From an uncultured Nitrososphaerales archaeon (GTDB taxonomy: Archaea; Thermoproteota; Nitrososphaeria; Nitrososphaerales; Nitrososphaeraceae): a stretch of 64,000 bases of DNA. The translations under genes were made by a program, and so were the position numbers. This document shows positions 1 through 64,000 of this stretch, piece after piece (the first letter of the stretch is position 1; every line of letters starts with the position of its first letter). The notes below the pieces were generated by a model. It worked only from the letters and a program-made list of their open reading frames with translations. It was not told where the DNA came from and made no database searches. The stretch spans positions 128,001-192,000 of the forward strand of contig CAVPXM010000063.1 in the NCBI GenBank assembly GCA_963709405.1. The letters are read 5' to 3'.

Positions 1-89
1 AAAATATATTTTTTCTGCTTTGCAACACATGCCCTTGAACAATACTACATATTTATATCATATGATATCGTAGGTATTCAAGATAGCTG

Positions 90-491
90 ATGGAAGATTT
101 TGAGAAGGACTTCCCTGATTTCGATTGGAAAAACATACCGGCTTATAGACACCCGAAGGGGAAAGATTGTCCTTGTCCAAAACACGAGTTCATTCGAGAG
201 CAAATTAATATATCAAAGAATTTGAATAATAGTAGCAGTAGTATGCAAGATTATTCAAAACACTCTCGTAAAGCACAAATTACTTTGAAATTATGCCCGG
301 ATCATTACAATGTATATTTCAAGGAGGTTATCCCCTCCATGCCGCTGAAGTACAAGCTCATGACAAAAGTTGCGATAAAACTTGGAGCAGTCGTGATCCA
401 ACAGATCTCATACATGTTGTCAGATCAATGCTTTTACTGTAGATTTGGATCTGGCGGTTTTGATAGAAAAACAGAACTCCCCCCCATCTAG
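90..491 (+). CDS. Hypothetical Cys/His-rich, probably metal-binding protein
   Basis: 133-aa ORF with CPCPKH, LCPDH and CFYC motifs; TATA-like TTTATATC at 52-59. Confidence 0.7.
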   Translation: MEDFEKDFPDFDWKNIPAYRHPKGKDCPCPKHEFIREQINISKNLNNSSSSMQDYSKHSRKAQITLKLCPDHYNVYFKEVIPSMPLKYKLMTKVAIKLGAVVIQQISYMLSDQCFYCRFGSGGFDRKTELPPI

Positions 492-523
492 GCTTAATAA
501 TATCATTCACATTTCCTTAGTAA

Positions 524-1213
524 TTACTGGAGCATATTTTTTACCATAAGTATACGATCAGATGCCAAGCCTAGTGAAAGGAGGTTTCGCAAAATCATCC
601 AGATATATGGAATGGATTCTTTGGATTCCCCGGAATATCCTTTAAAAAAAGACTTTTGAATCCTCAAATATGTGTGCTGCTCCAGGTCGATTACGCTTGC
701 AAGGAAAGTTGCAATGTCCATACACCTTGAGAATGTAGAAGCATTTTTTTGAGTAAGTCCCAGATCCGTTCTAATAATTGAATCCGTACAACTTATCAAG
801 TAATTTTGAGATTTATTGTCGACAAATGTATATCCAGAATTATGCAATCTCCCTGTCAACACACCTACGTCATAGCTTAATTCAATACTCTTACCATGCG
901 AAAATGCTCTATACAAATTTCCTCCAGGTACATATTCTTCAATGATCATCTCATCAGATATCGATAATAAAGCCGGCGTTGGGACTCCCAACTTTCTTAG
1001 AACTATCCTCATCGCAAAGCCTTCATTTCTACGAGATCGTTCGCCTAATACTGGAGGAGGAGATGGATGCATCAGAAGAATGGAAATCAAACCATATGCC
1101 ACGACCAGAAGGTACTCATGAAAGCATTTACTCTGCTTATTTCTTTTTACAGTGACCTTCTTGCCGTTGATAGTTTCAATCGAGATATCTCTCTGCCAAT
1201 TAACAAAATGCAA
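524..1213 (-). CDS. Atypical protein-kinase-like protein (Bud32/Kdo-WaaP/RIO-like)
   Basis: VTVKR, LRKLGVPTP, IIEEYVPG, LH..G...VDNKSQNYL and RTDLGL match kinase-like subdomains. Confidence 0.7.
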   Translation of the reverse strand: MHFVNWQRDISIETINGKKVTVKRNKQSKCFHEYLLVVAYGLISILLMHPSPPPVLGERSRRNEGFAMRIVLRKLGVPTPALLSISDEMIIEEYVPGGNLYRAFSHGKSIELSYDVGVLTGRLHNSGYTFVDNKSQNYLISCTDSIIRTDLGLTQKNASTFSRCMDIATFLASVIDLEQHTYLRIQKSFFKGYSGESKESIPYIWMILRNLLSLGLASDRILMVKNMLQ

Positions 1214-1287
1214 GGTCTTATCGAATATACGGGCGATTATTAGGTATATACATTGATAATAGATAACTATCGATATTAAATAATTAC

Positions 1288-1968
1288 ATGCCTCTCCATA
1301 AAGGAAATTTAAGCGCTCAACGATTTTTCACGGCTAAAAATGCCAATAGTTACGATAAGCTAGTCTATGCAGCCACATTTGGCCAAGACAAGGTGTGGAA
1401 AAAGCAAATAGCGAATGTGGTAAAAGAATGTAATATTATCCTTGATTTAGGGTGTGGAACGGGCATCCTCTCAGCTATGTTACAACAAAATAATAATTTT
1501 GGGATTGTGTACGGCTTGGATTTGACATTTGAATATTTGAAAGTAGCCTTGGCCAAGAGAATGAATATACCTCTGTTAAATGCAACTGCAGAGGCTCTAC
1601 CTTTCAAGAATGAAGCATTTGATTCAGTCGTTGCATCGTACATACCAAAATATACACAAATTGACCAATTGATAGACGAGTGTCTGCGCGTCCTTAAAAA
1701 GAAAGGAATCCTAATTCTACATGATTTTACCTATCCGCTTTCCAAAGTAATGCGAGTAATCTGGAAATTTTATTTTGCTCTTTTAAGACAAATCTCCGAT
1801 CTTGTACGATCCTGGAAGGATGTTTTTATGGAATTGGATCGCCTCATTGAAACAAGTACGTGGGTAATCGAATGCATGAATATACTGAGTGTAAAAGGCG
1901 TCGATTCTGTAGAATGTATGCATTACACTCTTGGGACGGCTGCAATAATAGTAGCTCACAAGATATGA
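1288..1968 (+). CDS. UbiE/MenG-like class I SAM-dependent methyltransferase
   Basis: YD...TFGQD..WK, ILDLGCGTG, AEALPF...FD, RVLKKKG motifs. Confidence 0.85.
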   Translation: MPLHKGNLSAQRFFTAKNANSYDKLVYAATFGQDKVWKKQIANVVKECNIILDLGCGTGILSAMLQQNNNFGIVYGLDLTFEYLKVALAKRMNIPLLNATAEALPFKNEAFDSVVASYIPKYTQIDQLIDECLRVLKKKGILILHDFTYPLSKVMRVIWKFYFALLRQISDLVRSWKDVFMELDRLIETSTWVIECMNILSVKGVDSVECMHYTLGTAAIIVAHKI

Positions 1969-2702
1969 GTGCTGATAATTCACGACTTAACGAATGGTTT
2001 GTGCCAAAATTTGGTCCTTTAAAATTCCGTGCTTTGATAGGGCTCTTGTTTTTACCGTATACCGCAATGTGTGTGTGCTTCACAATACTTGGAGGATTGT
2101 TATCTCCGGTGATTCATGGAGACAGATTATTTGCAATTGCATTGATTTATTTCCTGGCATTAGGATTATCTGCTCATGCTGCAGATAGCATTGGATCTAA
2201 AAAGGTTAAACCATGGGCGAATTATCTTAGTAAGCGCGAACTGACAGTATTATTAATATCAGGAATAATTCCCGCATATTTGATAGGGCTATATTATATT
2301 ATTAATTATGTACCGCTTCTTTCTTTTATTGCCATTATTGAAGGGTTTTTCCTGTTTGCCTATAATTTTGAGTTATTTGGAGGATTGTTTCACGGCAATT
2401 TTTGGTTTTCTGTGTCATGGGGTGCCCTACCACTTCTTGCCGGATTCGTCATGCAGACCAATTCAATTACTATCTTGTCGATTCTGATATCATTTCTTAC
2501 TGGTCTAGTCAGCTATATAGAAATCAGACTTTCACGTGAATACAAAGTACTGAAAAGAACCAATACTCATATCGCCGAACAAAGAATGTTGGAACTCCGC
2601 TTAAAGGCCATTAGTTTAGGAACAGTAGCAATCACTATTACATTTTTCTCTATTGACTATTTTCGTTATGGACTTGAAATCCTTTCAATGGGGGTATTTT
2701 GA
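1965..2702 (+). CDS. Multi-pass membrane protein, UbiA prenyltransferase-like (degenerate Asp motif)
   Basis: ATG at 1965 forms an ATGA overlap with the methyltransferase stop; about 7-8 hydrophobic helices; LPYT, AHAADS....KPW, FAYN, WGALP segments positioned as in UbiA-family proteins. Confidence 0.6.
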   Translation: MSADNSRLNEWFVPKFGPLKFRALIGLLFLPYTAMCVCFTILGGLLSPVIHGDRLFAIALIYFLALGLSAHAADSIGSKKVKPWANYLSKRELTVLLISGIIPAYLIGLYYIINYVPLLSFIAIIEGFFLFAYNFELFGGLFHGNFWFSVSWGALPLLAGFVMQTNSITILSILISFLTGLVSYIEIRLSREYKVLKRTNTHIAEQRMLELRLKAISLGTVAITITFFSIDYFRYGLEILSMGVF

Positions 2703-2744
2703 AATGATTCAGCTCTTCCATTTTCACTTAATGAGGCAATATGC

Positions 2745-3281
2745 ATGATCCAGATATGTATTGAGGTAGGAAAGTACGGGAGTTTAATTGAAAGTATTCG
2801 TACTCTAGAAAATAAAATGGGTAAGAAAATATCCGTATTTTCAAAAATTTTGCTTTCTGATACAGGCATACTTGAGGACAAACTAGATATCATTCTGAAT
2901 TCTGTAACATCGATACATGTTATCGAACAGCGCGAAGTGAACGTACTAATACTAAGGCGTATCCACTTGGTTGACGAAAAGACAAAAAAAAGACTAGTTT
3001 ATGCAAGCTCACGCATCCATATTGACTGCTTGCCGCTGAGTATAATTAATCAGATTCGAGAGAAACATGATGGGTTAGGAAAGATTCTTATGAATTCCCA
3101 ATTAGAGATCCATAAAAAAATCCTAACCCTTGGGTACGACTGCGTTAAGCATAGATTGTTTAGAAGTTATGATATTTATAGTCAAAAGCGTATTATAATC
3201 GAGACTGAAGAGGTTATGCTAATCAGTGATGAGGATCTAGAAAGTACGGTGATAAGAAATAATGGACCGGGTGGGATTTGA
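2745..3281 (+). CDS. Chorismate pyruvate-lyase (UbiC/DUF98)-like protein
   Basis: ILLSDTG.LE..L, RRIHL......LVYASS, GLGKIL...LEIHKKI, RSYDI.......ETEE pattern; start uncertain (frame open from 2703). Confidence 0.65.
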   Translation: MIQICIEVGKYGSLIESIRTLENKMGKKISVFSKILLSDTGILEDKLDIILNSVTSIHVIEQREVNVLILRRIHLVDEKTKKRLVYASSRIHIDCLPLSIINQIREKHDGLGKILMNSQLEIHKKILTLGYDCVKHRLFRSYDIYSQKRIIIETEEVMLISDEDLESTVIRNNGPGGI

Positions 3282-3336
3282 ACCCACGGCCTCAGCAATG
3301 CCAATGCCGTATCCTACCAGACTAGACGACCGGCCC
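3263..3336 (-). tRNA. tRNA-Ala(GGC), intronless
   Basis: Reverse complement GGGCCGGTCGTCTAGTCTGGTAGGATACGGCATTGGCATTGCTGAGGCCGTGGGTTCAAATCCCACCCGGTCCA folds as a cloverleaf; anticodon GGC; G3:U70 pair. Confidence 0.95.
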
Positions 3337-3431
3337 GCAATATCCATATGCTCAGATTTGGATATTAATACTTTTTACAATAAGTAACAATATTATAATC
3401 ATATCTACACTTCAAGGACCATTGGTATAGG

Positions 3432-3857
3432 GTGTCTCCAGAACAGTCTATAGGTGCAATTGTAACATATCGGCCTTCTCGAGAAGATACGGAGTCTCCA
3501 GAATTCCTGCTTCTCAAGAATAGGAGAGGATATTGGGGCTTTCCCCAAGGGCATAAGGAGAAGGGTGAAACGGAGATACAAACGCTGGTAAGAGAAGTCA
3601 CCGAAGAAACAGGTATAACATCATTGGACATCCAATCCTATATAGGTAAGATTCGGTACACATTTTTCAAATCCGATGGCATGAAATCTGAAAAGGAGGT
3701 TACTTTTTACTCCGCCACGAGTTCCACGCAGTATGTCAGAATTTCAGTTGAGCATGAAAGCTACAGATGGGTTTCATATTCAGATGCACTTTGGATGCTC
3801 GATCACAGGCAGTTACGGTCAATACTATTGAAAGGACATAGAAAGGGCTTATATTGA
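3432..3857 (+). CDS. Nudix hydrolase (Ap4A hydrolase-like)
   Basis: WGFPQGHKEKGETEIQTLVREVTEETG Nudix box; SVEHESYRW. Confidence 0.9.
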   Translation: MSPEQSIGAIVTYRPSREDTESPEFLLLKNRRGYWGFPQGHKEKGETEIQTLVREVTEETGITSLDIQSYIGKIRYTFFKSDGMKSEKEVTFYSATSSTQYVRISVEHESYRWVSYSDALWMLDHRQLRSILLKGHRKGLY

Positions 3858-3955
3858 CCTGCAGACAATTGTATACCACTTTCCCTACTTGCAACCTTAT
3901 CGTAATAGATTTATAGCAAACAATAAACGAATATCCGTGGGGTACTGATTATAAA

Positions 3956-5530
3956 ATGGCAGTTGGTAAGAGGATAGTTTTGACGGCAGATAGAAGCTTA
4001 ATGACAAATTATCGGGGAAATTTTCTTTACGGATTCATCGCTTGTGGACCTTACGAGTTAGTACCTGAATTTGTTTTTGACAAGTTGTTTTGTCCTAGTG
4101 TGGAGACCGACAAAACTACTGGAGAGGTAAAAGTAGCGCAGTGTGGATTGAGGAGGGTAGAGGGGGCATTGTTGAAGGAATACCAACGCGACGATATATT
4201 CATAGCCCATCCGGAGATGTTAGCTAAATCTGTAGGTCCAAACACTAAAGTCCTAGGAATAAATGTGATGGATCCGCTCGGTATGGCACCTGTGACGACA
4301 ACTATGTCTCCTGAAAAGCTTTCCTATGTCGCCATGAAATTTAAGAAGATGTGTGCTTCGATTATCCAGCTCAAGAAAAAATATGACTTTAAAGTAGTCG
4401 TTGGCGGAAATGGAGCATGGGAATTGGCACGACCAGATCGTATGAAGATCCACGGCATAGACACTGTCGTTATTGGGGAGGCAGATGAACTAGCCTTAGA
4501 CCTTTTCCGTGATTTGGAAAATGGCGACGCTCCTGAGCTTTTACACACCTTCGTGAGGAACATTGAAAATATCCCAATGATAACTGGACCAACCATAAAT
4601 TCACTTGTCGAGGCAATGCGAGGATGCGGCAGAGGGTGTGATTTCTGCGATGTCAATAAGAGATCAAAGAAAGACATCCCTCTTGAGAGACTACAATATG
4701 AAGCAAAGATAAATCTTGCTTACGGTTTTGACTCTATCTGGCTTCAATCTGATGAGATGTTATTGTATGGATGTGACAATAAGGACTTCATACCAAATGC
4801 TGACGCAATATTGAACTTGTGGAATGGTCTTAAGTCTGTAGGTGCGAATTTTGTAGGGACTACTCACATGACGTTATCTGCTGTAGCTTCATCTCCCGAT
4901 CTAATCAGGAAGATTTCAGAAGTTAACAACATGCAGCATAACGGAAGATGGCTGGCTACCAATTTGGGAGTTGAAACAGTCGCTCCAAGAATGGTAAAGC
5001 GTCATCTCGGAGTAAAAACCAAACCCTACCAACCAGAAGAATGGGGCACGGTTGTAAGAGAGGGAACAAAGATCCTTAACGACAACCATTGGTTCCCAGC
5101 TTTGACCCTAATTATTGGGTGGCCAGACGAAACCCCAGATGAAACCCAATACACTATCGATCTTATAGAGGACTTTCGTAAAATGAATATGAGAGGGTTG
5201 CTTGCTCCTCTGCTCTATCAGGATTTCTCAGAGAGAAACTCCATGCACTTTGGAAATCTGAACGAAGCTCAATTCACTCTTTTCTGGAAATGCTGGCAAC
5301 ATAACCTGTGGGTTATCAACGACATAATCCCTATTATTATTAGAAACAAGACGTATGGTCCTATGATGAAGATATTTATGGCGGCGTTGATCAAGGCAGG
5401 AACATGGGCCATAATGAGATACCTGAGGGGATTGTCTAAGAGCCTTTTCCATGGACAGTATCCAGAAGATATAGTGAGCAGATACGCTAGGAAGAGATCG
5501 GTTACCACTCCTGTTTTTCGTAAACCCTAG
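3956..5530 (+). CDS. B12-binding-domain radical SAM protein
   Basis: RGCGRGCDFC cluster motif; N-terminal VVVGGNG and DTVVIGEAD Rossmann-like cobalamin-binding region. Confidence 0.85.
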   Translation: MAVGKRIVLTADRSLMTNYRGNFLYGFIACGPYELVPEFVFDKLFCPSVETDKTTGEVKVAQCGLRRVEGALLKEYQRDDIFIAHPEMLAKSVGPNTKVLGINVMDPLGMAPVTTTMSPEKLSYVAMKFKKMCASIIQLKKKYDFKVVVGGNGAWELARPDRMKIHGIDTVVIGEADELALDLFRDLENGDAPELLHTFVRNIENIPMITGPTINSLVEAMRGCGRGCDFCDVNKRSKKDIPLERLQYEAKINLAYGFDSIWLQSDEMLLYGCDNKDFIPNADAILNLWNGLKSVGANFVGTTHMTLSAVASSPDLIRKISEVNNMQHNGRWLATNLGVETVAPRMVKRHLGVKTKPYQPEEWGTVVREGTKILNDNHWFPALTLIIGWPDETPDETQYTIDLIEDFRKMNMRGLLAPLLYQDFSERNSMHFGNLNEAQFTLFWKCWQHNLWVINDIIPIIIRNKTYGPMMKIFMAALIKAGTWAIMRYLRGLSKSLFHGQYPEDIVSRYARKRSVTTPVFRKP

Positions 5531-5544
5531 ATCTTTCTCTTTTT

Positions 5545-5880
5545 TTACTTCTTAGATTCTAAGAACGCGATTGCATCATCAGCAACCGTAGCAGTCTTCG
5601 GACTAAGGATAATAAAGTAGTTCTTATCAGCCCGTTCAAGCGAACTTACAGGCTTATACTTTTTGGTAGAAACATCGAATTCTACCATACCTTGGTCTAG
5701 CGATCCTTTTGTATAGACCATCATCAAGACATCACCAGATAGTGGGCTGAGCGGAATAATAGAGAAGACGTAACCCTTGTATGAGCTGACAGGCATGACT
5801 TGTTTCATGTATGGTGCTACAGATACAAGATAAAGAAAAACATCCTCTATGGTTGAAAATTCCTCGAACTCAAATTTCAT
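5545..5880 (-). CDS. Hypothetical protein
   Basis: 111-aa ORF co-oriented directly downstream of the ferredoxin-NADP reductase gene. Confidence 0.75.
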   Translation of the reverse strand: MKFEFEEFSTIEDVFLYLVSVAPYMKQVMPVSSYKGYVFSIIPLSPLSGDVLMMVYTKGSLDQGMVEFDVSTKKYKPVSSLERADKNYFIILSPKTATVADDAIAFLESKK

Positions 5881-5924
5881 ATATGTTCTCTGTCTTATTT
5901 CTCTGATATAAGGCTTAAGGTAAT

Positions 5925-6767
5925 TTAACCGTAAGATTCGAATTTCACTTCGTAACTACCGTCTTTTCTTTTTTGGCGCTCGGTTACGAATCCCTTTGGT
6001 ATCAAATAGTCCAGTGCTCCATCAACAGTTCCCTGCCAGCCGCATACGTAGAAGGAAGTGTTCTCAGGGGTTATCTTTTCACCCACTAGTTCTTCAAGTG
6101 GTGATCGGTCAGTACCGGCTTTAGGTCTAAGAAATGACTCAACCCTTCCTTTTTGTCCGCTCCAAGTTCGATTAAACCATTCTTGTGGTCTACTGATACT
6201 TGCTCTATACCTGAAATTCCAATCATTCGTTCCGCTGTCAAGGCTTTCCATTTCTAATTCTGTTAGTAGCTCCCGATAACTTAATTCATCAACGTAACTG
6301 GCACCATGTAGGACCACTACTTCTCGCTTGCTTCTTATTGATTTTAAATGCAAAGAGTAAGCAAGAAAGGGCGCTAATCCAGTCCCTCCTCCGATAAGGA
6401 CCATCCTTCTATCATCGTCAGTTCCGTCATGCTTCTTGTGATTTATAGTGAAAATACCAGTGGGTTTAACCCACAAAATTTCATCACCTTCCGTGATGCT
6501 AAACAGCTCCGTGGTCAGGCGACCCGGAAGAGGTTTTCTAACCCATCTGATAATCAATTCAAAATATTTCTTCTGCTCGGGAGGAGATGCTATAGAATAA
6601 GCCCTCCTAATTATTTTGCCTTCTTTTGGGATATGAAGGCCTATCGTTACAAATTGGCCCGCCTTAAAATCTGGAATTGGCCCCTCGGATGGAGTAATTC
6701 TGAAAATTGTCAAGTCTTCCTTAAGAACTCGTACATAGGAAACTGTTCCTCTGTTGTCAACCACCAT
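5925..6767 (-). CDS. fpr: Ferredoxin/flavodoxin-NADP+ reductase
   Basis: FKAGQF, RRAYSIAS, GGGTGLAPF, FYVCG and C-terminal FESY motifs. Confidence 0.9.
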   Translation of the reverse strand: MVVDNRGTVSYVRVLKEDLTIFRITPSEGPIPDFKAGQFVTIGLHIPKEGKIIRRAYSIASPPEQKKYFELIIRWVRKPLPGRLTTELFSITEGDEILWVKPTGIFTINHKKHDGTDDDRRMVLIGGGTGLAPFLAYSLHLKSIRSKREVVVLHGASYVDELSYRELLTELEMESLDSGTNDWNFRYRASISRPQEWFNRTWSGQKGRVESFLRPKAGTDRSPLEELVGEKITPENTSFYVCGWQGTVDGALDYLIPKGFVTERQKRKDGSYEVKFESYG

Positions 6768-7104
6768 ATATGTCTTTTCAAGACTTGTTATGCTAAATAA
6801 ATATTGTTGTTTTGCGATCTCGTTGTTAATATGTATTATCCTATTCTAGGTATTTTATAAGACTGGATTTGAACAATTTGGAATGTGCTGGGGATTTTTA
6901 AACGTCCTTTTACTAAAGCAGTTCACCAATAAGCAGCCCTACTCATAAAGTATACCAATTCAGTATGGATGTCGATATTCAAACAGGCTTAAGATCTAGG
7001 CCGGATTCGATGTGATCCGAGGAAGCATCAATTAAGTTTATCAATATTATACTAAGGTGCCGATTAGCGATTCGACCTCTGCAAGATTAGAAGAGATATC
7101 ACCG

Positions 7105-8577
7105 TCATTCACATACTTTAAGTGCTTTGGATAAGAATTGATTTAATTCAGATATTCTCACCCTTTCTTGCTCCATAGTATCTCGATCTCTAATTGTTAC
7201 AGTCTCATCGGCCATCGATGTTTTATCTATAGTTATTGCATATGGAACTCCGATTTCTTCCAATCGTCTATACCTTCTACCGATTGACCCAGATTCATCC
7301 GAAAAAACATCAAAATCCTTTCTTAATGCAGCGTAAATGCTACGAGCTTTTTCTCCTAGTCCATCCTTAGTCATTAGAGGCAATACGCCCACAGTTATTG
7401 GTGCCAGGTACGGCTTTAGTCTTAAAACTACTCTTTCATCATGATCATAATCTTCATAATAGGAATGTTCAAGGATGGTATACAAACTCCTGTCAATTCC
7501 CATAGAGAGTTCGAAAACATGAGGCAATATCTTGGTCTGATCAGATGGATCAATGACTTCTAAATTTTGCTTACTTGTTGTCAAATGGCCTCTAAGATCA
7601 TAGTCTGATCTATAATTACAAGCAACTAATTCAAGCCAGCCTAAGCTAGTCTCTACTTCATAGTCATATGCAACAGAAGCATAGAATGCCTTCTCAGTAT
7701 CAGAGAGCCTTCTAAAACGGCTTCTCTTCATATCAATCCCAGTCTTGGAATAAAATTGATTTAATATTGCGAGGTAATACGCGACTAGTCTATTGGGTAG
7801 AAGGCCTTTATCAAGCGCTTCTTGAGCTGATAATTCTTGCAATGACCTTTCATCGTAAAAATTAATAATAGTATTCTTCACGTCGTCGTACATTGGTACG
7901 TCATCTAGTTTTTTCGGGTTGCAAAATACTTCGATCTCCGCTTGATAGAATTCCCTTAATCTCAATAAACTTTGTCGTGGGGCAATTTCATTTCTAAAAC
8001 TTTTCCCAATTTGAGCAACCGCAATGGGCAATCTACCACGCATAATCTTGAAAACACGAGCAAAATCCACGAAGATGCTCTGACACGTCTCTGGCCTAAG
8101 ATAGGCTTCGTCGGCTGAAGGCCCCACTTCAACTTTAAACATCATATTGAACCTATTAGTATGTCCAAATTCACCATTGCACTTTGGACATCGAACGGAA
8201 TGCTTTTCGATGAGCATATCAATTGTATCATTAGAGGCTCGTTCTGGGATATTTTCACCTGTTTTTTCTGACACAAATCTGTCAGCTCTAAAGGTAGAAT
8301 TGCATTTTGTACATTTGATAACCGGATCACTGAAATTTCCTAAATGTCCAGAGGCATTGAATACTTTCTTACTCATTATTTGGGTTCCATCAATCTCCCA
8401 CATTCCGTCCCTTCTCACAAGTTCTCTTCGCCAAAGATCAATGAATTTATTTTTCATCTTCAGACCTATTGGCCCGTACTCCCAAAAGCCTGCCAGCGCA
8501 TCCGAATAAATTTCACAACTAGGAAAATAAAAACCCCTTTCCAAAGCAAGCTTCATGATCTGGTCATATTCGCTCAT
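7105..8577 (-). CDS. glyS: Glycine--tRNA ligase (alpha2 type)
   Basis: YLRPETCQSIF, QIGKSFRNEI, REFYQAEIE, SIGRRYRR motifs. Confidence 0.97.
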   Translation of the reverse strand: MSEYDQIMKLALERGFYFPSCEIYSDALAGFWEYGPIGLKMKNKFIDLWRRELVRRDGMWEIDGTQIMSKKVFNASGHLGNFSDPVIKCTKCNSTFRADRFVSEKTGENIPERASNDTIDMLIEKHSVRCPKCNGEFGHTNRFNMMFKVEVGPSADEAYLRPETCQSIFVDFARVFKIMRGRLPIAVAQIGKSFRNEIAPRQSLLRLREFYQAEIEVFCNPKKLDDVPMYDDVKNTIINFYDERSLQELSAQEALDKGLLPNRLVAYYLAILNQFYSKTGIDMKRSRFRRLSDTEKAFYASVAYDYEVETSLGWLELVACNYRSDYDLRGHLTTSKQNLEVIDPSDQTKILPHVFELSMGIDRSLYTILEHSYYEDYDHDERVVLRLKPYLAPITVGVLPLMTKDGLGEKARSIYAALRKDFDVFSDESGSIGRRYRRLEEIGVPYAITIDKTSMADETVTIRDRDTMEQERVRISELNQFLSKALKVCE

Positions 8578-8811
8578 GTTGTCATCAACCTCCCAATAGG
8601 GGCTTTAAGTCTATTCTTTTTGCTTTTACGATTTTGTGAAAACCTGTTATGCCCACTATCGCAACACAATCGAAAGAACTAGCCGTGAAGAATGTGAGTA
8701 TCATCTTGATATCGGCAATAGAGCAGGCTGAAAATTAAATAAAATTTGCAAAGGATTTTCGTTCAGTATTGTCTCAAACAAGTGATTTATTTTTATTATT
8801 ATCTAATCTAC

Positions 8812-9702
8812 CTAATTTCGTATATTCATGAGTGCCTTGACATATTCATAATTTTCAATGTCTCCACGTCGTTCATCTATGGGTGTTTCCAATATTATAG
8901 GAAGATTCTTTATTGAGCTATGTGAAAGGATCGCACTAAAGCCGTCCTTTCCAATTTTGCCTAGCCCTATGTGTTCGTGACGGTCAAGTCCTGATCCAAT
9001 ATCATTAATTGAGTCATTAAGATGGATAAGGTTAAGATATTTTAAGCCAATCTTGTCATCAAATTCTTCTATCGTCTTGTCTACCCCAACTTCATTTCTT
9101 AAATCGTACCCAGCTGCGAAACAATGACATGTGTCCAGACATACTCCGAATCTATGTTTTGAATCCAGCATATCTATTATGTGGCCTAACTCGTCGAAGG
9201 TCGCGCCTACTGAATTTGATTGTCCCGCTCCGTTCTCCAGTAGGATTTTCACCATATTTCCCTTTTTCTTACTTGATTTCCCTGTTGAATCTGATTTTTT
9301 AACGCAACTGTTACATGCTTTAACTAACTGACCAATCCCAATCGTAGATCCCTTACCTAGATGACTGCCTAAATGAATGACTAGCTGAGGTATTTGCAAC
9401 GTGCTACAACGTACCAGTTCTTCAGAAAGGACCTCGACCGATTTCTGATAGGTCACTCCCTCCGGAGCGGACAGATTCGGAAGATATGGCATGTGAACGG
9501 CTACTGAGTCAGGCTTTATTTTGTTCTCATTTAGTTTTTTCTGAAAGCTTCTAACATCGTTTATATCGAGCCCTCTTCCGACCCAACCCCTAGGATTACG
9601 GGTGAATATCTGGAAAGCGGTACATCCAATTTTCCTTGCGTTATCAACGGAATTTGCGATTCCTCCAGCAATAGATACGTGAAATCCAATACCACTAGTC
9701 AA
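8812..9702 (-). CDS. nfo: Endonuclease IV
   Basis: GFHVSIAGG, HMPYLPNL, HLGSH, CLDTCH, HLNDS, DRHEHIG, ILETP. Confidence 0.96.
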   Translation of the reverse strand: MTSGIGFHVSIAGGIANSVDNARKIGCTAFQIFTRNPRGWVGRGLDINDVRSFQKKLNENKIKPDSVAVHMPYLPNLSAPEGVTYQKSVEVLSEELVRCSTLQIPQLVIHLGSHLGKGSTIGIGQLVKACNSCVKKSDSTGKSSKKKGNMVKILLENGAGQSNSVGATFDELGHIIDMLDSKHRFGVCLDTCHCFAAGYDLRNEVGVDKTIEEFDDKIGLKYLNLIHLNDSINDIGSGLDRHEHIGLGKIGKDGFSAILSHSSIKNLPIILETPIDERRGDIENYEYVKALMNIRN

Positions 9703-9788
9703 AGCAATCTTAGTTAAATAGCATCATAATTTAATATATTCTGAGGATGGGCTTTTTATTTCGGTTCGACATAATATTATGAATACGA

Positions 9789-10802
9789 TTGTCTCTAAAA
9801 CTTGGAACGGCCGACTTGGCGAAATACCCATTTCTTAACGAAGCTTCAAAATTTCTGGCTGAGAGTCATCTTGATGTAGACGAATTTACCAGACCAGAAA
9901 TGGAGTATATCATTGATAGAGCTGCGAAAAAAGTCGAGGTTGAAATGCAAGGAAAAATCGATAAGAACCTTGAAAGATATGAGGTGGAAGTTTTAACTTT
10001 TTTGGGGGCGCTTATTCTAGTTAAATTAATTAACATCGAACAAATCCTAAAAAGGCATTCCTTATTCGAAGCTATTCGAGCAGAAGGCTTTCTGATTCAA
10101 GACTTACGCAATGAAAGGAACGAACAAAAGAAGCGTTTGCTCTTGTTTAAGATTTTTAAGGAGTTGTTTGAAATTGAAGTCGACATCAACCCAGAAAATT
10201 CTCTATTATTCAGAATGAAAATAACAGACTACCTAACAAGGTCTTCACATTTTCACGAAGATGGATGGAAAATAATCAATAAGGCTCTACATGCCGGGTA
10301 TGTGTATTTGGACGCAGATGAGATTGTAAGACTAATAAGGAATGAACTTAGCAACTTCATATACGAAAAGATTAAAGCTATGTCCTTATCAAATGTTCCT
10401 GAACCTATCCTACGGAAAGCGAAGTCTTTGACACTAAAGTTCAGACCATTTTATGAGTATAGTCTGCCTAGAATTTCAGTTTTCCCACCTTGCATAAAAC
10501 ATGCGCTAGAGATAATGGCAAAAGGTGAGAATCTGCCACACACTGCAAGACTCATGCTAGGAACATACATGCTTTCTATCGGAAAGAGTATAGATGATAT
10601 CGTTACTCTCTTTCGTAACGCACCAGATTTTAACGAGAATATAACCAGATACCAGCTGGAGCACTTGGCTGGGCTGAAGGGCGGCCAGACTCGATATTAT
10701 GTTCCTTCTTGCAGTAAATTAAGTAGCGAAGATCTATGCTTTCGTACTTCAGAGTGCGGTGAAATAACAAATCCAGTGCAATTTATGTGCGGTACTAAAT
10801 AA
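9789..10802 (+). CDS. priL: DNA primase large subunit
   Basis: LAKYPFL, FPPCI, NLPHTAR, APDFNE.ITRYQLEH, PSC...C..C Fe-S domain. Confidence 0.95.
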   Translation: MSLKLGTADLAKYPFLNEASKFLAESHLDVDEFTRPEMEYIIDRAAKKVEVEMQGKIDKNLERYEVEVLTFLGALILVKLINIEQILKRHSLFEAIRAEGFLIQDLRNERNEQKKRLLLFKIFKELFEIEVDINPENSLLFRMKITDYLTRSSHFHEDGWKIINKALHAGYVYLDADEIVRLIRNELSNFIYEKIKAMSLSNVPEPILRKAKSLTLKFRPFYEYSLPRISVFPPCIKHALEIMAKGENLPHTARLMLGTYMLSIGKSIDDIVTLFRNAPDFNENITRYQLEHLAGLKGGQTRYYVPSCSKLSSEDLCFRTSECGEITNPVQFMCGTK

Positions 10803-10819
10803 TAGTAACCTAAAGTACT

Positions 10820-11970
10820 TTGAATAACATAAAGAACTTAACAAACGATGCTTTGTTTGTCCGGAGTGCATTTAGAGAATATTATTTTAATTATAGTGAA
10901 ATTGTTGAGATGCCGTCAAGGATAAAGGAAAGAGAATTTGGATGCATGAAGTTTCAAACAGGTATGATAAGACATTTATCATTCAACAATATAAAGGAAG
11001 TTTATGCTACTTTGATTAGAGACACCCCATCTGACTTCTATTGTTCGAATGCCTATTACAATTTCCCATCTCTTGCCATGCAAGACAAAGAATGGAAAGG
11101 TGCAGATCTTATTTTTGATATTGATGCAAAAGACTTAGTACTTCCATGTGAATCATCCCATCGGTATACCATCTGCGGCAACTGCGGCAAATTGCTGGAG
11201 ACGACACATGAACGATGTTCGATTTGCAAAACTTGTACTGTTCGAGTAGAATCCATTCCTTGTAGTAACTGTTTCGCCGGCCTCAGGAAAGAGGTAAATA
11301 AGCTTATTGATATCCTCACTGAGGAGATTGGAATTCCTTACGATAACATTGGCGTATATTTTTCTGGGAACAGTGGTTTTCATTTATACATTCATGATGT
11401 GTGTTTCCAACTTCTTGACTCGCGCGCCAGATCTGACTTAGCGGGTTATATCCTTGGTAATGGAATAAGACCAGATTTGATCGGAGTACGAAAGCTAGCA
11501 AGTGATAAATTTAGCATCAAATTCCCAAGGACAGGGTTTAGATACGGCTGGAGTATGAGACTAGCAAGAAAACTTCGAATCAACCATTCCTCGGCGTCGA
11601 AGCTGACAAACTTCATTCATGAGATCGGAGGATATGAAAGTTTTAGCCAGTATATTCTTAAATATGCAAAGGAAATCGGAATAAAAATAGATCCGCAGGT
11701 TACTATAGACGTACATCGAATATTCCGGCATGGTGGAACCTTGAATGGCAAGAGTGGTTTGTCCAAACTTCGATGTCTTGACGTAAATAAATTTGACCCA
11801 TTAAACGATGCATGTTTATTAGGTGAAAAGGAAGTGGAGGTATATGTGAAGCCTTCTAATCTAAAGTTGAAGCTTAAGCGACGTACATTCAGTATAGGTC
11901 CGGAAAAAGAGAAGCTGCCCACATTTCGGCCGTATATCTTATCTGCAAAGGATTGGCAACCACGATATGA
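10820..11970 (+). CDS. priS: DNA primase small subunit (1-bp frameshift near 11926, probably a sequencing error)
   Basis: REFG, DLIFDIDAKD, FSGNSGFH, IDPQVTIDVHRIFR; restoring one T at 11924-11926 gives a family-like end TFSAVYLICKGLATTI* (TGA 11968-11970). Confidence 0.93.
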
Positions 11971-12141
11971 TTTTCGAACAACCTGATTAGAATAAAAATC
12001 CAGTGCTAGACTCGATAATTTTTAGATGTGGACCAGAAGCATCAGGCGAGATTCGTTAGGTTTATTCAGAGATGACGTATTTCGTGAAATCGATCCGTAG
12101 GAATAAACAAGCTGGAATACCTCTGCGATACAAGACTCACC

Positions 12142-12747
12142 CTAGATGGAAAAGGGTTTTCGCGAATTACTTTTTCCGAACTCTAGTGTGACCATACGAA
12201 TCCTGTGTGGATCAGCCCTAAACTTATCAAGGAAAATACTGGTGTAATCCAGTGGCGAGCCGTCTTTCCTGTCGAGTAATTTGAACCCTAGATCCAAAAA
12301 TGCCTTAATAAGCCAGTTGACATGTGTTGAGTAACTCTCATCTGACACTGGTTCTAGCAAATCATCAATGATTTCAGTTACAATCTTAAGGATCCCACTG
12401 TCCTTCAGTTTCGAACGAATTACCTTGTAAAATGATCCCCACTTTTGCTGATAAATTGGATCAATGTATTCAGGATCCGGTAGTACCATGACAATTAGAT
12501 CTATGGATTGGTCATTGAAACGTATCAAAGTGTTCTCAAACAATTCATTTATTATCGTAACGTTTTGTAGTTTCACACGCATTCGGGCTTGGTCAGCTAA
12601 ATTCTTATCTTTCTCGATCCCCACATAGGCCACCGATTGAGATCCCATCTGGTCTTCGGCCAATTTTTGCAAGACGCCTCCGTCCCCCATACCCAACTCC
12701 ACAATAACCTTCTCGCTGCGTAGAATTTTCTTTAAGTCATCTATCAT
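12142..12747 (-). CDS. Class I SAM-dependent methyltransferase (TrmB-like motifs)
   Basis: VELGMGDG, YVGIE, MVLPDP, LKDSGILKIVTE. Confidence 0.75.
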   Translation of the reverse strand: MIDDLKKILRSEKVIVELGMGDGGVLQKLAEDQMGSQSVAYVGIEKDKNLADQARMRVKLQNVTIINELFENTLIRFNDQSIDLIVMVLPDPEYIDPIYQQKWGSFYKVIRSKLKDSGILKIVTEIIDDLLEPVSDESYSTHVNWLIKAFLDLGFKLLDRKDGSPLDYTSIFLDKFRADPHRIRMVTLEFGKSNSRKPFSI

Positions 12748-12783
12748 GACTTGATATAGGAAATTTTAGTCCTATCTTCAAAA

Positions 12784-13389
12784 TCAAGGTTTGAGCAATT
12801 CTGACTCCAAAAGTTGTTGGATCAGCTGTACCACCTCTTGTTCAACTTGCTCTCTTGGCATACCTAATTTCGACGCGAATTGATCAGTGAGTTGATTGAC
12901 AGTTTTTGTTCCATCACATGAACTCCAGAACTCGACAATCGCTTGATTTACCATAAATCCTTGATTCTTGTCATTTAACAAGATTAATGATCCATCCTGC
13001 TCGGCGGTAGAATTTCCTGTTTTGGCAGGTTTGTAAGTTTCGTAATCGACTTGAAATCGGAGTTTTGGCTTGCCAAAGCCCATTTTTTCACGAACACTTG
13101 GATCCATTTTGTTTATATCCCATGGAGGATCCCACACTATTTCTACATCAACATTTTGAACTCCAGTAACTCTCCCTACGTACCTCTTTACGTCACCAAC
13201 CAATGTATCGTGCAAAGGACATCCTCTAGTCGTCATCGTCATTTTGATATCTACCGTATTTTCGGGCTTAACTTTAACATCATAAATAAGACCAAGGTCA
13301 ACCACATTTACAGGAATTTCTGGATCCATACATTTCCTTAATGCTGCATAAACTTGATCCTCCGAAACGGTCTGAGACGACATATCCAA
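12784..13389 (-). CDS. SufT/MIP18 (DUF59) Fe-S assembly domain fused to a PqqD-like domain
   Basis: DPEIPVNVVDLGLIY, TTRGCP, VWDPPW; C-terminal VNQAIVEFWSSCDGTKTVNQL...VVQLIQQLLESELL is PqqD-like. Confidence 0.88.
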   Translation of the reverse strand: MDMSSQTVSEDQVYAALRKCMDPEIPVNVVDLGLIYDVKVKPENTVDIKMTMTTRGCPLHDTLVGDVKRYVGRVTGVQNVDVEIVWDPPWDINKMDPSVREKMGFGKPKLRFQVDYETYKPAKTGNSTAEQDGSLILLNDKNQGFMVNQAIVEFWSSCDGTKTVNQLTDQFASKLGMPREQVEQEVVQLIQQLLESELLKP

Positions 13390-14012
13390 ATTACCTCATC
13401 AACCAGATGATAAATACTTATTGCTATCCCAATATTACATTGAATATTAGTTGACGTTTGCCTGAACAGTTCCATCGAATGATGGACATCATTTAGTATC
13501 GTTTACAGAGGCATAAGCTGCTTTAAATGATAGGATTTAGGTGGGTATTTAATAGTTCAGATTAGTTCGTAGAGGCCTGGATTAAATGCAAAATTGATAA
13601 TGAGTCTTTTGAATCGGTTTTAAGTAATAACATTGTCTACACACCCGAATTAGGTACTATCCAATTTGCTTTTCTTTCTCCAGATATACAAATCATTTGG
13701 AACGATCCAACAAGCATCTCATCGCCAAATAATCATTGCATCATTGCATCAATGAACTCCTGATCAATACCGAATCCAAAAATCTAAATCCTTTATAATT
13801 GATCTCTGGCAATTACAGACCGGCTTTTGTATCGTGCAACCCGATTTATACCTACAGTCAGTCAGTGTTGTTAGTAATTAAAGTTGAAATTCTAAAATCA
13901 TCATTATATAATGAAATGAATTTGATGAAATCCTAAGCAAATAAAGGGATTCTAAAAGGTCAGGATGTTTGAACTTTGAAATTTCTGTAGATGATTATTT
14001 TTCTATCATTTC

Positions 14013-15104
14013 TCATGTGGTTATTGAAAGTTTGAAGAGGTCTTGTATAGATTCATTCAAGGGCTGCTGTAGCAGTCCTTTTTCAGTTATAATGTTAGTA
14101 ATTAAATTGGGAGGAGTAATATCGAATGCTGGATTAAATATGTGTACCCCTCTTGGGACTATTCTTTTGCCTGCCATTTTCGTTACCTCTTTTGAGTCGC
14201 GCTCTTCTATTACCACGTCCTCAATTCGACTTTTGAGATCAAATGATGATAGGGGAGCTGCCACGTAAAAGGGAATTTTATGCGCCTTTGCGAGAGTTGC
14301 AATCTGGTATGTGCCAACTTTGTTGTATACATGCCCGGTTCGTAAAATTCTATCTGCGCCTACTATAACACGTTTTACAATACCTCTCGCCATCAAAAGT
14401 CCTACGCCTGTGTCTGGGACCAAACTTACATCTATACCATCATGTTTAAGTTCAAACGCTGTCAAACGTGAGCCTTGTAGGACAGGTCTAGTCTCTGTAG
14501 CAATTACACTTATACTCTTCCCAGACTCTTTGACCGCGCGGATGACACCTAGGGCAGTACCATATCCTACAGTCGCCAATGACCCTGCGTTGCAATGTGT
14601 CATGACTATCTCGCCATTCCTAAATAACCCCGATCCTATTTTCCCAATCTTCCTGTTTATCTCAATATCCTCTGCCGCCATTTTAATAACTTCTCTAACG
14701 ACACAATTTTGGATCTCCTTAACTCGTCGCCCTTTTTTTGCTAGTTTCATTATTCTCTCTAACGCCCATAATAAGTTAATAGCAGTTGGACGAGTCGATC
14801 GCAAGACCTCAAATGCAAGCTGTAGATCTGAAATAAGATCAACTTTATTTGTCGCCTTGCTCTTGATGCATGCAAGTGCAAGTCCCATAGCTCCAGCAAC
14901 TCCGATAGCAGGAGCACCCCTTATCATCAAGCTTTTTATCGCTTTAGCAACTTCAGTATAGTCTTGAAATTTTCTATATGTTAATTTATTGGGTAGTTTG
15001 GTTTGGTCGATCATAATGACAGAATCTTCCTTCCACGTTAGCGTTACTAGACTGTTATAGCTTTGTTTAGTATGTGATTTCATTAATAATTTTGTTCCCT
15101 CCAA
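14013..15104 (-). CDS. mtnA: Methylthioribose-1-phosphate isomerase
   Basis: IDQTKLP, IRGAPAIG, RPTAINL, THCNAGSLAT, ETRP.LQG.RLTA, NPAFDITP. Confidence 0.93.
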   Translation of the reverse strand: MEGTKLLMKSHTKQSYNSLVTLTWKEDSVIMIDQTKLPNKLTYRKFQDYTEVAKAIKSLMIRGAPAIGVAGAMGLALACIKSKATNKVDLISDLQLAFEVLRSTRPTAINLLWALERIMKLAKKGRRVKEIQNCVVREVIKMAAEDIEINRKIGKIGSGLFRNGEIVMTHCNAGSLATVGYGTALGVIRAVKESGKSISVIATETRPVLQGSRLTAFELKHDGIDVSLVPDTGVGLLMARGIVKRVIVGADRILRTGHVYNKVGTYQIATLAKAHKIPFYVAAPLSSFDLKSRIEDVVIEERDSKEVTKMAGKRIVPRGVHIFNPAFDITPPNLITNIITEKGLLQQPLNESIQDLFKLSITT

Positions 15105-15195
15105 GAGATATATTAAATTTGGGTACCATTAGAATTCAGTTTTATCTTGTGTCACTTATTTAATATATAAAAAATGATGAAACTAATGCATAGTG

Positions 15196-16623
15196 TTATT
15201 GTCTAAGGCTGTGTGACGATCCAGTTCCTATTGACTCATATACGATCTGCTCATTAGTAATGAAGGCATCGTTTAATATTCGTCTTCCATCGTAGACTAC
15301 TGCATCTCCCATTATCTCTGGATTTAGCATTCGATATTCACTGTGATTGGCAACTACTATTACCAAATCAGCACCTGCAAGTGCCTTCTTGATATCTGAA
15401 TAAAGAACTATTTTCTCTTCACTTTCCAATATAGGATCCCGTATAACAAATGGATCATGAATTCTTATTTCTAGAATGCTATACTTCTTTAATTCATTTA
15501 TGACAGAATATGTTGGAGAGAGCCTTGTATCAGAGACGTCACCACGAAATGCGAGACCAAGGAGCGTTATGACTGCACCTGCAGGTGTCTTCTTGTGTTT
15601 TCCCTCTCTCTTTAGAAGAGAAATTGCTCGCTTCACGGCGTAGCTAGGCATCGAATCATTAATGGATCTAGACAAGCGGATTAGATTTCCTTCTGCTTTA
15701 ACCTTCTCTGCAGCTTGCAGAACAAACTGCGGATAAATGGGAATGCAAGCACCTCCTACACCTATCCCCGGATCGTGTAGCTGACAAAAGCGTTGCGAAT
15801 TAGCTGCAGCCTTTACCTCCCAAAAATCTACCCCTAAGCTATCACAAATTTTAGCTAGTTCGTTGGCTATAGCAATGTTCGCATCTCGATAAACGCCTTC
15901 GAACAGCTTCTCAGCTTCAGCAGCCCGGATGTTAGTCATGGCCTTAACACCTTTATTAAAAATAATAGAATAGAGCTTAATTCCGATTTCTAAGCTCAAG
16001 TTGCCAACTCCTGCAACGATAGCTGGATAATTTTTCTCTATATCTTCAATGGCCCTTCCCACATAGATTCTTTCTGGATTGTATATAACGTAGAAGTCCC
16101 GTTCGGCTCTTAACGAATTACCATTCTTCTGTTCTAGGATCGGTATCAAAAGTTCCTCCGTAGTTCCTGGCGGAACACTTGGATTTAATGCAACAATGTC
16201 GCCCTTATTCAAATGTGGTGCTATTGTTCCAGCAACTTCCTTTACGGAGGTCAAGTCGGCTTTGCCATCTTTCGCCAGAACTGGTACGCAAATTATTTTA
16301 AAGGCACAATGGTCTGGTACCTGTGACTCATTCTCGAAAACTTTGAATCTATTTTCTCTAATACCTTTGCTAAATGCTTCATTCACCCCAGGTTCTGGAA
16401 TATGAGTTGTACCCTTCGTGGCATTTTTTATTACCTTTTGTGATTTGTCTAGGCCTATAACATGTGCACCGGCTCTAAGCCAAACAGATGCAATACTAGA
16501 TCCCACATGACCCAATCCATATACTGCTATCTTAAGCTCTCCAGCCTTCATTCTACTGTGAATTTCAGCCGGAGTGGCAGAAAAGTAAAAAGAGGAGATA
16601 TCTTGAAGATTAACTTCGGTCAT
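15196..16623 (-). CDS. UDP-glucose/GDP-mannose/UDP-ManNAc dehydrogenase family protein (full length)
   Basis: GLGHVG, ICVP, NPER, AE..KLFE..YR, PGIGVGGACIP, LGLAFR...SDTR.SP, HDP. Confidence 0.92.
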   Translation of the reverse strand: MTEVNLQDISSFYFSATPAEIHSRMKAGELKIAVYGLGHVGSSIASVWLRAGAHVIGLDKSQKVIKNATKGTTHIPEPGVNEAFSKGIRENRFKVFENESQVPDHCAFKIICVPVLAKDGKADLTSVKEVAGTIAPHLNKGDIVALNPSVPPGTTEELLIPILEQKNGNSLRAERDFYVIYNPERIYVGRAIEDIEKNYPAIVAGVGNLSLEIGIKLYSIIFNKGVKAMTNIRAAEAEKLFEGVYRDANIAIANELAKICDSLGVDFWEVKAAANSQRFCQLHDPGIGVGGACIPIYPQFVLQAAEKVKAEGNLIRLSRSINDSMPSYAVKRAISLLKREGKHKKTPAGAVITLLGLAFRGDVSDTRLSPTYSVINELKKYSILEIRIHDPFVIRDPILESEEKIVLYSDIKKALAGADLVIVVANHSEYRMLNPEIMGDAVVYDGRRILNDAFITNEQIVYESIGTGSSHSLRQ

Positions 16624-16851
16624 TCGAATCTTTACCGCCTTATTCTTATAATAAGATTGTTTTAATTCTAGTCGAAATAATTAGATGCTACTCCGAGTCA
16701 TTATACCCTAGTTCAATAACAGCAATTGTTATTGAATCATGAAAGATTTTTTAATTTTTACCTTTTGTTCGCCTACATTTATTCGTCTTCTGTCAGCTAC
16801 CTACTGCATTCTACATACTTCTGGAATGATTTCTATAAAAAAAATTACACT

Positions 16852-16881
16852 AAATCTTAACACGCACCAAATCTTAACACG
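16852..16881. repeat. Direct repeat AAATCTTAACACG x2 (17-bp period)
   Basis: Exact copies at 16852-16864 and 16869-16881, between two divergent sugar-dehydrogenase genes. Confidence 0.7.
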
Positions 16882-17376
16882 TTCCAATAATAGATGCTTA
16901 GTTCAATTCGATACTCCGAAATGAGTTTTTTTAAGCTAATTGCAGTACTTTCAAAATCGTCCTTCAGCGGGGACCTTTTAGTTCTAAATCGTAGTACGCC
17001 TGTCGGAAATTTACGTTACGTGCCAGGGACGAGTTTTAGTGTCGACAGATAGCGATATCGATGAAGGTATCTCATCCCCCGAAATTACTATATCGCCTGT
17101 CTCCATGAAGACGTGATTGCTTTAATCGTTATACCTGGATTAGGTCAGTTTAGACGAGCCAAACACTATCTGCAAGGCACTAACTGTATGTTTTCCAACT
17201 GCGTATATATACACCCAGGGTTTTTGATCGCCTATATCCTGCAACTAAAGTGCTATTTTCATGCCTGTCAGAATCACTTCGGCAGCATTTCTAAAACCCG
17301 TCTTGATCCATATTATTTACTATAATATAGTTTTGTTTTGCTTTTATTCATCCGCCTACTTAGAATTATATTATAG

Positions 17377-18749
17377 ATGAAGAAGAGAACTGAGAATGAA
17401 ATAAGGGTACAAATATTAACTGCAGCTATTTCTGGTGCTACAAAAACTGAAATTATGTTCAAGGCGTTCCTTACCCACAATCAATTTTATAATTATCTTG
17501 CCTTCCTGATGAAATCCGATATGATTAGGTATCAAAAGGTCCAAGGTGTTTATAAAACCTCGGAAATTGGTCTAGGCTATCTTGGTACTCAACTCAAATT
17601 GACTGATAATTGCGGCAGTTACTCGTCCAGTAAGAGTTTGCTCGACAAAGTTCTTGTGATAGGTTTGGGTCAACTCGGTTTACCCGTAGCAAAATATGTC
17701 AAGGAACAAGGAGGATTTGATACGTATGGCTATGATATAAGTACAAAAGCAATAGATCGTGCACAGAAATTAGCTGGAATAAAAAAGATTGGTGGTAATG
17801 ACGGTAGTGATGGTGGTAGTAGTAGTAGCAGTAGTACTAGCAGCAGTAATAACAATAACGCTATCGATTTTAGTGAATTCGATGTCTTTATCATATGCGT
17901 TTCTACTCACAAACCAGATGACATGTTTTCTCCACAAATAGATGGTCTATTATCTATAGTTGAAAAGATTTCAAAAGAAGCAAAGAATGGAGCACTAGTA
18001 TCAATAGAAAGTACTATTCCAAAAGGTACATCAAAGAAGGTATTTGAAATGCTTAATCATAGACTACATGTAGCTCATGCTCCACATCGCTGGTATGCAT
18101 TAGAACAAGAAGAGCATGGTGTCAATCAGTTGCGAGTATTGGGTGGAGTTTGTGAGTGCTGTCTAAATGTAGCCATGCAATTTTATGATGGTAGAGTACT
18201 AGGAGGACGAGAGGAGGAGGAGAAGGGGAAGGCCGAACAGAAGCAGGAGTACCAGTAGCAGTAGCACTAGGATCAGGACAGAAATATAACGAAAATACGA
18301 ATAACAATAATATCAAAGATCATGATACAGTGAATACTCCCAAGAGCTTGGGGATTCGTATGCATCCAGTACCTCAAGTAGAAATTGCTGAAATTACAAA
18401 GATTGCTGAAAATGCACACAGATATCTACAAATAGCATTTGCCGAAGATCTTTATCTTTACTGTCAAGCAAACAACATAAATTTTGCAGAATTACGTGAT
18501 GCTTTAAACACAAAATGGAATGTGGATATACTTGAGCCAAGGGATGGAATAGGCGGCCATTGTCTACCAAAAGATACTAAGATGTTCTTGCAATCTTCCA
18601 AGTCAATAAGAAGTAAGATGTTGGCAGCAGCGATGGAAGTAGATGAGGATTACAAAAGGTATAGACAGCAAAGAAGTACGATTGTGCAACCGAATCAACC
18701 ATTATCAGCAAGAAGGCCATTTAATGACAATCGCACTGTGGAGTACTAA
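17377..18749 (+). CDS. Winged-helix domain fused to a nucleotide-sugar dehydrogenase lacking the C-terminal domain (1-bp frameshift near 18211)
   Basis: KRTENEIRVQIL...GATKTEIMFKAFL...YKTSEIG wHTH; VIGLGQLG, ICVST, SIESTIP; the second ORF (AEITKIAEN, GIGGHCLPKD) is in a frame open back through 18201. Confidence 0.8.
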
Positions 18750-18917
18750 GTCACGTATTCTTTAGGCTAAGGATGCGTTGATCGGATACGAATTTAATCA
18801 TTTCATCCATTGAAGAACAGTAGTTCGCGTATGCTGATTTGAGTTGTAGCATCTACATGAGCGATTATTGAAAAAGTACTTATTGCTAGATCGAAATTGA
18901 TATGTAGTAGGTTTACT

Positions 18918-19304
18918 ATGGCATCTGATTCGATTCATGAAATATTTGTTTCGCATAGTAGAAAACTTGTTGTATCAAGCAATGAGATTGATCTTTCTAA
19001 AAGATACCCAATAGATATTTTCTTCTTGCTAGTACAGGAGTCTAGGGGATCAGCTGGAGGAAGGGGGGGCGGATCTGGTACAAGAAGGATCGAAAGGGTC
19101 TTGGGATATACATGTGAAACAGGAGAATGCAGAATTATTTATGATACGTCAGACGAATCTGAGATCGAGAAATTTGAAATTCCATATAGTGCCGTGGCAA
19201 TGGATATAAGCCTTGAAGATGGGAGCGAAATAGTGGTCCAGGGGATTGTTGACCCTGCCCTTATCAAAAACTACAAGGATTTGATATCCGGGTTATCTCG
19301 CTAA
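18918..19304 (+). CDS. Hypothetical protein
   Basis: ORF 18897..19304; the in-frame ATG at 18918 is the likelier start; Gly-rich linker. Confidence 0.65.
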   Translation: MASDSIHEIFVSHSRKLVVSSNEIDLSKRYPIDIFFLLVQESRGSAGGRGGGSGTRRIERVLGYTCETGECRIIYDTSDESEIEKFEIPYSAVAMDISLEDGSEIVVQGIVDPALIKNYKDLISGLSR

Positions 19305-19454
19305 GCATAAAAATTTCTGTCTTGACATGAAATGCCGAATAATTACTATTTGACTAACTACATATGTTGAGACCACGATATTACTCTGCAATTTAGCATT
19401 TTTGAATTCTGAAAAATTGTTCGTATTATTATTAGTCCCTCTTTATGCAAAGGA

Positions 19455-19799
19455 CTATAATGCCTTATCCTGAGTTTCCCTGGTACCAATGTCAAATGCG
19501 TCAAGGACGTCATATACAAAAATCTTACCGTCTGAAGCAGAACCTGTGCTCAAGCCATCTAGGATATCCTGAACAATGGGCTTCAATTTATCGTCCGAAA
19601 CCAAAACCTCGATCTTCGTTCTGGATCCGAATTCAGGGACATAACGCATAACCCCTCGCCCAACCGCTATTGGCTCACGCTTTGCACGACCTCTTCCCTT
19701 TATATCATAAAACGTTAGGCCACCGACTTTATGATTGTGAAGGATTTCGTTAACTTCACGCAATCGCTCATGTGGTACAATAATTTCTATGCGCTTCAT
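19455..19799 (-). CDS. glnB: P-II family nitrogen regulatory protein
   Basis: MKRIEII, GGLT...KGRG, T-loop Tyr (RYVPEF), KIEVLV, DGKIFV. Confidence 0.92.
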   Translation of the reverse strand: MKRIEIIVPHERLREVNEILHNHKVGGLTFYDIKGRGRAKREPIAVGRGVMRYVPEFGSRTKIEVLVSDDKLKPIVQDILDGLSTGSASDGKIFVYDVLDAFDIGTRETQDKAL

Positions 19800-20047
19800 A
19801 ATTCCTTGCTACAACACACCAGTGAATACAGATAATCGATTAAGGAATATGAATTTTTGGAGGGTAATATGCAATAGTTTAGGTGGGAAAAAATAAATAG
19901 GAAAATTGAGGTTAGGACACAAGAACTATCAGCAACTTGCTCATAATCCCAATAGTTTATTCAGTCGACAGTATATTCGCTGGTGAGTTAGAGGTTTTCA
20001 GCCAAGAACAAGATATTCTTATTAGTTGATTATACGTTCATCAGGTA

Positions 20048-20596
20048 ATGGTAAAAACAGAGTCTACGCAGACGTTAAAGACAGGTTCCAAAGCGCCACC
20101 ATTTGCACTTAAAGGTACGGATGGTGAAATATATTCGCTAGACCGATTTGACACAAGTAAGATTCTATTAGTAGTGTTTATTTGTAATCACTGCCCGTAC
20201 GTTAAAGCTAGAATAGGTGATATAGTAAAATTGCAATCAAAGTTTAAGAAGACAGATCTGCAGGTTGTGGGTATTAATAGTAACGATCCAGAATATGACG
20301 AAGAAGGTTTTGAAAATATGAAAACATTCTTTGAAAAATATCAGCTGAATTTTCCATACCTTATAGATGAAAGTCAGGATGTAGCAAGAAAATATGGTGC
20401 AGTATGTACTCCGGATCCTTATCTATTTGATCCAAATAGACAATTGGTTTACCATGGCAGACTAAACGATGCTGTTGAGCCAAATAGCATTGTTAGAACT
20501 CCCATAATGGAAAATAACATAAAGACGTTACTTGAGGGTGGTAAAATTGAGAATGGGTTCGATCCTTCAATCGGTTGCTCCATTAAGTGGAGATAA
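20048..20596 (+). CDS. Thioredoxin-like AhpC/TSA family protein
   Basis: FICNHCPYV, INSND, FPYL.DE.Q, YGAVCTPD, SIGCSIKW. Confidence 0.92.
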   Translation: MVKTESTQTLKTGSKAPPFALKGTDGEIYSLDRFDTSKILLVVFICNHCPYVKARIGDIVKLQSKFKKTDLQVVGINSNDPEYDEEGFENMKTFFEKYQLNFPYLIDESQDVARKYGAVCTPDPYLFDPNRQLVYHGRLNDAVEPNSIVRTPIMENNIKTLLEGGKIENGFDPSIGCSIKWR

Positions 20597-20622
20597 AGCA
20601 TGAAAGAGTGCTAGACTAGACT

Positions 20623-22494
20623 CTAGCCATATTGATAAGATATACCTTTTTCTCCTCTCGGGTGCCTCCATTGAGTTTCTAGAGCACATGTACCACATTC
20701 AATACAGCCCTCATGTTGAAGCACAACCTGGTTATCTTCTATGCTGTAACATTTCGTGGGGCAAAGCAAGACCATCTTCTTCATGAATTCGCTGGTCGGT
20801 TTATTTACTATAATATGAGACACTGTGTCGTCGTCATATTTTAATTTTGCAACTCGTTCTGCGATCGACGGGATGGAGGGTTGATAATCTGACGTCACTC
20901 GTTTACCCAATTTTTCAGCAAGCTCGATGGGTACTTGACTGTATGTTTCTTCCGATTCCAAAATTGGAAGAAGACGGTCATATCCTAATATATTTGCAAA
21001 TCCTACGGCAAGTCCCCTAAACGTTTCACTTGACATTAGCTTAAATATCATACTGTACCGTGAACCTATAATATCCTTAGGGATATCTTTTGCAGCCGTT
21101 AGAAATATCTTAAGGTAGTCTTTATCAATTTGCTTCATGTCCTTTGTATAAGGACTCTCGTCAACAGAATGAGCATAGAATCCTCCCAAATATTCGTACT
21201 CAAAATTATTTCTATCAAGTGACCTTGAAACGGCGTTGGCGGCCCTCACCGCATCATCGATACCTACATTGATTCCTTCAATGCGCGGACCTATAAAAAT
21301 CCCCCTGCCTGCAGAGTCTCCAACGAACAGCACGTTTTTGTAGCTTGGTTTTTTCATTCTGCATCTTTTTCCATCAGGAACAAGCTTGGCACTATATTCC
21401 AATTCAACATAGTCTGTGATAAATTTAGTACGATATTTCGAACCAAGCTCTTTGCGGATTAGATCCAGCCTATTTACGATCTCTTCTCGTGTTTTGTATT
21501 TTCCGCTCTTTATGAGGCCTTCCGAGCCTGAGGTGGAGTAATACGACAGGCGCAAGTCTTGCCAAGTTTTTATTAACTTGCTTACTGCGAATCTGATTCT
21601 AAGTTGCTCTTCTTTCGGTAGAGCCTTGTCAATTTCTTCCTTCTGTGGTACCTCATCCTTTATGAATTCTCTGACCAGTGGGTTTAGGATTAATTTATTA
21701 ATGAGTTCATATGGCTCAACAACCTTTTCAAGGAGGGAATCATAGTGATAGACGCCACCCAGAGATATAGTATCTCGGTTAGTGTAGAGGAAGCCTCCGC
21801 CAATATGTCTTTGGGCTATGTCACCAGAGAAAAGATGCGCGGCGCCGTCATCTCCTGAAATGTCAAACCTTTGCTCCATAAGCTGTTCTGGCAATTTGAT
21901 CAAGACTTTAGCACCTTGGTACAATTCTTGAGGTACAAATTTTGGCCGAGCTCCGGTAAGCTCTGCAATTTCGGAGTTGACGCCGTCTGCAGCGATTATT
22001 GCCCTGACCTGGAATCTCTCTAGTTCATTGGTTTCTACTATCGTAATTCCGTCTTTCCACTCTATCGACTGAACATGAACGCCAGGAATAATCCCTCCGC
22101 CACACTTTTCTGCACTCTCTCCTGCTTGCTTTGCAAACCACGAATTCAGTTTGTTCATAAGTACTGAATAAGCAAAGTTGGTCTGGTAACTGTGTGCAGA
22201 ACTTAGGTCTATTGAAAATACTTTCTCATTTGATGTAGCATGAAGTATGTACTTTGTAATCAATCTCTCTAAGGGAGCCTCTGTAACAAACTCTTGACCA
22301 TAGACGTCCTCCACATTGTAAGTTTTGCCGTGTTTTGGTTTTTTTGAATAAAGAATGCCTCCGGAAATGCTCTTTGAACCAATAGTCTTCCCACTTTCTA
22401 AAAGAACCGCCTGCTTTCCAAGATTTGATAGCTGTTTCAGTGGAGCTAACCCAGCCGATCCTCCTCCAACAATCGCTACGTCGAACTTCTCCAT
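20623..22494 (-). CDS. fixC: FixC-type ETF:quinone oxidoreductase fused to a FixX-like ferredoxin
   Basis: VGGGSAG, GSKSISGG.LY, IAADGVNS, GGGFLYTN, VGDSAG; C-terminal CPTKCY...CIECGTC, W.HPRG.KGISYQYG. Confidence 0.88.
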   Translation of the reverse strand: MEKFDVAIVGGGSAGLAPLKQLSNLGKQAVLLESGKTIGSKSISGGILYSKKPKHGKTYNVEDVYGQEFVTEAPLERLITKYILHATSNEKVFSIDLSSAHSYQTNFAYSVLMNKLNSWFAKQAGESAEKCGGGIIPGVHVQSIEWKDGITIVETNELERFQVRAIIAADGVNSEIAELTGARPKFVPQELYQGAKVLIKLPEQLMEQRFDISGDDGAAHLFSGDIAQRHIGGGFLYTNRDTISLGGVYHYDSLLEKVVEPYELINKLILNPLVREFIKDEVPQKEEIDKALPKEEQLRIRFAVSKLIKTWQDLRLSYYSTSGSEGLIKSGKYKTREEIVNRLDLIRKELGSKYRTKFITDYVELEYSAKLVPDGKRCRMKKPSYKNVLFVGDSAGRGIFIGPRIEGINVGIDDAVRAANAVSRSLDRNNFEYEYLGGFYAHSVDESPYTKDMKQIDKDYLKIFLTAAKDIPKDIIGSRYSMIFKLMSSETFRGLAVGFANILGYDRLLPILESEETYSQVPIELAEKLGKRVTSDYQPSIPSIAERVAKLKYDDDTVSHIIVNKPTSEFMKKMVLLCPTKCYSIEDNQVVLQHEGCIECGTCALETQWRHPRGEKGISYQYG

Positions 22495-22498
22495 TTGG

Positions 22499-23731
22499 TT
22501 AGCTTCTCACTTCCACTGGTGCTTTCAAATTTCTGAGTTCATCGATTAACTCAGGTAATACGTCCTCCATTCGCCCTTTGATGAATATATCACACTCATC
22601 TCTAATCGGAGAGTCGGTATTAGGGTTAATTGCGATAACAAATTCTGATTCTTTCATACCAGCTATATGTTGCATTGCTCCACTTATTCCCACTGCAATA
22701 TACAACGTCGGTGCAACCTTGCGGCCACTCGTTCCGATCACTCGTTCAGATGTTATATAGCTTGACAGCTTGGAGTTTGAAAGGATGTATGGCTTTTTTG
22801 AGATTGGTAAGGATATGCCTACTTCTGCACCTAATTCCCTTTTTAGACTATCTATCAATGCTATATTTTCTTCCGGAGATTCGTTGATCCCGCGACCAAA
22901 GCTCACAATTGCCTTGTGACTATCATAGTCGATCGGACTTTTCATTACTTTTCTACTTATAATCTTGACACCTAAATCATCCACACTTAGCATCGCTTTG
23001 AAATCCACGATAACGCCTTTTCTATTAATATCTGGCTCCATTGGCTGAAAAACGCCGGGGATAATGCTACAAGCTTGAGGATGATATTCCCTCTTGTTGT
23101 TAGGATGCCTATTATCAAGACACAATATTGTAGTCCACAGAAATCCTGAGAAATCTGGTCTGTACATTTCTAACGTCTTGTTATATTTTTCAGGTTGACC
23201 CTTAGTTTTGTGCTCATGTTTTAATTCAATATCATCAATTACAAGCTTGTTAATGTCTGAGGCTAACCCAGATTCCAATTCGGCCAGAACTGTAGCTGAT
23301 AGGTGCCTTCCGGTATCATCTGCAGAAAAAAACATGAATCGAGGTCGCTTAAATTCTTCGCCATATCTGGATGAAATTTTCTTACTACACTCCTTATCAT
23401 TCGCTATCTGGCTAATAACCCGAGTGTAAACCAGATTTCTATGATACATCAATTCTGGATCATCTGCGTATATCACAGCATCTGCACCATAACTAATTAA
23501 CGTGTCACATTGATTTCTCATGTTATTACCCAATAATACTGCAACAACCTTTTCTTCAGCAGCATATCTTACATTAAACTGATCCATTAATCGTCTTGCT
23601 TCACCTAACATTTCGAAATTCACGGGTAGAAGTTTGCCTTCCTCATGCTCCATCACGACATACAAATGTCTATAATTTTCCTTAGATACTTCCGGGGTAG
23701 AGGGCGAGATTGACTGCATATTGTTACTCAT
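22499..23731 (-). CDS. etfA: Electron transfer flavoprotein alpha subunit
   Basis: GADAV, VIGTSGRKVAP.LYIAVGISGAMQHIAGM, IAINP. Confidence 0.93.
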   Translation of the reverse strand: MSNNMQSISPSTPEVSKENYRHLYVVMEHEEGKLLPVNFEMLGEARRLMDQFNVRYAAEEKVVAVLLGNNMRNQCDTLISYGADAVIYADDPELMYHRNLVYTRVISQIANDKECSKKISSRYGEEFKRPRFMFFSADDTGRHLSATVLAELESGLASDINKLVIDDIELKHEHKTKGQPEKYNKTLEMYRPDFSGFLWTTILCLDNRHPNNKREYHPQACSIIPGVFQPMEPDINRKGVIVDFKAMLSVDDLGVKIISRKVMKSPIDYDSHKAIVSFGRGINESPEENIALIDSLKRELGAEVGISLPISKKPYILSNSKLSSYITSERVIGTSGRKVAPTLYIAVGISGAMQHIAGMKESEFVIAINPNTDSPIRDECDIFIKGRMEDVLPELIDELRNLKAPVEVRS

Positions 23732-24615
23732 ATTTCTCTCACCTTTATCATGTCTGTGATTTTCTTTGCAACAGTACGCAGTTGGTCTTGATTTGAACCA
23801 TCTACAATTTCTGCCATCCTGCTCGTCTTGGCCCTAGGTATTTTTTCAACTCTGTAGACTATTGTGGGTGATCCAGGTAAGCCGACTAGCTTTGGATCTA
23901 CCCCTAACGTTTGGGCCGTGAAGGTCTTTAGGTAGTCCTTATAAAGAGCCCCACGATCTCTAGCCTCTTTTTGACATTTAAAAAAGGACAATCTCTGTGA
24001 TACTGTGGTAAATGTAGGTTTGTAGGAGGGATGAACTGTAATGAAAATTGGCAAACAAGTCTCGATCTCCTCAATTACATCATATAGTCCTTGTATAGGG
24101 ACCACTCGTGTTATCCTTGCAAGACGATTTTCAACATCCACACTAAAATTTATTACGTTTCCAAAGAACGGATAACCCAATTTCCAGGCTGTCTGTGGGC
24201 CAGTCTGACCTGTCTCACCATCTGATGCGCGGTGACCTGAAAATACGATATCAGATTTTTCGCCATTATGCATCTTACCTATGCCAGCGCGAAGCACTTC
24301 CGCTGTCGCTAGCGTATCGGCGCCAGCAAAAATTCTATCACTATATAAATGAAGCTCGTCAGCATCACATATTAATTGGGATTGCTGAAGGGCTTGTTCG
24401 GCGATTGGCGGACCCATGGTCCCAACTGAAACCTCGGCACCGTACATTACCTTTGTGCTTAAGGCACCCATTGACGCAACTGCACTATGCGGACCAAGGA
24501 TGCTCTTTGTTTCAGCCCTATTAAGGGTACCGTCTGAATTATAACTTACATTTCCCTCCGAAAAATCTGGCTCAAGCTTTATTATCACTGATATTTTTAG
24601 TCGAGAGGACTCCAA
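23728..24615 (-). CDS. etfB: Electron transfer flavoprotein beta subunit
   Basis: TMGPP, SDRIFAGADTLATA, GHRASDGETGQTGP, GLPGSPT; ATGA overlap with etfA. Confidence 0.93.
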   Translation of the reverse strand: MESSRLKISVIIKLEPDFSEGNVSYNSDGTLNRAETKSILGPHSAVASMGALSTKVMYGAEVSVGTMGPPIAEQALQQSQLICDADELHLYSDRIFAGADTLATAEVLRAGIGKMHNGEKSDIVFSGHRASDGETGQTGPQTAWKLGYPFFGNVINFSVDVENRLARITRVVPIQGLYDVIEEIETCLPIFITVHPSYKPTFTTVSQRLSFFKCQKEARDRGALYKDYLKTFTAQTLGVDPKLVGLPGSPTIVYRVEKIPRAKTSRMAEIVDGSNQDQLRTVAKKITDMIKVREI

Positions 24616-24809
24616 TTTACAATGATATGTCTAATTAATGCCTTTTAAATTGGTTATGAAACAAATTCTCTGGCAAAAATTTAACTGACTAAATAATAGA
24701 ACATTTTATTATAATATGCCATTCTAGAGTCACATTATCGTGCTTACTATGAAAAAGTGCTTTTATTCAACTACTCTCAAATCGAGTCACCAAGATTTGG
24801 ATAACCCTA

Positions 24810-25550
24810 TTATGCGGTATCTGAAATGCCTTCAGTTTGAGGCATAGTTAGAGTGTATTCGTAATAGGTTGACCTTAAATGTTCGTAGCAAGACCGCAAT
24901 TTTTTATAAATATCAGGAGTTTTTGGCTTTAATATTGTAAATGCCAAATAAAAATCCTCTGCCTCTCTTAGGTACCTCTTTATCTTATCATATACTATCT
25001 TCTTATTTTGTTTTGCAATGTTCAGTATAAATCTCATATTATTAAGCCTATCAGCCAATTTAATTACCTTGATATCATAATCAGCAGTCACAAGAAAATC
25101 ACAGTACTCATGAAATCTAAATAATTGTCGCTCTTCTTCGTTTTTTCCATCATACCCATCAAGATCCTTTAACTTCAAATTCATAGCAATATAATATACC
25201 CTACTTCCAAATCTGTATTTCAGATAAGCTTCAAATCCATAATCCTTAGTCTTGTACAGGTCTAGAATTCTATCATTGTCCTCGGATATGTCATGTAGAA
25301 TAGCCGAGGCAATCTCCACACTTGTAATTGTACGATTTAATGACTTGTAATGCCTCATAACATCTATTGCGACCGGCCAAGTATGCGTTTCCAAAAATGA
25401 AGATGAACCGTCTTCTCTGAGACTATCTGCGTGGACATCTTCAGCCAGTTCGATTGCTCCTTTTATGAAATCATCGACTCTCATCTTACCTTCGCCTTCC
25501 AACACAGAAACGAAGTCCGTACTAGTCATTGAGGAGACTAAATGTTTCAT
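24810..25550 (-). CDS. Stand-alone HD-domain hydrolase, SpoT/Mesh1 (HD_4)-like
   Basis: A..VH...REDG..F..H..VA, AILHDISED, FG..V, IKLADRLNNM. Confidence 0.8.
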   Translation of the reverse strand: MKHLVSSMTSTDFVSVLEGEGKMRVDDFIKGAIELAEDVHADSLREDGSSSFLETHTWPVAIDVMRHYKSLNRTITSVEIASAILHDISEDNDRILDLYKTKDYGFEAYLKYRFGSRVYYIAMNLKLKDLDGYDGKNEEERQLFRFHEYCDFLVTADYDIKVIKLADRLNNMRFILNIAKQNKKIVYDKIKRYLREAEDFYLAFTILKPKTPDIYKKLRSCYEHLRSTYYEYTLTMPQTEGISDTA

Positions 25551-25805
25551 AATTAATAGAGGGAGTGGTTAAACAAAAGGATTCCTCTTGCCATCAGGTC
25601 GATTACGTTCCAGCAATATATTATAGAATCGTTTGTTTTTCATTTATCAACTCAAGATAGAGGCAATCTTTTTAGTGCAATGGTCAAGTTCATCCGTCTT
25701 ATTTGCAATGCATAAATTCTGTTATTTACGAAATGAATCTATCATTTAGGTAATTCATATATATCGACCAAGATATAGCAATATATTCTCGCTGTGTTAT
25801 AGAGC

Positions 25806-27792
25806 TTGCTGCGGTTGAGAGAACAGAAGTTCACGCTATCTGAGAATGCCTATCCCCCAAGTGGTGACCAGCCAATTGCAATCGATACCCTAGCAAAGGG
25901 TGTGTTAGAAAGACGTGGCTGTCAGACTTTGCTTGGCGTTACAGGTAGCGGTAAGACATACACTATCGCCAATGTGATTGCTCGTACAAACCAAAATGCA
26001 CTTGTTATCTCCCACAACAAGACCTTGGCTGCTCAATTATATACTGAATTTAAGGAATTTTTTCCGCACGACAATGTTGGATACTTTGTCAGCTTTTATG
26101 ATTACTATCAACCTGAAAGCTATATACCGCAAAGTGATACATATATTGAAAAAGAGACCGAAATAAATGAAAGGATAGAAAAAATGAGGCTAGAAGCTAC
26201 CGCGATGCTAATGTCTGGCGAACCAACTATTATCGTTTCCACTGTCTCTTGCATATATTCTCTTGGTTCTCCAACCGAATGGGAGGAGTCTGCACTTCAA
26301 TTAAAAGTTGGGACGAATATCACACGGACGAAAATCGTTCATCGGCTTATAAATGCACGCTATGAAAGAAATGATATCTCTCCGCTGCAAGGGAGCTTCA
26401 GGGTTCGCGGAGATACCATCGATATATACCCGGGATACTCTAAAGATATGATCCGGGTTTCTCTACTTGACGACGAGATAGAAAGGATTTCAATTTACGA
26501 TCCCACGACAGTAAAGCGAATTAAAGAATTAGGTTCCATCAAGATATTCCCAGCAAAGCATTATATAATAGATGATCATTCTCGCATGGCCGCTATACAA
26601 TCTATAAAGTGTGAACTCGAAAGTTGGATTCCGGAATTACCTTCCGAACTGGAAAAACAGAGGTTAAGATCGCGAGTCGGGTATGATCTCGAAATGATAC
26701 AGGAATTAGGATATTGTTCCGGGATAGAGAATTACTCTCGTCATTTAGACGGTAGATTGCCCGGCGTTCCCCCTTTTTGTTTACTTGATTTTTTTGGCGA
26801 AGAGTTCCTGCTCGTGGTGGATGAGTCACACGTAACTATCCCACAGCTACATGGAATGTATAATGGAGATTATACACGCAAGAAGAACTTGGTAGATTAT
26901 GGCTTTAGGCTCGCCCAGTGCTTTTGACAATAGGCCTCTAAAGTATCAGGAATTCGAGAACTATCTGAAAAATGTCATATTTGTATCGGCAACGCCAGGA
27001 GACTACGAGATAGCAAAGAGTTACCAGGTTATAGAACAGGTAGTACGTCCAACAGGGCTGGTTGATCCTCAAATTATTCTCAAACCAGCTGTTAATCAAA
27101 TAGACGATCTTATTACAGAAATAAGAGCAAGAATGCAGAAAAGTCAGCGAATCCTTGTAACAACTCTAACTAAGAGAATGGCTGAAGATTTAGCAGACTA
27201 TCTATCCAAAAATGGCTTAAGAGTAAGATATCTTCATTCTGAGATACAAAATTTAGAGAGAACTGAATTGATAAGGCAGTTGCGCTTGGGTAAGTTTGAT
27301 GTACTGGTAGGAATTAACTTATTGAGGGAGGGACTCGATATCCCAGAAGTGTCCTTGGTTGCGATTATGGATGCAGACAAAGAGGGATTCCTTCGTAACT
27401 CTACGAGTCTGATTCAAACATTCGGACGAGCCGCAAGAAATATTGATGGTACTGTAATTATGTATGCAAATCACGTTACCAAATCAATGGAATCGGCTGT
27501 TGCTGAATCGAATAGGAGGCGAAATAAACAGATCGAATATAATATAGCAAATAAAATTAACCCTAAATCTGTTATAAAGCCTGTTGCTGAAAACGGTAAC
27601 GAAGATATTGATTTTGTGGTTAGCCTACGTTCGATGTCTAGAACTGACCTGGTAAAACTTGCATTAGAGACTGAAAGCGTTATGAGAAAATTTGCTGAGG
27701 ATTTGGATTTTGAAATGGCTATAGAGACGAGAGAGAAATTATCAAAGATTAGAAATGCTCTGGGACAGTACTCGATGGCTGAGGTTGTGTAG
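25806..27792 (+). CDS. uvrB: Excinuclease ABC subunit B (1-bp frameshift near 26912)
   Basis: GVTGSGKT, YYQPE, DESH; the conserved GFRLPSA.DNRPL is split across the two ORFs. Confidence 0.95.
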
Positions 27793-27795
27793 TAT

Positions 27796-30657
27796 TTGCA
27801 CGACAAGATTATCATCAAAGGAGCAAGACAACATAATTTGAAAAATGTCAATGTAGAGATCCCCAAAAACAGATTCGTTGTAATATCAGGCTTGTCCGGA
27901 TCTGGGAAATCTACACTTGCTTTTGATACTATATATGCAGAGGGCCAGAGAAGATACGTGGAGTCACTTTCAGCCTACGCCAGACAATTTCTAGAGATAA
28001 TGGAGAAGCCTGACGTAGACCATATTGACGGATTGTCTCCAGCGATTTCAATTCAGCAGAGAAGCAGTAGCAAGAATCCTAGATCAACCGTAGGAACTGC
28101 CACGGAAATATATGATTACCTCAGGCTCCTTTACTCAAGAATTGGCGTTCCGTACTGCCCCAATTGTGGAAGAAGAATTGGAAGCCAATCCACAGAGGCA
28201 ATAGTAGATTCGATCATTGAGTCCTGCGAAGGGAAAAAAATCTACATATTAGGACCAATTGTTCAAGAGAAGAAGGGAACATACGAGAAGCTCTTTCAGG
28301 AACTAAAAATAGATGGATTTTCCAGGGTTAGGTTAGACGGGCAAGTGATAAACCTTGATGAGGAAGAAAGAGCAATTTATCCTCGTTTGGATAAGCAAAA
28401 AAAACATTCAATTTCTGTGGTTATCGATAGAATTACACCATCGTTAGAAGAGAAAAGTAGAGTGTTTGAATCTGTCCAAACCGGCCTAAAAATAGGAAAG
28501 GGATTAGTGATCGCTTCCGATGAGAATAAAGACTTTCTCTACTCTCAACGAAATGCATGTCCAGAATGTGGAATTAACATTGGCGATTTGGAACCTCGAA
28601 CATTTTCCTTCAATTCGCCTTTTGGAGCATGCCCTGAGTGCAACGGGTTGGGTATAAGGATTGAATTTGATCCAGATTTGGTTATCTCTGATAAGTCAAA
28701 GAGTATTCTAGAAGGTGCAATTAAACCTTGGTCGGGCCATTTTTTTACATTTAAATCTGCAATGCTTAAAGATGTTGGAAAACGATTTGGGTTTAACCTC
28801 AACACACCAATTTCACATATGACTGAAGGTCAGATTAGGATTATTCTCTATGGGACTCAGGAGAATATTCATTACAGATATCAATCAAAATATTCCGATA
28901 CCAAATGGGAATATAAAGGCTCGTTTGAAGGCGTAATTCCAAATCTCTATCGCTTGTACAAGCAGACAGATTCGGAATCAAAACGTGAGGAACTATTGCA
29001 ATTTATGCGCGAATTGCCGTGTGAAGCCTGCAAGGGTACGCGGCTTAGAAAAGAGGCTCGAGCCGTAAGAATTCAGAACAAATCCATCATGCAGCTTTGT
29101 GATCTTTCTATTGAAGCTTGCCACAAATTCTTCAGATCGCTTGAATTATCCGAATCGGAAAACCACATAGCAAGAAATATTCTAAAGGAAATTATCTCGC
29201 GTCTAGAATTCCTTTTGAACGTAGGGCTTGATTACCTAAGTTTGAATAGAAAAACATCATCTCTTTCCGGAGGTGAATCCCAGAGGATACGGCTTGCAAC
29301 TCAGATAGGTTCGAATTTGACTGGCGTCTTGTATGTGCTTGATGAGCCTACTATAGGATTGCATCAACGAGATAATAAAAAATTGATTTACACCTTAAAG
29401 AAATTGCGAGACTTGGATAATACGCTACTAGTTGTAGAACACGACGAAGAAGTAATGAGAAGTGCTGATTGGATCTTGGATATAGGTCCAGGTGCAGGAA
29501 TACATGGCGGACGAATTGTGGCTGAAGGGACAATAGAGGACATTATGCAGAGCAAAGATTCAGTTACTGGCGCGTTCTTGAGAAAGGAACAACTAGTTTC
29601 TAGTTCGAGATCTTCAAGGAGAAAAGCTGAAAAATGGATAACTGTCAAAGGAGCGAGAGAAAATAACTTAAAATCTATAACTGTAGGCTTCCCTCTTGAA
29701 TGCATGACGGTTGTTACTGGCGTTTCCGGATCTGGAAAATCTAGTTTGGTTAACGAAGTACTGTTCAAATCCCTATCAAATCACTTTCGAGCTTCTACCG
29801 ATAACAAAATTCAACACGATGGGATAGATGGACTGGAGCTCATAGATCGGGTTATAGGAATAGATCAGTCACCGATTGGTCGTACTCCTAGATCAAACCC
29901 TTCAACATATGTTAATGCATTTACCCCAGTTAGGGAGGTGTTTTCAAGGACCCCTCAGGCCAGAGAAAGGGGGTATAAGCCTGGCAGATTTTCATTTAAT
30001 GTTTCTGATGGGAGATGCGAATCCTGTGAAGGTGCGGGGGTAAAAAGAATAGAAATGCAATTCTTGCCAGACGTGTATGTTACATGCGACATTTGTAGAG
30101 GAAAGCGATATAACTCAGAAACCTTGAATATTAAATACAAAAATAAAACAATCTCCGACGTACTAGACATGACTGTAGAGGAAGCACTCGCGTTCTTTAA
30201 TAACATTTACACAATAGAGAGGAAGTTACGTACGCTCAATGAAGTTGGATTAGGTTATTTGAAGTTAGGCCAGCCGGCTACTACCTTATCTGGAGGAGAA
30301 GCTCAGAGAATCAAGCTTGCCGCGGAGCTCTCCAAGCGAGGCACGGGAAAGACTGTATATATCCTTGACGAGCCCACTACAGGACTACATTTTGTAGATG
30401 TACAAAAGTTGTTACTTGTTCTAAATAGACTAGTAGAAAAGGGAAACGCCGTTATTATAATTGAACATAACTTGGATGTGATAGCAAGCGCAGATTGGAT
30501 CATAGACCTTGGACCTGAAGGTGGCGACAATGGAGGCAGAGTAGTAGCTACCGCAACCCCTGAGGGATTAGCTTCCAACGATGCAAGCATAACAGGATTT
30601 TACTTGAGGTCAAAACTCCTACTCGATAAGACCATTAAAGCAGGTGGAAATACATAA
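27796..30657 (+). CDS. uvrA: Excinuclease ABC subunit A
   Basis: GARQHNLKN, two GxSGSGKS Walker A motifs, LSGGE, zinc fingers. Confidence 0.98.
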   Translation: MHDKIIIKGARQHNLKNVNVEIPKNRFVVISGLSGSGKSTLAFDTIYAEGQRRYVESLSAYARQFLEIMEKPDVDHIDGLSPAISIQQRSSSKNPRSTVGTATEIYDYLRLLYSRIGVPYCPNCGRRIGSQSTEAIVDSIIESCEGKKIYILGPIVQEKKGTYEKLFQELKIDGFSRVRLDGQVINLDEEERAIYPRLDKQKKHSISVVIDRITPSLEEKSRVFESVQTGLKIGKGLVIASDENKDFLYSQRNACPECGINIGDLEPRTFSFNSPFGACPECNGLGIRIEFDPDLVISDKSKSILEGAIKPWSGHFFTFKSAMLKDVGKRFGFNLNTPISHMTEGQIRIILYGTQENIHYRYQSKYSDTKWEYKGSFEGVIPNLYRLYKQTDSESKREELLQFMRELPCEACKGTRLRKEARAVRIQNKSIMQLCDLSIEACHKFFRSLELSESENHIARNILKEIISRLEFLLNVGLDYLSLNRKTSSLSGGESQRIRLATQIGSNLTGVLYVLDEPTIGLHQRDNKKLIYTLKKLRDLDNTLLVVEHDEEVMRSADWILDIGPGAGIHGGRIVAEGTIEDIMQSKDSVTGAFLRKEQLVSSSRSSRRKAEKWITVKGARENNLKSITVGFPLECMTVVTGVSGSGKSSLVNEVLFKSLSNHFRASTDNKIQHDGIDGLELIDRVIGIDQSPIGRTPRSNPSTYVNAFTPVREVFSRTPQARERGYKPGRFSFNVSDGRCESCEGAGVKRIEMQFLPDVYVTCDICRGKRYNSETLNIKYKNKTISDVLDMTVEEALAFFNNIYTIERKLRTLNEVGLGYLKLGQPATTLSGGEAQRIKLAAELSKRGTGKTVYILDEPTTGLHFVDVQKLLLVLNRLVEKGNAVIIIEHNLDVIASADWIIDLGPEGGDNGGRVVATATPEGLASNDASITGFYLRSKLLLDKTIKAGGNT

Positions 30658-32318
30658 GCGATCATAGCCAAACTATAATTACTCTAAAACATCTCCCAGA
30701 GACTCCCGGAGTATATTTAATGAAGGAAGCAGATGGAAGAGTGATTTACGTCGGAAAAGCCAAAAATCTGAAAAAACGCGTCAGTTCCTACTTTGCCGAG
30801 AAAAAGGAAATGTTTTGGAAAACATCTAGGCTAGTGTCCAGGGTGAAGGATATAGATTTTATCGTTACAGATAACGAAGTTGAAGCAATCCTTCTAGAGT
30901 CCAATCTAATTAAAAGATTTAGACCACTTTTTAATATTGAGCTCAAGGACCAACAGCGGTATGCATACCTCAAGATAACAGATGAAAAGTTTCCTCGACT
31001 GTTAGTGGCCAGGCGCAATAGAAATGGAGATTTCTATGGAACCAGATCTGAAATATATGGTCCACTGGTCCATGGTGGTTCAAAATTTCTTAGTGTAGGA
31101 TTATTAAGAAAACTATTTAAAATTAGAATTTGCAACAAGATGCCTAGACATCCATGTCTTGAGTATTTTATAAAGAATTGCGACGCCCCATGCGTAAACA
31201 ATATAAGCTCACTTAATTACGCCAAAAACGTTCAATCATTAAGGAACATCTTAAGTGGAAAAGAAGGTATCAAAGATTTTATGAATGATATGAAGTCCCA
31301 GATGAAAATTGCATCTGATCAAGAGCACTATGAGAAAGCAAGAGAAATTCGTGACATGTTACATAAATTGGAAAACCTGCAAATTGAGCAAAAGATGGAA
31401 GCAGTACAATATACGAATCGAGAGGAAGAGTATATCGGCATTAAGGAGGAATTAGAGGATGGCATAGCCCATGTCTTGATGTTCAGACGATCTCGTGGGG
31501 TCATATGCGATAAAAAATGGTTTCAGTTTGAGCTTATTGGAGATAACTCCTTGGAATCATTTCTGTTTCAATATTATTCGACAGCTAAACTAGTACCTGC
31601 GTACATATATGTAAATCAGAAAGTTGAGTCAAAATCGGTTCTAGAAACTTCCCTTAAGACGATGGCTGGGCACAAGGTAATGGTGATAAAGATCAGTTCA
31701 AAATCTAATTCCGAGAAAAAACAATTAATGGATCTAATATTGAAGAATATCGATCTTCGGATTCAGGGTAAGTTCGACCTAGGTATTTGTGAATTGAAGA
31801 CTGTATTGAATTTAGCCGATATTCCCATAATAGTCGATTGTTTTGATATATCAAACTTGGGTACGTCGTATGCAGTGGGAGCATGTACCAGAGTAGTTAA
31901 CGGAAGACCTTACAAAGCAGGATATCGCAGATTCAAGATAAAGCTAACCGGAGCTCAGAATGATGTTGCAATGATCAACGAGATAGTTACAAGGAGGTAT
32001 TCTTCAACATTAGATCTAAATGATGGTCAAGATCAACTTCCTAATCTGATTGTGATAGATGGAGGTAAAGGACAGTTAAATTCGGCGGCAAATGCTCTTG
32101 GAAGATTAGGATTAGAAATTCCTTGTATTTCGATTGCGAAGGCTGAAGAAATAATATATTCTTATGGCAGTGATAAGGAGATAATATTGCCAAAGAGCAG
32201 CGCGGCCCTGAAAATTGTCCAGCTAGCAAGAGACGAAGCGCATAGGTTCGGACTTGCTTATAATATGAAATTGAGGAAAATAAATAGATCAGTCCACCAA
32301 AAAGAAATGACAGTCTAA
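30654..32318 (+). CDS. uvrC: Excinuclease ABC subunit C (no C-terminal HhH; start uncertain)
   Basis: LPETPGVYL lies in frame upstream of ATG 30720; IYVGKAKNL, CFDISN, IDGGKGQL, RDEAHRF. Confidence 0.93.
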   Translation: MSDHSQTIITLKHLPETPGVYLMKEADGRVIYVGKAKNLKKRVSSYFAEKKEMFWKTSRLVSRVKDIDFIVTDNEVEAILLESNLIKRFRPLFNIELKDQQRYAYLKITDEKFPRLLVARRNRNGDFYGTRSEIYGPLVHGGSKFLSVGLLRKLFKIRICNKMPRHPCLEYFIKNCDAPCVNNISSLNYAKNVQSLRNILSGKEGIKDFMNDMKSQMKIASDQEHYEKAREIRDMLHKLENLQIEQKMEAVQYTNREEEYIGIKEELEDGIAHVLMFRRSRGVICDKKWFQFELIGDNSLESFLFQYYSTAKLVPAYIYVNQKVESKSVLETSLKTMAGHKVMVIKISSKSNSEKKQLMDLILKNIDLRIQGKFDLGICELKTVLNLADIPIIVDCFDISNLGTSYAVGACTRVVNGRPYKAGYRRFKIKLTGAQNDVAMINEIVTRRYSSTLDLNDGQDQLPNLIVIDGGKGQLNSAANALGRLGLEIPCISIAKAEEIIYSYGSDKEIILPKSSAALKIVQLARDEAHRFGLAYNMKLRKINRSVHQKEMTV

Positions 32319-32505
32319 TTAGACTAAAACATGTGATGATACGATTCTACTTGAGATATAATAGCATCTAGCCAAGAGCGGAAATATATAAAGAATGGTG
32401 ACAATAGTGGATACCGATTTTTGTAATTTAAGGTGATCATATAGTGATTAACCGGGTGAAATTTCAATAAGTTAAAATTAAAACTACCTCCTTTCACGAT
32501 AATAA

Positions 32506-33886
32506 TTGTCAAATATACCCAAATTGGTTATAGCTGGTGTAACTAGTGGGGTTGGAAAGACAGTTGTTTCTGCAGCTTTCATGTATGGCTTAAAAAAACG
32601 TGGCCTACGAGTGCAGCCATTCAAAGTAGGACCAGACTTCATTGACCCTAGCTATCATTCTTACATTACGGGAAGGCAGTCACGAAATTTAGATATCTGG
32701 ATGATGGGAGAAACTGGCGTTTTAAACTCATTTAATAAGGCCTGTTGCGACGCGGATCTGGCCGTCATTGAAGGAGTCATGGGATTATTCGACGGCATTT
32801 CTGGAAAAGGCCAAGAGGGTAGTACAGCGAGCAATAGCAAAGTTGCTAAGAGCCGAAGTAGTTTTAGTAATTGACTCGAGTAAGGCAGCTCGCTCTATAG
32901 CTGCTATTGCGCTAGGATTTCAAAATTTTGATAAGGAATTGAGTATAAGTGGAGTAGTTTTAAACAATATTGCTAGTGATAGACATGAAAGACTCGTCAA
33001 AGAAGCCTTTGCAGATAAAATCAGAGTTCCTATTGTTGGAATTATAAGACGAGATCAAGAGTTGAAAAATACTGAGAGACATCTTGGTTTGATCCCAGCA
33101 GCAGAGTTAGATTCTGTTGGAAAATCTCGATTGTTAGCGAATGCAAAACGTGCATCTGAACAAATTTATCTTGACCGATTGGGACACATCTGGAAAGTAT
33201 CTCCCATGTCATCGGTCGAAAAACAAGAAGAATCTCGTCTCGAGGCACATTCCAGAATTGCGGTTGCCCTAGATGAATCCTTTAATTTCTATTACATTGA
33301 CAATTTAGAATTTCTTAGAGAACGCAACCTTGAGTTAGTCTACTTCAGCCCCCTCAGTGATAAGAGATTACCTGAAGATATTAGTGGTCTCATCATAGGA
33401 GGAGGCTTCCCCGAGATTATGGCAAAACGACTAGAGACAAACAAAACTATGATAAAATCAATAAAAAAATTCGCTCAAGACGGATTGCCTGTATTAGCAG
33501 AATGTGGCGGATTAATGTATCTTACTAAATATTTGCATGAGAGCGAGGATGAAAGTAGTGGAAAGAGTAAATTGGTAGGATTAATAGATGCAGAAACACA
33601 AATGGGTTCCAAACTAACGCTAAATTATACGGAAGCAAATTGTGATGGATCAATCTTGGGAACAATCGGAAAAGTCAGAGGGCATGAATTCCATTATTCT
33701 AAGATAAAAAATATTGCAAAAGATTCTAAATTTGCATTTCATATGACAAGAGGCTCCGGAATAACGAAAAAACGTGATGGCTTTGTTGTACATAACTGTC
33801 TTGCATCTTACACTCATCTTCATTTTTCTAATAAGCGATTATTAAAACATCTTGTTACAGCCTTCCTAGCGTACGGACGCAGATAA
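32506..33886 (+). CDS. cbiA: Cobyrinate a,c-diamide synthase (1-bp frameshift near 32830)
   Basis: [54 protein letters not shown]. Confidence 0.93.
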
Positions 33887-34057
33887 ATGATTAAAATTTC
33901 ATTTTCCAAAACTGCCTATTGATAACAAAAACTGGATACCGTAGAATGGATGGTGAATTTACACAACATGCTTTGAGGGCATGATCTATCAAGCCGTGGC
34001 GATCTATTTGCGCGATTTGGATCTTTGAATACCTTCAGCCAAATCAAATTCTGTGAA

Positions 34058-34516
34058 CTACTTTAAATCCGCCATTGTCTTACTCTTGGATTCGACTTCA
34101 CGTTTTAGGGCATGATTCATGTTATTTTCGCTCTCCAAAATGTCCTTTACTAGAAATTTGCCCCCTATTAAGGCACCTAGTCCCCCAAATATTTCCTTAT
34201 GTTCAAAGCGGGTGGTTTGATTTTTATTTTCACTGATTTTAAAAATACGCTCGCCGTCCAATATACCTGGCAGTAATGCCCTTCCGTACCATCTTAGCTC
34301 ACGGTTTGGCGTGACTACCGTAACTACAGGATTGTACTTTCTAATCTTTTTCCTTGGAGTCATTATCTTTAATTCTAACTTAGAACCGACTATTGGATCC
34401 CCCTTTATTTCTCTTATGAAAGGATTCCATGTGGGGTAGCTACCAAAATCTGTGAGTACATCCCAAACTGCTGCACTTGAACCTTCAATAGTTATTTCGG
34501 TCGATATCTCTTTCAT
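34058..34516 (-). CDS. SRPBCC/polyketide cyclase-like protein
   Basis: VWDVLTDF.SYPTWNPFI, ELRW.G, MN.ALKREVE. Confidence 0.88.
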   Translation of the reverse strand: MKEISTEITIEGSSAAVWDVLTDFGSYPTWNPFIREIKGDPIVGSKLELKIMTPRKKIRKYNPVVTVVTPNRELRWYGRALLPGILDGERIFKISENKNQTTRFEHKEIFGGLGALIGGKFLVKDILESENNMNHALKREVESKSKTMADLK

Positions 34517-34702
34517 CTCAAATTATAATGATACTTCCAGTATCCCTACTATTTAATTATCCACCACTAGAGATGTGTTTAGAAATTGGGTTGTCAGTTA
34601 ATTTCAACATATTTTACTAAATTGCAGGCCATGCCATGCCCTGGCCTTTAAAGATCAAAGGCTGGATTCTTACCAAAAGGTTATTTTAATCCTACAACTT
34701 GT

Positions 34703-35791
34703 ATGAAATGGTTGTCAGGTCATTCAAACAAAGAGATCGCAGTACTAACAATTACGAGACATGGGCTAGAGATTGCTCGTGTTATTAAACAAAATCTAAG
34801 AGATGTTCAGATTTACTCACCATCAAAATTCAATGATTCCGACAATGAGATCATTTGGTTTACCGAGCAGACTTCTAAAGTTATTCAAAATCTGTTCAAG
34901 AATAGCCGCGCTTTGATATGTATTTTTTCGTTAGGAGCGGTAATAAGGTTGATATCGCCTTATATTGGTGATAAGAAGAGTGACCCCGCCGTTCTAGTTA
35001 TTGATGATAAGGCAAACTTTGTGATAAGTGCCCTATCAGGCCACTTGGGAGGCGCAAATTCTATGGCCGAACAAGTTGCATCATATTTTCCTAACGCAAA
35101 ACCCGTAATAACCACTGCTGCTGACGTGAACGAAACTATAGCAGTTGACCTCGTAGGGAAAGAATTTGGGTGGGAGATCGAGAATTATGAGAATATTACA
35201 AAGGTTAGTGCTCTAATGGTTAATGAAGAAAAGATAGCAGTTTATCAAGATACTGGCCAAAGTGGGTGGTACAAGAACAAGCTTCCTGGAAATGTCAGCG
35301 CTGTTGCGAGTCTCGAAGATTTGAAGACCGCTGATTTCAAAGGAGGCTTGATTATATCAGAAAAGCATATAAAAGATCCTGATATCCTTGGGAAATCAGT
35401 CATTTACAGGCCGAAGAGCTTGGTGGTGGGAGTGGGTCTACATTGGGACACTAGTAAGGATACTATCTCGAAGGGTATTGAGACCCTGATGCAAAAGAAC
35501 GATTTGAGTTTCAATAGTATTAGAAATATCTCATCTCTTCGCAGAGAAAAGGAAGTAAGTGGTTTGCAAGAATTCTCTTCTGAATTCAAAATTCCAATAC
35601 AGATGTTTAACAAAGAGGAATTAGCTTCTATTCCGGTACCTAACCCGTCGAAGATAGTAAATAAATTTGAAGGCACGTCGAGTGTTGCTGAATCTTCTGC
35701 TATACTGAGTTCACGCGGAGTTCTCATTATTCCAAAGCAAAAATTTCCACCCAATCTTACTGTCGCCGTGGCTAGAGTAAAGTTTGATTAA
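34703..35791 (+). CDS. cbiG: Cobalt-precorrin-5A hydrolase
   Basis: GAVIRLI, DKKSDPAVLVIDD, LSGHLGGAN, VITTA, SVAESSA. Confidence 0.93.
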   Translation: MKWLSGHSNKEIAVLTITRHGLEIARVIKQNLRDVQIYSPSKFNDSDNEIIWFTEQTSKVIQNLFKNSRALICIFSLGAVIRLISPYIGDKKSDPAVLVIDDKANFVISALSGHLGGANSMAEQVASYFPNAKPVITTAADVNETIAVDLVGKEFGWEIENYENITKVSALMVNEEKIAVYQDTGQSGWYKNKLPGNVSAVASLEDLKTADFKGGLIISEKHIKDPDILGKSVIYRPKSLVVGVGLHWDTSKDTISKGIETLMQKNDLSFNSIRNISSLRREKEVSGLQEFSSEFKIPIQMFNKEELASIPVPNPSKIVNKFEGTSSVAESSAILSSRGVLIIPKQKFPPNLTVAVARVKFD

Positions 35792-36551
35792 CATGAAGAA
35801 GGCCTTTTTGATGATCGATAGAGGGAGCAAAGAGAAGGAGGTAAAAGAAGAACTGAGTTCTATTTGTTCCATGGTGCGTTCGCGGGCAGACTATGAATAC
35901 GCAAATTTTTGTTTTTTAGAAGTAGTGCCCCCATTCATCAATGAAGGAATAAGGTCGTGCATTGAAAATGGAGCCGAATCAATTACTGTTCTGCCGTATT
36001 TTCTTTATCCTGGATTGAAGTTGAAGGAATCTGTCAAGTTAGCTGCTCAAATTTGCGCTGCTCAGAAGATAAAGGTGGCGATAACAAAACCATTGACCTT
36101 TCATTCGATTATGCCTCAAATAACACTAGAGAGAATCAGGCAAGCGAAAATGGAACACGGTATCATTTATAACAACTCTAACTGTGATATCATGTTGATA
36201 GGACACGGCAGTAGTGACAGGAACGCAAGACAAGCACTTATTTATGTTGTTAATGCATTGAAATCACACTTCAGAAGTGTTCAATTCTGTTTTCTTGAAT
36301 TGGAACAACCAAGTATAGCTGAGGGAATCGAATTAGCGCTTCTAAAGTCTCCGGATATTTTGATTCTCATTCCTTATTTTCTTCACCGAGGGATCCATAT
36401 TAAGCGCGACTTAGATCTTGATATCAACGGATCTCTTGAGAAATCCGGGTTTGGTAATGCCTATGTGGGAAGGCATCTAGGCGTGGATGAAAAGATAGTC
36501 GACTTGCTATTGGAACGCGCAAAAGAGGTAGAAGAAAAAGCTGGATTCTAA
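35784..36551 (+). CDS. cbiX: Sirohydrochlorin cobaltochelatase, two-domain CbiX
   Basis: Duplicated FLE...P / PYFL..G domains; GHGS and GIH present in the C-terminal domain. Confidence 0.88.
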   Translation: MINMKKAFLMIDRGSKEKEVKEELSSICSMVRSRADYEYANFCFLEVVPPFINEGIRSCIENGAESITVLPYFLYPGLKLKESVKLAAQICAAQKIKVAITKPLTFHSIMPQITLERIRQAKMEHGIIYNNSNCDIMLIGHGSSDRNARQALIYVVNALKSHFRSVQFCFLELEQPSIAEGIELALLKSPDILILIPYFLHRGIHIKRDLDLDINGSLEKSGFGNAYVGRHLGVDEKIVDLLLERAKEVEEKAGF

Positions 36552-36585
36552 CAGTAACCCGAGTGACTCAGCCACGCTGAGGGGA

Positions 36586-37231
36586 ATGTCAGATAAGGCC
36601 CTTGGTATAGAACAGAAGAGCTTTGAAATAATAGATGCAGAAGTCGGTCAAAACGAATATTCGGGATTGGAGTGGGAAATAGTAACGTAGAGTGATTCAT
36701 TCTACTGCAGACTTTGATTTTGCTAGAGATAATAAAATCATCTTTCGTAATAACCCCATAGGTTCAGGACTTGGGGCATTAGAAAGGAAGTGTGCCATTG
36801 TGACTGATGTGGATATGGTTGTATCTGGTATCAACAAAAATTCTGTTAAAAAGCTTGGTCTCAAGGTGTCTTGTCATATATCTGAAGAAAGCGTGATACA
36901 AAATTCAATAAAATCAAACAAAACCCGAGCTCAGTTGGCTATGCGTTATGCAAGATCCGAAATTCACGGAGGTATCGTAATCGTAGGCAACGCACCAAGT
37001 TCCTTACTTGAACTGATCGATATGGTGCGAGAAAATGCTTCAATTCCAGCACTTATAATCGGTACACCTGTGGGATTTGTTTCTGCATCAGAATCTAAAA
37101 AAGAACTACTTGGGTTAGATGTCCCATTGATAAGTAATGTAGGGAGAAAAGGCGGAAGTCCCGTAGCAGCATCAATAATTAATGCTTTGATGTTAATCCA
37201 AAGAAATAATACGCGTGCAAGCACCCCATAA
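36586..37231 (+). CDS. cbiC: Precorrin-8X methylmutase (1-bp insertion near 36684)
   Basis: ATG 36586 gives MSDKALGIEQKSFEIIDAE; removing one A restores IVRRVIHSTADF; GNAP, PVGFV.A.ESK, GRKGGS. Confidence 0.92.
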
Positions 37232-37591
37232 ATAATGGTTACTTAGATAGTCAGCCAGATTAACTTCTAAAATTTATACCTCATATTAGAATAATGCAGC
37301 AAGTAGTTAGTAAGTATACAATAGGAGCTGATTCAAACTTGCCTACCTCATTCTATTTTATTGATTTGCCGAAGATTGCGGCAAGAAAATGATTAGTAGC
37401 ATGGTGAATCCTACCGATACAAGGGTTGAGCGTTCAGTAGTGAACAGATATTGATATTTTTTGACAGTAAAAGTTGGTAAATACTAAACTGATATGTCGA
37501 TTATGTTCACTACACTATTTTGTCATTCTACGACGCAATCCCCTCATCGCTATCTTCCTACCAGTTCAGTTCACTCAACTAAACAGACAAA

Positions 37592-38788
37592 CTATTTGAA
37601 CTTCGCCAAAGGGTATCTGCCACAGACTGTGCCATTAAAATCGAACATTATAACTTCGATCTCGACAGCATAATTAGAGTACTTGCGCAAAAATTCAAAC
37701 ACTCTCTGGCACAAAATATCAAAGAATTTGTGTCCAGAAAATCCACTAACAATTTCTCCAGCATGCCTAGCTGTATTCGCCTTTTCAATTTCTGCCAATG
37801 CTGATTCTGGCAGGTTACATTCACTTGCAATTGTTGCCATAAATTGCAAATCAACGTGCGATCCTTTAACGTGAGTCTGGCTAATTCCCATGGCCATTTT
37901 CGTTAGCTTTCCAATAAAGCCGGTAATAACGACCTTACGTATTTTCTTAATCGCGCCCTGTTTAATCGCATAACCTACAAAATCGCCTATTTGAATGAAC
38001 GAGTGCTCCTGGAAATCTGATCCGAACAATGCCTTCGCGTAATCCTCGCTTGTCGAACCCGTGCTTAATATGACAGTAGTGGTACCCATAGCAACTGCAA
38101 CATCAATACTTTGTCTTATTGACGCCGCAAATGACGCAGTCGAGTATGGAAAAACTATACCTGTAGTTCCCAAGATAGAAATCCCTCCAAGTATTCCCAA
38201 TCTAGGATTGTCAGTTTTTTTTGCTATCTGTTCGCCTTCCGGAACAGATATTATGATTTTGACGCCCATATTTTTGAGCGCCTCAGAAGCAACTTGAAAG
38301 CCGACTTCTTCAATCATTTTTCTTGGTACTCTATTAATTGCGGATTGACCAATTTCCAGCCCAAGACCTGGTTTTGTAACTCTTCCAACTCCAATCCCCC
38401 CCTCAAGTGTTAGTATCCCTGCGTTAGATGTTAATGTGACCGTTGAACATATCTCGGCTCCATTTGTGACATCAGGATCATCCCCACCATCCTTAATGAC
38501 GGCAGCAGTAGCTGAGTTACAGTCCTCTAGTTTACTCCAAGCGATTTTTAGCAAGGCCTCTTTTTTGTTTGGCAAACGGACTGTTACCTCGTTAACCTTT
38601 TCTCCAAAAAGGAGTAAATTTAATGAGGCTTTAGTAGCAGCTGCGGCCAACGTACCGGTAGTATATCCGGTTCTCATCTTTCCCTTAACTGTTCGGTCTT
38701 CAGGGCCGTTCGGGCGATCTAAATGCTCGTGAAGGACTTTATCTATATCGGACCTATTAGACCGACCTACCGTTTGGTCATTTTTCAT
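37592..38788 (-). CDS. cbiD: Cobalt-precorrin-5B C1-methyltransferase
   Basis: RTGYTTG, KDGGDDPDVT, GVGRVTKPGL, NPRLGILGGISILGTTGIV. Confidence 0.96.
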   Translation of the reverse strand: MKNDQTVGRSNRSDIDKVLHEHLDRPNGPEDRTVKGKMRTGYTTGTLAAAATKASLNLLLFGEKVNEVTVRLPNKKEALLKIAWSKLEDCNSATAAVIKDGGDDPDVTNGAEICSTVTLTSNAGILTLEGGIGVGRVTKPGLGLEIGQSAINRVPRKMIEEVGFQVASEALKNMGVKIIISVPEGEQIAKKTDNPRLGILGGISILGTTGIVFPYSTASFAASIRQSIDVAVAMGTTTVILSTGSTSEDYAKALFGSDFQEHSFIQIGDFVGYAIKQGAIKKIRKVVITGFIGKLTKMAMGISQTHVKGSHVDLQFMATIASECNLPESALAEIEKANTARHAGEIVSGFSGHKFFDILCQRVFEFLRKYSNYAVEIEVIMFDFNGTVCGRYPLAKFK

Positions 38789-38951
38789 AAATTTTCACGA
38801 CATCTTAAAGGAATACCTTTCATGCCATATATTCAGTACTACATCAGAAAATTAGATAGCAATCAGATTGTACATATTTATCAGTACGATTAAAGATTAA
38901 TCATCTTATGAATACTTGGTGGTTAAATTGCGTAAAGCTAGCAAGTTGTCG

Positions 38952-40097
38952 TCACCTCATCAAAAGTGATTGTTTATCGACTCTCTCCCACGTAAACGTA
39001 GGTTCTGTCCTGCCAAAGTGACCATACGCTGCAGTCTTCTTGTAAATAGGCCTTTTCAGATTCAAATTTGCGATTATAGATGCTGGGCGCATATCAAAAG
39101 TTCTTTTGATCCTCTCTTCGATTTGATCCTCCGGTATCCTGCCTGTTTTGAATGTATCCACCATAACAGACACAGGTTCAGCCACACCAATGGCGTATGC
39201 TATTTGTACCTCACATTTATCCGCGAGTTCCGAAGCGACTATGTTTTTGGCTATGTACCGAGCCATATAGCATCCTGATCTATCTACTTTTGATGGGTCC
39301 TTTCCTGAAAATGCACCGCCACCGTGTCTTCCCATCCCTCCATAAGTATCAGCTATGACTTTACGTCCAGTTAAACCGGTATCCCCTGAAGGCCCACCAA
39401 TGACAAATCTGCCAGTAGGGTTAACAAAGAACTTGGTTCTACTATCAACCCAGCTTCCACATACTGCTACTATTATCTTATCGATGACTTCCTCTCTCAA
39501 TTGATCCAGGCTGATCTCCGGAGAATGCTGCGTAGATATGACGACTGAGTCAATTCTTAATGGCTTCGAATCTTCATACACAACTGAAACTTGAGACTTA
39601 CCGTCTGGCCTAATCCAGCTTATCTCCTTGTTCCTTCGAAGTTGAGATAGCTTCATCGATAACTTGTGTGCCATTGATATCGGTAGTGGCATCAAGTCTG
39701 CTGTTTCATTGGTAGCGTAACCAAACATAATACCTTGATCTCCTGCTCCCTGTTCTTTATTTTCTCCCGTATCTACACCCATAGAAATATCTGGGCTTTG
39801 CTCTTGCAATGAAGTCAATACTGCGCAGCTATTACTATCAAATCCGTGTTCTGCTCTGTCATATCCAATATCACCAATTGTCTTCCTAACTACTTTTTGG
39901 AGGTCTACTCCAGCATTAGAGCTGACTTCGCCAGCAACAAGTACAATCCCCTTTGTGGTCATCGCTTCGACTGCAACTCTTGCATCTGGATCAATGGTCA
40001 AAAATTCATCTAATATCGAATCAGAGACTTGATCGCAAAGCTTATCGGGATGTCCTTCTGTTACACTTTCGGAGGTAAAAATATATCTCCTAACCAT
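38952..40097 (-). CDS. metK: S-adenosylmethionine synthetase (bacterial/eukaryotic type)
   Basis: [28 protein letters not shown]. Confidence 0.97.
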
Positions 40098-40139
40098 TTC
40101 AGAAATTACTACCTAGGCATATCAAAAATTAATATTGGT

Positions 40140-40394
40140 TCAAAGTTCCTTCTCTAAACTTATGAAGAGAACATTGTTCCCACGTATTACAACCTTGCCG
40201 TAATTCGCAAGGGCAGTTGAGCCATTAAACTCCTCTGCGTCAACTAATATCAGATTCATGTACGAGTCAACATTGTTCATTTTCCCTCGATATTCTATCT
40301 CATTTTTTAATCTAACTGCGACTCGACGGTTTACTGATCGCTGGAGTGCAGATAGTGGTCTTTTCGGCTGGTGCTGCGAAGGCGATGATGACAA
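40140..40394 (-). CDS. Sm-like (Lsm/SmAP) RNA-binding protein
   Basis: DSYMNLIL and IRGNNVLFI Sm1/Sm2 motifs. Confidence 0.92.
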   Translation of the reverse strand: MSSSPSQHQPKRPLSALQRSVNRRVAVRLKNEIEYRGKMNNVDSYMNLILVDAEEFNGSTALANYGKVVIRGNNVLFISLEKEL

Positions 40395-40757
40395 TTCAAT
40401 TATTCCCTGTAAAAGTCAAAACATCGTCGCTACAATAAAAATCTTCGCCTACATGGGATTATTGAAACCTTCGCCAAATTTGATCATCATATTTTAGACA
40501 ATGATTCAGCCGTGCATCACGATGTGAAGGTCTATTCTCGATGCAATAAGAGATATTGAGTTGCAGCCTTAAATTTGCCCTCTCCCAGTATCACCTCTCT
40601 TTCACCAAAATTCAGAGACACCATTAGCATTTCGTAGTGTATAGAAGTTGCAAGTCACTTTCCTAACTACTTAATCATTATAAAAGAAATTGGGCTTGCC
40701 GTTAATATTAAAAATGATATTCTGGAGATAATTTCAATGAGAGGATGTTAAGTGCAG

Positions 40758-41456
40758 TCATAATTCTCTCCATAGTGCTTTCGTTTTCGCTAAAACAACA
40801 AATGCGATCAGATAAATAATTTGGACAAGTAGACCTAGCGTAACAGACCATTCCTTTGGAGTAGGAAGCCCCATAATGGATTGAAATATTAAAGATGCAT
40901 GGGTAGTAGGAACAAGGTAAGCAATATACTGTAAATTTAGGGGTAACCTGGTTACCGAATAGTAAACAGGAGGCAACACAGCAAGAATCACGTTTACGAA
41001 TGATATAATTTGAGTCGCATTCCTTAGATGTAGCATATGCGATGAAAGGAAGAATCCAATTGCAGACATTGATCCCCATACCAGAAAAATGGTCGAAAGG
41101 AGCAGAGGTATGTCATTAATCGAAGTTCCAAATTGTAAAACAAGAAAAGCAAGGACACCTAGTGCTGGAAGTCCAAATAAGAGTTCGGAGAGAGCAAGGC
41201 CTGTCATATAAGTAAGCGAAGAAACCGGCGAGGCGACAAACATATCCTGGATTTTATACTCTGTTTTATAAAACGAAATATCCTGACCAAGAGATAGACC
41301 ATATCCAACAATAGACATAACAAGGCTCCCAGCAAGTGCAAAGTGTACGTATTGACCATTGCTGACTACGAAAAGAACAAAGAGAAGTGAAAATGGGCTG
41401 AGAGCAGAGAATACCATAGACATGGGATTCCTTCTTAGCCACAGGACGCCGGTCAA
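40758..41456 (-). CDS. ABC-2 type transporter permease (N-terminus may extend upstream)
   Basis: About six TM helices, PPVYY...LP, P.THA; frame remains open about 24 codons upstream of TTG 41456. Confidence 0.85.
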   Translation of the reverse strand: MTGVLWLRRNPMSMVFSALSPFSLLFVLFVVSNGQYVHFALAGSLVMSIVGYGLSLGQDISFYKTEYKIQDMFVASPVSSLTYMTGLALSELLFGLPALGVLAFLVLQFGTSINDIPLLLSTIFLVWGSMSAIGFFLSSHMLHLRNATQIISFVNVILAVLPPVYYSVTRLPLNLQYIAYLVPTTHASLIFQSIMGLPTPKEWSVTLGLLVQIIYLIAFVVLAKTKALWREL

Positions 41457-41711
41457 GTAGGCTATAATTACTACTTGTTTACAGACAAGAAATAAGTTAA
41501 AGTTAGGATTGATTATGACTGACTCTCATGATGAAGCCCTTTTAAGGTTTTGTCACAGACCCGCTTGAAATCTGCGCTCTGTCCTAATCCAGAATCAAAT
41601 TCTCTCGAGCATAAATAGATTACAGTCATCGTTCTACAAACATGGTGATTTTAAAACGCGAGATAGATCATTTTTATAACGTACTGCCAGGATACTAGTT
41701 AGCCGATAGAT

Positions 41712-42320
41712 TTGGTACAACATAAGCTCAAGTTAGTAATTTTGTTTTATTTTTTGTTATTCCTCTGTCTTTCAAATTTGCAACTTAATCCCCGAGAAAT
41801 CGCGAAGGCGGTTGTAAAAAATCAATCGTCTAGCGCCACTCCGGGTCAAGATTATGCAATCTATGATAATTCAAAATATGGAATAAGATTAAAATATCCT
41901 CACAATTGGAATACAGTTGAAAATGTGGGCAACATCTCAAATCATGCTATCGTTGTAAATTTGTATTCATATGGATATAGCAATATATCGGCATACACAC
42001 AGAACGTAAATCTAGTAATTGGTCGACTCTCCGATGACAATACTTCTCTTCATAATTATACCACCGCAGGTATCGCTTTGCTTGCCCATCAATTCAATAA
42101 CTTTACTCTTGATCAAACGAACATGACAACCCTGTCAGGCAATCCAGCAAATGAGATTATTTACTCCTTAAACGATGGTCAAACATCAGTAAAACAGATG
42201 CAGGCTTGGACCCTGAAAGATGGCAAGGATTATATTCTTACATATTCAGTCGCTCCTGCAAAACAGTTCGATATTTCAACTGCCAAGAACATATTTGATT
42301 CATTTGTGATACTTAAATGA
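41712..42320 (+). CDS. Secreted PsbP-like protein
   Basis: N-terminal hydrophobic signal; YDNSKYGIRLKYPHNW, TTLSGNPA, YILTYS, IFDSF. Confidence 0.8.
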   Translation: MVQHKLKLVILFYFLLFLCLSNLQLNPREIAKAVVKNQSSSATPGQDYAIYDNSKYGIRLKYPHNWNTVENVGNISNHAIVVNLYSYGYSNISAYTQNVNLVIGRLSDDNTSLHNYTTAGIALLAHQFNNFTLDQTNMTTLSGNPANEIIYSLNDGQTSVKQMQAWTLKDGKDYILTYSVAPAKQFDISTAKNIFDSFVILK

Positions 42321-42525
42321 GAAAAGAATTGTAATAATGCAGATATGCCATGCCAGTATATCATGGTATTGATGATAGTTGCTCATTGAGAGGACTCGTA
42401 TTCATTTTCTTTGAGAAGCGAAGTCATCCAAACATAGCTAACTTCCTCACAAGCTTTAATGAATGCATTCATCGTTTTCTTACTCTAGAGAACATATTTA
42501 TAATAATGTGAAAGACTAGACTTAA

Positions 42526-43515
42526 GTGAAAATTCGTTTTAAGATTCATCTGTTTATAGTACTTTTTCTCTTTTTTCTCTCGAATAGTTTCACTTATGAT
42601 CAATTCATTACTGCGAAGACACCTCCAGACCAGAATCAGAAGCCAGTGCCACTGGACGTAAGGATTGTTTCACCATTGAGAGATCAACATCTTCTTGCAT
42701 CAGATCTAGGTAATATGATTATTACAGGAATGGCCAGCTACAACAATTCGCCAAAGTGTGCAGTGTATGTCAATTTTAATAACGAGAACGTTTTTAGACA
42801 AGCTACCGCAATAGGAACCGAAGGAAGGGCAGATTATTCTATCTGGAAATATACATTGGATCCTCGGCATGATTTAATCAAGGAAGGGATCAATCGGCTG
42901 ACCGCCAAGATATCCTGTCTCGATTCTAACTCCCTTCAGAACTCAATGAACTATACGCAAGATATCAACGTCATAATTCCACCGAAGATGTTCAATTCAG
43001 GCAAATATTTGGCAGTAGGCCCCAACATAGGAGCATTAGCCGCTGTGGCCGCAGATAAGGCGATCTTAAATGGTACTATCGCCAAACCAGAATCTATTAT
43101 TTCTGAAAAAAAATATAACGACGCGCTAGGAATTAATATAGGAGCATTAGCCGCTGTGGCCGCAGATAAGGCAATCATAGATGCCACGATTACTCAATTG
43201 AATGCCTCTGCAATCACAACCCGGATTGCAAAAAGTACTATTCATACTGGAGACAATCAAAGTATTACCATTACGGTTTTCGATAAATTAACGAAGAAGG
43301 CATTACGGGAAGCGAGCGTCGACGGATGGGTATCCGATTCGTCAGGCATTACAACCAGGTTTTTGTCAGGTTTGACTAATGCTTCAGGGGCTCTGACTAG
43401 TTCATGGAACATAGCCAAAGGTACAACTCCAGGTAAAGTTACGATATTTGTAGAGGCCTACCACACAGGGTATCAAAGATCCACAAAGTCTGAATTTTTT
43501 ATTATAAAGTCATAA
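42526..43515 (+). CDS. Secreted/surface protein with Ig-like domains and an internal duplicated motif
   Basis: Signal peptide; VRIVSP, EGINRLTAKISC, C-terminal beta-rich domain. Confidence 0.75.
   Translation: MKIRFKIHLFIVLFLFFLSNSFTYDQFITAKTPPDQNQKPVPLDVRIVSPLRDQHLLASDLGNMIITGMASYNNSPKCAVYVNFNNENVFRQATAIGTEGRADYSIWKYTLDPRHDLIKEGINRLTAKISCLDSNSLQNSMNYTQDINVIIPPKMFNSGKYLAVGPNIGALAAVAADKAILNGTIAKPESIISEKKYNDALGINIGALAAVAADKAIIDATITQLNASAITTRIAKSTIHTGDNQSITITVFDKLTKKALREASVDGWVSDSSGITTRFLSGLTNASGALTSSWNIAKGTTPGKVTIFVEAYHTGYQRSTKSEFFIIKS
43027..43172 (+). repeat. Exact 35-bp in-frame direct repeat (111-bp spacing)
   Basis: ATAGGAGCATTAGCCGCTGTGGCCGCAGATAAGGC at 43027-43061 and 43138-43172. Confidence 0.9.
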
Positions 43516-43774
43516 AGTTCAGTGCGAGCAAGTATAAAATAGTGCTCGAATATAAATGATATCGAAATTGTATTTTCTATTTTGTCAGAGGCAAATCTCG
43601 ATTAAAACAGATTGTAGAATATCATGACAAATAGAGTAAAAGACCTTCACTAATATTGCAGACGATTAATTCACATCAGTGACTAACAAATAGATACCAA
43701 CCGTGAACCTGAATAACCTAACATCTTGTACCCTTCAACTACATCCCAAAACAAATAGTAAATTCGTTCAAGCG

Positions 43775-45702
43775 CTACATGGATGACATTGCAGTTATTC
43801 CTAATAGTTGGAAGACATTTTTCATCGTGATGTCAAATGATTTAATCAAAGCCAATCTTAAGATAGCCTTTTCTTTGTTTGGTTCCCGCAGAACAGGAAC
43901 CTGTTCATAAAAATAATTGAATTTTACTGATAACCTGTAAGCATATCTAGCAACTACTTTTGGGTTTAAATTTTTCGTAGCATCCTCCAAAATGAGGTCA
44001 AATTTCGCAATCTCTTTCATTAATGAAATTTCTGAATCTTCGGACAATAATGCAAAATTAATTTTCAATAATGCCACATTAGATTTTTCCAAAATTCTTT
44101 GAGATCTCGCATAAGCGTACTGCAAGTAAGGGCCTGTATCGCCTTCAAGGCTTAATGACTCAGTGATATCGAAGGTAATCATTTTGTCCAAATCTTGCTT
44201 TATAAGATTGTATCTCAGAGCCGATATTGCAATGTCTTCAGCACCCTGGTGTGCTGAAAATTCCTCGGAACTATTGCGTCGCTTTTTTATCTCTGCTAAC
44301 GCCTTACGCTGCAAAATGTCAAGAACATAATCTGCGTTCACATAGATGCCTTTTCTGCCTGACATATGAGCAAAGTTCTTTTGTCCTATATCTAATCCAA
44401 TTATCTGAGCAGTATTAGAACTCAAGGTAACTGGTTCATACCCCAGGTGACGATACTCCCTAGTGTCTTTTTCTTGTATCTTAGCTATAACATATGACAC
44501 TAACGTCTGCAATTTTGATTGTCTGGAATCAATTATGGTAACCGCTAGCTCAGCTGAATTAAATTTAGGATGATCCGTTGAATCACAAATTGGGTCAAGT
44601 GACGTGGCCCAGATGACTGAACCATCCCATTGTTTACCATATTTGTAGTAACCGGAATAATCAGGAATCAAGCCTAATTTCCATAAAGCATACGGAATAT
44701 CCTTAGCTATGTAAGTTGCAGTTCCGTCGCTCCGGACAACAACCTTGTCATCAGTAAAGTCGGTTTTTATCACCCAACAATCCTTATTTTTCCCTTCGGT
44801 TTCTAAAACTATGACGGCTTTATTCTTCAGAATCTCAAAGGTCGTACTCCATTGCCTAGAGCCGACAATGTGAGATTCAAAACTCAATAAATCATAGCGA
44901 GCTTTTAACCTCCAACATGTTTTGAGTTGGTCGGCCAAGACCCTCTGACTAATTTCCGCTGCAAATTTTGCAATGTCTGACTTTCCTATTTCCATTTCTT
45001 TTAAAACATATCTTCTTTTTTCTTCTAAGCTTCTGATCTACTGCGTATAATTCGTTTATTTTTATATAAACCTCATCACCACAGTATCTATCAAACTTTA
45101 AACCTAGGGTGGGATTCATAGAAAAGCCAGCAAAAAGGAATCCAACAACAAGATCAGCCACTTGTAACCCAGAATCATCGATGTAGTTTAGCACAACTGG
45201 TTTGTAATTGGTCGCCTGCAATATTCTGTACAAAGTATCTCCAATTACAAGGTTCCGTACATGTCCTATGTGCAAAGCCTTGTTAGGATTTACGCTAGTA
45301 TGTTCTATAATCACTGGCTTTCCTTTCCCAATATCAGGATGTCCATAGGCCGGATTTTTCAGGATTTCACTTACGGCAGATGTGGCCAAGGTTGGCAGCA
45401 TTTATTTTAAAGTTGATATAGCCTGCAATATGCGGATTTGCAGATTCTATTAAGGATAAGCGTCCCCTCCTCTTGCAATCTTCCAAATAAGGAATAATAT
45501 GGCTAACAACAAAATTTTCTGCAATTACGCTTGGTTTTTGACCGGTAATTTTCCCTATTAGAAAAGCGACGTTCGTTGTCATGTCTCCGAATTCTGTTCT
45601 TGATGGCTGTGTTATGTCATAATTAAGCTCATGAATGCCTAAAATCTTAAGACCGTCAGAAATCATATTGCGTACCTCTTCGATGGCTATCTTAAACGTC
45701 AT
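43775..45702 (-). CDS. argS: Arginine--tRNA ligase (two 1-bp frameshifts near 45390 and 45027)
   Basis: FGD.TTN, GYINF, EHTSVNPNKALHIGH, RSDGTATY, MSGRKG, GDTGPYLQYAYAR spread across three overlapping ORFs. Confidence 0.95.
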
Positions 45703-46408
45703 TATTCGACTTCAATCCTAAATACTCGTGAGTTATTAGATTTAATGCCTGAATTAGCCCTCTTCCCTGCCTACCACTGACCACGCACTTGGCGACAGCC
45801 TTTACGTTGTCGGCTGCTTGTCCTAACGCAACACTCAATCCACATATATAGAATAGTGGAATATCTGTTTCACTATCTCCAATCGCTACTGTTTCTTCAG
45901 GCTTGCCTCCCAAAACGCGCAAAGCCTCCAAAAGTCCAGTGCCTTTGTCTATGCCCTTTTCATTAATATGATAAGCGTACATGCTGTCGTTCAAACTCAA
46001 ATTTAGATTATGCTTGTCTAATATCATTTGACCTTGTTCTAGATCAAATGTTCTGTATAACACAACCTCTGTGTGTCGATAAAATACTGGCTTAATCTTC
46101 ACGTCTTTAAGGTTTCGACGCAACACCTCATATCCATTCTCACAAGCGGCCTTTTTTGCCAATAATATACGTTGATGCGGAGCAAGCATTACCACCCCTC
46201 CATTTTCTCCGACAGATAGTTTTGTCGTTCCACCAAAGTTTGCCAGGACATATGCCTCTTCGGATGACCTCCCGGTAACATAAATAATTTTATACCCAAG
46301 ATTTTCTAGATATCGTAAAGAGGCAAGTGCAGGTAAGTAAACGATTCCTCCTCCATTCTCTGTTAGAGTACCATCAATATCAATCGCGAAATATCTAATC
46401 AAAACCAA
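45692..46408 (-). CDS. Phosphoglycolate phosphatase, archaeal SPP-like HAD hydrolase
   Basis: DIDGTLT, VTGRS, GENGG, DKG.GL, IGDSETD. Confidence 0.9.
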   Translation of the reverse strand: MVLIRYFAIDIDGTLTENGGGIVYLPALASLRYLENLGYKIIYVTGRSSEEAYVLANFGGTTKLSVGENGGVVMLAPHQRILLAKKAACENGYEVLRRNLKDVKIKPVFYRHTEVVLYRTFDLEQGQMILDKHNLNLSLNDSMYAYHINEKGIDKGTGLLEALRVLGGKPEETVAIGDSETDIPLFYICGLSVALGQAADNVKAVAKCVVSGRQGRGLIQALNLITHEYLGLKSNNDV

Positions 46409-46579
46409 GCAATATGAGTAGACTTGTCTTTTGGGATATAAGTAGTATTATTGATACAATTGAGCATTTAAACACATAATAAATCGTGACACATTATATA
46501 TTCATCTATAAAACCCCATTTCTCAATTCCAGTAGCGGCCAGGGAACGATCGGCGTTTAGCACAGGAACAGTATTTCTT

Positions 46580-46598
46580 TGGAGTGATAGTCACTCCA
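46580..46598. terminator. Perfect hairpin TGGAGTGA-TAG-TCACTCCA
   Basis: 8-bp stem just downstream of the stop of 46616..46987(-); function as a terminator is uncertain in archaea. Confidence 0.3.
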
Positions 46599-46615
46599 TT
46601 AATTTTAAGGTTAAA

Positions 46616-46987
46616 CTATGTCGCTGTAACTTCCAGTTTGCGTTCCAAATTTTTAGTCTTAAAATCAATAGAGGACCGTAATGGGAATCGCTTCATACTC
46701 ACTGATTTTTGTTTACTCGTTCTCAATTTTATCTTAAATCCATATTGACCATTATTACTCCACTTATCAATTTCTGTAATATTACCCATACCTACGACCC
46801 GTTCGCCACCATCAGTGACGACAGTGAAATGAGTCGTATCTCCAGATTTAATTGAGTTAAGATTTTCATAGAAATGATGCCAATCAAGTGGATTTTTTAT
46901 CAATGCTTCAACTGTTACTATATCACCTACACTTATACTGCTTATGTATGAATCTAGGATTTCTAAGTAGCCGATTCGAACATACAT
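46616..46987 (-). CDS. Hypothetical protein
   Basis: 123-aa ORF with ATG start and a TATA-like element about 25-30 bp upstream. Confidence 0.65.
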   Translation of the reverse strand: MYVRIGYLEILDSYISSISVGDIVTVEALIKNPLDWHHFYENLNSIKSGDTTHFTVVTDGGERVVGMGNITEIDKWSNNGQYGFKIKLRTSKQKSVSMKRFPLRSSIDFKTKNLERKLEVTAT

Positions 46988-47133
46988 AACAGTATAATGG
47001 CAGCTATAAATATATAGCTTTTGAAGTACGATTCGTATTAATATTAAATACTTTAGGTGGATATGATATTTTATATATATCTTTTGATTAATTACTATGA
47101 GAAATTTGGAACATGGTAATTAGTCCGGTCATT

Positions 47134-47165
47134 ATTTAAATATACTTGGGAATTTAAATATACTT
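47134..47165 (+). promoter_or_regulatory. Tandemly duplicated TATA-containing 14-mer upstream of tRNA-Arg
   Basis: ATTTAAATATACTT at 47134-47147 and 47152-47165; the proximal TTTAAATA is 23-30 bp before the tRNA. Confidence 0.65.
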
Positions 47166-47182
47166 ACGTGCATCTATATCGT

Positions 47183-47270
47183 GGGTCCGTGACCCAGTCA
47201 GGAGAGGGTGCTGAAGATATGCATTAGCCTCCGAAGCCAGCCTGCACGGGATCGAAGCCCGTCGGACCCG
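47183..47270 (+). tRNA. tRNA-Arg(CCG) with a 13-nt intron at position 29/30 (47214-47226)
   Basis: Acceptor GGGTCCG/CGGACCC; removing AAGATATGCATTA restores CTGGC-CT-CCG-AA-GCCAG; BHB with bulges TGA/TAG around helix GTGC:GCAT. Confidence 0.9.
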
Positions 47271-47429
47271 ATTTCTTTTGCTAGTCACATTTACGACGCC
47301 TTGCTTAGTAATATATCCATTCCTAGAGAATCATACAAGCTAACTATGATGAAACAGATCTAGCGCATCCATTCACAACTTACAAAAATGCGCAACTTTA
47401 TATACGAGGTCAAAACTCAATTATATGAT

Positions 47430-47816
47430 TTGTCAATTGATGTTCTCACCTTGAATGATCATGATAATTCTTTGTTGAACAGAAGAGAAATTAGCGTTAT
47501 ATTTAGTAATGCAGCAGGAAAGATAAAAAGAATAGAAGCTGCACAATTGGTAGCAAATAAGAACAATGTGGATCCCAAGAATGTGATTCCCATTTCTATG
47601 AATGGACAGAAAGGCAAAACTGATCTGCATGGCACGTTCTATATTTATAATAGTCTAGAGCAAGCGAAGTCTCAGCTTCCTCGATATAGGATTCTGAGAA
47701 CGCTGCCTAAAGATGAGAGAAAAAAAATAATCGACGAAGAGAAAGCTGCGCGATTGAAAGCTAAGCAAGCTCTAGCGAAGGGATCAAAGAGCGCTTCAGG
47801 TAAGGGGAAGAAATAA
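47430..47816 (+). CDS. rps24e: 30S ribosomal protein S24e
   Basis: NSLLNRREI, G...IY; in-frame TTG at 47430 lies about 26-33 bp after TTTATATA; adjacent to rps27ae. Confidence 0.85.
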   Translation: MSIDVLTLNDHDNSLLNRREISVIFSNAAGKIKRIEAAQLVANKNNVDPKNVIPISMNGQKGKTDLHGTFYIYNSLEQAKSQLPRYRILRTLPKDERKKIIDEEKAARLKAKQALAKGSKSASGKGKK

Positions 47817-48035
47817 TTGGCTAAAAAAGCTAAGTCTGCGGCCGGTGGCGAGGTATCCATATACAAGTTCTATAAGATGCAAGGCGATAAACTTACCCGG
47901 AATAAGCGGGAATGCCCAAGATGTGGAAAGGGCGTATTTATGGCGGAGCATAAGGATAGAAATACATGTGGTAAATGTGGATTTACTGAATTTAGGCGAA
48001 ATGACGAGTCCAGTAAGGATAGCAAGAAAAACTAG
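47817..48035 (+). CDS. rps27ae: 30S ribosomal protein S27ae
   Basis: CPRCGKGVFMAEHKDRNTCGKCGFTE. Confidence 0.96.
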   Translation: MAKKAKSAAGGEVSIYKFYKMQGDKLTRNKRECPRCGKGVFMAEHKDRNTCGKCGFTEFRRNDESSKDSKKN

Positions 48036-48044
48036 GCGCATGGT

Positions 48045-49709
48045 TTATGCTCCTAATTCATGACTGATAATTTGTCCAATCGACCGAGTAATTGTAGGAT
48101 ATAGGTATTCAATGTATCGCTCAGATCTAGCAAGATCTTGGAGCCTCTCGCTGTTTGCCTTTTTTTTATAACCCCTGAAGAATACTCTAGCCATTTTTTT
48201 TGCCAGATCGGTGTTCGATGTCTTGCCGATAGTGTAAGCAAAAAACCGAATTGTATCCCAATTCGGATCACCTGTGTCAAATTTAAAATCGTTTAAGCCG
48301 GTAAAATAAATATGTTTATTAGTTATAATAATATCTTGAGGTCGCAAATCTCCCAAAGTTGATTGTTTGCAATGGATCATGGCGATTTGTTCTCCGAAAG
48401 TCCCTAGCCAATCTAACGAACTTTCGCGTCTCCCTACGAGTAAATCATTTGCCAGTATCTTCATTGTTACTCCTTCGATATGTTGAGTTATCAGCAGCCT
48501 TTTTCCGATGACCAGAGCTTCAACCAATGGAGTCTTCAATCCAATGGAGCGCAGATATCTCAATGCTTTGTACTCAGTCGCAAGTCTGAAAAGCGGAGAT
48601 GATTTGAATTTTTTTTGTGAATTCAACCACGAACCGAAGCTTGATTTTTCCCAATAACTTGATTCAGCTAGATTCTTAACTACTACCGACTTTTGGTTTT
48701 TCTTATCTGCATCTACGATGGTGTATTTCCATACACCACTATTTACTTTTCCTAGTCTTTGCTTAAAAGCGATTTGAAACATCTCAAAACCTGCATATTC
48801 AGCGTATTTTTGTAGCCAATTCGTGCCACTGAATATCAACTTACCTTCTGGTAGTTTCCAATACACTTCCTCCGGGCTTGTAATAAATCTAGGAATTATA
48901 ACGGAACATCTTCTTTGCCTTCTAATTTTTGACCGGGTTTCTGTTACCATGTAATGCAGTATTTTCCTTCCTGCGTAAACATGAATCGCATATGAACTTA
49001 GTTCATGTAATTTTTTTTCTAGCCGTAGGCATACGTTTCCACCGGAATTGCTCGTACGGTAGTGTAGGCCAGCTAGGCGTAGCAAATTCTTATTGATAGT
49101 AACACTTGCTAATGGTTTGTCATCAGACGTAATCTCTCGAAACGCTGATTCATAGCCCCTAAGAGCAATCTTAGTATTCGGGCCAGCATTATTCCCCATA
49201 TATGTTTGGTAAAAGCTATAAACTGCGTTCGGGTACAATGTACACCTGCTCCTTATTTTTGAAAACATTATGTACTCCAATGGAAACGAAATTTCAGTAC
49301 AGAGCATAGACAAGGACCTTGCTATATCGCTTATTTGTTCGATAATAACTCGTTTCTTATAGAATTTCTCAAGCCTTTCAAAAAGCGCAGGATTTATGAT
49401 TGGATTATACACATGTAATAAACGCCCAATTACAAACTCACCAAGGAACGCGGCCTTTGCATCTTTTTCGATCGATAGAAGATCAACTATCAAGGCAGAA
49501 ATTCTAATGCCTTGTCTTTTCATGTATAGATATTTTACAACATGAGAGTAATTATCAAGTACGACTATAACATCATAATCACTATCTGTCCTAGCGTAAC
49601 CAGCAGCCCTTGAACCGTATAAGCAAACTCCTGCTATGTCTTTACCTTTAGTTATCTGACTAACACACTCATTTATTGCCTTTAATTCATTATTATGGAT
49701 GCTAGACAT
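48045..49709 (-). CDS. Pol-beta-type nucleotidyltransferase fused to a degenerate Bud32/Kdo-like kinase domain
   Basis: YGSRAAGYARTDSDYD; C-terminal VVVK, EYKAL..L..IGLKTP, IH.....GDLRPQD. Confidence 0.75.
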   Translation of the reverse strand: MSSIHNNELKAINECVSQITKGKDIAGVCLYGSRAAGYARTDSDYDVIVVLDNYSHVVKYLYMKRQGIRISALIVDLLSIEKDAKAAFLGEFVIGRLLHVYNPIINPALFERLEKFYKKRVIIEQISDIARSLSMLCTEISFPLEYIMFSKIRSRCTLYPNAVYSFYQTYMGNNAGPNTKIALRGYESAFREITSDDKPLASVTINKNLLRLAGLHYRTSNSGGNVCLRLEKKLHELSSYAIHVYAGRKILHYMVTETRSKIRRQRRCSVIIPRFITSPEEVYWKLPEGKLIFSGTNWLQKYAEYAGFEMFQIAFKQRLGKVNSGVWKYTIVDADKKNQKSVVVKNLAESSYWEKSSFGSWLNSQKKFKSSPLFRLATEYKALRYLRSIGLKTPLVEALVIGKRLLITQHIEGVTMKILANDLLVGRRESSLDWLGTFGEQIAMIHCKQSTLGDLRPQDIIITNKHIYFTGLNDFKFDTGDPNWDTIRFFAYTIGKTSNTDLAKKMARVFFRGYKKKANSERLQDLARSERYIEYLYPTITRSIGQIISHELGA

Positions 49710-50415
49710 ACTTACGAATTCTTCCGCCGTTAAACTTTTCGCTTTCGAATTCGTATATCTTTTCTTTCAGTGCCGGGTCTATTTGAAGCGATGCAATCTT
49801 ATCTATTGGCAATCTAATCACGTTTGATTCCACTGGTATCCTGGTTACTGGAAGTCCCTTGTACATCCATTCTTTTAAGACTCTATCCTCCAGTCGATTG
49901 TCCTTGAAACCTACTGGAAATTTACGTAGGATATGACGTATTAAAGTAGGATCGCTTTGAAATACTACTTTTTCCTGCAAAAGTCGGGTGTGATCTGCAT
50001 ATTTTTGCTCAAACAACGAACGTGAGATCTCATCAGAGAGGATTTCCATCTTGATTATCTTACTCATCAATTGGAGGTAATGGATAAACTCGTGTGCCAA
50101 AATTGCATGTATGGTACCAAGGAGACCGTATATGACCAAGGGAGCAGTTACTTGGATCACAATAGTTAGGTGATTATCAAGAACTATTGGAATTGTTCTC
50201 GCGAAAAAAATCCCAAATTGCCCCGTCTCCGTCTCCGAAGTTGAGACCACGAGGTTTGGTTCAACGTAGTAAAGTGGGTATTTTATCCCAGTTGCTCTTT
50301 CTACGCGTAGAATTCCTTGAGTTACGAGATGAAATCGGTCATTTATAAGCTTGTAAACCCTTGTGGGGAGCAGGCCCGAGTCCGTTGTATTTCGTACTTT
50401 TTTTAACGGGTCCAA
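49702..50415 (-). CDS. Hypothetical protein with HExxH motif (putative metalloprotease)
   Basis: AILAHEFIHYL; 8-bp overlap with the downstream gene. Confidence 0.7.
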   Translation of the reverse strand: MDPLKKVRNTTDSGLLPTRVYKLINDRFHLVTQGILRVERATGIKYPLYYVEPNLVVSTSETETGQFGIFFARTIPIVLDNHLTIVIQVTAPLVIYGLLGTIHAILAHEFIHYLQLMSKIIKMEILSDEISRSLFEQKYADHTRLLQEKVVFQSDPTLIRHILRKFPVGFKDNRLEDRVLKEWMYKGLPVTRIPVESNVIRLPIDKIASLQIDPALKEKIYEFESEKFNGGRIRKYV

Positions 50416-50452
50416 TACCGGTCAGTCATTATAGTGATTAAGCTAAAAAACG

Positions 50453-51577
50453 TTACTGAACGACTACGTCCAATATGTCAAAGTACACACAATCACAGTT
50501 GGTGCCAACAAGCATTGAAACATTAGGATTCGCATATTCCATACCACCGACGAACTGTTTAATTGATAATCCACTATCCGCATCAATGGTCAGATAAAAC
50601 TGGTTGTTATCAACCCTATTCACCATAACAGAGTAAATTTTTTTTTCACTTAAGCTAAACTTACTTTTCAGTTTCACAGTAGTCCCTGCCAATGAATCCA
50701 ATTGTTTCAGATCGGGCTCCAATCGCGATTCTGGACATCGTATCAAAATTTTTGTAATTGTTCTAGATCTCAACGGTGATCTAGTAAAACCTGCGCTAAG
50801 AAAATCAAGCTGGGCACTAACGTGATGCTCTTGAACAGTTATAGTATTGTTTGGAAAAGTTCTTTTTTTAGGATTTAGAACTTCTACATAAAAGGGTCTA
50901 CCTCTACCCAACACAAGGCTATTTTTATCTTCGCTCCCTAACCAACTAAACCGAACTCCACTACATTCGGTAGCAGCGATAACTTTATCAGAAATAATTG
51001 CTTCGACGCTCCTAACACTTGAATTATTAGCTATATTTGGCCGATTGTCAGCCAGATTTGAAATATTCTGAGGCTTAGGTTCTCTTTGAGATATGCCTCT
51101 TTGATTTTTTGTATATCTTCCTGCGGCTATCATAGATCTAGCCCTTGTTGAGATGGTGTGACCTTTATTCCAGAAAATATTCAGAGTGATCATAAGATCT
51201 GGTTTCTCAAATACCTCTTTTGCGCTAGTAAGTCTTTGAAATTTCTCTCTGACCTCACTTGTTATATGACTTTTTATACTTATCTTACCTCGAATTCTAT
51301 ACTTAGAGCGTACCTCGTCTTCCTTCTCGATGAATTGAGTGGCCAGTGAGGTTCCTATCAAGAAAGTATCAAATTCATATTGGCCATCTAACGTCGAGTG
51401 AATTTCCTGCGCCATGACACCTAGCTTATCCATGATTCCTTGGCATATATAACAGATAGATGATGCAGATAATGTTCCCTTCCGAGGTAACCCTTGTCTA
51501 GATCTGCATGCCTTACACAGATGGAAAGAGTTTTCAAAATTTCGTTTCAAGGATCTTCGTTCAGCATGATCAACCAA
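50453..51577 (-). CDS. pus10: Pus10-like tRNA pseudouridine synthase (divergent motifs)
   Basis: CxxC/CxxC Zn site, FDTFLIG, GRYTK..RGISQ, GSEDKNSLVLG.GRPF, GLSIKQFVGG, FDIL. Confidence 0.85.
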   Translation of the reverse strand: MVDHAERRSLKRNFENSFHLCKACRSRQGLPRKGTLSASSICYICQGIMDKLGVMAQEIHSTLDGQYEFDTFLIGTSLATQFIEKEDEVRSKYRIRGKISIKSHITSEVREKFQRLTSAKEVFEKPDLMITLNIFWNKGHTISTRARSMIAAGRYTKNQRGISQREPKPQNISNLADNRPNIANNSSVRSVEAIISDKVIAATECSGVRFSWLGSEDKNSLVLGRGRPFYVEVLNPKKRTFPNNTITVQEHHVSAQLDFLSAGFTRSPLRSRTITKILIRCPESRLEPDLKQLDSLAGTTVKLKSKFSLSEKKIYSVMVNRVDNNQFYLTIDADSGLSIKQFVGGMEYANPNVSMLVGTNCDCVYFDILDVVVQ

Positions 51578-52937
51578 TACCTAATCTTCGTAGCATTCCT
51601 TGCATTTGTCTGCCTTTTGCTTGCTTCATCATAGATTTAGAATTGTGATATTGTTTAATCAGATCCTTAACATCATGTTCTGTCAAACCCGATCCTCTAG
51701 CTATTCGCTTCCTCCTGGAATCATTTACGATTTCGGGATTCGTCTTTTCATTCCTTGTCATAGACTGTATTATAACCCTCCATTTTTCTAGTTTCCCTTG
51801 AATAGCATCCAGATGATCTTCTTTCACCATACCTGAAAGTCCTGGCAGATTATCGATTACATTTCTGAACCCCATCTTACCGACATTCTCCATTTGAGCA
51901 TAAAAGTCTTCGATTGTCATTTTTCCGCTAAGTAGCCTCTTTGCCTGATTTTCGTCACCCTGCAATTCCAACCCCTTTGCCATATCAAGAATGGCCTTTA
52001 TATCGCCCATCCCTAGCAGTCTTCCTACAAATCTAGTGGGTGAAAATTGTTCTAAATCGTCGATGCGCTCGCCAGTTCCTATGAACATCACTCTGGCACC
52101 GGTTGCAGCCGAAGCTGCAATTACGCCTCCTCCCTTTGCTGTTCCATCCAATTTAGTTATTACTATACCACCGACCGGCGCGGTATCGTGAAATACTTTT
52201 GATTGGTTATAGGCTTGCTGCCCAATAGTTCCGTCAATAACTAACAGAACGAGATCTGGTTTGGAGATGCCATACATTGATTTCATCTCTTCGAGTAAGC
52301 CGCTTTCATCTTTGTGTCTACCTGCAGTGTCGATCAGTATCACATCAAGATTTTCAGGCAGGAAATGTTTTAACCCATCCCTTACAATTCCAACTGCATC
52401 TTTATTGGTTTCCTCACCATATACTTCTACATCTATTCTGCTACAGTTCATTTTTAGCTGCGTCAAAGCACCTGGCCTCCAGGTGTCTGCCCCTATTACT
52501 CCAACACGGTATCCTTGCTTCGTCAGCCATCTAGCAAGCTTTGAGGTCACAGTTGTTTTTCCACTACCCTGAATTCCTAGCATGAGGATTATATTCTGCT
52601 TTCCAGGACGTAACGGCAAGGTATCGGCCACTATTTCTGCTGACTTATCAATATTTTTGATAGTTTCGCCGCTATATCCTAAGAGTCTGGAAAGTTCTCC
52701 ATATAAAATTGTAATAATATGATCTTTTCTTGCTAAACCTTTGGGAGGCTGTTCGTTTAGGGCGCGATCTTTTAAGTTCTTAGTAATCGAAATAACTAAC
52801 TTGACGTTCACATCAGATTGTAAGAGCGCTCGCTGGACATCTTTACATAGAGAATCTATTAACTCTTCATTGATGTCTGATGCACCTACGACCTTCTTCA
52901 GCGCATTTCTTAAGCCAGTACGCAGATTGTCAAACAT
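51570..52937 (-). CDS. srp54: Signal recognition particle 54 kDa protein
   Basis: GIQGSGKTT, DTAGR, TKLDGTAKGGG, M domain with RIARGSG. Confidence 0.97.
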   Translation of the reverse strand: MFDNLRTGLRNALKKVVGASDINEELIDSLCKDVQRALLQSDVNVKLVISITKNLKDRALNEQPPKGLARKDHIITILYGELSRLLGYSGETIKNIDKSAEIVADTLPLRPGKQNIILMLGIQGSGKTTVTSKLARWLTKQGYRVGVIGADTWRPGALTQLKMNCSRIDVEVYGEETNKDAVGIVRDGLKHFLPENLDVILIDTAGRHKDESGLLEEMKSMYGISKPDLVLLVIDGTIGQQAYNQSKVFHDTAPVGGIVITKLDGTAKGGGVIAASAATGARVMFIGTGERIDDLEQFSPTRFVGRLLGMGDIKAILDMAKGLELQGDENQAKRLLSGKMTIEDFYAQMENVGKMGFRNVIDNLPGLSGMVKEDHLDAIQGKLEKWRVIIQSMTRNEKTNPEIVNDSRRKRIARGSGLTEHDVKDLIKQYHNSKSMMKQAKGRQMQGMLRRLGIG

Positions 52938-52942
52938 TTAAT

Positions 52943-53633
52943 TTACACTCTTACCAATGAAGCATCCGATATTTCAAATATCCCACTAAGGCGATCCCAA
53001 GAAATGGACCATTTTGTTATTTCAAGACGGTTGTTGTGATATAGAGGGCGAGCTAACCACTAAGGTTTCTGCCTCGCCACCTTCAAAGGAAATGTGAAAC
53101 CCATATTTTTTACTTAGCAACAATAATTGCTCTAGCGACTTGCTATCAATCGATTTACCTAGCCATTGCAAATCTAATCCCATTGCTGATACTCGAGTCA
53201 TGATAAATTCAAATCCATTCCTAATTAGTTCATGCATATATTCAATTGGTTCCCTATTCCATAAAGGCGCAATCATAGTAATACCGTGTTTCTGGCACAG
53301 ATTCTCAAATGCCTGCTTTTGAAACCTACTAGATATACCACCGTGTACTAACCCTTCTATTTTGTAGGCCTGCATAGCTTCTTTAATGGAGCTGTCCAGC
53401 TCCACTGACTCATCATGTACGGTCTGGCCTGTCGAGTCTCTGATGAGTAATGGGATTTCCATTGCCTGTGCAAGATACTTAGTTATCCATATATCTGGAA
53501 AGTGAAATAGCATACTCTCGTCAGACGTCGGCTTCATAGTTATGAGGCAGACCACTTCGTGTCCATTTTGTCTTGCAGAGTATATAGAATAAGTGCTATC
53601 CTTACCCCCAGAAAAAAGTGCTCCCAATTTCAT
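52943..53633 (-). CDS. dph6: Diphthine--ammonia ligase (1-bp frameshift near 53047)
   Basis: LFSGGKDS, PLW, FEGGEAET; removing one base extends the C-terminus to SPLYHNNRLEI...DASLVRV*, ending 5 bp before srp54. Confidence 0.88.
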
Positions 53634-53682
53634 TTTGGTTAATGATTTTCAATGATATTGTATATATGTCATATTACATCAC

Positions 53683-54689
53683 GGCTATGTAGAAAACATC
53701 GCATTAATGAGAACGCCAGTTAGCCTATGCTCGATATGCGGTATGCATTTGAAGGATAAATCTCTTTTGGATTCTTATTGACCTTGATGTAATATTTTCT
53801 AGAAATAGCCTTTTTATGACTGATATTCTAGTCAATCCTTATTGTTTCGTTGATTTTACAACAATTTGGAATAGTCGCGGTTCATGTGTTTGCTTCCTAT
53901 ATATAGTTACCATGTGCCCTCCATTTCTGCACCTGTCCCCTATCTTGCAGATGTCACACTTAATGCGTGTATGTAGCCTTTCTCTTGCCAAGACAAGAGA
54001 TGGTTCTCTTCATCACTATAGTAACCTTTGTCACATGTAAACCACAGACAATGGCGGGGTTTCAAACGTCCTTGTTCCTATAATAGATTTAAAGTCCACG
54101 TCAACATGTCTTGTTGGAGCTCGTCTTATCTTTATACTCGCAGATTATCTGTTGGAGTAAATTAGGCAGCTATCGTTAATTAATTTTGAATATTTCCTTC
54201 TTCTCAATTTAGCTCTTTCTGTGTAGTATGGTGGTGATGCAAGTGTAACCTTGAATTCAGTCGAATCTATATATACCTGCAAAAATGTGTCTGGTACTTG
54301 TAAGTCTGATGAATGAACAAATTATCTTTATAAGGAGTGTACTATTGATTCTATTTGCAAGCTATTGCAGTGTAGTAAAATGAAGTATACGCACCAATTG
54401 TACGAACAGCCTAAAATAATAGGCTTCAACTAACCAGTCGTTTTACGAACGTGGTAAATCTTACCGTCGTGCTCGCCGTACAGTAAGCAAGACCGTATGC
54501 TGCTCCCATACATTTAAAACATGGTTGTTCTTTTGATGAAGAAACAGTTGCATTCTTAAATTTCTCAAAACACGATATTTCGTATATACTACTCTAACAT
54601 ACCTACTCTATATTTTCTGAATATCCATTGTCCATTATGCTTCTAGAAAGCTTTGATGGAATCTATCCAAAGCATGCTTCTTACAAGCC
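53683..54689 (-). mobile_element. Decayed IS5-family insertion sequence (transposase pseudogene, ~1.0 kb)
   Basis: Minus-strand fragments across frames: WLVEAYY, HFTTLQ, IDSTEFK, LQQIIC, IKIRRAPTRH, DKGY, SVIKRLF, with many stops and frameshifts; ends GGCTATGTAGAAA (53683) and degenerate inverse TTCTTACAAGCC (to 54689); flanks TACATCAC / TACATTAC. Confidence 0.82.
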
Positions 54690-55367
54690 TACATTACGAA
54701 TCATAAACAAGTTAGACGGATCGTCCGAGGAAATTTTAAGAATGCGTACCATCAATGGAACTAAAATATTGCTTGAATAGTGATTCGACTGAAAGTAGCA
54801 AGGTGGTCGTGTATGAACAGAAATCACATCACAGTTGCTGAATGGAAGTATTGGCCAATAACCACATTATTTTTGTAGTGGGCTAATCGCACCAAGATTA
54901 TAAACATATAGGGAATTGTATGTTAATCATAGTAGACCTTCCAGCACCAATGCTCGTTTTTTGCAATTCTCTTGCATAAATATTTTGACATACGTACACA
55001 TGGAAACACGAAGTAAATTATTGGATAGGTGAACGGTATTGATTCGAAGTATTAGATCAAATGAATCTCATGAAGAAATTAAACCTGAAAATCCTAATAG
55101 CAAACCCATTAGCGACGCAATAGCATTTTCTATCATGCTTACTTATAGGATGCCTCAGGGACTCATAATCTTCCTCATATTCATAATGAACACTTAATTT
55201 TCAGTCGGCTCTTCCTATACTTCATCAGCACCCAGAATTGGGTAATAACCTACTCTTATATAGAGTACTGCGAAAATCCTGCGCTGTGTCTTGGTGCTAT
55301 CATGACGCAATTCCTTTTTGAACCGATAGAGATGGATTGATCCCGTAAATGAGTAAGATCGCAATGC

Positions 55368-55375
55368 TTTAAATT
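55368..55375 (+). promoter_or_regulatory. TATA box of tRNA-Cys
   Basis: TTTAAATT 28-35 bp upstream of the mature tRNA 5' end. Confidence 0.5.
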
Positions 55376-55402
55376 GTACTAGTATGAGCTCATTTTAGAT
55401 CT

Positions 55403-55488
55403 GGTAGGGTGGCAGAGCGGCTATGCGTTCGCCTGCAGATATATTGTCAGATAGCGAATCAATAAGGGTTCGAATCCCTTCCCTACCT
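55403..55488 (+). tRNA. tRNA-Cys(GCA) with a 14-nt intron at canonical 37/38 (55439-55452)
   Basis: Acceptor GGTAGGG/CCCTACC, discriminator T, anticodon arm TTCGC-CT-GCA-G[intron]A-GCGAA, T arm AAGGG-TTCGAAT-CCCTT. Confidence 0.93.
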
Positions 55489-55882
55489 TACGAATCAAAG
55501 TATTTCTTAACTGGACAGCAAATGATATGCTTGACCTTTGCGTTATTGCAGTATTCATATGCGGCTGAAAAAGTGGTGTTTTGAGCAAATATATATTTCA
55601 GTAATGAAAGACGGAATTCATGAATACACTTGCTTTACTTGCACTTCTCATCCTTCCTCCCGGAACAGTGAAAAATGAGGGCGTATTCTTCGGGCTGCTA
55701 TTTGTTCTAATAGCTCTAGTCATTTTGGCAATAGTTTTGCGCAAAAGACGGCTCCAGAACTCAGATCATACTGATGATGGATGCGGTTAGGCAACTCGAG
55801 GGGCATTAATATAATATTAAGGATATGTGATACTTGGTAGATCTTGTTCAGTTTATAAAATCCCTCACCATTTCTGATCTGT

Positions 55883-56248
55883 ATGCTCCATAGAATTTGT
55901 AATAATAATACTGATATCACCGAAGGTAAAATGTCGGTCTTCTCAGTAGCAGGAAGCGATATTTTAGTAGGAAGAAAGAATGAAAAATTGTTTGCGTGCA
56001 ATAATTCCTGTCCTCATAGAGGAGCATCATTATCGAAAGGTCAACTTGACGGAGAGAATATAATTTGTTATATGCACGGTTATGAATATAATATTTTCGA
56101 CGGAAGCCTAATTACGATGAAATCTTGGAAAAAGGAATCATCGTGGATTGAACAAAACCCTGAATGGCGAAAGTCGGACCAATTGGTACTGTACAATATT
56201 TTAGAAAATAATGAAGGCATATTCATCGAGATTCCTGAAAAGGTTTAG
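55883..56248 (+). CDS. Rieske [2Fe-2S] ferredoxin
   Basis: CPHRGASL and ICYMHG ligand motifs. Confidence 0.9.
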   Translation: MLHRICNNNTDITEGKMSVFSVAGSDILVGRKNEKLFACNNSCPHRGASLSKGQLDGENIICYMHGYEYNIFDGSLITMKSWKKESSWIEQNPEWRKSDQLVLYNILENNEGIFIEIPEKV

Positions 56249-56483
56249 ATGAAGTAGTAGAATACACCGTTACTCTATTTACTCTATTTCGCTACTGACC
56301 ATAATAATTCAACTTTGATTGCTCTATCGACTTCAGTCACATTAGCCACATTATGGAGTCACTTTGAGAAAAATCTGATATTTCAGGTACCCTTCATAAG
56401 AATAACTGCGTAAATTTTACTTAACGAATTATATGAGAACATTCTAAAAAACGCATAATACAGAACTGACCCTAGGGACTATC

Positions 56484-57200
56484 ATGAATTTAAAGTCGTT
56501 TCTTTATTTAGTATCCATTATACTTATTGTTTTTATCCTTGGGAATCACATAGCACGTAATTCCCTAGTCATTGGGAAATTGGGAAGCTTCGGTCTGTAC
56601 GGACTTGACGATACTAGTAATAACACGAAAGCTATCGGAATATGTTGTTCTTGGAATAAAAATCTCGCTAGTGGAAATCTTAGCTATTCAATAATCAATG
56701 TTAACAAAAGTTTCAAACAAGCGATCGAAGAGGGCTTAAAAGAATGGTCCAAGACGAATACGATTAGATTTGTTGAAGTACCAGATTCCGATACCACGGA
56801 TATCAGAATAAGATATATACCCAAGGAAAGTGCTAATTCTTTGCAAAACGTTTCTAACAATGGGATGATTACGCAAGGCGGCCTGATGGTCGGAAAAACT
56901 ATTGATACCTTTGATAATAACGGCTATATTGCTCGTGCTAATGTGGTAATATACGGCAGTGCCTTTGGAGATTTGCTAGATTTTCAAACATTACGAAATG
57001 TTGCTGCTCATGAAATGGGTCATGCCTTGGGACTAGGACACGCTAGTTTTAACAGTGATCTCATGTTTAACAAGGTCAGCTATGACAAGGAGTTTGTATC
57101 CCAATGCGATATTAACGGAGTGTTAAAGGCAAATCAATGGAAAGTTAGCTATCCCGTAAGTGACCCTAACAAGCAGATCCCTCACACGTTTACTTGTTAA
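56484..57200 (+). CDS. Secreted matrixin (M10-like) zinc metalloprotease
   Basis: N-terminal TM/signal; HEMGHALGLGH followed by Met-turn (DLM). Confidence 0.9.
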   Translation: MNLKSFLYLVSIILIVFILGNHIARNSLVIGKLGSFGLYGLDDTSNNTKAIGICCSWNKNLASGNLSYSIINVNKSFKQAIEEGLKEWSKTNTIRFVEVPDSDTTDIRIRYIPKESANSLQNVSNNGMITQGGLMVGKTIDTFDNNGYIARANVVIYGSAFGDLLDFQTLRNVAAHEMGHALGLGHASFNSDLMFNKVSYDKEFVSQCDINGVLKANQWKVSYPVSDPNKQIPHTFTC

Positions 57201-57427
57201 AGAGTATTAATACAACGCATAAGCACAACAGGAATTATCTTCCATTTGCTCGCTTGGTGATGATATACGATTTTATGACGGCGTAAGTGAGAACCCACCA
57301 ACTCATAATTCGCTATCAATCACCTCAAAGACATCGAGTAGTAGAAAACCAGAGGTAGAACCTATGTTGGAGGAGACTATTTAGCTAGCCTTTACCTTTC
57401 TTATCTAGACTTCGTTGAGATCCATAT

Positions 57428-58087
57428 TTAATATACAGCCCCCACAGCATTCTTTACTTCTCGAGATAGTTCACGATATCCATTTTTATCGATTATGACC
57501 ACGTTAATGCTATCACCAGTTCCTGCATTTCTTCGGATTGCAACTGCTATTGCCTGAAGCGCAATCTTATATGCATCATCCACTTTCAGGTTTTCCTTAA
57601 ATTCTGATTCGAGATAACCGTAAGCGACTGGAGAGCCACTCCCAGTGGATATGAATTTCTCAGTTGTCATTGAGCCAAATAGATCGATATTATATATTTG
57701 TCCGTGTTCCTGATCATTGTATCCAGCCATTATGAGTTGAACGTAATAAGGGTAATAACGCTGATTGAACAGGATGTTAGAACATAATCGAGCTGCAGAT
57801 TTTATTGGCATCAATTTTCGATTTGAAATTCTGTAGATATTCGCGTTATAGCGCATGATATCTACAAGGTTCTGTGCGTCGGCTACTCCGCCTGCAATGG
57901 TCATTCCAAGATGGCGATCAACCTTTTGAATCTTCATTACGTGCTTATCCGCGATAAAAAATCCTGCACTTGCTCGAGTGTCAGCTGCCATAACTACGCC
58001 GTCTACGCACGTCAAAGCACAAGTAGTAGTGCCCTTTTTAATCTGTTCTGCTATTTGATCAGCATACCTGGTGTCTTGTAGGTGCAT
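57428..58087 (-). CDS. psmB: Proteasome subunit beta
   Basis: Propeptide then G|TTT, AADTRAS, AGGVADAQ, STGSGS. Confidence 0.96.
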   Translation of the reverse strand: MHLQDTRYADQIAEQIKKGTTTCALTCVDGVVMAADTRASAGFFIADKHVMKIQKVDRHLGMTIAGGVADAQNLVDIMRYNANIYRISNRKLMPIKSAARLCSNILFNQRYYPYYVQLIMAGYNDQEHGQIYNIDLFGSMTTEKFISTGSGSPVAYGYLESEFKENLKVDDAYKIALQAIAVAIRRNAGTGDSINVVIIDKNGYRELSREVKNAVGAVY

Positions 58088-58746
58088 ATACTATCCCTAC
58101 CTGATCAATACTAAATTTAAGCATTCTCAATCAAGATGATCCTTTGCTACGTTGGCGCAGGTACCGCAGAGTCAAGCTCCGTCTGAACATCCACTTTTCA
58201 TTTGGTGATTAATTTTTCATCGAGGATATTCGTCGGTGAAATTATAAATTCAATATGTTAATTCGTAAAAGTTTGGAGACCGTCTGTCATCGATGAAACT
58301 ATCCTCGAACAGTTCAGATTGTAAATGGGTAGTAGTATTTATGATTACTGTACTGATTGTATAACTTGTGAGAATAGCCTGACACGAGATTCTTTGCGAA
58401 ACTTCAGTATGATCTAGTGTTGGCAAGGGTTGAAATACCGACACCGACTATGGTTCCCTGCTCACGTCAAGAATATGGAAGTGTTAGTATAAGTCGCATC
58501 GAGCTCATGGTGATGTAAGGTAACACCAAATCCCCTAGGTACCGTGCGGTCATCAAGAATGTCAACCTATCAACACACATAAGCTCAAAAATACTTTGCA
58601 CATCAAGAAATAGTACTACTCTTTTGATCGATAATAATGTGATATTTCATAATTGTTTCATAATATACAAAATGTAAGCAAATAATTTAACATGAATGAA
58701 TACCAAGTCTAAACGACGCTAATTCTAGTCAATAGATATATTTCAG

Positions 58747-60198
58747 ATGACATCATATTATTCGTTAGACTTGCAGTGGACATTATTTGACAAAATCTGG
58801 GATGATCATGTCGTCTATCAACGATCCGGCAAACGCGAGGAGCAGTCAGAGCTTCTATATATAGATCGTCATTTAATACACGAGGTTACATCACCTCAAG
58901 CCTTCGAAGGCCTGAGAATCAGCAACAGAACAGTAAGGCGCCCAAACCTAACGTTTGCTACCATGGATCACAATGTACCCACTAGTGATAGGTCACTTCC
59001 GTTAGTAGACAACACTTCAGCGATGCAAATGCAGGCTCTGGTACAGAATTGCAAGGAATTTGGTATTAAATTGTTTGATATGAATAGTCCTAATCAAGGT
59101 ATCGTACATGTTATCGGACCAGAACTAGGCCTAACATTACCCGGGACGATCATCGTATGTGGTGATAGTCATACTTCAACGCATGGCGCGTTCGGAGCTC
59201 TGGCGTTTGGTATAGGTACCAGCGATGTAGAACATGTTTTGGCTACTCAGTGTCTGTGGATGCAGAGACCCGAAAATTTTGAGATAAGCATTACAGGAAG
59301 ATTTAACCACGCCCATGCTCTAACAGCTAAGGATATTATATTAAATGTTATTCGAAGAATAGGTACGGCTGGTGGAACTGGGACTGTTATTGAATATCGT
59401 GGGGAAGTGTTGTCACGATTTTCTATGGCACAAAGATTGACAGTTTGTAACATGTCAATCGAATGTGGCGCAAGGGCGGGCCTCATTGCACCAGATGATA
59501 CCACATTCGAATACATTCGAGGTAGGCGCTTTGCACCAAAAGATGGACAGCTAGATGACCTTATCAATATTTGGCGAAGCAATCTGAGATCAGATAACAA
59601 TGCTAAATTTGAACGATCGTTCTCTATAAACGTGAGTAATTTGGCTCCTCAGATAACATGGGGGACCAGTCCATCCATGGTTATTGATATCACCGATAAT
59701 ATCCCTCATCCTGATGAATTCTCAAATGGTAACGAAAATTTAAAGAAGGCTGCTCTTCGAGCTCTTGATTATATGGACTTGAGGCCAGGAGATCATATCA
59801 CAGATATCAGTGTTGACCGAGTATTCATTGGATCATGCACCAATTCTAGATTGGAGGATCTGCTTGAAGCATCAATTGTAGTAAAGGGAAGATCTGTGGC
59901 TCCAAACGTAAGAGCAATGGTTGTGCCAGGCTCTCAAATGGTAAAATTACAGGCGGAAAAAATTGGGCTAGATAAGATCTTCAAAACCGCTGGCTTTGAG
60001 TGGCGAGAATCTGGCTGTAGTATGTGCCTTGGAATGAACCCGGACGTCCTTTCTCCGGGTGAAAGGTGTGCAAGTACTTCGAACAGAAACTTTGAAGGAA
60101 GGCAAGGAGCCGGAGGGAGAACCCACTTAATGAGTCCCATAATGGCTGCGGCCGTTGCGATCAAAGGCAGGTTTACCGATGTCAGAGAAATGGTTTGA
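58747..60198 (+). CDS. leuC: 3-isopropylmalate dehydratase large subunit
   Basis: [47 protein letters not shown]. Confidence 0.96.
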
Positions 60199-60238
60199 AC
60201 GTATGATTATAAAGGTATGTCATAGATAATTAGACTAA

Positions 60239-60826
60239 ATGAAGCAGTTCGAAGCATTCCCCAGTCGAGCAATTCCAATAGATTTAATCAATATCGATAC
60301 TGATCAAATAATCCCCAAGCAGTTCCTTAAATTAGTTCAGAAGACAGGTTATGATAAGTACCTCTTTTACGATTGGCGATTTGATAAGGATGGAAAACCT
60401 AGAGACGGTTTTGTACTGAACGATCCTAAATATCGTGGCAGATCGATCCTATTAGTTCGAGATAACTTTGGAAGCGGCAGTTCAAGAGAGCATGCGGTTT
60501 GGGCACTAAGGGATTTCGGGATCAAGGTCATATTAGCCCCATCGTTTGCCGATATCTTCCATAACAATTGCTTTAAGAACGGAGTCCTACCGATTATCCT
60601 GAAACAGGATGCTATTGAATATTTGTTTAAAGGCGCTGAAACCACAGAAATTAACGTTGACTTGGCAAACCAATGCGTAGTATTTGATACCTATAGCTTA
60701 CATTTTGATATAACGAAATCTAACAAAAGGATACTACTTGAAGGACTGGACGAGATTGGTATGACTCTTCAGCTCGAATCGTACATTTCAAATTTTGAAA
60801 AGAGGAAAACTACCTATGTTCTCTGA
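60239..60826 (+). CDS. leuD: 3-isopropylmalate dehydratase small subunit
   Basis: NIDTDQIIPKQFL, NFGSGSSREHA, SFADIF.NN. Confidence 0.96.
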   Translation: MKQFEAFPSRAIPIDLINIDTDQIIPKQFLKLVQKTGYDKYLFYDWRFDKDGKPRDGFVLNDPKYRGRSILLVRDNFGSGSSREHAVWALRDFGIKVILAPSFADIFHNNCFKNGVLPIILKQDAIEYLFKGAETTEINVDLANQCVVFDTYSLHFDITKSNKRILLEGLDEIGMTLQLESYISNFEKRKTTYVL

Positions 60827-61207
60827 ATAAGGTGTCTCACCCTCGCCCACGGTCTATGCTTGATAACCCTGCCAGACGCTTATTAAGACTAGTTTGTGTC
60901 AAGTTTTCCCATAAGATACATCACGCTGGTTGATGTCTCTATATATATAGTAACTCGTGGTTCGTTTGCCGTGTTTTTAATTGGGCAAGGTCAACATAGG
61001 CGGCGCAGAATCCGTTGTGGCTTGAGCTTTGAAATCCGTTGCTCAGCCATTGTAATGCTACTAATTTCCACATCCGAAACGAAAACCTGAGAGATAGAAT
61101 ATCTGCTCAATTCCTAATAACCACCAATTTAGGCTGTTAGACTGATAGGCACATGTGCTAACGTTCCAAATTACATCAATCAAGCATTGATTAGTGGTTA
61201 TTAGTGG

Positions 61208-61423
61208 TTATTGCTTTTGCTTGTCCTTTTTCGAGGTTTGCCACCAGTCTAGGTAGTCATCACGTGAGAGGCGTCTTCTATCGTCCATTTCGCCTTCTTT
61301 CTTATCTCTCAATTCGTCGAATTTTTCTCTTGAAGCAAACAAACCACAACTCTTACATATAAAATTTTTGCTAACAGCATCAAATTTTAATTCACCACCG
61401 CATTCAGGGCAGAAACTGGCCAA
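61208..61423 (-). CDS. Small zinc-ribbon protein
   Basis: CPECGG...CKSCG; charged tail ending DYLDWW. Confidence 0.8.
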   Translation of the reverse strand: MASFCPECGGELKFDAVSKNFICKSCGLFASREKFDELRDKKEGEMDDRRRLSRDDYLDWWQTSKKDKQKQ

Positions 61424-61699
61424 ATAGTATAAATTCTATCTGACCTAATAAAAGTATTTAGAAGGCAAATGACGTACGATCCGTACAAGAAACTCACAAA
61501 GAGAACCTAACAGCACACCAGTAGGGAACCTCTGTAGTGAATTGAACGCATATCAGTAGTGTTGCAAGTGCAGCATGATAGTCCTTGTTCGACATTTTTG
61601 ATGTAACCTTTTTAGATGAACTTGGTGCATGGACTTTAATCCTCATTCCCGGTAGTGGTCAGTTCGCCCATCTAATGCCATGCACCTAGCAATGATCAT

Positions 61700-62116
61700 T
61701 CATATGCTGCTTATTTTTTTTACGAATAGAGTCCCACTATTAGCATCTACGAATATTCTTTCTTTAGAATCAACCAAAGGTGACATAGCTTCATCGAGTA
61801 GGTTTACCAGTGGTATATTGGAGATCGCACAGCCTGATGCAGTAATAATATCAACCTTCCCCGTGCAAACCATAGCTACAGGTGCTGCGTTCAAGCATCT
61901 CAGTGCGTATATAATGTAAGCGCCTACACTGCTGCCTATAGCATTGGGAAAAACTAATACAGTACCCTTTACAGAGCTCCCAAATAATTCATGATTTTGA
62001 TCTGTGATACTTCCGTTCTCGGGGTTGAGCATCGTAAGGAAGTTGATTGGTTGGATGGTAGTGAGGGCATCTCCGATTGCTTGGCCACCAACGATTCTAT
62101 GACATTTGACTATCAA
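61700..62116 (-). CDS. Aconitase X swivel subunit (DUF126), putative phosphomevalonate dehydratase small subunit
   Basis: G.I.D..HEL.G.S..G.VLVFP...GSSVG motif. Confidence 0.88.
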   Translation of the reverse strand: MIVKCHRIVGGQAIGDALTTIQPINFLTMLNPENGSITDQNHELFGSSVKGTVLVFPNAIGSSVGAYIIYALRCLNAAPVAMVCTGKVDIITASGCAISNIPLVNLLDEAMSPLVDSKERIFVDANSGTLFVKKISSI

Positions 62117-62119
62117 TTA

Positions 62120-63274
62120 TTAGGTCATATACTCCTTAGTTATGGAATAAGAGTCTTGCAAGGCTACGCCCAAATTGTTTGCATTTTTCATATAGTACGC
62201 TCCTTTGACGCTATTTGTGACTACAGAATCAGCATTTTCTTTGGTCACCAACGGCGTCAGGCATATGCAACAATCGCACATGAATTTAGCCCCGGTACTC
62301 TCCAGCTGATCAACTATCCCATTAGCTTTTGCTTGGTTACGAAGTTCTCTAGGACAAAATATAATACAAGGCTTGGTAAATTTCTTTCCTTCAGTATTCC
62401 TTGCAAGTAACTCCAGTTCGTCTAGGCCTAGCTGCGGGCTCCCATAGAGAACAATATCACCTTTTTCGGCAGTATTAAGCTCATCTCTAATCGAGTTAGC
62501 TTCACTCTTACCAAATGATATTGAATCTCCCATAGATTGCTTATTCAGAACAAACATTCCTATATCACCGGTTGTTCCTATTCCTGCCGATAGGGCTTTT
62601 GCCTCTCCTACAGTTTTAATATTTACCCCTTGAATGCCAACACTACTGCCCCTGATTTCTTTACCAGCAAAATACCCTAGTAGTCCAAAATCTAATTCTG
62701 TCTTCATATCGAATGAAGATCTGATTATATGCTTCGGTATTCTTGGCTCCTTAATCCTTAGTTCCGATAGCGGTGCTTTCCCGGTTATCGCACTAGCCAG
62801 GGCACTTAATGCACTCTCTTTGTTGGTCAATAATCCAGAGATAGAATTTACGAAAACCGCTGCATTGGTTTCAGCAAAGCTAACAATACTATCGTGTTTT
62901 GGAAGTTGATATACTTCATACGGGATACAAGTGTATGACTCAATCGCACCCATTTCCTTGTAAGACTCTACTATACTCATCTGCTTACTGACAAATTCTT
63001 GCGAGATGCCTGATGGCTTTTCTCGATCAAAACCCATTGGATTTATTGTCGTTCTGACCCTAACCTTAGCGTCGAGACTGAATTTCTCCAAAAACTTCCT
63101 CCCTGCTTCGCCGATCGTATTATAATTAACCCCAGAAACATGAGCCCATTGTACAGGGACCAGCTTGCTAGCGTCTGTAGCTTCGCCAACCGCAGCTAGT
63201 ATTCTATATGCAGAAGAAAGTGCCTCACCCTCGGAACCATCAAGTAGTTTTTCTTCCTCCCTGGTTAGATCCAT
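62120..63274 (-). CDS. Aconitase X catalytic subunit (DUF521), putative phosphomevalonate dehydratase large subunit
   Basis: MDLTREEE..L.G..G start at 63274; AHVSGVNY.TIG, TCIPY, TNKE, DCC, TNS.K.A.Y. Confidence 0.9.
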   Translation of the reverse strand: MDLTREEEKLLDGSEGEALSSAYRILAAVGEATDASKLVPVQWAHVSGVNYNTIGEAGRKFLEKFSLDAKVRVRTTINPMGFDREKPSGISQEFVSKQMSIVESYKEMGAIESYTCIPYEVYQLPKHDSIVSFAETNAAVFVNSISGLLTNKESALSALASAITGKAPLSELRIKEPRIPKHIIRSSFDMKTELDFGLLGYFAGKEIRGSSVGIQGVNIKTVGEAKALSAGIGTTGDIGMFVLNKQSMGDSISFGKSEANSIRDELNTAEKGDIVLYGSPQLGLDELELLARNTEGKKFTKPCIIFCPRELRNQAKANGIVDQLESTGAKFMCDCCICLTPLVTKENADSVVTNSVKGAYYMKNANNLGVALQDSYSITKEYMT

Positions 63275-63837
63275 AAAATAGGATTTGGAGAATCGATATA
63301 AGAATTGTTCATAGATAGCCAAGTTTAATATTACTTCTCAAATTCATCGATGATCAGTCATTTCATGATAGGAGACTTATGCCATACTATTTTGTTACAT
63401 GTTCAATACACAAATATGTTGTTCAGCCGTAGTATCACAGCTGAAATTTCCGCATTAAAAGTATACATTGAGATATAGTCAATTTGGTTTCTTCCATTAT
63501 TTATGCTTCATCAGCGATGGCACGAATACCTTGACGAATTAATGTTGCTCTGTCGAAAGAAGGTTTCATAAGAAAAAGTAGATATTCTGACCGGCTTTTC
63601 CTAACATCTCCGTGAAATATCATATAGTCAGTATATCTATAGGTAGTAAGTATCTCATTTTAACTTAGACTTAGCCCCGGATTCGTTTATGGAACAATTT
63701 ATCCAATGCGCCCAAAAAATACCGAAATTCCATTTCAACTATCGAATATCTCTTTGTTTACCTCAAGGATTGTATGTGATATCTTGTAATACCTGTCTTA
63801 GTACCCCTCTGGATTAGGAAGGCAGCAACAGAGCGGA

Positions 63838-64000
63838 TCACGTGGGTATTTTCTTGAGCTCAATAATCAAGTTCTCACCGACTTGCGGTCTACCAATCTT
63901 CAGATATCTCGTCTTAGGCATAGTTATCTGAATGGCGGTTTGAGCGTACGTGTTTATAACTGTCTGTGGTTGGGATTTAAGAATAGCCTCCAAAAAAGGT
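63838..64000 (-). CDS. 3' end of a CDS running off the window (possibly arcadin-1-like)
   Basis: 54 open codons, ...QTAIQITMPKTRYLKIGRPQVGENLIIELKKIPT*; absent from the ORF track because no start codon covers it. Confidence 0.55.
   Translation of the reverse strand, partial: PFLEAILKSQPQTVINTYAQTAIQITMPKTRYLKIGRPQVGENLIIELKKIPT

Follow-up and report, generated by a model that had tools for sequence, protein, structure and literature searches.

Introduction

In Escherichia coli K-12, ubiC and ubiA are adjacent, and together with ubiE they can be compared with a locus of an uncultured Nitrososphaerales archaeon which is analysed here within a stretch of 64,000 nucleotides (“the window”). As in the E. 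coli ubi system, a chorismate-lyase-fold gene of the window adjoins a UbiA-fold gene, apparent equivalents of the UbiC residues Arg76 and Glu155 are shared, and a methylase of the UbiE/COQ5 type is present; quinols are the known substrates of such methylases. In contrast, the lyase of the window belongs to the DUF98 (PF01947) branch and UbiC to the PF04345 branch, the membrane protein lacks the Asp-rich motifs of UbiA and stays under the Pfam UbiA cut-off, the cluster is devoid of UbiD, UbiX and hydroxylase genes, and menaquinone is the quinone known from the archaeal host. To our knowledge, ammonia-oxidising archaea are described with menaquinones as their sole quinones.

Chorismate lyases of the DUF98 type likewise act together with UbiA-type transferases and UbiE-like methylases in the cyanobacterial plastoquinone and the Nitrospirota methyl-plastoquinone pathways. 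Compared with these, the transferase of the window is atypical, and the corresponding NCBIfam models are matched far below their cut-offs, with 77.9 bits for the window methyltransferase on the methyl-plastoquinone model MpqE (cut-off 335) and 55 bits for the DUF98 protein of another sampled family, f12, on the plastoquinone model cyano_chori_ly (cut-off 175). The late steps of the futalosine route to menaquinone likewise use a UbiA-type and a UbiE-type enzyme (MqnP/MqnG), which act on a prenylated ring, as is proposed for the pair in the window; however, the core pair of this archaeal order is formed by a MenA-like transferase and a second methyltransferase, and the window pair departs from the distribution of the PF02621 family.

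Conjugative elements of Candidatus Nitrosocaldus cavascurensis have been drawn with genes labelled CHLP, GGPS, UbiC, UbiA, RmlB and UbiE (Abby et al. 2018, PMC5797428, Fig. 8A), and the names UbiC, UbiA and UbiE for these genes are, thus, already known. The accessible parts of that paper give the names only and mention a possible fitness cargo, with no motif analysis, distribution or function. The same gene set is found in one stretch, next to HerA-like and topoisomerase IA genes, at loci L090 (family f9) and L106, whereas the module of the window is chromosomal and flanked by conserved genes. The literature searched, with supplementary gene lists outside its scope, yielded no functional study of the module, no futalosine paper on Nitrososphaera and nothing relevant on archaeal DUF98 proteins; for a chorismate lyase of Nitrososphaera, it returned Abby et al. 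(2018) only.

Organization of the Locus

The core of the module includes a gene for a SAM-dependent methyltransferase (MT) of the UbiE/COQ5/MenG family (positions 1288 to 1968, forward strand, 226 amino acids). It is followed by the gene for a UbiA-fold integral membrane protein without both Asp-rich motifs (1965 to 2702, forward strand, 245 amino acids), which is in frame with a listed GTG-initiated ORF at 1860 to 2702, and by that for a DUF98 or Rv2949c-like protein with a chorismate-lyase fold (2745 to 3281, forward strand, 178 amino acids). Outside the module core, a small Bud32-like atypical kinase (524 to 1213, reverse strand, 229 amino acids) is encoded divergently, across an A+T-rich intergenic region (1214 to 1287). 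A previous sequence-only reading had described these four ORFs, a divergent spacer of 74 bp and an ATGA coupling of the MT and membrane-protein genes, all of which are found in the sequence; there, the ATG of the membrane gene (1965-1967) overlaps the TGA of the MT gene (1966-1968).

Contigs from RNA libraries match most of positions 1-4000 at 95-99% identity and bridge the junctions between the MT and membrane genes and between the membrane and lyase genes. They were considered and rejected as evidence of expression, since one contig spans the divergent kinase-MT pair and DNA carry-over is possible.

Conservation and Distribution of the Module

The gene arrangement at the locus is not due to chance. 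At 28 distinct related loci (L033 and L034, duplicates of L029, being left out), tblastn in the 1.5 kb on either side of the membrane gene locates the MT gene at 26, the lyase-like gene at 22 and the kinase gene at 17. Of the 121 Nitrososphaerales genomes sampled, 66 have the membrane gene and 66 the MT gene, with a nearly equal spread over families. Leaving out cross-hits (G029, as well as G045, G085 and G102, where the MT matches have the coordinates of the other paralogue), both genes are present in 62 genomes, and in 57 of these they share a contig at a distance of no more than ~4 kb, so that the linkage in relatives, which had been named as a check on the locus, is borne out. The relative orientation of the two genes varies between co-directional, divergent and convergent; the maintenance of linkage despite this variation argues for selection on linkage.

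The lyase gene is present in 46 of the 121 genomes and in some families only. It adjoins the module in f1, f4, f9, f19 and part of f13, and it was not found in genus g2 (0/6), f7 (0/13) and f10 (0/14), all of which retain the MT-membrane pair. All sampled genomes of f1, the soil family, combine UbiC-like, UbiA-like and UbiE-like genes (13/13). In family f13, the membrane gene is interrupted by in-frame stops in 4 of 16 copies, and the function of the membrane protein is thus dispensable there.

In other families, further genes join the module; they encode a polyprenyl synthase, a thioesterase, an SDR and a geranylgeranyl-reductase (GGR)-like flavoprotein. In f9, the module has both polyprenyl synthase and GGR-like genes as neighbours (L090, L106), and in f4 it adjoins a GGR-like gene (L104, L105); in f26, which lies outside the Nitrososphaerales, the membrane gene stands between those for a polyprenyl synthase and a GGR (L111), with neither MT nor lyase. 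The two best matches of the f9 polyprenyl synthase are an encapsulin-cargo polyprenyl transferase and IdsA, and the third best is an archaeal hexaprenyl synthase (99.9 bits, below the cut-off).

Families and Folds of the Encoded Proteins

The assignment of the MT as UbiE/MenG-like, proposed from the sequence, is confirmed by a score of 73.7 bits on Pfam Ubie_methyltran (PF01209, cut-off 20.1), with an alignment of near full length (residues 18-225 on profile positions 16-233 of 233), and by a full-length match of its family profile to yeast Coq5 (4obw; E 5.1e-17). The NCBIfam UbiE/MenG models give 96-99 bits, all below their cut-offs (98.9 versus 216 bits for NF001244 and 96.2 versus 158.35 bits for TIGR01934). 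The protein carries the SAM motif LDLGCGTG and an N-terminal YD..W(K/R) element. A complex prediction for the MT and the membrane protein scored 0.00 in a run without controls and counts neither way.

For the membrane protein, an AF2 model (pLDDT 84.5) shows the UbiA/isoprenoid-synthase fold (Z 13.9-15.0), in line with what had been supposed. In VIA comparisons, the model reaches Z 15.0 with UBIAD1 (8djk_B; rmsd 4.6, 210 aligned residues), Z 14.3 with a DGGGP synthase (7bpu_A) and Z 14.1 with AfUbiA (4tq4_D). In a structure search of 48,161 chains that was independent of Foldseek, the best 46 were all isoprenoid enzymes, headed by UbiA-type chains (Z 13.9, 13.9, 13.4 and 12.8); the next fold followed at Z 7.2. 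The protein itself has no Pfam (E<=0.1) or NCBIfam match and was not matched in a genome-wide search with Pfam UbiA (PF01040; gathering cut-off 34.2 bits) at E<=10; sub-threshold PF01040 matches are seen in 13 of 27 relatives, the best shown having 30.7 bits. Aligned by hhalign with 30 local UbiA proteins, its family gives a probability of 63% (E 7e-5). Single-sequence and profile searches against PDB sequences returned nothing at E<=10, and there the link to UbiA is, hence, made via fold comparison only. A protein atlas holds unnamed clusters only, plus one automatically named “putative UbiA family prenyltransferase”.

UbiA proteins are characterized by a first Asp-rich motif, NDxxDxxxD, and a second one, DxxxD. 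The sequence-only reading had cautioned that AHAADS stands where the first is expected, and this caution gains in weight, as the second is missing too. The profile alignment has “SAHA---------AD” at the first position, with AHAAD, a gap of nine residues and D74 alone left, and SRxYKxLKR, devoid of a conserved acidic residue, at the second; AHxxD and FH stand in place of the two motifs, and KPW is found at the position of RPL in UbiA proteins. With both motifs missing, canonical prenyl transfer by this protein is not assured. Across the wide family, R54, H71, Y133, H143, S151 and K214 are conserved and D74 nearly so, these intrahelical polar residues being kept down to 32% identity, while N134 and E136 are not conserved in distant members. 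In terms of gene context only, the adjacent polyprenyl synthase and GGR-type genes in f9, f4 and f26 speak for a putative Mg2+-dependent prenyl transfer activity.

The third ORF belongs to the DUF98 chorismate-lyase family, with a predicted chorismate-lyase/UTRA fold. Its AF2 model (pLDDT 95.1) is matched by Foldseek to AF1396 of Archaeoglobus fulgidus (2nwi_F, DUF98; E 5.7e-9, TM 0.67/0.75) and to E. coli UbiC (1fw9; E 9.3e-5), and the family profile matches 2nwi with E 3e-18. AF1396 is thus the best match in both structure and profile; in contrast to it, with 14% identity over the structural alignment, the window protein represents a divergent sub-branch that scores 16.4 bits on PF01947 (cut-off 22). 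A genome-wide search of its own genome for PF01947 gave no match, and 49 of 56 aligned relatives match this family (best E 7e-13). In E. coli UbiC, Arg76 and Glu155 bind 4-hydroxybenzoate (4-HB; PMC7879144). These residues align with R71, which is invariant, and E156, present in at least 90% of the 56 alignment rows, in a profile-to-sequence alignment that is itself weak (E 0.0044). The protein thus appears to keep the UbiC-type 4-HB-binding Arg/Glu pair, and chorismate lyase activity, as proposed earlier, is putative. As a side observation, a canonical DUF98 gene adjoins an AIR-synthase-like gene in f12 and f5; this context was dismissed as an explanation of the window, as the partner was not found in its own genome.

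The divergent kinase is a paralogue of Bud32, the KEOPS kinase, and not an analogue of UbiB. It scores 55.4 bits on the Bud32 model TIGR03724 (equivalog cut-off 125), compared with 201.6 bits for the true Bud32 encoded elsewhere in the genome, aligns with Bud32 over residues 70-195, and matches the Bud32 structure 8unk_B (E 4.5e-5) with the catalytic-loop D..N and DxG aligned; no match to ABC1/UbiB (PF03109) or any other Pfam family was obtained at E<=0.1. The gene occurs in all f1 genomes (13/13), was not found in the module-bearing families f4 (0/9), f9 (0/11), f10 and f13, and, in G007, G105, G088, G017, G014, G009 and others, is located on another contig or at a long distance from the module. 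The idea that it is the counterpart of UbiB is, therefore, abandoned.

Separation from the Menaquinone Genes

The organism's menaquinone genes are distinct from the module. Elsewhere, the own genome encodes an MqnD-like protein, UbiX and an MqnL-type UbiD (502 bits, cut-off 495.9). A MenA-like transferase is found in 95 and a second UbiE-like MT (C21, L039) in 94 of the 121 genomes, both being present in 14/14 of f13. In the deep-branching relatives G080, G089 and G042, the MenA-like and second MT genes adjoin PF02621 (MqnA/MqnD) genes, and in G034 the MenA-like gene does so. The window pair occurs in only 4-5 of the 14 f13 genomes (MT: 4/14), leaving 9-10 with MqnD and no pair; conversely, the pair is present in 11/13 genomes of f7 and 9/14 of f10, where PF02621 genes number 0/13 and 0/14, respectively.

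As the strongest Ubie_methyltran match of its genome, the window MT was considered as the menaquinone methylase; this assignment is contradicted by its occurrence across genomes and by the synteny that the other paralogue shows. As f1, f4, f9 and f13 contain one PF02621 gene apiece, and that of the own genome is MqnD-like, the DUF98 protein was likewise considered as a general substitute for the chorismate dehydratase MqnA; g2 (0/6) and 10/14 of the f13 genomes have MqnD yet lack a DUF98 gene, and the idea was rejected. In the ammonia-oxidiser families, a single MqnD-like gene is kept and MqnA is not recognisable, which leaves the first futalosine step of these organisms without an enzyme as yet.

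Proposed Pathway and Alternative Explanations

The observed folds, family relations, motif loss, linkage and separation from the menaquinone genes are best explained, with roughly even chances of being right, by an accessory and partly mobile pathway to an undescribed prenylated, ring-C-methylated aromatic lipid other than menaquinone, whose activities and product we infer. The DUF98 enzyme would split chorismate into 4-hydroxybenzoate and pyruvate. The membrane protein would bind a polyprenyl diphosphate in its UbiA-type cavity and join it to the aromatic acid, at a site where the rebuilt residues H71, D74, Y133 and H143 might replace the two Asp-rich Mg2+ motifs and R54 and K214 might act as phosphate ligands. 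The co-translated UbiE/COQ5-type MT would then act at the membrane to C-methylate the ring. This route may be extended in f4 and f9 by a dedicated polyprenyl synthase, the GGR-like flavoprotein, the SDR and a hotdog thioesterase, which would provide chain supply, chain saturation and further tailoring. The earlier proposal of an aromatic lipid or quinone, prenylated, methylated and not described before, withstands the three refutations named with it, as the UbiA fold, the chorismate-lyase fold and the linkage in relatives are all observed, and the separation from the menaquinone genes fits it as well. Such a pathway is opposed by the loss of both Asp-rich motifs, the variability of N134 and E136 in distant members, the frequent absence of the lyase, the f26 membrane gene that lacks both MT and lyase, the in-frame stops in f13, and the lipidome of Nitrosopumilus maritimus, where two menaquinones are reported as sole quinones (PMC8674956). 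Moreover, no decarboxylase or ring hydroxylase gene lies within the cluster, although known UbiE/COQ5 substrates are quinols. A more specific version is possible, if rather doubtful: the membrane protein would found a new lineage within the UbiA superfamily, in which a His/Asp site (AHxxD ... FH) replaces the two Asp-rich Mg2+ motifs and prenyl chemistry is retained. With the DUF98 lyase and the COQ5-like methylase, it would provide ammonia-oxidising archaea with a second, so far unseen, saturated-chain lipid of the prenyl-phenol or benzoquinone type, the set being conjugatively mobile and lost in many marine lineages.

Given that both Asp-rich motifs are gone, the membrane protein might instead be a dead UbiA-fold pseudoenzyme that anchors the MT and hands over a prenylated substrate from another enzyme, with the lyase as a loose neighbour; the ATGA coupling, which suggests equal amounts of the two proteins, and a co-occurrence of their genes far tighter than that of either with the lyase would agree with this. 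However, the conservation of the seven polar residues named above makes a working site likelier than a scaffold, and the f26 operon combines the membrane gene with polyprenyl synthase and GGR genes in the absence of an MT, so that we regard a pseudoenzyme as unlikely. Similarly improbable is the idea that the pair supplies additional MqnP/MqnG-like enzymes for the late menaquinone steps, or that it modifies menaquinone, for instance by another chain or an extra methyl group. The type of enzyme pair would fit, as would, in the f9 cluster, the GGR-like reductase and the sub-cut-off hexaprenyl synthase match of the polyprenyl synthase, given that thaumarchaeal menaquinones have saturated C30 chains. 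This is opposed by the complete core menaquinone set elsewhere, linked to MqnA/MqnD genes in relatives, by the mutually independent occurrence of the pair and PF02621 genes in f13, f7 and f10, and by the lack of any role for a chorismate lyase in naphthoquinone synthesis.

Action of the module on isoprenoid membrane lipids, for instance methylation of an archaeol-type lipid on a protein derived from DGGGP synthase, is quite unlikely in our view, although the best structural matches of the membrane protein include DGGGP synthases (Z 14.3 and 12.8), the f26 trio resembles lipid-synthesis sets, several lineages do without the lyase, and the lipids listed for N. maritimus include methoxy-archaeol (PMC8674956). 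The full-length match of the MT to the ring C-methylases Coq5 and UbiE, the adjacency of the lyase in f1, f4, f9, f19 and part of f13, and the patchiness of the module in f13 argue against it. Finally, a regulatory or assisting role of the kinase in the pathway, as UbiB has in ubiquinone synthesis, is most improbable: its divergent position next to the module at 17/28 related loci and its retained catalytic D, N and DxG residues would allow such a role, but its status as a Bud32 paralogue, the lack of an ABC1/UbiB signal, its absence from the searches of f4, f9, f10 and f13, and its frequent separation from the module in f1 count against it.

Implications

The occurrence of the module in all sampled f1 genomes, apart from the menaquinone genes, is indicative of a redox or antioxidant lipid not seen so far, which may possibly serve as a new biomarker. 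For lipid chemistry, strains with and without the module offer a concrete target. The membrane protein, in turn, represents a natural experiment on the extent to which the UbiA fold tolerates the loss of its Asp-rich catalytic motifs.

Architecture of the Locus

All four ORFs of the sequence-only reading are found in the window: a kinase-like ORF (524..1213, minus strand) and, on the plus strand, a UbiE-like methyltransferase (MT; 1288..1968), a UbiA-like membrane protein (1965..2702) and a third, lyase-like ORF (2745..3281). The kinase and MT genes diverge from a 74-bp spacer, and the MT stop overlaps the membrane-protein start as ATGA, both as described. The MT and membrane genes, together with the lyase-like gene where present, are termed the module. 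The host genome assembly comprises 4.83 Mb in 100 contigs and is 91% complete.

A tRNA-Ala(GGC) gene on the minus strand (3263-3336; ARAGORN; Rfam 59.7 bits) covers the final 19 bases of the lyase-like ORF, whose tail (..GPGGI) is antisense tRNA sequence with low model confidence; this gene explains why depth spikes at 3217-3350 in three runs of RNA libraries. Two plus-strand genes follow. A Nudix hydrolase (3432-3857; Pfam 58.4 bits) is kept 3' of the module in the soil ammonia-oxidiser family f1 at 58-96% identity, with no evident link to the module. A B12-binding radical SAM protein of 524 aa (3956-5530; TIGR04013-like, 52.7 bits) reaches 91-100% identity between genera of the family over its first 58-81 residues, measured as far as the loci extend (one locus spans 26 residues only), a conservation far above that of the neighbour genes. 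Upstream of the kinase, a Cys-rich ORF of 133 aa (90-491, plus strand), with no family match above noise, has a counterpart at the equivalent place in one related genome (G019, locus L093; 68% identity).

Proteins of the Module

The module is of the UbiC/UbiA/UbiE type and is built around an atypical UbiA-fold protein. The membrane protein itself has no family match in Pfam, NCBIfam or PDB sequences, and a few of its 2517 relatives carry a precomputed UbiA match; sub-threshold Pfam UbiA matches occur in 13 of 27 aligned relatives. The relatives' source names include Nitrososphaerales, Nitrososphaeraceae, Nitrososphaera and Ca. Nitrosopolaris, which places the host in the soil ammonia-oxidiser family. 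Its AlphaFold model (pLDDT 84.5) best matches UBIAD1, DGGGP synthase and archaeal UbiA homologues (Z 15.0-13.3), and in a Foldseek-independent search of 48,161 chains every one of the top 46 is an isoprenoid enzyme, led by the UbiA type, and the next fold is at Z 7.2. Alignment of the family by hhalign with 30 canonical UbiA proteins from the host and related genomes gives a probability of 63% (E 7e-5).

The first Asp-rich motif of UbiA proteins is NDxxDxxxD. According to the hhalign alignment, it has shrunk to AH..AD with a 9-residue gap, KPW stands where canonical UbiA has RPL, and the second Asp-rich motif region reads SRxYKxLKR. The UbiA-like assignment holds for the fold and fails for both canonical Asp-rich motifs. 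Members down to 32% identity retain R54, H71, Y133, H143, S151 and K214 and nearly retain D74; N134 and E136 are not kept.

The MT scores 73.7 bits on Pfam Ubie_methyltran over the whole profile and 96-99 bits on the NCBIfam UbiE/MenG models, under their cut-offs. In a profile search with 19 orthologues, yeast Coq5 (4obw) is the full-length match (E 5.1e-17), the remaining PDB matches covering the Rossmann core only, and the SAM motif is intact, in agreement with the proposed UbiE/MenG-like identity.

The chorismate-lyase-like character of the third ORF is likewise borne out in its fold. The protein itself reaches 16.4 bits on PF01947 (DUF98); an exhaustive search found 79 relatives, and 49 of 56 aligned ones match this family. 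Their profile matches AF1396 (2nwi, DUF98) with E 3e-18; for the structure model (pLDDT 95.1), the match to 2nwi has E 5.7e-9 and that to E. coli UbiC E 9.3e-5. R71 (invariant) and E156 (at least 90% of rows) align with Arg76 and Glu155 of UbiC, which, together with two backbone amides, are described as 4-hydroxybenzoate ligands (PMC7879144). A canonical DUF98 gene (PF01947 97-112 bits) in three genomes of families f12 and f5 (L085, L086, L094) forms a divergent pair with an AIR-synthase-related protein (458 aa), which is a different use of the lyase family.

Linkage and Distribution

In 41 related genomes, the 1.5-kb flanks of the membrane gene at 28 distinct loci hold the MT gene in 26 cases, the lyase-like gene in 22 and the kinase gene in 17. 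In an even order-wide sample of 121 genomes, the membrane gene occurs in 66 (f1 13/13, f4 9/9, f9 11/11, f7 11/13, f10 9/14, f13 5/14) and the MT gene, with a nearly identical family pattern, also in 66. After removal of paralogue cross-hits (G029 for both genes; G045, G085 and G102 for the MT), 62 genomes have both, 57 of them on one contig at most about 4 kb apart, mostly within 1.2 kb, so that the linkage holds in relatives; in G040, G042, G044, G063 and G067 the genes lie on separate contigs. The positives include G126, flagged unpublished, on which no claim rests. Gene orientation varies by family (co-directional, divergent or convergent). The lyase-like gene, present in 46 of the 121 genomes, adjoins the module in f4, f9, f19 and part of f1 and f13, and was not found in genus g2 (0/6), f7 (0/13) or f10 (0/14) of this sample; the canonical DUF98 gene of f12 stands in a different context. 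In a phylum-wide sample of 301 genomes, f26 (2/24) is the only family beyond the order in which the membrane gene was found; f13 has it in 16/44, and 4 of these 16 copies have in-frame stops.

Decayed copies were also seen. At L029 (G004) the membrane and MT genes are each fragmented, with pieces in different frames; G105 (G105:C1:1196300-1196859) and G125 (C6, C13) hold extra module copies with several stops, and on G077:C25 a stop-bearing membrane gene adjoins a 44-residue lyase remnant.

Richer contexts occur elsewhere. The f9 module (L090, L106) comprises, in this order, the MT, an SDR on the opposite strand, the membrane gene, the lyase, a hotdog thioesterase, a polyprenyl synthase and a flavoprotein resembling geranylgeranyl reductase (GGR), and is bordered by HerA-like and topoisomerase IA genes; the gene order in f4 (L104, L105) is GGR-like, lyase, membrane, SDR and MT, and that of the f26 locus (L111) polyprenyl synthase, membrane gene and a GGR (TIGR02032, 158.1 bits against a cut-off of 158.8), the gene ends being close or overlapping. 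Fig. 8A of Abby et al. 2018 (PMC5797428) lists CHLP, GGPS, UbiC, UbiA, RmlB and UbiE on conjugative elements of Ca. Nitrosocaldus cavascurensis; judged by that figure, the gene set has already been named, and no functional or comparative treatment of it was found in the literature searched.

Relation to the Menaquinone Genes

In the host genome, neither MenB nor MenD scores above cut-off. Its single PF02621 gene (C30:29150-29926, L043) encodes a protein whose best PDB matches, AF1704 and TTHA1568, are titled 'menaquinone biosynthetic enzyme' and are presumably MqnD, which makes this copy MqnD-like. Also present are UbiX, a MenA-like transferase and an MqnL-type UbiD (502 bits, cut-off 495.9); a second UbiD-family gene (C30:79894-80452, L052), in two overlapping ORFs of 214 and 288 aa, is a split gene or frameshift. 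The futalosine pathway is listed for Thaumarchaeota by Zhi et al. 2014.

A second UbiE-like MT (contig 21) and the MenA-like gene occur in 94 and 95 of 121 genomes, respectively, each in 14/14 of f13. By coordinates, G080, G089 and G042 each carry both genes beside a pair of adjacent PF02621 genes; in G034 only the MenA-like gene is so placed, with the second MT found on another contig. The two are hence the core menaquinone set. The window pair has a different distribution: f7 and f10 carry it and have no PF02621 gene, and f13, with one such gene, mostly lacks it. It is separate from the menaquinone genes.

PF02621 occurs once per genome in f1, f4, f9 and f13 (apart from one split hit) and as two adjacent copies in the deep-branching f3, f11, f19 and G124. 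By the order-wide PF02621 survey and PDB matches, an MqnA-like chorismate dehydratase is not recognisable in the ammonia-oxidiser families, which leaves their first futalosine step without a known enzyme.

Proposed Pathway and Alternatives

The most likely reading, with about an even chance, is that the module constitutes a small accessory pathway. The lyase would make 4-hydroxybenzoate, the UbiA-fold protein would attach a polyprenyl chain to it at a rebuilt His/Asp site, and the coupled COQ5-type MT would methylate the ring; where present, reductase, SDR and thioesterase may tailor the product. Of the 4-hydroxybenzoate prenylation pathway envisaged earlier, the lyase and UbiA folds and the linkage stand, the chemical steps are all inferred, and the UbiB-like kinase does not hold. 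Doubts arise from the loss of the Asp-rich catalytic motifs, from several lineages without the lyase, from a gene cluster in which no decarboxylase or hydroxylase was found, and from a lipidome statement (PMC8674956) in which the quinones of N. maritimus are two menaquinones.

A second menaquinone enzyme set is an improbable reading given the separate distribution of the pair. About equally improbable is a membrane protein serving as a dead scaffold for the MT: the lost motifs would allow it, and the residues retained down to 32% identity argue for a functional site. Action on membrane lipids, to which the DGGGP synthase match and the GGR neighbours could point, is somewhat less probable again. 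Least credible is a UbiB-like role for the kinase. Its gene lies beside the module at many loci; the ORF resembles Bud32 only weakly (55 bits; E 4.5e-5 to PDB Bud32 8unk_B, where catalytic D, N and DxG align), Pfam finds no ABC1 domain in it, and the gene, found in f1 only (13/13), is in many of those genomes not linked to the module. A true Bud32 (201 bits) is encoded elsewhere in the host genome; three copies with near-identical scores (C65:58223, C66:8187, C67:122), together with the 4.83 Mb genome size, suggest assembly redundancy or a strain mixture.

The module is of moderate interest for its prediction of a lipid so far unseen in these well-studied archaea.
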